In this document: positions 1 to 64,000 of the stretch, one piece after another
Layout: every line of letters begins with the position of its first letter
Numbering within the stretch: the stretch's first letter is position 1
Assembly: GCF_006345805.1 (NCBI RefSeq)
Contig: NC_043006.1
Location: 46,996,001 to 47,060,000 of the forward strand
DNA length: 64,000 nt
Direction of reading: 5' to 3'
From: Octopus sinensis
Lineage: Eukaryota
Translations under genes and position numbers: made by a program
The notes under the pieces: generated by a model
The model's database searches: none
What the model was told of the DNA's origin: nothing
Seen by the model: only the letters and a program-made list of their open reading frames with translations

Positions 1-2907
1 TGTGGATCATTTAAATCAAATTTTCTCTAAGCCCTAAAAAGTTTGTTTCTCTGCCAAGTCAAAAGAAAACTACATTGTGCTCCATAATATAGCTGTAGCT
101 TAACATTATAATATAGTACTAACCGCAATAAAATGCAGCTATATATTGGAAGACCAGCACAGAGAAAGCCAATCCCCAGTAAAACGCATACACGAAATCA
201 ACTAAGTACATAACCACAAATACTATCATATGCACACATGCACACACACAAACACACGCACGCATACACAGACATAACACACACATATGACTTCCAATGA
301 TATAATTCAATAGCGAACATAATAAAAACACAACTAGAAAGTTTGAAGTAGAAGCTGAATGTTTGCCCTGGGCAGTGTGCCAATACATTTCTTTCCTGCA
401 TCTGAATTTGGCACATCTCAACGGAACCTGAAAGCCAAAACTAATTCTATGAATGAAATCTCCGACTCATTTTATAGTTGAAATATACGCCCTACTCGAA
501 AATCTAACCTAAAGTCATATTCTTTAGGTATGGCATCTACACGCCAGTGGACGTAACAACCAGCTATGTAGGTCAACAGCCGCATCGCTTTTATCGATCA
601 CTTGTATCGTATGGGTAACTTTAACATAAACAGAAGAATAATTGTTGAAGTACTGAGAAAAGCGAGTAAGCGACGTGTGTATCTGTATGTGTGATTGTAT
701 ATCTGTGTGTGCCTATGTGAGCGTGTAAGAGGGTGAGGGGGAAACGATCAATGTATTTATGTATTATTTCATTTAATAAATATCCTAATTACTTCTATTT
801 AATAGTTCCACAACACCCCTACGTCCTGTTTGATGCGAAACATGCCCTACACGAAAGTCAATCATGCGTTTAATTAATCGTTTCTTTATTATTTTAACAA
901 GGTCACTAGGTGAGGCAACTCTTCTACGACAGTTTACAAAAATCGAATTGAAATCGAAGGAAATAAATCAAACTTCGTGGTATACAAATTATAGATGAGG
1001 GATGTTAGAGGGGCATGGCTACCATCACGAGCCAGTATTCCTATTTATTTGTTTGCTTATTCTTCATGATTCCCCTATAAAAGAAAAGATAAATTGGCTG
1101 AAATAATTTACTGAAATTTTCAAATTAATTCATTTAAAACTGAATTTTCAAGCAGCGTATTTTCTCTAAGATGTTAGACACGTAAACAAAACTAGAAAAT
1201 GGCGTTAAATAGATTAATGTAAATAAAATATTGGACGAGGAAAGTGGATTTTGATATCATTGCAATAAATTAACTTACAGCCAGGCAGGTAAAGCTGTAC
1301 CATGCTAAATCATAGAAGGTTGCATTCATTCGTAAATAACACAAATCATTGTCAAAACAAATTTGCTATCTTTCGGTGAGAGTGATATTTAGAATCACTA
1401 TTTTCTTATCACGATAAAACTGTGGTGTTGCTTCAACCTGGCCATCACTACAATATGTTGACCTAAGCAACGAAAAATATTAAATAAACACGCTTTGCAC
1501 TATGTACAGATGGAATAAACAACAGTGATTCTTTTCCCTACATCGAGATTGCAGGCGCTACTTAATGATACTGCAGGCACTTCTGTTGATGACAAAGATT
1601 TTACAATGTTGTAAAGATACCTGTATATTCAGCTTTTTACAATGTTGGAAAGACTCCTGTATATTTCAGGGCCACAATCCTGCATACTTTGCCTCGTAGT
1701 CTGTACGCTTTGTGAGGAGTGTATTTGCTTTCGCCTGTAGCATTGTTCAATCTGTCATACAATAAAGATCTATTGGAATATGCCACATTTGGTAGATTGC
1801 TGTGACGTTAGGCAAAGAGTGTTTATCTCATATTTAACCACACAAACTTGAATTATTGAATGGTAAGCTATCAGCCTCAGTTACAATGTGTATTGTTGAT
1901 AAACCTATACAGAAAAAAAAAGGTATTTTCGAATGTTTATAAGTGATAACGAGAACCAATCCTTCATGATTGGTGATAAGAGATATATAACAGTGACCGG
2001 GAGGCGTTCATAGGGATTCCAGGAAAGCGTAAATTCTTCTTCCGTAGAGTTAGGTGAAGTGATGCATATAGCACTCCTTAGGAGTATTTCTCGCATTTGC
2101 CATGTAATAATGGCTACAGATTTGAACAAAGGAACTTTAAAATATTTGTCAAATAGATTTTCTCCACTGTCCTACTGCCTTCCTGAATGAAAAATAATAT
2201 GCGATCATATTATTTACAAATAACAAAAACCATTGCAGGTTTTGACTTGAAATAAAACGCTTTCGGCTAACCTCTGCCATAACACCAAACCCAAATAATA
2301 TTGATTAAACAAAACTTCGAGATATTTGGTCTGATAATAACCAACAGCCACGCACTGCTACTAAAACAACAAATACTACCAACTGACCTACGCCTAATAA
2401 AGCAGCACCTAAATCGGTAATTATTCACGCAATATAACCGCACTTAAACTCTCATAACGAGCATTTATAATTAACCTCAGATGAGTACTTCTCTGTTATG
2501 ATTTGTAAAACTATCGTCTCGTGAATAACCATTATGTGCAACTCCATGTCTTTTTTATGTTTCATTAAATCATTTGATTTCTTTTTCGTTTTCTTTATTT
2601 TATTCTGTATTGTTTTGATTTTCTCTTTCTTTTTTTTCTTCTTTGGTTTTTGCTTGTAAAGGCGTCCTGCAATTTATATGTAGTTATTTCTTAATCAATG
2701 AACTCTGGCGGAATTGACACGAAGTAATTTTTTTTTCCTTGATTTTTTTTTTTTTTTTGGCTTTGCTGACAACGCAGTCAATTGTTTAGCATTAGTAATG
2801 GTTGCCACAAGGTTAGAAATGCTTGTCGTCTTAGTATCTGTGCTGATAGTCAGTGTAGGTTCATGTCGTTTAATTACAAGCTATCAGAATTTAATTCCTT
2901 TGATGTT

Positions 2908-2910
<3 letters not shown>

Positions 2911-2940
<30 letters not shown>

Positions 2941-2989
2941 AAACAACAACAACAACAACAACAATAACAACAACAATAATAATAATAAC

Positions 2990-3027
<38 letters not shown>

Positions 3028-3044
3028 CGGCGATAATAATAAAT
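2911..3044. repeat. Compound (CAA)n/(AAT)n/(GAT)n microsatellite
   Basis: Direct reading; explains the poly-N/Q/D ORFs. Confidence 0.95.
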
Positions 3045-3521
3045 AAAAATGTCGTTTGAAATGCCGTTTAGAAATTATTTTATAACTAATTGTTACTATA
3101 AATTAATTTTGATTAATATTATGAGTAATATAATAATGTGTTGTTCTTGCTGCCATTGACACTGCTGCTGCTGTTGTTGTTGCTGTTATAATTATCATTA
3201 TTATAATAATCAGTGTTGTTATTATTCTTCTTCTTATTATTTATATTATTATTTATATCATTATCATATACACAATTTCTGCTGTCGTCGTCGTCTCGTC
3301 ATTCGTATCATTAACATTAACATCATTGTAACAATGTGGTTATCTAACTCAAGGTCACCCTGAAAGATCCAGCACATAACTGCAAACATTTCGGCTAACT
3401 TTTCAAAGCAAGTTTATTTAGTATAAGTATTAGCCAATATGCGTGACTAGGTTGCTATATTTATGAAGACAACAATCCACGTAAATTTTCGGTAATTTAA
3501 CTGATGAGGCTATAACTGTAC

Positions 3522-3577
<56 letters not shown>

Positions 3578-3636
3578 ACATATACATATGTATGTATGTA
3601 TTTATGGATGTATGTATTTATGTATGTATGTATATA

Positions 3637-3867
3637 GACGTAGGAGTGGCTGAGTGGTAACTAGCTTGCTTACCAACCACATGGTTCCGGGTTCAGTCCC
3701 ACAGCATGGCACCATCGGCAAGTGTCTTCTACTATAGCCTCGGGCCGAATAACCCTTGTGAGTAGATTTGGTAGACGGAACCCGAAAGAAGCCCGTCGTA
3801 TATATGTATATATATATATATACGACGGGCTTCTTTCGGGTTCCGTCTATATATATATATTATATAT

Positions 3868-3926
<59 letters not shown>

Positions 3927-4164
3927 GTGTGTGTATGTGTGTGCATGTTTGTGCCTGTGTTTGTCTCCCCAACATCGCTTGACGATAGATACTGGTGCGT
4001 TTATGTCCCCATAACTTAGCGTTTCGGCAAAAGTGACCGATAGAATAAGTACTAGGTTTACAAAGAATAAGACCTGGGGACGATTTTCTCGACTAAAGGT
4101 GGTGGTGCTCCAGCATGGCCACAGTCAAATGACTGAAAAAAGTAAAAGAGTAAAGAGTAAAGAG
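3637..4164 (+). mobile_element. tRNA-derived SINE, family A (my label), full length with internal (TA)n
   Basis: A-box-like TGGCTGAGTGG, B-box-like GGTTCAGTCCC, body GGCAAGTGTCTTCTACTATAGCCTCGGGCCG, tail (GAGTAAA)n; about 10 homologous copies in the window. Confidence 0.9.
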
Positions 4165-4770
4165 AAATATATATATATATATATATATATAAAGAAATCA
4201 ATGATTTAGATCAGAATTAGATTCTTAACCTTGTTATTTACATTTTCAAGTCTGAGATAAAATGAAAAGCACAATTATTTTGATATATTGCAATATGTTG
4301 ACGTATAATTGAGTTAAAAGTTAACAGCTACTATTCCCGAAAATTCGATAATATAAATCGTGGATGTCGCGGCAATAAAAAATAGTATTTCATTACCCAC
4401 TAAAATGATTGAATCATATTCTACATACAGCTACCGTCATTATATTTCTATAGTGCTGCACTGATGCAGTTTTGTGTTACCCATGAAAACTTGGGCGAAA
4501 TGAAGTGGTTCTTTGATATGAAATAGCGAAAGTGTTTTACTAAATTTTCTTCACGTTGATATCACACACAGTATAACTGCGTCTATTGAGTTAGAAATTT
4601 ACCGAGACTAGGCTTCGAGACAATGAAACTTTTGGAAACCATCAAATTAAGGCGTACCACAGAGTCCTGTTATGCTCGCGCACTTGCCCGTTTTTAGATT
4701 GTTAACGACCATGATTCTCTTGTTGAAATGGACACAGACCCATATCAACACAACGCTAAACTCTGCTCAC

Positions 4771-5335
4771 CTGAAGTCTCAAGTTGACTCCAAGTCTCAC
4801 TCAGAGACATCAAAAGAAACAAATTAGAAGTTGAAGTTGGCATTATGTCTAGGGTGTCATATATTTGTATATATTTTGCACATAGTATTGTGCTAGAGAA
4901 TATTTAAGAAAATTAAAACTTTTAGTCATCTATTTTCTCTGCCTGTCTTATGTTCATCATCACTATGAAATTGTCCATGCATTCTTTTCTTTACCCACCT
5001 ATTTTTAGTTTCATTCGTTTTCAATTGCTTGTACAGTGCTTTACCTTTGCAATCTTTCATCCTACCCAAGCCTGACCTTCTTCTAACAATAATGGTTCTG
5101 TGGCAATTTTTACATACCATGCTATGTTGCTTTCTTCGGCAGTAATGCTGTGTTTGCAACCAATCAGTCCGCTTCCCCCTGATTTGGTACGTACAGTCTG
5201 TCTGTGTCACTTTTTGGGCGGAGTGTCCCATATCTAGTTAGCAACTTCCTTGTCTTTCTATCTAAGCTGTCTAGTTCGTCTACTCTCCATGCGATTACCC
5301 CTGCTTCATATCTAAGGCGAAACCGCCCAGGTGTT
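4771..5335 (-). mobile_element. R4/Dong-type LINE relic (post-RT region plus 3' UTR, endonuclease deleted)
   Basis: Minus-strand peptides GVIAWRVDELDSLDRKTRKLLT..PKSDTDRLYVP and MHGQF match the equivalent region of the 16.8-19.6 kb element; 4781-4825 is the reverse complement of the 3' end stubs at 16460/16632. Confidence 0.85.
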
Positions 5336-5437
5336 GATAGCTTCAATCATATTCCGTTCGTTTCATTTCGACTTAAGGATCAGTCTCAGTCTGCGCAAGT
5401 TCTCCACCTTATTATTATTATTATTATTATGAAACTT

Positions 5438-5848
5438 GCGAGCTGGTAGAATCGTTACTGCGCCTGGAAAAATGCTTATCAGCATATTATCTGTCTGTAC
5501 GTTCTGTGATCAAATTCCTGCCGAGGTCGACTTTGCCTTTTGTCCTTTAGAGTTCGATGAAGTATATACCAGTGAAACACTGAAATCGAGGTTATCGACT
5601 GATTCCCTCCCCTTAAATTTCAGGCCTTCTGCTTTTAGTAGAAAGAATTATTCTTAACGTCAATAAGGAGGTGACTTGACACATCGGTTAGCATGCCGGG
5701 AAATATATTTAGCGGGATTTCGTCCGTTTTTACATTCTGAGTTCAAAAGCCGCCACGTCGACTAAGCCTTTCATCCTTTCGGGATCAATAAATTAAAATG
5801 GATCAATTGAGTGATGGGGGTCAATGTAATCGACTTAACCTCTCCCCC
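5438..5848 (+). mobile_element. Two adjacent family B SINE copies (5438-5600, 5667-5848)
   Basis: Shared core TTCTGAGTTCAAA..GTCGACTTTGCCTTTCATCCTTT..GGGTCAATGTAATCGACTT, repeated many times in the window. Confidence 0.8.
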
Positions 5849-6108
5849 AGAATTTAAGTAAAAAGGATTATTATTAATATTGTTGTTGTATTTGTTGTTG
5901 ATACAACGTTGAGCTGACAGAGCCATTAACACGAAAAAGAATATACTTAGTGGCATTATGATCGTCTTTGCGCTATGAGCTAAAATTTCGGTGAGTTTGA
6001 CTAGAGATTTCGTCTTTTTATGGCAGATAAAAATACTACCAGTCAAGTACTGGCGTCAGTTTCCCTATCTCTCTCTCTCCCTCCTCTTACTCCCTCTCTC
6101 TATATATA

Positions 6109-6498
6109 GATGTAGGAGCGGCTGTATGGTACGTAGCTTGTTCACTAACCACAGTGCTCCGGGTTCAGTCCCACTGGGTGGCACCTTGGGCGTCTTCTAC
6201 TATAGCCTCGTGCTGACCAAAGTCCTATAAGTGGATTTGGTAGACGGAAACTGAAAGAAGCCCGTCATATGTATGTATATAAATATGTATGCGTATGTAT
6301 ATGCTTGTGTGTCTGTGTTTGTCCCCCAACATCGCTTGACAACCGATGCTGCTGTGTTTATGTCCCCATAACATAGCGGTTCGGCAAAAGAGACCGGTAG
6401 GCTTACAAAGAATAAGTCCGGGGGTCATTTTGCTCGACTAAGGCAGTGCTCCAGCATGGCCGCAGTCAAATGAATGAAACAAGTAAAAGAATAAAACT
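6109..6498 (+). mobile_element. Family A SINE, full length
   Basis: Colinear with 3637-4164. Confidence 0.9.
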
Positions 6499-6534
6499 AT
6501 TTGTATGTATATATCTATATATACATACATATAA

Positions 6535-6567
<33 letters not shown>

Positions 6568-6569
6568 TT

Positions 6570-6600
<31 letters not shown>

Positions 6601-6602
<2 letters not shown>

Positions 6603-7340
6603 CGTAAGGGGGATCAGCCATCTGAATGTGGCTAGGGACAGGGCGGGGTGGTGGGGGTGTTACTGATGCTTTTAGCCCCAGGCGATCATCAATGTTACCA
6701 GAAGGACTGACACCATATCAGTGTCCTTGTTTGCCTGTAAAGGGAGGTCATCCTCCCTCGAAGATACGGATACTACATACGGACCGGTTTCGAGGTCATT
6801 GCCTCTTATCAACGTATGGTAAGTACCGCTCTTCGATGAAGGATTCCCTCCACAAGCAACATATATAAGGTTTTTCACAGTAACTACTGTCACTGATGTA
6901 GCAACACTGTCTGAAAACAATAATAAATCTCTGAACGAGATATAAACAGTAACTGCTCGACAACGTAAGGGGGATCAGCCATCTGAATGTGGCTAGGGAC
7001 AGGGCGGAGTGGTGGGGGTGTTACTGATGCTTTTAGCCCCAGGCGATCATCAACGTCACCAGAAGGACTGACACCATATCAGTGTCCTTGTTTAATGACC
7101 TCGAAACGGTCCGTATGTAGTATCCGTATCTTCGAGGGAGGATGACCTCCGTTTACAGGCAAACAAGGACACTGATATGGTGTCAGTCCTTCTGGTGACG
7201 TTGATGATCGCCTGGGGCTAAAAGCATCAGTAACACCCCCACCATCCCGCCCTGTCCCTAGCCACATTCAGATGGCTGATTCCCCTTACGTTGTCGAGCA
7301 GTTACTGTTTATATCTCGTTCAGAGATTTATTATTGTTTT
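6601..7340. mobile_element. Hammerhead-bearing 361 bp repeat unit (Penelope pLTR / retrozyme-like): 1.36 direct units plus an inverted partial copy, flanked by (TA)n
   Basis: 6601-6732 is repeated at 6962-7093 (period 361); 7094-7340 is a reverse-complement copy; (TA)n on both sides. Confidence 0.85.
6776..6818 (-). ncRNA. Minimal type I hammerhead ribozyme, U3-A8 core variant
   Basis: Minus strand CAUACG UUGAUAA GAGG caauga CCUC GAAAC CG GUC/ CGUAUG: 6 bp stem I, 4 bp stem II, palindromic stem III (ACCGGU), GUC site. Confidence 0.85.
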
Positions 7341-9626
7341 ATATATATATATATAATCACTAATGATATCTGATAGTCTTATCAAATAACAACTGTTGAA
7401 CGCCCACAAGTGTGTTTTCTCACAAAAATTCTGAATCACGAACTCTATTCTCTATCCAAATCACTTTTCTTTCTCACATTGTCGCTACCACTTCCTCTGC
7501 TTCGATCTCCCCCTCCTCTTCCTTATCATCACCAGCATTCCTTATAATGAATATCAGTATATTGGTTAAGGTCATCATCATCATTATGTGTCATCGACAT
7601 CAACATATTCAATATACCTCCTTTCTCCTTTCTTCCCTACTTCTTATACTCCCTCCTCTTTTTCTTTTTCTCACTATAATTCATTCTTTCTTTCATTTTG
7701 TAACTCCTTTTCCTCTCTCTCTCTATCTTTCTCTCGCTCGCTTTCTCTGAATTTTCACTTTCTCTCATTCCCCTTCCATGTATATCTATGTCTCTGCATC
7801 TGTCTCTCTTACAAAAAAAAAACCCCAACATATTGCTCTATATATTTTCATTGTTTCTGTAATTAAATTTCTATGTATACTTTATTCCAATTTATTTATA
7901 GTTTTTAATCTTCCATTAATAGTGATCAAAACGTAATTACTATTGATGGTATTTTAATGCTGTATCACTGATGTTATGATACTAATTTCTATATAAGAAG
8001 GTTACGAGGCTAAATGCAATTCACCCTGTAATCAAATGTCTGCGTCTATACAAAGTTTATAGTTTACAACGTAATATTCATTGTTTGCCTCTCATGTTGA
8101 TGACCTTATTGAAGAGATAATGAAAAATTAGAGATTAAAGAAATAATGGTGATAACAATGATGGGTCCCTTAATGTAACAATAGATCGGAATACATGGTA
8201 GAAAGCTACATGTCAATAAAGAGCATGCACTCTGAGTTTTGGGCTCGGTCTGCTACTAGAAGTCTTCCCTTATTGTAATGATGTGGAATCATTTTGCTAT
8301 CAATTTTTGGCAAAAGACCAGAAATTTTGGTGGAGTCAATTACATCGAATCTACAATCAACTGGTATCTATTCTATCGATCCAGAAGGGATGAAAAACAG
8401 ACATCCTTGTCGAAATTGGAACTCTGAACGTAAAGACGAACAAAATATCGCGAATAATTTTTCCCGTTGCATCTCGACGCATTTTGACGTAAAATTGTAC
8501 TGGCTGGTGTAATTTTAGGTGTCCTCTATCTGAGCAAGCGTTGGGATGTGCACTCTTAAAGATCTTTTGTTCTTTTGTTCTGTGGTTATCTTGTTCGATA
8601 TTTTCCTTGGAATTGACAACAGCATCATCAAAGGTAATTGATGAAGTCTGTACGTATATCTTAAACATATTTTAATATGAAACCCCTTTATAAGTTGAAA
8701 AGAAGTGAACATGCACAATCTGATGTCATCTGGTATCATTCTCATCATCGAGAATTCAAATATGCAGATTGTATCAACACTAATGTTTGAGCGGTTGCTC
8801 AAATCAAACGATTTTAAAGCTTGTCCACCTCATTAGGAAAGTTAAATAGGAGAAGGAATCATCTCCGTAGTGAGTTATTCTCCAACTTAGGGCGACAAAA
8901 TTATAAAACTGGACGACATCTCACCCCAACCTTATAAGTGGTTGACGCTTATAAGAAGGTATTATTTTACAGTTGTCGCTATAAAGTATAATCAATTCGC
9001 TTATATTCTGCAATGATTTAGACAAAGTGTATCCTTATCTAATAAGTCGTTCATTTACTGAAGACAGTAGGATGTGATGTGAGCGAAACGTGTCTGCTGT
9101 GCTGTGATAGTTAAGCTACTCTTGCGGATATAGAATAAATGTCAAAATGTACTTCAGTAGAATTAAGATTACGAAACCTATGTTACAGGGTCATGTCTAG
9201 TATGCCATAACAACACAGTAAATTGTAGTCAAAACGAGAATAGAAACAAAGATTTTGTCATTTAATTCTTTTTCGGGAATGTTAGAGAGCAAAATGAAAA
9301 AAGCTTAGCATTGCAGCTTTTATCGTAACTTAGCAATGAACTAGAGAAACTCTAGTTTCCTATAATGACTAGCTGCCGGAGTCTCTGCATAAAACCTCCT
9401 TCACATACTCGCTTGTTAAAAGAAAGGAAACAAATTAATTTATAGAAGCATGTGTGTACTTCGACTGAAACTTGCATATCTATAGTACGTTCTAACCACT
9501 TCGATTACCGAGAGAGAGAGAGAGAGAGAGGTCAGGAGAGAGAGGCCGAGAGAGACAGAAAGGCTGAGAGAGAGACCGAGAGAGAGACAGAAAGGCTGAG
9601 AGAGAGACTGAGAGAGAGACAGAAAG

Positions 9627-9664
<38 letters not shown>

Positions 9665-10219
9665 GGAGAGCGATAAGCTGAGTGAGAAGCCGAAAGATAG
9701 GTCAAGAAGGAGAGAGAGAAGTAGAGAGAATTGTTTGTGTTATGAGATTATGAATCAATGTGTGTACGGCTCTGCAAAATATTTACACTGAATGCTAGAT
9801 TTTTTTTAATTGATACAGTGATAAACAAAAAGAGTAGATTTTGATTTTTTAAATTCTATTTTGTTTCATAAATTTATAGCAGTTTATAACATTGTTTATT
9901 GTTAAAGATATCCATTATGCTTTTTATTTTGTGTTCTCGTTCGGTTTAAAAACAATGTAACTATCGAATTTGTTTTGGATTACTTTGGTCTCATTTCATT
10001 AAATTAGTTTCAAGAATAACATTAAAACACCTGTATGAAAGTACCGAAGAACCAAGGAACAAACACAAATAAAACAAAGGTGCGGCGTACAAAGTCTGGA
10101 GAAAATATATAATGTCTGGCGAAATCTGTATTGCAACTATGGAGAGAAGTCTTCTTAGTGTTTGAAATAAATCACTCGCCAAGTGTAAACATTACATATT
10201 CATAACGATGGCTAAAATA

Positions 10220-10537
10220 GGAGCACTCCGTCGGTTACGACGACGAGGGTCCCGGCTGATACGATCAACGGAACAACCTGCTCGTGAAATTAACGTGCAA
10301 GTGACTGAGTAATCCACAGACACGCGTCCCCCTAACGTGGTTCTCAGGGAGATTCAGCGTGACACAGAGTGTGACAAGGCCGGCCCTTTGAAATACAGGT
10401 AATACTCATTTATGCCAGCTGAGTGGACTGGAGCGACGTGAAATAAAGTGTCTTGTTCAAGGACACAACGCGTCGCCGGGAATTGAACTCACGACATTAC
10501 GATCGTGAGCCGAATGCCCTAACCACTAAGCCACGGC
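10220..10537 (-). mobile_element. tRNA-derived SINE, family C (my label)
   Basis: Minus-strand head TGGCTTAGTGG..GAGTTCAATTCC; body shared with 38803-39310. Confidence 0.85.
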
Positions 10538-11154
10538 TAAAATACACCTGGATTTAATATCGTAATGTTTACAATTTACATTTAATAATCTGGATAAACA
10601 TTATCCATGAAATTACGGACAATTTCCCATTCCTCCCTTTCCTCTTCCTCCTCCTCACCGTTGTCCTCCTCCTCCCCTTCCTTAATAACATCGAATTTCT
10701 GTTTGCTTCCATCTATTATATTTCCGTATGCAACGTTTAATGAAATCTGTAACCTACTTCTTGAATGAACGAAGGATATACACTATCCTTTCTTTCTTTA
10801 ACAGCGATATTCAATGGCTACAAAATATACGTACGTGACTAGTATAATGAGGTGTATACAACCCACATAATATTGGTTGAATAACAAAGTTTAAAAATTT
10901 TTAATATAATATTTAAAAAAAGTAATTTTTTTCAAGTCAATATAAACAATAAATCATTTTGAAATTTTATTTCCTTCTATTTTCTAAAAGTCTAATATTA
11001 AGAGAAAAAAATGTATTTATAAAAACACACACTGACATACGTACATATATTCATAGACGGATAAAAACAAATTGTGGTCGACAGAAAAACCACCAGTGAT
11101 TATATTTGTTTTCATATAGAAAACTTTATTACGTAAATATATAAGATTATTTTC

Positions 11155-11360
11155 CTCTTTTACTTGTTTCAGTAATTTGACTGTGACCATGCTGGAGCAC
11201 CGCCTTTAGTCGAGCAAATCGACCCCAGGACTTATTCTTTGTAAGCCTAGTACTTGTTCTATCGGTCTCTTTTGCCGAACCGCTACGTTACGGGGACGTA
11301 AACACACCAGCATCGTTTGTGAAGCGATGGTGGGGGGGACAAACATAAACACATAACCAT

Positions 11361-11405
<45 letters not shown>

Positions 11406-11514
11406 CATATATGTATACCCATACATACGACGGGCTACTTTCAGTTTCCGTCTACCAAATCCACTCAAAAGGCTTTGGTCGGCCCGAGGCTATAGTAGAA
11501 GACACTTGCCCAAG
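11155..11514 (-). mobile_element. Family A SINE lacking its tRNA head
   Basis: Reverse complement of family A body and tail. Confidence 0.85.
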
Positions 11515-11515
11515 T

Positions 11516-12037
11516 TGACACTGGGGTAAAGTATACGAAGCCCAGTATATCCATCATGATTACCCGTCTGATAAGGGTACACCAGGCACATGCATCTCAA
11601 CCATATGTGCACGACATGGCGATCTCATACCAACATTAACAGCGCATGACCTTGCAGGTGGGGTCCAGTTAGAATTTTCTTCAGGTCGAGTAACCCATCC
11701 CGTTCAAAGGTTCCTGAAGAAGGGCTGTTTAAGGATGTTGAACGAGCTACCCATGTTTCCAAAGCTGAATTATCCAAACCTCAAAGTATTCCTTTCAACA
11801 CACGGCTATGACGCTCCCACACTACTCCTGCTCATGATGAGAGATGCATTTATCGTCAGCCACTAAGGGACAAACTCAACTGGTTAAGGTCTAACAACTG
11901 ACAAGCAAATCTGTGGCATTGAGCCGAATATTTGCTGTAGGCCGTATTTTCTAGCAAGACAACACAATGTACATGGCAACACTTCCAATCAGTTAAGATG
12001 AGAAGACATGAGAACTACTACCTGATACTGCACAGAG

Positions 12038-12077
<40 letters not shown>

Positions 12078-12410
12078 GAGTGAGAGAGCAGTGCATACCA
12101 TCAAAGTTACACTGGGGTAAAATATACGAAGCCCAGTATACCCATCATGACTACCCGTCTGATAAGGGTACGCAGGCACATACATCACAACCATATGTGC
12201 GCGACATGGTGATCTCATATCAAAATAAACAGCACATGACCTTGCAGGTGGGGGCCCAGTTAGAATTTTCTTCTGGTCGAGTAACCCATCCCGGTCAAAA
12301 GGTCCCTGAATAAGGGTTGTTTAAGGATATCGAACGAAACACCCATGTTTTCAGAGGTGAATTATTCAAACCCCAAAGAATCCTTCTCAACACATGGCTA
12401 TGATGCTCCC

Positions 12411-12411
<1 letters not shown>
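11516..12411 (-). mobile_element. Two tandem copies of a non-coding element bounded by (AAT)n (11516-12040, 12078-12411)
   Basis: 11516-11820 is homologous to 12108-12411; (ATT)n tracts at 12040-12077 and 12412-12480. Confidence 0.75.
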
Positions 12412-12481
<70 letters not shown>

Positions 12482-13361
12482 GTATTATTTAATATACATG
12501 CAATAGATTACACTGTTTAAAAAATTCCTTACAAGGTGTTGGTGTTGGTGGAAATGATGGCAAAATCACTGTTATATCTAAACATTTCTTTCTATTTTGA
12601 TATCTTTCTAGACGTTTGAATGTCGCTTGAATTCTGTTTTTACTGTCTTTATGTTATAGTCATATCTTTTGACTTCGTTTAAGATACTTCGCAGCAGCTA
12701 TGTTACATTTCTTTGCTCTTGATGTACAATTAATTATTCTACGTCTTTCCTTTTCCACAATCATAGAAATCACATTATCATCAGTTTCATTATATAATAC
12801 ACAAGATATCTTCATACATTTTCAGTATGTGTGTATATGCCATAGTTTTATTTTTTCATTTCTTTAGAATTATTTCACTATACATCAAAAGAAATATGGC
12901 TATGTACTAATATCTTGGTTCATATTTTCAATCCTATAGCTTAAATTTAAAAACTATTTTTCAACTTCTGTAGCATTGCTTTTCAACAGCATTAGTATTA
13001 TCAACCATTTTATTACAATCGTCTAGCCTTATGTAACCAGCTGAACTATGATTCCATTACCTGCTAAAAATATTCCAATCCTGTCGTTTACTCCTTCGTT
13101 CATATTTACTAAGTGTTCAGAAATAATCATTAAAACACCACTTTTTAAATTTTGTGTTATATCAAAACAGACCCCACAAATTCATAGAGGGGACGTTTTG
13201 AAAATTCAGTTTTATATTTCTGTGACTAGAACTTATTCACATTGCACATAAAGAGAATTTAATTCATTTCATGCAATGCTATTTATAATTTTAGCATTAT
13301 AAGCATATCTCCTAGGGTGTTTTTCTCTTACAATGGATCATGTATGTCAGTATGTCTGTGT

Positions 13362-13403
<42 letters not shown>

Positions 13404-13420
13404 GTGCGTATGTATGTATG

Positions 13421-13492
<72 letters not shown>

Positions 13493-13540
13493 ATCCATAT
13501 ATATACATACATACTCATACGTTTATACATATATATATAT

Positions 13541-13645
13541 AATTCATAAATAAGGGCAAACGAAAAAGTGGTTAATGGACAATATGTCCAATTTTTCGGC
13601 ATATTTGGCATTAGGAGTTTTTTCGTTTGCCGTTATTTATGAATT
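13541..13645. repeat. 27 bp inverted repeat with about 50 bp spacer (mini-MITE or fold-back)
   Basis: AATTCATAAATAAGGGCAAACGAAAAA versus the reverse complement of 13618-13645, one mismatch. Confidence 0.7.
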
Positions 13646-13748
13646 GGTTATAAATTTCACCTTTAAAGGTATTTTTTAATATGCTGGCTATTGATAAGAT
13701 TTTTTTTGGGAAAATAATTTTTGGGGAAAAAAATTTTATCCTACATTA

Positions 13749-13824
<76 letters not shown>

Positions 13825-13825
<1 letters not shown>

Positions 13826-14531
13826 TGTAGTGCGCGTTGCTCAGAATTTCGTTTGCACCGAACTCATTCAGCATTTTGCATCAAATTTTACGAAAAGCTT
13901 GGTGTAAGTCAAGCTCAAACTATACAGAAGATTCAGCTGGACATTGACGATGATTCCTTGGCCAAAGCTCAAATTAAGAAGTGCTACAACCGCTTAAAAC
14001 ATGTCTGTATCTCAGTGGAAATTGAGACGCAATCAAACATACCAATCCGAAGCCGAAACGATGACCTGATTGAGAAAGGTCGATGAATAGTCACGGAAGA
14101 CCGTTGCGTAGCAATCCAGGAAAGTTCTCACGAGGTGGACTATAGTACAAGATCAATAGATTCTATTTAGACAGATGCATTCATGCGGAGAGTGTCTGCA
14201 AAATTTGGCCTCAAGGATTCCGGTGCAGCAGCAAAAGCCACCCCGCATACAAATCGCTCAGGACAGCCTGGAGTTCCACAACGCATGACCCAGACTTTAT
14301 GAAGACCATCATCACTTGTACTGAAGCATGGATTTATGGTTCTGCTCGAAATAATTGTTCATCTTGCGAGAAAGTAAGTCCGTCGAGTGGTATTAGCCCA
14401 GCCTTCTCGCGCGAAGATTTCCACACATGTGTAGGAAGAGTGGTGTCATCTCCCACCCAAACGATTTTACTCGCAAATTTGTAGCTTTGTGTGAAAAAAT
14501 AGAAGTTGAAACTTTTAAAACTCATTACGTG
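13825..14531 (+). mobile_element. Mariner transposon relic, internally deleted
   Basis: FCIKFYEKLGVSQAQT..RSRNDDLIE resembles the mariner N-terminal HTH; [18 protein letters not shown] is a degenerate first catalytic-D block. Confidence 0.8.
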
Positions 14532-14545
14532 TGTGTGTGTGAGTG

Positions 14546-14576
<31 letters not shown>

Positions 14577-14656
14577 TATATATATATGCATATATATGTA
14601 TATATATGTATGTATATATATATATATATATATATGCGTATATATGTATATATATG

Positions 14657-14708
<52 letters not shown>

Positions 14709-15151
14709 TATATATGTATATATATATATATATATATATGTTCGAATCAGATTTACAACCGAGTTTTATAACAACATTGTCGGATGATCTTTCCTTAACT
14801 GGAAAGTGTAAACAGCTTTTAACTGCATTGCAACTATAGTGAAAGCTGATGTCTAGTTGACACTAATGTAAGAAATATAGGAAACACATTCTTCAAACAA
14901 AAACTCTCATCATATTTTATGGGAATAAAAACCTCAAAGGTAATAATGATTATTAGAATTATAATTCAGGGTATCGAAGGGATACCACCATGCTAGAAAT
15001 AACAGTCAAAACTTGACTCTAAAACTGCATTAAATGTTCATACAGCACCAGGTGAGAAGGCAAAAAGACAAAATAAACTAGCAAAAAAAAAATCACTGTA
15101 AAATTCCAGATCCCGGATTTCTGGCTCTGCATAAGAAATAGTTTACACACA

Positions 15152-15259
<108 letters not shown>

Positions 15260-16183
15260 GCCTACACACACAGACACAGGCACACACACATAGCTCTTCG
15301 CTCCGGCATTCGAAACTCCCAGTAATATAATTGCAACCTTTTACAGTTTGCGCGAACACACACACAAACATGATGATATTAGAAATACCAAATTTTTTTC
15401 TTTGTTTTATTCATTGCAGAATATTGAAGATGTAGAAATATAATATTTTGTTTCATACTATGTTTATATAAGAATAGAGGCGACGATATTATGTTCTCAC
15501 TGGGTAGTTCCAAGCTTACATCCGAAACTCAATAAATTAATATCTCCAAACTTACCATTAACAAATCTTACCAGTAAACAATCTTTGAGAATTGCGTGCC
15601 TGGTACAGTGTAATATTACATGGCGTCTACACAGTGTCAATAACACCATTACTTAAAGAACTAACAGCACTAATGCAACCGCTTTGGATATTGCTGTTGC
15701 TTTTGTTGACGATATTACTGGAGCCGTTGTTGTTATTACTGAGCATGTTGTTGTTTTTCGATGATGTTGCATCAGCTGCGATTACCAATAGTGTTACTAG
15801 CGGTATTGCTACCTCTACATCGTCAGAACAAATGCCATGCAATAGAAAATGATGCTTTGTCAATGCCCTTCAAATTTCTATAAATAGCAATTAATCAACT
15901 TTGAGCGTCGTCATCATCATCATCATCATCATCATCATTAACATCGACGTCGTCATCATCGTAGACAAAAACTTCTCGACTTTTATTTTTTCTCTCCTAG
16001 AATGATTAAAGGTAGCGTTTCATGCTCAGACTTCTGTGAATCTACCGCCGTATTCGTCACCACCACTGTCTTCAGCTGCATAGCAAAACAGTACAACCCA
16101 CTGTCACCACGTCTCAATGGAAAAAAGAAAAAGAAGCATTAATAGTAATGCAATTACTAAACCACTACTGCTTACTACTGCTG

Positions 16184-16184
<1 letters not shown>

Positions 16185-16237
<53 letters not shown>

Positions 16238-16247
16238 ATAATAATAA

Positions 16248-16346
<99 letters not shown>

Positions 16347-16421
16347 CAACAACAACGAACACAACAATACAGCAACACAACAGCAACAACAACAACAATA
16401 ATAATAATAATAATAATAATG

Positions 16422-16459
<38 letters not shown>

Positions 16460-16552
16460 TTCCAAATTGTTGTCTCTTGAGGTATCTGGGTGAGACTTGG
16501 AGCCAACTTGTACAAATGTAAAGCAAAAGTCAAACATAAAATAATAATAATG

Positions 16553-16592
<40 letters not shown>

Positions 16593-16735
16593 CAACAACA
16601 ACGTGATAACAACATAACAACAACGTGAACATCCAACCTGTTGTCTCTTGAGGTCTCTGGGTGAGACTTGGAGCCAACTTGTACAGACATAAAGCAAAAG
16701 TCAAACATAGAATGATAATAATAATAATAATAATA

Positions 16736-16770
<35 letters not shown>
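16185..16770. repeat. Compound (CTA)n/(AAT)n/(CAA)n microsatellite containing two LINE 3' stubs
   Basis: Direct reading. Confidence 0.95.
16460..16709 (+). mobile_element. Two ~78 bp 3'-end stubs of a Dong-type LINE (16460-16538, 16632-16709), each followed by (AAT)n
   Basis: Near-identical TCTTGAGGT(A/C)TCTGGGTGAGACTTGGAGCCAACTTGTAC..AAAGCAAAAGTCAAACATA; the same sequence ends the coding relic at 4771-5335. Confidence 0.75.
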
Positions 16771-19590
16771 GAGGAGTGAATATTAAGCCGAGAAAAGCTA
16801 GAAAAATCAAGCAAAAATATAAAATCAAAGATCTCATAAACCTCCCTGCAACTAAGGAACTGTTGAAACAACGGATACAGTTGAAAGCTCAACGGCTTAG
16901 AAGGTATGACAAAAGAAACAAATTTTATCGACAAAATAAATTTTTTAAGACAGATGCAAAGAAATTTTATAGGGAAATTGGCAAAAATAAAATACACATA
17001 GAAGATCCACCTAAGATTGAGGAAGTGGAGGAGTTCTGGAAGAAGGTATGGAGCAACGAAAAAGAGTTTAATGCTGAGGCTGACTGGATAGAACGTGAGA
17101 AAGAGAGACTGGATGAACTTGAACAGAAATGGGAAGCAATAGGAATAGAGGAGCTAAGGTGTGTCCTTAGGAAGGCTCATAAATGGAAAACCCCAGGACT
17201 GGATCGGATCCCTAACTTCTGGCTGAATTGTTTGACAGAGGTACACGAACATCTCGCTGCATCTCTGTCTGATGTCATTCAGAACCCAGAGCAAATACCT
17301 GCTTGGCTGACTGAAGGAACCACCTACCTATTACCTAAAACCGAAGACACAAAAAACCCAAAGAATTACCGGCCAATAACATGTCTCAACACCACCTACA
17401 AAATCCTCACATCCATAATAACGGAGAGAATGTACGCTTTCCTGAACAAAATTCTATCCTTCCACAAGCTCAAAAAGGTTGTAAAAGAAACTCTTATGGG
17501 TGCAAAGACCAATTGCTCATAAACAGAATGATTGTAGAGAATTGCCGGAGCAAAAACAAAAACCTGAGTATGGCATGGATAGACTACAGGAAAGCGTATG
17601 ACAGTGTCCCACATAAATGGATACTCAAGGCCCTTGAGATATACAAGATCTCTCCTGTCGTCTCAAAATTCTTAGAGAATAGCATGACCATGTGGAACAC
17701 ACGTCTCTTTCTAAGCCATAGTAATGGGATGAGCCAGTCCAACAGCATCAACATCAAACGAGGCATCTTTCAATGTGACTCCCTCTCTCCATTACTTTTT
17801 TGCATGGCACTGATCCCACTCTCAAACGAATTGGATAGTACCAGATATGGGTACAAAGTTTTTAGTAAATTAATAAACCATCTTTTCTATATGGACGACC
17901 TAAAGCTGTTTGCCAGGAATGACCAAGAGCTAGAAGGGCTGCTAACAACTGTTAAAGAGTTTAGCAATGATATCGGAATGGATTTTGGCCTTGATAAGTG
18001 TGCTAAAGCAACTTTTGTAAGAGGCAAGCTCAGGCAAACAGCTTCTGTTAAATTAGATATTGACACTACCATCAAGGAACTTGACCCACAGGAAAGTTAC
18101 AAATACCTAGGAATCAACGAAGGAGATGGTATACATCATGCTACTATGAAGGAAAAATAAGAAAGGAATACTATAGGAGAATAAGGCTTGTACTGAAGAC
18201 TGAACTCAACTCCAAAAATTGCATTGAGGCCATTAACACCCTGGCACTTCCAGTAGTCCAGTACAGTTTTAATATCATTAACTGGAACCTTACGGAACTC
18301 CAACGCTTAGACAGGAAGAAGAAAGTTACTGACATCCAAGAGCATGCACCACCCTAAGGCAGATGTAGACCGCTTGTACCTACCTAGAAGCAGCGGGGGG
18401 AGAGGAATGATGCAATTAGAGCTGTGCTATAAGACCTCTACTGTAGGAATGAACAGGTACCTATCTAGTACAAAGGACTGGATGCTGCGACTTGTGTGCG
18501 AACACGAAAGCAACAAAAAGCTGCATTCTATTGTCAAGGAAGCTTATAAGTTCGAAAGGGAACTAGACATTAACCTTGAATCAGATGAAGAGCCGGAAAC
18601 CACTGCTACCAAGCAAGCAAAGCGAATCAAGCAGACTGCAAAAAAGAACGGGCAGAATCAAATGAGAGGCGGTGGAGCCAGAAGCCCCTGCATGGACAAT
18701 ATATTCTCCGAAGCCAAATGCTGATGTAGACCAAGCAACAACCCATCAGTGGCTGAAGAGCTCTGGATTGAAAGCAGAGACTGAAGGTTTCATAATGGCA
18801 GCACAAGATCAAAGCTTGTTTACCAGAAATTACCAGGCTAACGTTCTCCGAAACGGTACTGACCCTAAATGCAGATTCTGGGACACATTTTACGAAACGA
18901 TAGACCATCTCGTTTCGGGATGTCCTGTGCTGACACCAAACGAATACAAAAATCGCCACGATAGGGTAGGACAGTATATACATTGGAAGATATGTAAACA
19001 CTACAAATCCGACACTCCTGCTAACTGGTATGAACACCATCCTCAACCAGTTGTTGAAGGTAAAGATGTCACCATCCTCTGGGATTTTCCAGTCAACACT
19101 GACAGAACGATCAAGGCTAATCGACCAGACATAATTGTTAAAGACAGGGAAGAAAATACCTGCAGACTAATAGAAGTAAGCGTCCCCACTGATAAAAATG
19201 TATCTGTCAAGGAATTTGACAAACTTAGTAAATATAAGGACCTGGAAATCGAAATACAGAGGATGTGGAATCTTAAAACAAAAACTGTTCCTGTTATTGT
19301 AGGTGCCCTAGGTATGATAAAAAAGGGATGTCAGAAACACCTAGACAATATCCCTGGAAAACCATGTCTCAAGGAAATCCAAAAGATTGTGCTAACAAGT
19401 ACTGCCCACATCCTTAGAAAAACCCTATCAATGTAAATGTCTGTGTTTGCATTACATGGAGATATATCTCTACTTCCCCTCCCCAAGCTTTCAGCTATAT
19501 TTCAACAACTCTTAACCTTCACTTGCCCTAGGGCGCTGGGTGTGCCCCGGCAGGTGATTGCATCAAACATGCAGATTAAAAGTAAATGAC
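16771..19590 (+). mobile_element. R4/Dong-clade non-LTR retrotransposon, 5'-truncated and frameshifted (RT, zinc knuckle, restriction-like endonuclease) inserted in (AAT)n
   Basis: RT motifs NYRPITCL, WIDYRKAYDSV, RGIFQCDSLSPLLF, YMDDLKL; CRFW..ETIDHLVSGC knuckle; RPDIIV..IEVSVP..K RLE motif; (AAT)n on both flanks; ORF broken at about 17460, 18155, 18320 and 18680. Confidence 0.95.
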
Positions 19591-19635
<45 letters not shown>

Positions 19636-20584
19636 TAACTTGTGTGAGAAATTCACGGAAAATAGAAAATGTAAGCATCTTTAAACAGTGTACTGGTGTC
19701 ATCAGAATTGTTTGCATATTACGACGGCCTGTCTTTACGTTCTGAGTTTAAATTCTGCCAAGATCAGCTTTACCTTTCTTCCTTTAGGGGTCGATAAATT
19801 AAGTACCAATTGTGTATTGGGGTCAACCTAATCAACTGGCCCCATCTCCACAAACGTTTGAGTCACAAACATTTGTGACAGTTACAGAATATAGAAAGTA
19901 ATGTAACACCAATCACTATATAATCCAACCAAAATATCTCAGTTACACGAACGTAAACGGAATTACTATTTAACCTTAAAAAACATCGTACATATTCAAA
20001 GAACCTTCTTCGTTAAGTGGTACGGAACGATTTGTTTTTTTCTGCTATTCTTTTATTCTTTCACTTGTTTCAGGTATTTGAGGACTGCCATGCTGGAGCA
20101 CCACATTTTAGTCGAAGAAATTGATCCCTGGACTTATTCCCTGTAAGCCTGGTTCTTTCTCTCTGCTAATCTTAATGTAGATCTGATATATAATCAAACA
20201 AAACCAGAGGCCAACAAAGGCCTTTATGGCTTCTCCATTGTAGGAGCTTACACTTAAAGACATTGCTCTCGTATATATTTAACCGGTATTACTATATTTA
20301 ACATAAATTAATGTAATCTGGGTAAATTTGAAATGACGTGACTTTCCAAGAGAAGAATTCTAGTGTTATGAAAATAGTTGTCATATAACTTTAATTATGA
20401 TAACCAAGAGACCCTACTTGGAAAATCAAAGTTATGGGAGAAAATCTAGGCTAGTCTTTCCATAAGAGATTTGTAGTGGACAACATGTAGTGGACAAAAT
20501 ATGACCAGTGTTATAGAAAATACTAGAAACTATATAACATGCAATTTACATGTAAGATTTTATACAATGGTATACTCAAAAGGG

Positions 20585-20935
20585 TGTGAAGGTGTCTGGC
20601 TTAGTGGTAAGGGTATTAGACTCATGATCGTAAGATTGTGTTTTCGATTCCAGAAGCGGGCGATGCGTTGTGTTCTTGAGCAATGCACTTCATTTCACGT
20701 TGCTCCAGTTACTCTCAGCTGTCAAAAAGGAGTAATCCTGCGACAAATCGGAGTCTTGCCCCTGAAACCGAGAAACTGGCCCTTATGAACCTGGCATTGG
20801 TCGAGAAGGAAACATTTATTTTTTGCGACAGACCAGCGACCTGTCTAGGTGGGGAACCTATATGCCAATGAAATCGGGAAACCGGCCCTTATGAGCCAAG
20901 CATGGCTCGAGAAGAAACGAACAACAACAACAATA
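20585..20935 (+). mobile_element. Family C-related tRNA SINE with (CAA)n tail
   Basis: TGGCTTAGTGG..TTCGATTCC head; tail GGCTCGAGAAG..AACAACAA shared with 45900-46200. Confidence 0.75.
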
Positions 20936-21407
20936 ATACTTAAAAGAAAATAAATATATTTCTAACGGCAGAATTATTGATCACATAACGTCTGGGCAAA
21001 AACGTTAATTTGCAACAGACTTCCCTCCTGAAACAGAAACCCTTCTCAATGTCTGCATACCTTTAATACATCACCTGGTTGTGTTTCTCTTTCGTATTCC
21101 ATGACAACGCTCAATTATGAACAACACAATGCAACGGAACTACAAGGATCCATGTATATCCTTGAATTCTTCTTCTCTAAGAACTGAAACATGGGTACAA
21201 ACAATTAAACACCATTTTTTTTCTCATTGGTTTCTCAGAAATTTCTTTTAAATATTTGGTACATCGAAACCGGTTATATTTTAAATCACTCACTGTAACA
21301 GAAATATTAAATTCTCTGCCTTCTACTACTTTATTTAATTTTTTTACCATAATTTGATTTGTATGGACTTTTGAAAGCTTTTCAACTATAAATATATATA
21401 TATATAT

Positions 21408-21475
<68 letters not shown>

Positions 21476-21577
21476 TCAATATAGGATGGCAAAAAAAAAA
21501 AATTTTGTAGAATTTTTTTGCCACCAGCGGCCTAGTGGGAAAAAATTAAATAGTCATAGACCATTTTTAAGTTCAGC

Positions 21578-21723
21578 ATCAACAATCAAGGAACGGCCAT
21601 AATAGGCCATTCACCCACTAGAAATAACAGCCAAAGCTTCAAAGCTTGACTTTTATTTGCGGTTGAAGCTTTGGCTGTTATTTCTAGTGGGTGAATGGCC
21701 TATTATGGCCGTTCCTTGATTGT

Positions 21724-21727
<4 letters not shown>
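21578..21727. repeat. Perfect 65 bp inverted repeat with 20 nt loop
   Basis: 21578-21642 is the exact reverse complement of 21663-21727. Confidence 0.95.
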
Positions 21728-21781
<54 letters not shown>

Positions 21782-21787
21782 ATATAT

Positions 21788-22319
21788 AAGGAAGCTGATT
21801 CAATTTGTCTCCACTCGAAAGACGCCTGTTGTGATGTCCTGTTATTTTTATTACTATTGCATGTATATTCGTGTAACAGCGTCCGTTTTTCCGTCCTTGT
21901 TTCGTATACACTCGAAGAAATCCGGGAACTAGAATTATCCAGTAATTCTTTACTAGCTTCATCTTGTCTCTTCGTCTTCTCTCCGTGTTGGCGATATTGA
22001 CAATTAAGGAGGTTCTAGAGTCAGATCATGGCTGCTATTTTCAACATGGTGGTATCTTGTAGATACCCAAATTTATAATTTTAATATATATATACATATA
22101 TGTGTGTGTGTAAGAGTGTGTATCCTTTTATTCTTTTATTTGTTTCAGTTATTTGACTACGACCATGTTGGGGCACCGCCTTTAGGCGAACAAATTCAGC
22201 CCATGACTTCTTCTTTGTAAGCCGAGTACTTAGTCTATTGGTCTCTATTGCCGCACTGCTGAGCTACAAGGATATGATCACACCAAAATCGATTGTCAAG
22301 TGATGGTGGAGGGACAAAG

Positions 22320-22358
<39 letters not shown>

Positions 22359-22891
22359 TATGTATGTATACAAGGTGTCACTAAGCATTATGGTCGGGAC
22401 AGATATTGAGAATACATGGTATATAAATGTCATGTATACATATATACATACATGCATACAATATATATATATATATCTGTAAAATAATATGTGACAATTA
22501 TTCAGTAGCCAAGATAAAACTCTGAGTTTCGGATGCCGAGGTGGAAATCCACAACACCATCTCTTCGGTTATCTCTGGAGACGAATTGAATTCAGCTGGC
22601 TTGTTAGGAATTAAGCCTTACATCAGAGGAAAAAAGTTGATGTGGCAACGGCTGCTGCCAAATCTAAAATGGCCAGTAGTAGCCAGCGGTCACGTGAGAA
22701 GAGAAGCGCGAGAAAAAGAAGGACAAAGGAATTAAGGAGGGGGAGAAGAGAGAGAAGAACAAAGGAAGCTGATTCAATTTGTCTCCACTCGAAAGACGCC
22801 TGTTGTGATGTCCTGTTATTTTTATTATTATTGCATGTATATTCGTGTAACAGCGTCCGTTTTTCCGTCCTTGTTTCGTATACACTCGAAG
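21788..22891. repeat. 130 bp direct repeat (21788-21917 and 22762-22891)
   Basis: AAGGAAGCTGATTCAATTTG..TATACACTCGAAG occurs twice, near-identical. Confidence 0.9.
22513..22573 (-). ncRNA. Degenerate minimal type I hammerhead ribozyme
   Basis: Minus strand GAUAA CCGAAGA GAUG..CAUC(C) GAAACUC a GAGU U/ UUAUC; U4 to C change and a 1 nt stem II offset. Confidence 0.55.
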
Positions 22892-23087
22892 CTTTTTTCC
22901 AAGGAATCTAATGCTTTTAGCTTAGTTTTTCCTCGGGGCTGGCCAGATGGGAGCAATCTCAGGATTAATCAGCCGAAATTGCGAGGATGATCCGGTTCTT
23001 GACCGAAGATTAAAGGCTGCGAATGACCCGTCTGTGTTTTTTGTATCGTCTTTTGGATGTTTTGTATTCTTGTCCCATTTTGTATAT

Positions 23088-23132
<45 letters not shown>

Positions 23133-23139
23133 TTGTATC

Positions 23140-23174
<35 letters not shown>

Positions 23175-23181
23175 TTGTATC

Positions 23182-23221
<40 letters not shown>

Positions 23222-23768
23222 ACATACGTACACTTTGTTCTATTATATATATGTAGCTATATATAAATTTCTATACCTATAAGTGTATACTTGGATGTGT
23301 GAGTAAATGTCTTAGTATAGTCGGGACGATTGTATAACAAGCATTCATCGGGTAAATGTTTTCCGATGACAGAAAAATGTATTAGATTGGTTGGTCAATA
23401 AATCGATAATGGTAGAATGTCTCATCGATAAATACTTCATGTATTAACAGGTATTGATTGAAAAATATAAATAAACAATATAAAAGAAGACATTTTATGA
23501 AAGTGGTTGCCGTTTAGGATAAATGTTAAGAAGATTAAATGGAAGTTTGCTGGTGAATTCGCTATGGTTCCTGTAAGATGGCGAAGCTCATATAACTATA
23601 GATTCACACACTCACACACTCACACACTCGCACACTCACACACGTAAACGCTTAAGTAGAAACACATTCAGGCAAATTCAGGCACAGACACACGCTACAC
23701 CTATATCTGTCGTTTATATATATAGATATATATGCATGTATGTATATATATATATATATGTATGTATG

Positions 23769-23801
<33 letters not shown>

Positions 23802-25456
23802 AATATATATATATGTGTGTGTATGTGTATATGCATATATGTGCCTATATGTATGCATATATATGTATATATATATAAATATTCATCATATAAATGTTTA
23901 TGAGATCTATATGAAAGATACGTATACGTACATGTATGTATGTATGTATGTACACAATTGTATATGATGCATTACATTTGAAATTATAATCCCTGAAGAA
24001 TCCTTATACATTTCATTCATTGGATATATCATGCAGTTCATGAAGTTTCGAAAACTGTTAAAATGTTTCGCTGCAAAATGGAAGCATCGCAAAGAGATAA
24101 ACCAATCCACAGTATTTAAGATTAAGGAAGTGATTAGCAAACGGAAAACGTTTTATCTTAAAAGTAGATTCCGCTCTATTAATCTCCAAATAGATTTTTA
24201 CTACTTATTTTACGTTTTAATGTTGTCCTCGATTCACGTCCCTACGTATTTTGCCTTACACGTACATTATCAATATTGATAGGGCTGTTGATAGGGCTGT
24301 TACACATACATTATCAATGTTGATGGGGAAATGTTGGCTCCGTTTATGCTCTTTGATAAATTTGGATCACTTCTGAACACAAATATTTATATAAGGAGCG
24401 AATGAGAGTAACCTTTGCATGGTATATCTACTTCATAGAAGTAACACGCGTGTATATCATAAATGATATACTATGGGCCATGGAAAAAAATGGTAAGTCA
24501 CATATGATACGCTACCTGACAAGAATGCTTACAACAGTTTGAATGCTATTTGCTCAATGAAAACTTGCATGAGGCAGAAAATATTCTTTAGATATTACTA
24601 AACTGTTGACCAATAAATTTACAGTTTTTAATACAGAGCATCTCAGATCCTATGCCAAATAATCTTATGGTCTAATTCCAGTGTCTATCACCAAGCAGTT
24701 AGTTAAATTGTAATTACTCGATCCTTAATAAAAAAAATGCCTTTTATTTAAGAGTCTCATCGAGTAGCTTTTGTGATTATGTGTCATAGCTGGAGTTATC
24801 AATTATCATAACACTTAGGTTTATTATTTTTCTTCAGGAAGTGAACAGGCAGAATCATTAGCACAGCGTGTTCAGCAGTATTTCGTCTGTCGTTACGCTT
24901 TGATTTGAAATTCCTCCGAGGTCAACATACCCTTTCTTCCTTTAGGGGTCAATAAAATAAGTGCCAACTGAACCCTAGGGTCAATGAAATCGACTTTCCC
25001 ACTTCTTCGAATTTGCTGACCTTCAGTCAAAATCTAAAACTCTTGATATTTATGTGCATTGATATAAACCAGATCATTTTAATACACTTGCGTGTTTCTC
25101 TTCTTATCAGATTGAAAGTAATCCGAAAGTAATTTCAATGTATGCGATCATAAACAATCGGAAAAATGTGTAAATATCTTTTGTTAAAGGTGCTTCTACT
25201 TAAAAGTGAACAACCGATAGCTTTTATCGTGTGTGTACTGGTTGGAATGATACCAAATTTCTCAACAGTAAACAAAAAATAACAAAACAAAAGACATTCA
25301 TTGTTTGATACAAGCATGCTTCTACTATAGCGTCCAACGCTAAGTATTCTTAGAAAGAGCTAAGTAACCCAAATCTGCTCCATCAAAAATGTCAACGACA
25401 TAGTAGCCGGTCTTTCCACTCTGATAACAGAGGCTAGTTTTACGATTGCTTTAATA

Positions 25457-25845
25457 GGTGCAGGAGTGGCTGTGCGGTAAGTAGTATGCTTACCAACCAC
25501 ATGGTTTCGGGCTCAGTACTACTGTGTGTCTCCTACTATAGCCTCGGACCGACCAAAGCCTTATGAGTGGATTTGGCAGACGGAAACTTAAAGAAGCCCG
25601 TAGTTTATATGTGAGTGTGTGTGTGTGTGTGTATGTGTGCGTGTGTGTGTATGTCTCCCCGCTATCGCTTGACAACCGATGCTAGTGTGTTTACGTCCCC
25701 CGTAACTTAACGGTCCAGCAACAAAGAGAGATAGAATAAGTACTAGCCTTATAAAGAATAAGTCTTGGGACCAATGTTTTCGACGAAAGAAGGTGCTCTA
25801 GCATGACCGCAGTAAAATGACTGAAATAAATAAGAGAGTAAAGAG
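25457..25845 (+). mobile_element. Family A SINE
   Basis: Colinear with 3637-4164. Confidence 0.9.
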
Positions 25846-26057
25846 TATATGACTTCAAGTTGCATATTCTTAAATTTTTGCAAAATTACGTTATAGCGAA
25901 TCACTAAAAAAAGATGTCGGATATCAAATACCATTACTTCTAGATATCTGTATGTTTTGTACTCCTTGTAAATCTGTTCTGCAGATATATATAAATATCT
26001 ATATACTTATACACGAGTTTTCATCTTCTGAATTTTTTCAGATTTTCTTTCCATATA

Positions 26058-26098
<41 letters not shown>

Positions 26099-27055
26099 TA
26101 GATAGATAGATAGATAGATATCCTTAAATATTTGTACATACGTATATGTATGTATGTCTCTTCTTTTCTCACTGTATATATATATATACACGTATGTATG
26201 TATGTATGTATGTATGTATGTATGTATGTATGTATGTATGTATGTGTGTATGTGTACGCATCTATATGTATGTGTGTGTGTGTGTGTATTTTACTTAGAA
26301 TCAGGAAGATCATGTGCCTAACATACCTGACTACAATGAAAACACCAATCAATATTTCACCTTCATCTTTCGTTTCGTAACTGAATTGTATTTTTGATTT
26401 ACTTTCGTAGTTTATAGCCTAAATTCATTTTTCATCAAATTTCGACCCAGTGAATGAGTCCAACATGTTTGCTAACCTTACTAGACTTAAGAAATCACAG
26501 CAAACCATCTTTAAAACATGACAACAGTTATTACAACTGGAATGTTTTTTAACATAGATTACTTCAAATATATGGTGGCCATGGTACTAAATAACAATAG
26601 CAGGAATAACATCAACAACCAGCTTCTTTCAGTTTTCTTAGACTTGTATCGCCCATACTTCTCTCTCTGTCTCAGTCTGTCTGTATGTCTCTGTCTCTTT
26701 CTCACGCGCGCTGTTGTATATATTACTATCTATAAATAATCTATTTCGTTTTTGTCCAATCTATTACCGTCTATTCTCTTCGCTTGTTGTACATCCCCTT
26801 CCCCAAACCTGCAATTCTGTTTTGGCCTCATTTCCATTAATCCTTCTGAGAATTAACGGTCAGGAATTTTGTACTGAAAATAACTAACCAAATATAACAC
26901 GTATTGACGAGCTACTTACTGGCCACAAGTCCGATTCCTCCTCCCTGTTTCAATCTTCTCGTTGTTTCTGGACATTCTGGCACGTTCCAAATGTAGCAAC
27001 CCTGTCCTCCTCTTAGATAATTGCTTCATCATTCTCGCTCTCAATATCTCTCTCC

Positions 27056-27095
<40 letters not shown>

Positions 27096-42551: not shown

Positions 42552-42802
42552 GTCTGTCTATCTATCTATGCTTATATCAATATCCACATATCCATTTATG
42601 ATGGGTATGTGGCATTTCCTGCATTCGTAGTACATTCAATTTGAAAGATTAATAGTTATATATATATATATACACAGTTATATATACCTATACATGTATG
42701 TGTGTGCGTGTGTGTGTGCTTGTGTTTATGTGTATATGTATTTCCGTGCGTATATTTGTGTGTATGCATGCTCATATGTACATATATATGTGCCTGTGAG
42801 TA

Positions 42803-42927
<125 letters not shown>

Positions 42928-44714
42928 CATATATGCTCGCACGCACAATTTTATACAACACATACACACTCGCATATACATGAGAAGTTAATGAACACGG
43001 TCTAGTTGCTTTACTCAGCATAACACGAGTGATATAAAATCTTGAGATGTTTATGAAGCAAATCAAATTTCAAATGGAAAGCCTTCGATTGAACAGAGTT
43101 ATATGGGTCGTAATAAAACTTCAAAATGGAATGTATCTACTTGGTGATAAAACTGGTTTCAATTAATAAGTTAAGCAGAAGAATTATCTCCACCCTGGAG
43201 GTACTTAATATAAGCAAGGATAAATATATTTCCAAGATACAGGGAAACATAAAATTCACTGCTAGAAAGCCCGTAGTTAATGCTATTAACACAGATTTCT
43301 TATCGTTTGATAATTTAGGCTTAGATAGTGAGTTTGTGATGGTTGATATGTCAAACTTTAAAATGCTTTCTTCATAATCAGTCATTAAAAAACATCGCTG
43401 TTCCTGCTATACGGATTTATCTGTAGTGAAACGAAATATTCTCAGGAAGGGTATTAACATATGTTACAGCAAATAATAGTGCGACACAAGCTAATCTATA
43501 TAATCAAGTGACGATAAATATAATGATTGCTTCAGATGATGATGATGATATTTAAGGGTTTACAAAACCACTGCAGGCGGTCCAATACAACAAAGTGTTG
43601 TATTAAATGCAAACGTGCAACATGTGACATAACAGAAATGAATCTTATAAGGTGAGAGAGAGCAGAGCAGTTGCAGCGTGTTAATACATTTATCATTTAT
43701 AGGTAAATACCCAGGTCCTACCGAGTGACCCGTCGAACAGAGTCCCAATCGGTTCTTATCTCTTCGACGTATCACATCATCTGCCGTCGCCATGTTGCAT
43801 ATAGTCCACTGATACGATCATGATTCCCGTTTTCACCGAAGAACAGATATAGAGAAACACAAATTCAAACAATATTTGATTAATCAAAAGGAGGATAACA
43901 CCGTAAACTGAAGGTCAATCTGATCATAAATACAAATGTCCTCTCCTGTCCTTGTCCTCCACCAATCTATATACGTACTTTCAGTTTAGGCCCATTCACT
44001 GGGTTATGCATACAATTCTCATGTATCCACTCACGGTTTCTTCTTCAAGTGAATATTGTAAACGTTGGATAGTCGAAATAAAGATGTCTATCTTTTTCAG
44101 GTTCAACATCGTCTGCAACACCATCTCTTTTGCAGAAGCTTGTAAACAAATTAATGCTTCTTTCTAACAAGAGGAAGATAGTAGGACTATTCTAGAACAG
44201 ACCGATCAGGAATGCTCGGGTGTTGCTTATATGCATGTAGAACAGTTTCGTAGACATGCACACATCTCGGTCATGTCCGGTCGATAGCGCTTCTGTACCC
44301 CTAGAGTTTATCTCGAGTCAGCATTGATAAGACTGGAATTTCAGAAATTTATCCCTAAACCCCACCGAGAAAGTATCCAGAGCAGAACAGCCAATTGATT
44401 TACATGGACGCCCAGAGTTTCCCCGGAACGTTGTCACTTTCGCTCGCCAACAATCTTCAAGAGTGCCCGACTGTGAGCGTTTGACAACATTCCAGATGCG
44501 AAGTAGAGTATTTCAGTTTTGCTTGCCCAGGACCCCGTCATTTTCCTAGTGGCGAACTCTTAAGGAACTATCCAATCCACCTAATAAACGGTGGCATTTT
44601 CTGTCCAGGAATAGCTCGGGAAGACCTAGGCTCAGGACATGTTTGCGCATGTGGAAAGATTTTTTAAAAAATGTTTCCATAGTGTATATATGTATATATA
44701 TGTATGTGCGTGTT

Positions 44715-44924
44715 TGTGTGTCTGTGTTTGTCCCCCCAACATCGCTTGACAACCGATGCTGGTGTGTTTACGTCCCCGTAACTTAGCGGTTCGCCAAAAA
44801 AGAGACCGATAAAATAAGTACTAGGCTTACAAAGAATAAATCCTGGGGTCGATTTGATCGACTAAAAGGCGGTGCTCCAGCATGGCCACAGTCACATGAC
44901 TGAAACAAGTAAAAGAGTAAAGAG
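44715..44924 (+). mobile_element. Family A SINE, 3' half
   Basis: Matches the family A tail. Confidence 0.85.
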
Positions 44925-45899
44925 TACAGTATTCAAATCCAAGGGGAATTTTCCTTGATTCTGTCTGTCTCCACTGATAAAAGGGAAAGATTTTAAGCGA
45001 ACATAAGCTTATTATATGATTTTCTTTCATATATTTAAGAAAAAACCCATCTATTTAGATATTCTTTTATTTTTATCGCTGAAAACGTCGTTTATATTAT
45101 ATCACATGTCTATCTTTGAGTTCGTTAATTTTCGTCATCTGTAACCACAAGTTCAATATCTTGTTTCTGACAGAGAAACACTACGATGTATTTCTTAAGT
45201 GTGATTAGACAGGATGAACTTCAGCTGAGTATATCTTCTTGAAGAAAACTAAACATTGATCGACAGAAAAGAAGTGCTACAAATGTCTTCTGTCATTAAA
45301 TGGAACTGTTAAAGATTCTGACAACGTTTTAATGTAATGGATAATCAAAGTGACACTCTAATTTATTTAAATTCTCTTAGCCACACACGTCGTATTTAGA
45401 AAACATATTACGAATGTTCATGTCAACTATTTTACAATATCTTAGACTATTATGGCGACCATACGTTATCAAGTATATTTTATTTTTTTATTACATTGAA
45501 GCCATACGATCTTATGATTGTATTAACAACTCCATAACAAAAATAACGATTACTTCAACGAGTTCTACTGATTTATCACGTGCGTTGAGCGACCACTTTG
45601 TCGCAGTTTCTAACTTTTGCATATGAAACGAATGTGCGTACATAGTTACTAAATGCATGCTCACAACTTTTAGTAACCCCCCCCCCAAAAAAAAATTCAA
45701 TTCTTAGGCCCAATGATTCTTCTCTTTTGTCTTTGATTTTTCTAGTTTCCGGCCGAGGGCTGCGACCATGTTGCAGCACTGCCGTTTGCCTTTCAATAAG
45801 CTTCCTCTGATGCGTGACATTTGCTTCGAGGTAGGTTCATCCGGAACTCTTGACTCTAGAGAGCCAATTTTGTTTTGAAGACGCTTATATCCATCCCAT

Positions 45900-46200
45900 G
45901 TGTGGAGGCACATGGCCTAGTGGGTAAAGCAGCGTACTCACGGTCGAGAGATCGTGGGTTCGAATCTCAGACCGGGCGATGTGTGTGTTTATGAACAAAA
46001 CACCCAAGCTCCGCGCGGCTCCGGCAGAAGGTAATGGCGAAATTCTGCTGACTCTTTCGCCACAACTTTCTCTCTCTCCTGCATCTTGCAGCTCACCTGC
46101 GACGGACCGGCGTCCCGTCCACGTAGGGAACCTATGCGCCAAAGAAACCGAGAAACCGACCCTATAAGCTAAGCGTGGCTCGAGAAGGAACAAACAACAA
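45900..46200 (+). mobile_element. Family C SINE
   Basis: TGGCCTAGTGG..GGTTCGAATC head and (CAA)n tail. Confidence 0.85.
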
Positions 46201-46317
46201 CAATATCCATCCCATGTTGATTCTCAGGCTTTGTGGGTGGATATTGAAGAGCTGTAGTACCTTGAAGCCCAAGCTGTTCTGTATCATGACGACAATGTTG
46301 GGATTTTTGGTTGCTGT

Positions 46318-46534
46318 CTTTACTCTGTTAGCTGTTTCAATCATTTGACTGTGGCCATACGAGAGCACCGCCTTTAGTCGAGTAAATCGACCCCAGACTT
46401 ATTCTCTGTAAGCCTAGCACTTATTCTATCGGTTCCTCTTGCCGAACCGCTAAGTTACGGGGACCGGGACGTAAACATACCAGCATCGGTTGTCAAGTGA
46501 TGTGGAAGGGACACAGACGTACATACATACATAC

Positions 46535-46576
<42 letters not shown>

Positions 46577-46661
46577 GCATATATATATATATATAATGCA
46601 TATATATATATATACATACATATATATATATAGATATATATATATACATAGATATATATAC

Positions 46662-46749
<88 letters not shown>

Positions 46750-46899
46750 GACGGGTTTCTTTCAGTTTCCGTCTACCAAATCCACTCACAAGGCTTTGGT
46801 CGGCCCAAGGCTATAGTAGAAGACTCTTGCCAGAGGTGCCACGCAGTGAGACTGAACCCGGAACAATGTGGTTGGTAAGCAAGCTACTTACCACACAGC
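46318..46899 (-). mobile_element. Family A SINE with expanded internal (TA)n
   Basis: Reverse complement of family A. Confidence 0.9.
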
Positions 46900-47313
46900 T
46901 GTGAAAAGTATGTTTAAAGTAAAAGAATAACGTTATATATATAGCACATTCAATATCAAGGAAGTGACATTTAGAATAACACACAGCTTATGCTGAAATG
47001 TAAATGTAAAACTCTTAGCTGTTAATTTTGGTGAATAATGTTGCCTCTAGTGGACAACAGCAAGCAAAAAAATTCAAAGAGCATTGTACATAAAGATGAT
47101 GATGCAGAAACTATCTTGCTTTTATATCTGTGAAGTAATACAGGAAAATCTTTAAATTTAAAAAAGCATCTTGTAGATATTTACGATTTATTAGTCTCAT
47201 ATGTTTTAATACGCAATATTCTATATCTGACGCTTTTGCTGCCGCAGCATTACTTGCTTTATCTATTAGAAAAATTATGGAAAAGATGACAGGTGAGAAT
47301 ATATATATATATA

Positions 47314-47345
<32 letters not shown>

Positions 47346-47505
47346 CCAATTAAGGACTGAACACGAAAGGTGGACAGTCACATGCTAGATATAGACGTCA
47401 AATCGCCATTCTCCACAAGGATTATGTTTCTCAAATAAAAATAAAATTCAGCACGACCTAAGCAATGGATGAGACAAAAGAAATATACTTTAATGGAATA
47501 ATTAC

Positions 47506-47565
47506 CTACGTACTGCGTTTTCAGCTATTAATATCACAAGGATATCTGTAGCTTCATCAGCGTAG
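47506..47565 (-). ncRNA. Type I hammerhead, mirror copy (stem III altered: GAAAACGCAGUA)
   Basis: Reverse complement of 48190-48249 except in stem/loop III. Confidence 0.7.
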
Positions 47566-48189
47566 TTTGTTATGAGCATAATATGCTGTACTAGGTGAAA
47601 AACGGTACCGGAGTCCCGCATGCAAAAAGTACAACCTATTACGTTCGATGTATCTTTCGAATGCCTCTACTTTTGGCGCGCTGATAATCGAAAACTAGCC
47701 TGCAGCCAATAATTAGCAGCAGTCAATTTATCGGTTTGAGAACATATATTTCATATTTAAAAATTAAGGGTAGAAATTGATATTAGTCAATTAAAACCAG
47801 TGGTCTAGCACATTAAAAAGAATCCGAAGATTAAAATATTCATATATACCAATTAAGGTATCTAGCATGTTGACTGTCCACCTTTTCGTGTTCAGTCCTT
47901 AATTGGTATATATAAATATTTTAATCTTCGGATTCTTTTTAATGTGCTAGACCACTGGTTTTAATTGACTAATATCAATTTCTACCCTTAATTTTTAAAT
48001 ATGAAATATATGTTCTCAACCGATAATTGACTGCTGCTAATTATTGGCTGCAGGCTAGTTTTTCGATTATCAGCGCGCCAAAAGTAGAGGCATTCGAAAG
48101 ATACATCCGAACGTAATAGGTTGTACTTTTTGCATGCGGGACTCCGGTACCGTTTTTCACCTAGTACAGCATATTATGCTCATAACAAA

Positions 48190-48249
48190 CTACGCTGATG
48201 AAGCTACAGATATCCTTGTGATATTAATAGCTGAAACTGCAGTACGTAG
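48190..48249 (+). ncRNA. Minimal type I hammerhead ribozyme with canonical core
   Basis: CUACG CUGAUGA AGCUA..UAGCU GAAAC UGCA GUA/ CGUAG; palindromic loop III; predicted cut between 48244 and 48245. Confidence 0.92.
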
Positions 48250-48531
48250 GTAATTATTCCATTTAAGTATATTTCTTTTGTCTCATCCATTGCTTTAGGT
48301 CGTGCTGAATTTTATTTTTATTTGAGAACATAATCCTTGTGGAGAATGGCGATTTGACGTCTATATCTAGCATGTTGACTGTCCACCTTTTCGTGTTCAG
48401 TCCTTAATTGGTATATATAAATATTTTAATCTTCGGATTCTTTTTAATGTGCTAGACCACTGGTTTTAATTGACTAATATCAATTTCTACCCTTAATTTT
48501 TAAATATATATATATATATATTGTATGTATG

Positions 48532-48583
<52 letters not shown>

Positions 48584-48757
48584 TTTTATATTTATATTCT
48601 TTTCCTTGTTTCAGTCATTTGATTGCAGTCATGCTGCAGCACCTTCTTTAGTCGAGCAAATCGACCCCAGAACTTATTCTTGTTAAGCATAGTACTTATT
48701 CGATCGGTGTCTTTTACCGAGATGGTAGAATACGAGGGCATAAAGACACCGACATCA

Positions 48758-50370
48758 GTTGTAGGATGCGTCACATTTGCCACAGATGATCTCATATACA
48801 ACATAGGTACTATGGCACAATTCAGGGTCAATGATGAGGCAGTTCGATAATGTGCACTCTTCAGAGTAGTGAGGTATGTTGTTTTTGGACACAGCTTTTC
48901 TCAGGGAAGGTCCAGTGTGCAATATCTGTATGGCGAGTCCTTCCCTCCAGACTGCGTGTTGTATCGCTGCAGTAGTTCTGTCATCAAAGTGTGGTGTCTT
49001 TAGGAAGCACGTGCCGGACTTCAGATTATGATGGTTCTCTCAGGATTTAGTGACCTGGATGTTCTTTAGGTCTCTGAGGAAATACTTGGTGTTAACGGCT
49101 TTGTCGGTCACGTTGCTGCAATTGTTGTTAATACCTGCAATCTCGTTTCTCATGTGTGCGGCTTTAGTTCTGGTGGGTAAGGCTGATAGGTAATGGACGA
49201 AAAGTTTTCTATTAGCGGCTTTTTTGTAGAATTTGGTAAATATTGAGTCTTCCACTATGATCTTGAATAGAAAGTCGAGTAGAGACAGGATTCCAGATTC
49301 GTCTGGGTGTTCAATCTCAAATTTGTTGTTTATGTTGGAGTTATTGAAGGTCCGGTGTATGTTAAAGGTCTCATACCTGGAGGACGTCATGATAAGAATA
49401 TCAGCAACGTACTTGGAGAAGAAGGTGCATGAACGGCAGGTATTGAATGCTGTGCGTTCTAGCTTATCCACCTACCTGATGGCCAGCAGGCCTGAAAGGC
49501 TGAATCCAATAGGTGGGCCGGAAATTTGTAAATCACACCGTTATATTGGAAATAGTTGTTACCGATTATAATGGTCAATAACTCTCGTATGTCGGGGGGT
49601 GTGAGGCCGAAGAGTTGAAGGTTGGTTGATAGGGAGGTGAGAGAAGATGAACGAAAAGGAGGAGGTTGCAGGGGAGGAAGGTGGAGCAATGAGATGTGTG
49701 TGTGTGGGGGGGGGGTGGAGATTAGGACGTGGTGTAGTCTATGAGGATATCAACGGCTCTGAGAGAAGGTACAGAGGTGTAGAGGGATACTACACCTAAA
49801 TTAAACGGGTATTTGTTAGTTTTAAGTATGGAGAGCTCGTCATTTTTGAGTCTTGTGAAGATTTCATGGGAGCTACTGACGTGTTCGGGCAATGCGTGAA
49901 AGGGTTTGAGGAGTTTAGAGACGAGCCAGCAAATCTTATAGAAAGGACCGTAAATACCTGATACTATGGGCCTAATTTGAAGCTTAGGTCCGGGTTTGTG
50001 AGTCGTTTTTATTACATGGTAGAATGGAAGGATGTTGTTTTTATATGTTTTTTAGTCTAGTCTTCTTAGAGAGATTCCTTTGATGACAGATGTTGATGTT
50101 GGTCTCCAGTTGTTGAGGTATGATGTTGTGAACCTTTTTGTATAGTGTGGTGCCACTGAGGTACTCGATAGCTAGTTTGCTTTAGGTGGGTTTGTTTATA
50201 ATGCAGAATTATTTCCCTCTGTCTGAAGGTATGTAGATGAGGTTTTTGTTTCTTAAGTTTTGCAAGGTCAGGAATTGGGATTTAGTAAGTTTGCATGATG
50301 GGGCAGGAAGTTTATCTAATATGTTAAGTATGAATTGTTTGAGTGCAGCTAATTTGCTGTTGAGTTCAGG
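48758..50370 (-). mobile_element. Penelope-like element relic (RT followed by Cys-rich linker and GIY-YIG start), catalytically dead
   Basis: Minus-strand peptides YIPSDRG, THKPGPKLQIRPIVSG, GVVSLYTSVP, NNYFQYNG, KYVADI (degenerate RYVDD), FEIEHP..LSLLD, FYKKAANRKLFVHYLSALP, CTLSNC..LCHSTYVVYEIICGKCDASY; cut off by a family A SINE tail at about 48585-48757. Confidence 0.9.
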
Positions 50371-51786
50371 GTTGAGAGGGAGAAGGTGGAGTGGGTTATT
50401 GAGGTTGTAGACGGAAATCTAAGTGTAGCAGGAGAGAAAGGAGAGGAAGAAGTAGAAGAAAAGAGATGGCGATGATGATAATGATAAAGACAGCGAATAT
50501 GACGATGGGGAAGACGTAGGGGCGATGGAGAGGGAGGAGGAGATAGGAGGTAAAATGGGTAGATGACGCCGATGACGGTGATGAAGACAGTAAAGATGAC
50601 GATGGAGAAGATGTAGATGATGGTGGGGGTAATATCGGTGATGATGTCGATAGTGAGGATATTGGCAGCGATGACTATGAGCATGAAGATGATGCGGCAG
50701 GAGAAGGGTTTACTACCACCACCACCCACACGGCCCCACCATCACCACCTAATATATCCATACCTACGACGGCTGCTGCTGCTGCTGCTGCTAACGATAA
50801 CGTGGTTACAGACCTTACTGATTCTCTCACACAAGCAGAGAAGTAACCGCTAAGCTACGGACCCAAGTTTATTCTAACATAACAAACTGGAGGTAGAAAC
50901 CAACTTCGATGTGATTTACCTTGCATTGTTTTGGTCTTAACCATGATCCTATACAATGCTTCATAGCCATTATTTCCCGCGACGTGTAATCACGGAGGTG
51001 TGAGTTCGGGTCTCATAGCCGGCCGCCAACACATTTTTTTCTGCAAAATAGGGATAGATTATCCTGTTCACGCTATATTATTAGCATTATCCTGCGTTTG
51101 AGATTTTGCAAACACTTCTTTAACTGTCTAAGAGATCTCATCTCTTCTAAAGCAAACTTCGTTTGTTTCTTTCGGTTCATCGTAATTTGAATTTATATAT
51201 ATTGCTTTTACTGTCTTGTTTTGTCCTTACTGTCCTGTTCTTGTTACCACTTTTACCCCGCCGCAAAAAGTCCCAAATTTTATTTAATTTGCTTTGCGGG
51301 AAGGACTGTTTCAACGAAGTGGCGTCTTGTCCTTACCTTACAAACGCGGAGTAGACGAAACGGGGACAACTGAAGAAGGGGAATATTCCTTGTGTTGTAT
51401 GTCTTGTACTCTGTTTTTACGTTGTTTGAAAAAAAGTTCGTTTCTATGTTTTTGTTTTTATATTTTCGTTTCTCATTGTGTTCAACTTTTGTTCATGTCC
51501 TGTACCCATATATGCATGTATATATACATATAGATGTAGGTGTGTACATATATGTATGTAAATATGCATATATTTATATATTATTTATATTATATGATAT
51601 ATATATATATATGAATGAATCTTTTCATAATTAAATCTACATGCTTTCTTCTTCCAGTCAACGATAACCACCACTAACCGGAGAGATACTTATATATAAC
51701 CATGGTACATACTTGGTACGTACTTGGTTTTCTGAGCATTCTTTACACACATAGGCTCACAAACTCTAGATACAAATATGTATATA

Positions 51787-51855
<69 letters not shown>

Positions 51856-52513
51856 ATATATATATATAATATATATATATATATATGCTTGTTTCTGCAT
51901 GAGCTTGTGAATATATATATATGTATACTATCATATATTGAATATACATATTGATGCAGGTAAGCGAAGAGAATTCTTTCATATCATTATTACTTCGGTA
52001 GACTTTTATGGTCGCTGATATAGCACGCATAAAATGCGATATATTATAATCTGCGCGTAATATAGAGAAGCGTAGCAAGCGTTTTATGACTTTCTTGATA
52101 GAAAATAATCTCATTAGTCTATTCTGACATGGTATTCATGCACGGATGAAATGACTGACGTCAAAGACTATCATAAATAACTAATATTTTAGTAGGCATT
52201 GTCTCTGAATAGAACGACAAAATCATTAATATGTGAATAGTAATGAAAAATGAGAGATCATAATATTTCTGTATTATACTAAAAGTAAAATAACATCTGG
52301 TTGTAGTAACAGTGTAATGTAGACCTTTATACAATTTTATATGTTACATGTATATAATCCCAGTATTACCAACCATATTTGGAGCAACAGTTTCTTATAC
52401 GTGTACAAAGCTGATCTTATGTTAGTATCAATTATTGAGCTCAAAATGTTGTTGATGTTATATTTATTCTTATTCCCAACAGAGTGAAATTATACACGAA
52501 TTGTTTTTAAAAA

Positions 52514-53075
52514 TAGGGTTGTTCAGAAAGTTAGTGACGATTTATAGAAGCTTACATTTATTGTAGAACATGGTTGAGTCCATAAAATAGGATTTGACTA
52601 CACTTCCATTTAGAGCACAGTTTAAGCTATCTTTCCATGGAAGAAGGTTTATGTTTGTATATCCTGTGTTAATTCTGTAACCCTTTAAAATGGAAGATAA
52701 GAAAGTTCATTTTCCGCACATGATGCTTTGGGAACAAGACCAAAATTGCTGCAGCTGGGCTGGGATCTGTTACCCCACCCTCCATATTTACCAGATATTG
52801 CTCCTTCAGATTTCCACTTATTCAGGTCTCTGAAGAATAGTCTTAATGGTAAAAATTTCAATTCCTTGGATGATGTAAAAAGATTCCTTGATAAATTCTT
52901 TGCCATGAAACCACCTGAATTCTGGGAAGAGGGTATTTTCAAGTTGAAGGAAAGAAGGAGACGCATTGTGCAACAAAATGGTTCATATTTGGTTGATTAA
53001 AAATGTAATGGCATGTATTAATTGACCTTTTTATTTCCTTTGAAAATCAGCTCGAACTTTCCGGACAAGCCAATA
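52514..53075 (+). mobile_element. Mariner (DD34D-type) internal-deletion derivative retaining both ITRs
   Basis: ITRs TAGGGTTGTTCAGAAAGTT / AACTTTCCGGACAAGCCAATA; MEDKKVHFPHMMLWE at 52690 joined directly to KLLQLGWDLLPHPPYLPDIAPSDFHLFRSL. Confidence 0.85.
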
Positions 53076-54510
53076 TTATTCGGGTTCCGACTGAATACCA
53101 GTGTTAGTACTCTGGTAGTGCGTGTGTCACTTATTAATTTTAGTTTAAATAATTCACATGTCGATAATGTAAGTGTTACTAGCGTTTGAAGGAACCTACT
53201 CCGCATTGTCTTTTTCTGCTGATCACAAAAAAAAAATTAATAAAATGGATACTTGCTCGGGTGGTAAAATGGAATATTGATTCCATAGCTAGATTTTTAA
53301 ATATATTTTATCGACTTTGTAGAGATAAAAGAGAAAGTGTATGCATGTGCGCACGAATTTTTTCTGCCATTCTTCACGTAAAGATTTTAGAAGGACTTAC
53401 GCCCGCATGTACGAACACATACACGCGCGTGAGCGCTTACACATTCATATGAAGAGTCACCACTACACAAGCATAGATATTTTGATTTATAGACAAAGAA
53501 AATTACTCACTGCACTAGCAGATAATTTTCCAAGTTTTCACACTACCGATCACATCTCTTTACTCATGAATATTTTACATATATCTTTTATATATATTAA
53601 TGTTATATTTCGATCAGTTTGCTTTCTAAGTCTTTTTAGCAACGTATTTTAGTGAAGACTGCATTCAAACGAAATATCTTATTTTCTACGATCAGACTTC
53701 CAACATTGATGCATTAATACGAGGAGAAACTGATACCTTTCCAAGTACTGCTGCCTTTCTTTGGACATTTATATTTTTATAGTAGCCATGATGAACAATT
53801 GCCATTTCTATGCTGTTTCAGATATGAGAACAAATTTCTTGATTACTCTATATTTTCATTCTGTTTCTCTATGTATTATGGAAATTTCTTTTTAAATGGT
53901 ATAAGATGTCTTCTTTAAACCATACATATTCAGCCACTCTCAACACGGACTTTTCTCCTCTCATCAACGTGTACTAAAGTTCATTTTATCTAACCTTCAG
54001 GTGCTCCCGCTTTCTTCTTCCGTAAATACATGTCTGGTTATAGACTCATTTGAGAAATTTGCTATGAATAATGGAACATTTAAATACAGTTCTGATATCA
54101 TGTATGGCACTTATAAACCGAGGGAGCACCATTTGGCTTGACGTTTACATTCTGTTTGACATCGACTTTATAACTTATATGGATGAGCTCAATTTATTAT
54201 TCAAGAATACATTTTCTGAGGAGAAGCCAATAAAACACTAGAGATATTATTTTACTTATGTTAAAATTTCCTTCCTTAAAAATTCTGTAGAAGGCGAGAT
54301 TCATATATAAAGTATTGTACACTAACAGTGTCCTCTCGATAGCCTGATATTCGCACTCATAAGAACATCGGACAATGGAAGTTTTTGTTGCACTCCCTTA
54401 CAACGATAAATAAAATTTACACTGCTTTTACACAAGATGTGATTAGCGATGTATAGCAGCCAAAACGTCAAATACGCATAGATATATACACATATACACA
54501 GGCACACAAA

Positions 54511-55792
54511 CAGGATGCGGTGAATAAATTGTCGTCCAAATCACGCAAAAATGAGATTAACATTGACACCTCATTTTAACAGATATATTTACCCAAATCA
54601 CATAATACTAAAGAGTAAATTTATTCAATAAAATCGTCATTGGCTTCGTCCGCGGCGTCCAAACGACTTCGGAATCTCCTGCAACTCTTCTGGATAGTCT
54701 CCTTATTTAGCTTGGTAAATGCTGCTATAATCTTTGCCTTCAGTTGATATTTGGTTCTACGAGGAGTTTTGTTGGTCTCTCGTTCAAATTCACCCACACA
54801 TAATAACCAGAGGAATTGCAATCTAGGGAGTTAAGTGGCCAGATGTTAGGGATGATTTGGTCAAAGAAATTGTCTGACAGCCATGACTGGGTTCTCGTGT
54901 TCGTGTGACATGGTGCAGAGTCCTTTTGCCAGACATAGAGTCTTCCAGCAGCCACCGTCTTGACTTAGGCCAGCACTACCTCCTCCAGGCATTTGATGTA
55001 GGTCTCCGCGTTGGATTTGAGGCCGTGTGGGAAGATGAACGTAAGAATTACGTCGCCATCACTAGTGATCACTCCAAATACCATGTTAACTGGATTTTTG
55101 ATTTTTATCACTTTCGGTACAATTTTTTAGGGACACGGCAAGTTAATGGTTGTTCTGTGTATTCACCATCTGATCCTGGAAGAAAATTTTCTCGTCTGAG
55201 AAAAACCAAAGCATGTTCGGTTTGAGGGGATGCTTGGGTTTGTTCAAAAGCTTCGTAGCGCAGTCTTTCCTCTTGTCCTTGATGGCTTGGGATAAAAATT
55301 GGCCCTCTCTCATTTTCTCTGAGGAGTAGCGAATGTCTTCATGCACTACCTGCTTCATAGGAAACTCAGAAACTCCCATGTTCCTGGCGATGGACCTGTT
55401 TGACTTGGAGGGATTGTTGTCAATCATGGCCTACATCATACCAACAAATTCAGGAGTTATTTTCTGTTTAGAACACTCATAGTGAATTTTTCAAACTACT
55501 GTACCTTCGTAATCACCATTAGGCTCATCCAACTCTTTCCGTATACCTTGCACTGTCCTAAGATTGACACCAAAATACTCTGAAATGTTCGTATTGGATG
55601 TTCCAGGGAGAATGGCAAGCAGTACAGTATGTTGTTACCAAGTCTCTGACTGAGTGAATTGCGTCATGGTGTTGTCTTTCTCACAGTGGGTGCCCAACAG
55701 ACCCTATTATACAGTGTAGTCGACGAGATCAAAAACAAATAATGCACATGGGCGAAATTAAGAACATGAAATGGCGACAATTTACCTATCGC

Positions 55793-55797
<5 letters not shown>
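54511..55797 (-). mobile_element. Tc1/mariner superfamily DD37D (maT-type) transposon, near full length, degenerate
   Basis: TIRs CAGGATGCGGTGAATAAATTGTCG / CGACAATTTACCTATCGCATACT; WFFSDEK, WQKDSAPCH, WPLNSLDCNSSG with 37 residues between the second D and the mutated third site. Confidence 0.88.
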
Positions 55798-55833
<36 letters not shown>

Positions 55834-55840
55834 ATATATA

Positions 55841-55882
<42 letters not shown>

Positions 55883-55986
55883 TATATATATATACAGATA
55901 TATACATATATCCTACCACACATATCTATAAATGTTCTAAAATCTACTCAGCTTTGGTTTTTTATCTCTTTACGAAAAAGATTTAC

Positions 55987-56042
<56 letters not shown>

Positions 56043-56051
56043 TGTATATAT

Positions 56052-56240
56052 GGAAAAAAATCAAGGTAGAAAATGTGCTAAAATAATTTTATAAAAAAAC
56101 TTTTCAGAAAAATATGGAACGCTTCACGAATTCATGGCCCCTATGCTAGGATGACACGCAGATTCGTGAAGCATTCCATATTTTTCTGAAATGTTTTTTA
56201 TGGAATTATTTTAGAATTTTCTACCTTTACTTTTTTCTCT
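56052..56240. pseudogene. RNU6: U6 snRNA 3' fragment (56133-56185 +) fused to a ~55 nt tail, with an inverted copy of the U6 3' end plus tail (56052-56132 -)
   Basis: CATGGCCCCTATGCTAGGATGACACGCAGATTCGTGAAGCATTCCATATTTTT matches the conserved metazoan U6 3' half at 48/53; 56108-56132 is a 25/25 reverse complement of the U6 3' end. Confidence 0.93.
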
Positions 56241-56322
56241 ATATATATCAACTCGTGTGTTCCTTTTCAACCTTCTATACGCACAGACACATACATACAT
56301 ACACACACACATATATATATAT

Positions 56323-56413
<91 letters not shown>

Positions 56414-56749
56414 TGCGAATGCATACATACACATTTAGATACATTTATATACACACATACAAATATACACACACATACATACACTCAGGCACACATCCAC
56501 ACACACGGAAACACATTCGTACGAAGAGTCACTATTGCACAAGCATATTTTGGTTTATGAATATAGAAATTTTCTCTTTCCACAAGTAGATTAGTTTATA
56601 GTTTTTTAAACTACACATCAAATATTTATACATGAAAATATTATATTATTTATAGCTATACTTGTTTCGATCGCCTTCAAATTAAAAAAAAATTTTAGCA
56701 ATACATGATTCCGTGTCGGCTTTAATTTGTTGGAATATGATATATTCTT

Positions 56750-57775
56750 TTCTACACTCGGCACAGCGCCCGATATTCTGGAGAGGGTATCAGTCGATTA
56801 GATCAACCCCCTGTAAATAACTGATACTTAATTTATCAATCTCGAAAAGAAGAAAAGCAAAGTCGACCTCAACAGTATTCGAGCACAGAAGATAAAGACA
56901 GACGAATTACTGCTAAGCAATTTCACCTGGCGTGCTAACGTTTCTGGCAGCTGGCAACATTTGGGATATGATTTCTTTATTTCTTTATTGCCCACACGAG
57001 CCTAAACATAGAGGGGACAAACAAGGACAGACAAAGAGATTAACTCGATTACATCGACTCCACTGCATAACTGGTACTTAATTTATCGACCCCGAAATGA
57101 TACAAGGCGAAATCGACGTCAGCGAAATTTGAACTCAGAATGTAACGGCAGACGAAGTACCTATTTCTATTTCTTTACTACCCAAAAGGGGCTTAACACA
57201 GAGAGGACAAACAAGGACAGACAAAGAGATTAACTCGATTACATCGACTCCACTGCATAACTGGTACTTAATTTATCGACCCCGAAATGATACAAGGCGA
57301 AATCGACGTCGGCGAAATTTGAACTCAGAATGTAACGGCAGACGAAGTACCTATTTCTATTTCTTTACTACCCAAAAGGGGGTTAACACAGAGAGGACAA
57401 ACAAGGACAGACAAACGGAGTAAGTCGATTATATCGACCCCAGTGCGTAACTGGTACTTATTTATTCGACCCCGAAAGGATGAAAGGCAAAGTCGACCTC
57501 AGCGGAATTTGAACTCAGAACGTAACGGCAGACGAAATACCGATTTCTTTACTACCCACACGGGGCTAAACGTAGAGAGGACAAACAAGGACAGACAAAC
57601 GGGTTAAGTTGATTATATCGACCCCAGTGCGTAACTGGTACTTATTTAATCGACCCCGAAAGGATGAAAGGCAAAGTCGACCTCGGCGGAATTTGAACTC
57701 AGAACGTAGCGGCAGACGAAATACCACTAAGCATTTCGCCCGGCGCGCTAACGTTTCTGCCGGCTCGCCGCCATT
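56750..57775 (-). mobile_element. Family B SINE cluster: one copy (56750-56955) plus a tandem array of four ~180-190 bp units (56969-57775)
   Basis: GAGAGGACAAACAAGGACAGACAAA..GGCAGACGAA repeated four times. Confidence 0.9.
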
Positions 57776-59726
57776 GGGATATGATATTTTATGTGTCTTT
57801 TGCATAACACAGGTATTGCAGTATTTACTTAAGCCGTTTTCTTTTTTTATTTATCTTACATTCGTTGTAAGCGGGACGGAACATTTTTTAATGTTTTCTA
57901 TGTTTGACGGTACACTTTCAAAAGTATCTATTTCAGATCAACAAGAACCAGTTGATAAACAAATTTTAAATATATACATAATATATACATTTTGTAATTT
58001 CAAACGGGATTTCCTAAGTGTAGTTCAAGAAATGTATGTATCTCTGATTGCGTGTGGTCTAGTTACCACACCAATATTTTAAATTATAGTACTTACCAGG
58101 TGCTCTTCATCATAAAATAACTGACTAACATATCAATTTCCCTTATGGTATGAATCGAATAACAGAACAATCTCTTGCGTCTCTTTTATAATTGCATCGG
58201 CTTTTCAGGTGTGCTTGTATATTACTAAAGTCTATGTTGCATAGTTTAACATGTATTGTGCACGGCAGGTGGAAATATTTAAACGTGTCTATTAACGAAT
58301 AACTGCGTATTAGTTTTCTAAAACTCGTATCAACATTCACAAGCGTCATCCAGGGATATGTCGAAATTAGTGTTGCAAAGGCACTGCGGCATATTAGGGA
58401 ATAAACTGCAGCTTATGTTTCGCTGCTTCGTTAACGAGAGCTGTGTCATGAACGTATAAAACAACATTCAGCCTTAAGTTGCAAAAATCTCATACGATTC
58501 TTTTATATCTTGTTAGTTTTTTATTATACATCATTACTTTTTTTTTCTGTAAACGTGCGTAGCTTAGTGGTTGTGGCGTTTGACTCGCGATTGTCAGGAA
58601 GATGTTCAATATACTGATCAGTCGCCAATATTTTGCTTTGAGCAAGGCTTTCATTTCACGTTATAATGAGTTCGATTCAGATAACGGACCTGTCTACTAT
58701 CCTCGTGCCTGATTTTATTTATGTGTTTTGTAGGTTCAGTTGTGAAGCAGACGAATGGGTGTTTCTGTCTGCTTCCTACTACGTAAACAAGAAACAATAT
58801 GCATGTCATATACTAATATATAACACTGTCTCGCAAAAGACGGCTGGCTATACTTCCACTCATTAACATTAAAAAGTTAATGAGTAGAGGAAAGATTGAT
58901 TTCTGGTATGTACAGGATCCAACCCGAAAGTTGAGAATAGTATACGTCATGTTCTTTGTATATTTGTATTGCAATGTGGGACGAAAAAAAACCATTGGAG
59001 AGAGTTGAATTCTTGAATGTTACAGATGTAAGGGTGCAGGCCTATAAGTCTCTCAATTAGGGATGATATAGAACCAAAGACTGATTGTAGGATTAATAAA
59101 ACCGGGATGTTTGACTGCACCTGAGGAAACAGGATGTGCGGTTGACAAGTTTTTAAAAGAAGAGGCTCTCAAGAACTGAAGAACCAAAATGTGTAAAACA
59201 ATGCATCAGTGAGTTGGTGATCGCAGTATATTTGTGAGCGAATTTGAGTTAGTCAGATAAGTTGATTTATATGCGATTTAATGTCTTTGTATACATAATC
59301 GAGGCACTTTTCCATATTTAAGATCACGTTCACATACCTTGCGTAGTGTGAGTCGAATATTTTCACATACACACTTTGCGAAAATAAGGAATGTACTCCG
59401 GTTAGAATTCTGGACCAAAACTTAAAGAAGAATTATTTATTTTAACCTATTGCACTGTGAAATCATGAATATTTTTGAGATGAACACTATAAGACTATAT
59501 ACATGCCAGAATTTTCTAATGTCACTTCGCATTACATTTTCTAACTTCTTATCTAGTAATCTACATCTATCTATCTACCTATCTATCTGTCATATACATA
59601 GTACAAGTTTCCTCTCATACACACACATGCACGTGCATATATATATGTATATATATATATATATATAATAATATATATATATATATATATAATATATATA
59701 TGTATGTATATATATATATATATATA

Positions 59727-59769
<43 letters not shown>

Positions 59770-59771
<2 letters not shown>

Positions 59772-60200
59772 TTGAAGATTAAACTGGCATACGTTTTAAC
59801 CTTATAAATACGGGGTTCCTCCATTTTACTTTCATAAGGCTTAGTGAGTTCAATCAGAATTGCCTGTTTTGATGACTGCAAGCAGAGTACGCTAGCCGCC
59901 ATCATACCATTGTTCTTCATAATTCCTTGATATTTTCCCATTATGGATGATTCTGCTGTACATTCCGACTCATCCGCTCCGTGCAGTAGATCATGCTTCT
60001 ATGTTCCACCCCTTTCAGAACATAATCTTTTTGATCCTACACAACAGAACTTTGTTAATGCTTCTTGTAGCTTAGTCAACCGCCTCTCACGAAGGCCAAA
60101 TTGCATAAGTGATGCATTTATGTAATTAACTCTGTCTCCATCCACGACGTGTACCATTTTGCATGAGCTCAGGAAATTTTCACTGTTTGATTTCATTTGT
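59770..60200 (-). mobile_element. RLE-type LINE endonuclease relic (HERO/NeSL-like)
   Basis: SKQAILIELTKPYESKMEEPRIYKVKTYASL resembles the IELTVPWE..K..KY RLE motif; upstream ENFLSSCK resembles the knuckle end; truncated by (TA)n. Confidence 0.55.
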
Positions 60201-60497
60201 ATTATGGGCACAAAAGTTTATCAAAATCTCCCATTTTCCCAACTTTGTATTCGAGGGGAGAAATTCCGATACAAATTTGCGGATATAGCTAATTCTAAAT
60301 GGAGCTATTTCCCATACATCATTCCTGTTAAGTAACCTTTGGTGTGTTTTATTCTACAGTTTCAACAAATATCTATTTGAAAAACAGCTTTATCTAGGGC
60401 CTATCTCACCTTCGGCACACTGAGTCCAATCCAGACACAAGTATTTGTCTTTGTAAGTATCATTGTTTCAACTCAGAAAACCTGACATGGCAAATTC

Positions 60498-60661
60498 TAA
60501 AGTAAAGGATATTTGCCAACATAATGTAGCTGTCCCGAACAGGACACATAAGGACAGTGTGTCGCATAGCCAGCTAGAAACGATGTTTCTTGGGGCTAAA
60601 GCAACAGTAGCATCCTCCCTTTAGGACAACCACATTATGTTGGCAAATAGCCTTTACTTTA
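60498..60661. mobile_element. 164 bp MITE-like element
   Basis: About 38 bp imperfect TIRs TAAAGTAAAGGATATTTGCCAACATAATGT..TGTCC / GGACA..ACATTATGTTGGCAAATAGCCTTTACTTTA. Confidence 0.75.
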
Positions 60662-61571
60662 AAGAGCTGTTACTGAATGTTTCTCTTTGAGTGATTTAGA
60701 AATAATAATATTTCCATGACAAATTTTTCCAAACATTACAGGTAACAGCCTGCAATCTCAAATACATTTTCCACCAACAACGTTCTTTCAAACTTCGAGA
60801 GATCATAGGAAGCGTTTACGTCTAAAGCATTTTCTGAGTACAGACTTGATAACACAAACCACAGAGAACTATGTCTACGGTAGCTATCCTGGATTAATCT
60901 TATAAGTCCATTGTATGTTCACAGACGCATCTTCTTTAATTATAGCCCTTCGAGATCTGAGTCAACTTAAAGATATAGAAAAACAGCTCCGATATTTAGA
61001 CACACGGCAATGATACAGCAATTATATATGTACGTTGTGATGCAATCTATGTGATGTAATTGACTTGACCAAGAAAACACCCAAAGCCCTAACGATACAA
61101 AGTCTTAAAACCCTTATATTTCAAACAGAGGGGGAAAAAAACATTGTCCAAACAAATTATGGTAAACATACAAACACATTTACAGAGAATCACTTGTCTA
61201 TATAAAGTTTACGATAATGTACATAAGAAACATGAAAAACCAACAAGTACTCAAAACAAAAATAAGAAAACAAAAACGTAACAAACACATCACTAGTAAG
61301 TAACAATAGCATAAAAGATTTTTGGAAAAAAATGTAATATCCGCTGTATATCTATTATTAAAATATAGATAACAATAGTTGAAAGGTTTATATAAGTAAT
61401 TGTTTAGTGAAACTATAGTTTATAATCGACCCTCAATAAAGAAGTGGGAAGGTCGGACTTGTCCCATTTATGTCAATAGATAATCTTTGTATAAATTTGT
61501 ATAACAATGATATGTCTATTTATGTCTATAAACAAGCTTTAATTATATATATGAGATGTTGTCTATGCATT

Positions 61572-61609
<38 letters not shown>

Positions 61610-61616
61610 TATATAT

Positions 61617-61654
<38 letters not shown>

Positions 61655-62077
61655 AGCTGGAAGGTGATATATATGTAGTTAGTATTCATGTATACGTGTA
61701 TACATATACGTTTGCCCATATATGTCTGAATACTAAGTGATTGTGTATGTGTGTGTGAGAGAGATGAAGAAAGTAAACGAGAGAGACAGTGAGAGAAAGA
61801 AAGGGAGAATGGGAGAGAGGGCTAGATGGAGAAGGGGGTTTGCCAAACAAACTGGTAGGAAATGGACAAAAACAAAGCAAAAAAACAAATGATGGTGTAG
61901 AAAGTAATAATGATTGGGTGTATGTCTCAACATTTTTATTCAACAATATTTATATAAAACTTCAAAACATTAAAGAAACTAATTTCAGAGAAAATTTGAA
62001 TATTTAAGTAATTTAACAGAATTCCACCATTAACATATAATTACCTCTTAATGTCTTCGTCTTAATTATTAAATTCC

Positions 62078-62162
<85 letters not shown>

Positions 62163-62635
62163 TGTGGGTACGTACTTCGCTGTGTGTAGTGTAGTATGGG
62201 TGATTGTTTTCTTTGCAATACGTTGTCAGTGTTTGCGAACGTTTGCGTGTGCATATGTGTCTATGAGTGCGTATATGAATGTCTATGGCTGTGTACGAGT
62301 GTATGTGCGTGTATGTGTGTGTGTGTGTATGTGTGTGTGTGTGTTTCAACTGGTTGAAATAAAATATCTCAACCCGTTTTCTTGTAGTTATACACACTCA
62401 ATTATTGTTTTGGTTCTTAATAGCTGCCTTAGATAATATACTAATATACTAATAATATACTAATATACTAATTTTTAAAAGCTTCTGCAACTGTCACTGT
62501 TTATATGAATGTGGCCGACCAAAAATATTTTCAGTCAGTTATTGGTTTATACTCTCCAGTAGGTGGCGAGCTGGCAGAAATGTATGTATGTTTGTAATTA
62601 TTTAGAACATATAGTAGAAAGGATTGTTATTATTG

Positions 62636-62808
62636 TCTTCTTCTTCTTCTTCTTCTTCTTCTTCTTCTTCTTCTTCTTCTTCTTCTTCTTCTTCTTCTTC
62701 TTCTTCTTCTTCTTCTTCTTCTTCTTCTTCTTCTTCTTCTTCTTCTTCGTCTTCTTCTTCTTCTTCTTCTTCTTCTTCTTCTTCTTCTTCTTCTTCTTCT
62801 TCTTCTTC
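62636..62808. repeat. (TTC)n microsatellite, about 57 units
   Basis: Direct reading. Confidence 0.97.
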
Positions 62809-63134
62809 CAATCAGGACTCACGCCATAATTCCAGCCTATTCTAAGCTACTAAGAAAGCGTGTGGGAACTTGAAGATCCACCCACCACACCCGATAGACT
62901 GGCGGTTGCACGGGTGCGAAAGCTACGTTGTTTTCCTCATTCCGTAAACGGTGGCTTTTTATGGGTGGGGAGCTGAACAATCCTGGGATACAGGGGATTC
63001 GCAATCATGACTAGGCTCTGAAAATTTACCACACCATAGTGGGTTATACTATGGTTCCTCTGCTTTATGACAGAAGTAGAAAGAAAGAGTGAGAGAAAAT
63101 TGTGGTGAAAGAGTGCAGCGGGGTTCAACACCAC

Positions 63135-64000
63135 CCTAATAATTACAGGTATGAACCTGAACTTGTAATCTGGATAGAATAACTACAGATTCCTCAGTAG
63201 TTCAGAATACATGATCTCTTTTTCATTGATTTTCAGCTTTATGTTAACATACGCTGGGCGGTTAAATTTCACAACTGTGCGCAGTTTCTCTTCTCTATCT
63301 TAAATCATTGTATCAGGTCTGTTGTGCTTACATTCTATTGAGGTCTTCACAGGTACATTCCACCAGTATTCCCTTTTTATTATGAGTGGCTATGGCTTCT
63401 ACCATATTGCGGGTTCTTATTTCTTTGTCCTTAGGATTATCCTTCCAACGGATTTCATTACAGAGTAGAGTATCCTAGCTACAACGTAATGTTTCATCGA
63501 TAGATAATACCGTGATGGCATTTTTAGACAACTGCTTATGATGTGGGTGATATCTTCAGTGTGCACTCCAAAAAATCTGCATAGGTCGTCACATCTTGCG
63601 GCTTTTCCTGCATTTGTATCACATTTGTGCATCAGGTACTTGGTTGATATTTCCTGTTCCTGGATTGCAAACGCATATCCTTCAATATGGGAGGTAGTAA
63701 TTCGGCTGTTGGTCCATAATAAACTTCTTTCTACTAACATATCCATGCATAGTCTTCTGCTCATGTAGGCTCATACTTTCATCTGATGATACGTTGCGGT
63801 AGAGTCGTGCGACTTCTTTGGGCATGTATTCTCGGTTATCAGACAAAGAGTGTAGCTCAAGGAACTGCCTTCAAATTCTTAAGATGTTATCAGCCTCATG
63901 AATGCAAACTTGGTCAAGAGATGCACTTCGAATCTTGGTGGTTAAATGATGTTGCCGAAAGGATATGATGCGACATCCAAATGCATTTTCGATCGATGTT
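63135..64000 (-). mobile_element. R4/Dong-type LINE relic (C-terminal knuckle and RLE), running off the window end
   Basis: SHIEGYAFAIQEQEISTKYL..CRFFGVHTEDITHIISSCLKMPSRYY. Confidence 0.85.

What the first reader, a model, noticed from the sequence alone, without database searches (positions are those of the whole stretch)
56052..56240. U6 snRNA 3' end fused to a short tail and duplicated head-to-head between (TA)n tracts: candidate U6/hammerhead-product chimera retrotransposed by a Penelope-like RT
Seen: the U6 3' half ends in exactly five Ts and continues into CTGAAA(A/T)GTTTTTT..ATTATTTTAG..TTTTCTACCTT..(TA)n. The same U6-end/tail junction is present in inverted form on the left, so U6 plus tail was copied as one unit. 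The tail end (AATTTTCTACCTTTACTTTTTT then TA repeats) resembles the end of the hammerhead unit at 48480-48505 (AATTTCTACCCTTAATTTTT then TA repeats). Established: mature human U6 ends in about five Us with a 2',3'-cyclic phosphate, and RtcB ligates it to 5'-OH RNAs, producing U6/L1 chimeras; hammerhead cleavage leaves a 5'-OH. Inference: U6 was ligated to the 5'-OH product of a Penelope/retrozyme hammerhead, and the chimera was inserted by priming on both strands of a (TA)n break. I know of no described U6/ribozyme-product retro-chimera. The U6 end chemistry in this organism is unknown.
Basis: partly seen in the sequence, partly recalled or inferred. Interest (0 to 1): 0.9.

Follow-up and report, generated by a model that had tools for sequence, protein, structure and literature searches.

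The report
Palindromic U6 pseudogene fragment at (TA)n
An old, decayed copy of the last half of the U6 spliceosomal RNA plus a 54-base T-rich extension sits head-to-head with a shorter inverted copy of itself next to TA repeats; this layout matches other Penelope-type retroelement insertions in the same window, but nothing shows that the extension is a hammerhead-ribozyme cleavage product.

Summary
The structure is real. Bases 56133-56185 are the 3' half of U6 (Rfam model positions 53-105), ending in T5. A 54-nt tail follows (56186-56239). Bases 56052-56132 are an inverted copy of the tail plus the last 25 nt of U6. The arms are about 79 nt and 87% identical, with a 30-nt loop. A 67-nt (TA)n lies on the left; the right has only (TA)4.5.

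Its layout and polarity match a young hammerhead-bearing retrozyme-like unit X (47346-48507). Both have 5'-truncated ends at the centre and 3' ends outward at (TA)n. This matches published Penelope-like element (PLE) insertion architecture, so RT-mediated insertion into (TA)n is my preferred mechanism (about 0.55).

The U6/hammerhead-product ligation idea is unsupported:
- The tail occurs nowhere else in the window.
- X's cleavage site lies 263 nt from its end, and the sequence after it is unlike the tail's start.
- The 16/18 resemblance of the ends is no better than background.
- Five Ts fit a U6 gene terminator equally well.
- The tail is unusually rich in T-runs, like a Pol III terminator zone, which suggests native U6 gene flank.

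DNA-level fold-back of a resident U6 locus remains a live rival. The source genome is absent from all searchable collections, so the decisive genome-wide test could not be run.

The parts
55985..56051 (.). Left imperfect (TA)n tract abutting the palindrome (putative target microsatellite)
   Evidence: Read directly; listed as tract 55987-56036 plus degenerate extension
56052..56107 (-). Inverted copy of the tail. Its reverse complement reads CTGAAAAGTTTTTTTATAAAATTATTTTAGCACATTTTCTACCTTGATTTTTTTCC
   Evidence: arm alignment
56108..56132 (-). Inverted copy of the last 25 nt of U6. Its reverse complement is AATTCGTGAAGCGTTCCATATTTTT, with 0 differences from canonical U6. This copy is 5'-truncated at about U6 nt 81
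56132..56161 (+). Unduplicated 30-nt loop of the palindrome. It is U6 model positions about 53-80 of the direct copy
56133..56185 (+). Direct U6 3' half (model positions 53-105) with 5 differences from canonical U6 and ending in T5. It lacks the 5' stem-loop, the ACAGAGA box and any promoter
56186..56239 (+). Direct copy of the 54-nt tail. It is 56% T and has four runs of T>=4
56240..56248 (.). Right short (TA)4.5, followed by unique sequence
47346..48507 (.). Comparator, not part of the U6 unit: retrozyme-like unit X. A full 505-nt unit lies at 48003-48507 (+), preceded by a 144-nt partial tandem copy at 47859-48002 (+) and an inverted copy at 47346-47858 (-). The arms are 513 nt and 97-99% identical, the loop is 38 nt, and (TA)n lies on both sides
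48190..48249 (+). Comparator: type I hammerhead motif in X (ctacg CUGAUGA stem II GAAA C-UGCA-G UA|cgtag), cleaving after 48244. It has a short stem III with a palindromic loop, as in PLE-type minimal hammerheads
   Evidence: descriptor scan, 0.07 expected per shuffled window; not found by Rfam

Best explanation
This is an old, non-functional retro-copy, not a U6 gene. An RNA (or its cDNA) carrying the 3' part of U6, its T5 and a 54-nt T-rich extension was reverse-transcribed from a (TA)n-primed 3' end and integrated into a (TA)n microsatellite. It took the head-to-head form typical of Penelope-like element (PLE) machinery: a direct 5'-truncated copy (from U6 nt about 53) abutting a shorter inverted 5'-truncated copy (from U6 nt about 81), with both 3' ends facing outward into the TA repeat. 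That form can arise either by priming on both strands of the break or by snap-back self-priming of the first cDNA. The U6/tail junction existed before the duplication. The two arms have since diverged by about 13%.

Shown: the anatomy, the polarity, the TA bounding, and the same architecture in a hammerhead-bearing unit nearby.

Inferred: that an RT made it, and which RT.

The origin of the tail is open. I lean to the source U6 gene's own terminator-zone flank, meaning the template was a non-Pol III or read-through transcript of a U6 locus that ran into a downstream (UA)n. The alternative is a retroelement 3' module joined to mature U6. I split the 0.55 roughly evenly between these two.
For: Palindrome geometry and significance.

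U6 identity and truncation points.

Unit X, whose sense is fixed independently by its hammerhead, has the same polarity and form: 5'-truncated ends at the centre, a 38-nt loop, and 3' ends at (TA)n. It also shows a partial tandem copy.

Two more TA-bounded palindromes lie in the same 64 kb: Y at 6601-7340 and Z at 21578-21727.

(TA)n tracts cover only 4.9% of the window in 95 tracts, so repeated exact TA bounding is not chance.

A degenerate PLE-like RT/GIY-YIG remnant lies at about 48.76-49.89 kb on the minus strand. Its one database relative carries RVT_1.

Literature: PLE insertions are 5'-truncated, often partial tandems with an adjacent inverted 5'-truncated copy, and biased to (TA)n (PMC8557442). 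PLEs mobilise host sequences in trans, and self-priming has been proposed for the inverted junctions (PMC3846280).

For the flank reading of the tail: 4 T>=4 runs in 54 nt, on top of the U6 T5, is a density reached by 0.16-0.33% of windows.
Against: This is a single locus. No second copy of the tail or of the junction exists in the window or in any searchable collection, so retro-origin is inferred from architecture alone.

No target-site duplication can be read inside a (TA)n.

The right TA tract is only 9 nt.

The unit has no pLTR or hammerhead of its own.

A DNA-level fold-back with microhomology joining in TA repeats would give the same picture.

Pol III itself could hardly read through five T-runs, so the flank reading needs a different polymerase or an antisense template.
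Confidence: 0.55

Rival explanations
1. DNA-level fold-back at a resident U6 locus. A U6 gene or pseudogene with its native T-run-rich 3' flank once lay here. A break at about U6 nt 53 was repaired when the resected 3' end folded back and copied U6 nt 81-107, the flank and the start of a TA run. The new end was then joined to a nearby (TA)n by microhomology. No RNA intermediate was involved.
For: The T5 plus four further T-runs look like a Pol III terminator zone. The tail is single-copy. (TA)n is its own reverse complement and very frequent, about one tract per 670 nt, so it is an easy microhomology partner. A SINE 3' end at 3772-3849 shows a TA-centred snap-back, so DNA or cDNA fold-backs do happen here.
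Against: Both outer ends of the palindrome fall exactly at TA repeats. Its polarity and loop size copy those of retrozyme-like X, which also has a partial tandem copy that a simple fold-back does not make. There is no usable microhomology at the inner junction CACGAATT|CATGG. No trace of a U6 promoter or 5' half remains.
Confidence: 0.25
2. RNA-level chimera that does not involve a ribozyme site. Mature U6, at its U5 3' end, was joined to a 3' fragment of a (TA)n-targeting retroelement RNA. The join came either from RT template jumping from the donor's 5' end onto the U6 3' end, or from ligation to some 5'-OH end. The chimera was then inserted PLE-style. This overlaps the best explanation's second option for the tail.
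For: U6 is the classic partner in LINE-1 chimeras, fused in sense orientation at its U-tract. Both ligation and template switching are accepted routes (PMC6789731; PMC11838501). The junction lies exactly after T5. There is a weak 16/18 match of the tail end to the end of X, at the same distance from the TA boundary.
Against: The tail matches no repeat in the window. The match to X is at background level. X itself has no fixed 3' end, since its two copies meet (TA)n at different internal TA-rich sites; this removes the idea of a conserved terminal recognition motif. U6 here is 5'-truncated, unlike the full-length U6 of L1 chimeras. The T-run cluster is unexplained by this model.
Confidence: 0.2
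3. U6 ending in a 2',3'-cyclic phosphate was ligated by RtcB to the 5'-OH left by hammerhead self-cleavage of a Penelope/retrozyme transcript, and the chimera was retrotransposed by a PLE RT.
For: The chemistry is plausible. RtcB joins U6>p to 5'-OH RNAs (PMC6789731) and efficiently circularises hammerhead-cleaved metazoan retrozyme monomers in vitro (PMC7229834). A hammerhead-bearing unit and a PLE remnant exist in the window. The integration architecture fits PLEs.
Against: There is no hammerhead upstream of any tail copy. In X the cut site is 263 nt from the end, not 54, and the post-cleavage sequence is unrelated to the tail's start. The tail is too short and lacks the core boxes needed to be a retrozyme monomer. 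End similarity is at chance level. Five Ts are non-diagnostic. The T-run cluster suggests gene flank.
Confidence: 0.07
4. Assembly artefact, or one member of a dispersed hairpin/MITE-like repeat family that happens to contain a U6-derived segment.
For: Palindromes are a known failure mode of long-read assemblies and of PLE-rich regions (PMC8557442). The unit folds into a long hairpin. Its TA flanks resemble a TA target-site duplication.
Against: The arms differ by about 13%, mostly by substitutions, which an artefactual fold-back read would not produce. No second copy occurs in 64 kb. The arm sequence is the U6 3' end plus tail, not a recognisable transposon TIR.
Confidence: 0.05

Closest known systems
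U6/LINE-1 chimeric retropseudogenes of mammals (Buzdin/Gilbert/Garcia-Perez; Moldovan et al. 2019, PMC6789731)
   Same: U6 is in sense orientation and fused exactly after its terminal T-tract to an unrelated downstream sequence, and the two were copied together as one unit.
   Different: U6 here is 5'-truncated at nt about 53 and about 81, rather than full-length. The partner is not an identifiable retroelement. There is no poly(A), no readable TSD and no L1-type target. The integration is a head-to-head palindrome at (TA)n.
Penelope-like element insertion architecture: partial tandem plus adjacent inverted 5'-truncated copy, with (TA)n bias in Naiad/Neptune (PMC8557442; PMC3846280)
   Same: An inverted 5'-truncated copy abuts a direct copy. 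The 3' ends face outward and TA microsatellite lies at the borders. The same form is seen for the hammerhead unit X in this window. PLEs are reported to mobilise host sequences in trans.
   Different: The unit carries no pLTR, hammerhead or PLE ORF. Reported trans-mobilised host genes in Adineta vaga are framed by pLTRs, and this unit is not. An snRNA cargo has not been described; a literature search found none.
Metazoan non-LTR retrozymes: tandem type I hammerhead units, RtcB-circularised (Cervera and de la Pena 2020, PMC7229834)
   Same: Unit X nearby fits this kind: a 505-nt unit, 1.3 tandem copies, a type I hammerhead with a 2-bp stem III and low GC. It shares the U6 unit's integration form.
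   Different: The U6 tail itself shows no hammerhead, no tandem arrangement and no significant similarity to X.
Fold-back (palindromic) duplications at AT-rich repeats
   Same: An inverted duplication with a short unique spacer sits next to a self-complementary (TA)n.
   Different: In TA-driven fold-backs the TA repeat usually sits at the centre, as at the SINE end at 3772-3849. Here it is at the outer borders.

Membership tests
Functional U6 snRNA gene (Rfam RF00026) | Full-length RNA of about 105 nt with the 5' stem-loop, ACAGAGA box and AGC triad | tested here: not met
   Only model positions 53-105 are truly present. In the full-length alignment the '5' half' is the inverted 3' end, and ACAGAGA is not matched.
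Functional U6 snRNA gene (Rfam RF00026) | Conserved ISL/3' half sequence ending in a T-run terminator | tested here: met
   The 53-nt segment has 5 substitutions relative to canonical U6 and ends in T5.
U6/retroelement chimeric retropseudogene (L1 type) | Full-length U6 in sense orientation, joined at its U-tract to the partner | tested here: inconclusive
   The sense orientation and the junction after T5 are met. Full length is not met, because both copies are 5'-truncated.
U6/retroelement chimeric retropseudogene (L1 type) | The partner is the 3' end of an identifiable retroelement | tested here: inconclusive
   The tail matches no repeat in the window. The best match, 16/18 to the end of X, is at background level. 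No genome-wide search was possible.
U6/retroelement chimeric retropseudogene (L1 type) | Poly(A) tail and flanking target-site duplication | tested here: not met
   There is no poly(A). The borders are TA repeats, in which a TSD cannot be read.
PLE-type insertion | A 5'-truncated direct copy with an adjacent inverted 5'-truncated copy (head-to-head) | tested here: met
   The polarity is fixed by the U6 orientation.
PLE-type insertion | Insertion into a microsatellite, (TA)n for Naiad/Neptune-type elements | tested here: met
   A 67-nt (TA)n lies on the left and (TA)4.5 on the right. TA tracts cover 4.9% of the window.
PLE-type insertion | pLTR / hammerhead / PLE-derived cis sequence within the mobilised unit | tested here: not met
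   No hammerhead descriptor hit or Rfam hit lies in 56052-56240. There is no significant similarity to X.
PLE-type insertion | A PLE RT-EN source in the genome | tested here: inconclusive
   Broken ORFs lie on the minus strand at 48755-49892 with RT and GIY-YIG-like motifs, read by eye. The single database relative, P0121, has RVT_1. Pfam does not hit the window fragments themselves.
   No parent copies are available. In X, the only hammerhead unit, the site is 263 nt from the end and the following sequence is unrelated to the tail.

The most novel reading that the evidence does not exclude
Mature U6 snRNA, with a 2',3'-cyclic phosphate end, was ligated by an RtcB-type ligase to the 5'-OH left by hammerhead self-cleavage of a now-extinct retrozyme/PLE transcript. 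The chimera was then inserted into (TA)n by a Penelope-like RT. This would be the first U6/ribozyme-product retro-chimera and the first snRNA cargo of a PLE.
Probability: 0.07. Interest if true: 0.8.

Novelty: new variant of a known kind. Interest (0 to 1): 0.35.

Why it matters
If the RT-mediated reading holds, this would be a case of Penelope-type machinery copying a spliceosomal snRNA sequence. U6 retro-copies are so far documented for LINE-type elements, and my one literature search linked no paper on U6 snRNA to Penelope elements. It would also give a polarity-marked example of how head-to-head PLE junctions form: 5'-truncated ends at the centre, a 30-38-nt loop, and TA-primed 3' ends. 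That mechanism is still undefined.

If the tail proves to be native U6 gene flank, or the structure proves to be a DNA fold-back, this is an ordinary decayed pseudogene fragment.

As it stands, the finding is one old locus with no replicates. Its value is as a lead for a genome-wide census, not as a result.

Tried and rejected
1. Genome-wide test of the tail and junction. The exact junction pattern gave 41 hits in viral contigs, all chance matches without U6 upstream. It gave 0 hits in metagenome contigs and 0 in genome contigs. The tail-only pattern gave 2 chance hits in metagenomes and 0 in genome contigs.

2. Reaching same-species DNA through proteins.
- The window's LINE RT ORF is not on record.
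- Its best relatives are only 74% identical, and the fetched locus L044 is another organism: 69% nt identity over the LINE only.
- The PLE fragment has a single 61% relative on an 862-nt contig.
- A SINE-encoded peptide has no relatives at all.
The species is therefore not in the collections.

3. Rfam hammerhead models. They gave nothing at gathering score, or at E<=10, in either the whole window or the X region. The hammerhead rests on my own descriptor scan.

4. Ribozyme search in Y: none found.

5. A conserved 3'-terminal motif shared by tail and X: rejected. The score is at background, and X's two copies meet (TA)n at different internal positions.

6. Pol III read-through as the source of the tail: rejected. 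It would need read-through of five T-runs.

7. tRNA genes, to sample Pol III terminator flanks in this genome: none in the window.

8. Literature search for cephalopod U6 gene flanks: nothing usable.

9. A microRNA or hairpin-RNA role: Rfam's miRNA-like hits are low-complexity or palindrome artefacts far below gathering scores. I did not pursue this.

Full report
WHAT IS THERE

Bases 56133-56185 (+) are the 3' half of U6 snRNA. On their own they align to Rfam U6 model positions 53-105 at 39.5 bits. The whole-window scan gives 44.7 bits, just over the gathering score of 44. That 'full-length' alignment is misleading: the apparent 5' half is the inverted 3' end, which mimics it because U6's telestem strands are complementary.

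U6 ends in T5 (56181-56185) and continues into a 54-nt tail (56186-56239). Bases 56052-56132 are the reverse complement of the tail plus the last 25 nt of U6.

The arms (56053-56131 and 56162-56237) are 87% identical with three small indels, and the loop is 30 nt. The RNA fold z-score is -13.

The direct copy starts at U6 nt about 53 and the inverted copy at nt about 81. Both are therefore 5'-truncated, their 5' ends meet at the centre, and their 3' ends point outward. The left border is a 67-nt imperfect (TA)n. The right border is only (TA)4.5, followed by unique DNA.

The direct U6 segment carries 5 substitutions relative to canonical U6. The inverted 25 nt carry none. Differences between the arms are mostly substitutions. 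The duplication is therefore old and is not an assembly fold-back.

CONTEXT IN THE SAME WINDOW

- **Layout of X.** A 505-nt unit X (48003-48507, +) is preceded by a 100%-identical 144-nt partial tandem copy (47859-48002). Before that lies an inverted copy (47346-47858) that mirrors 47897-48411. This gives 513-nt arms, 97-99% identical, and a 38-nt loop. (TA)n lies on both outer sides.
- **Its hammerhead.** X carries a type I hammerhead at 48190-48249: CUGAUGA, an 11-bp interrupted stem II, GAAA, a 2-bp stem III with a UGCA loop, and GUA with cleavage after 48244. It passes a structural descriptor that yields 0.07 hits per shuffled window. Rfam does not report it.
- **Polarity.** The hammerhead fixes X's sense, and its polarity matches the U6 unit: 5'-truncated ends at the centre and 3' ends at (TA)n.
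- **Other palindromes.** Two more TA-bounded palindromes occur. Y (6601-7340) has a 361-nt unit in 1.4 tandem copies plus an inverted copy. Z (21578-21727) has 65-nt arms that are 100% identical. The sense of Y and Z is unknown.
- **Frequency of TA tracts.** There are 95 tracts covering 4.9% of the window. They are frequent, but not so frequent that exact TA borders on four palindromes could be chance.
- **A possible RT source.** A broken PLE-like RT/GIY-YIG remnant lies on the minus strand at 48755-49892. I read its motifs by eye. Its only database relative has RVT_1.

Published descriptions of Penelope-like elements match this picture. They report 5' truncation, partial tandems, an adjacent inverted 5'-truncated copy, (TA)n bias, trans-mobilisation of host sequences, and a proposed self-priming step (PMC8557442; PMC3846280).

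MECHANISM

I conclude that the integration most likely came from the same (TA)n-linked, PLE-type reverse-transcription process that built X (about 0.55). It was primed either on both strands of a TA break or by snap-back of the first cDNA.

The alternative is a DNA-level fold-back of a resident U6 locus, joined in TA repeats by microhomology (about 0.25). It cannot be excluded from one locus. It explains the outer TA borders, and the resemblance to X, less naturally.

THE TAIL

1. The tail is single-copy in the window apart from its own inverted copy.
2. In X the cleavage site is 263 nt from the (TA)n end, and the sequence after it (CGTAGGTAATT...) is unlike the tail's start (CTGAAA...).
3. 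The 16/18 match between the tail end and the end of X has shuffle p = 0.055-0.085. Among 188 other TA-adjacent ends it is out-scored by an unrelated one.
4. X has no fixed 3' end. Its two copies meet (TA)n at different internal TA-rich sites. This points to microhomology priming rather than a conserved terminal motif.
5. Five Ts are what a U6 gene with a T5 terminator would also show. From memory, human RNU6 genes have T5 followed by further T-runs.
6. The tail contains four more T>=4 runs in 54 nt, a density reached by only 0.16-0.33% of windows. This looks like a Pol III terminator zone. It suggests the tail is native U6 gene flank, copied from a transcript not made by Pol III, or copied as DNA.

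RtcB joins U6>p to 5'-OH RNAs (PMC6789731) and circularises hammerhead-cleaved retrozyme monomers (PMC7229834). I therefore keep the model at about 0.07 rather than zero. A broader RNA-level chimera, formed by template jump or by ligation at a non-ribozyme end, gets about 0.2.

WHAT COULD NOT BE DONE

The decisive test is a genome-wide search for the tail, for the junction and for U6 gene flanks, together with the orthologous site in a sister species. It needs the source genome. That genome is not in any collection available here.

From the tRNA-derived SINE sequence, and from memory only, the window looks like an octopus genome. I could not verify this.

VERDICT

PLE-style insertion at (TA)n is a reasonable reading. 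The U6/hammerhead-product ligation is unsupported. This is one old locus with a modest claim to novelty: possibly the first snRNA-derived cargo in a PLE-type palindromic insertion. I found no paper linking U6 snRNA and Penelope elements in this way. Interest is 0.35.

Noticed in passing
window 47346-48507: Retrozyme-like 505-nt unit X with a type I hammerhead (48190-48249). It is present as 1.3 tandem copies plus an inverted copy, forming a palindrome with 513-nt arms and a 38-nt loop between (TA)n tracts. The inverted copy's hammerhead (about 47500-47565, minus strand) has two substitutions in stem III (GAAAACGCAGUA instead of GAAACUGCAGUA) and fails the descriptor.
   Followed up: yes
window 6601-7340: Second TA-bounded palindromic repeat, Y. 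A 361-nt unit is followed by a 132-nt partial tandem copy and then an inverted copy of 248 nt, all 97-100% identical. No ribozyme was found by Rfam or by my hammerhead descriptor, and its sense is unknown.
   Followed up: partly
window 21578-21727: Perfect palindrome Z: 65-nt arms at 100% identity and a loop of about 19 nt. It is followed directly by a 63-nt (TA)n on the right only. It is single-copy in the window, and Rfam scores it as miRNA-like, below threshold.
   Followed up: partly
window 3643-3849: A tRNA-derived SINE (A and B boxes readable) whose 3' end abuts (TA)n. On the other side of a 16-nt TA stretch lies a 27-nt inverted copy of that same 3' end. This is a tail-to-tail snap-back with the TA repeat at the centre. 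Another SINE 3' end abuts (TA)n at about 46750.
   Followed up: partly
window 48755-49892 (minus strand): Degenerate Penelope-like element remnant: broken ORFs with RT motifs and a GIY-YIG-like YVVYEIICGKC segment. It is truncated by a SINE-like piece (48595-48671) next to the (TA)n that also borders X.
   Followed up: partly
window 16776-19436 (+): A non-LTR (LINE) reverse transcriptase in three overlapping broken frames (RVT_1, E = 1.7e-21). Its best database relatives are only 74% identical, from unnamed ENA assemblies.
   Followed up: partly
window 37100-37763; also 57075-57766, 30576-30880, 5437-5796, 24841-24962, 19731-19805, 8369-8469: A dispersed and locally tandem repeat family of about 130-170 nt, 72-83% identical between copies. 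One pair lies in inverted orientation at 37.1/37.6 kb, and there is a cluster about 1 kb downstream of the U6 unit.
   Followed up: no
window 51362-51459 (+): A second, weak hit of my hammerhead descriptor (CUGAAGA ... GAAA ... UU|, with a 3-bp stem II, long loops and a GU-rich stem I). It is probably spurious.
   Followed up: no
window 60498-60661: A small element with 38-nt terminal inverted repeats (92% identical) and an 88-nt spacer, possibly MITE-like.
   Followed up: no
window 55895-55986: A unique segment of about 90 nt wedged between two long (TA)n tracts, just left of the U6 palindrome and preceded by a (CT)n run at 55790-55830. It may be another small TA-targeted insertion.
   Followed up: no
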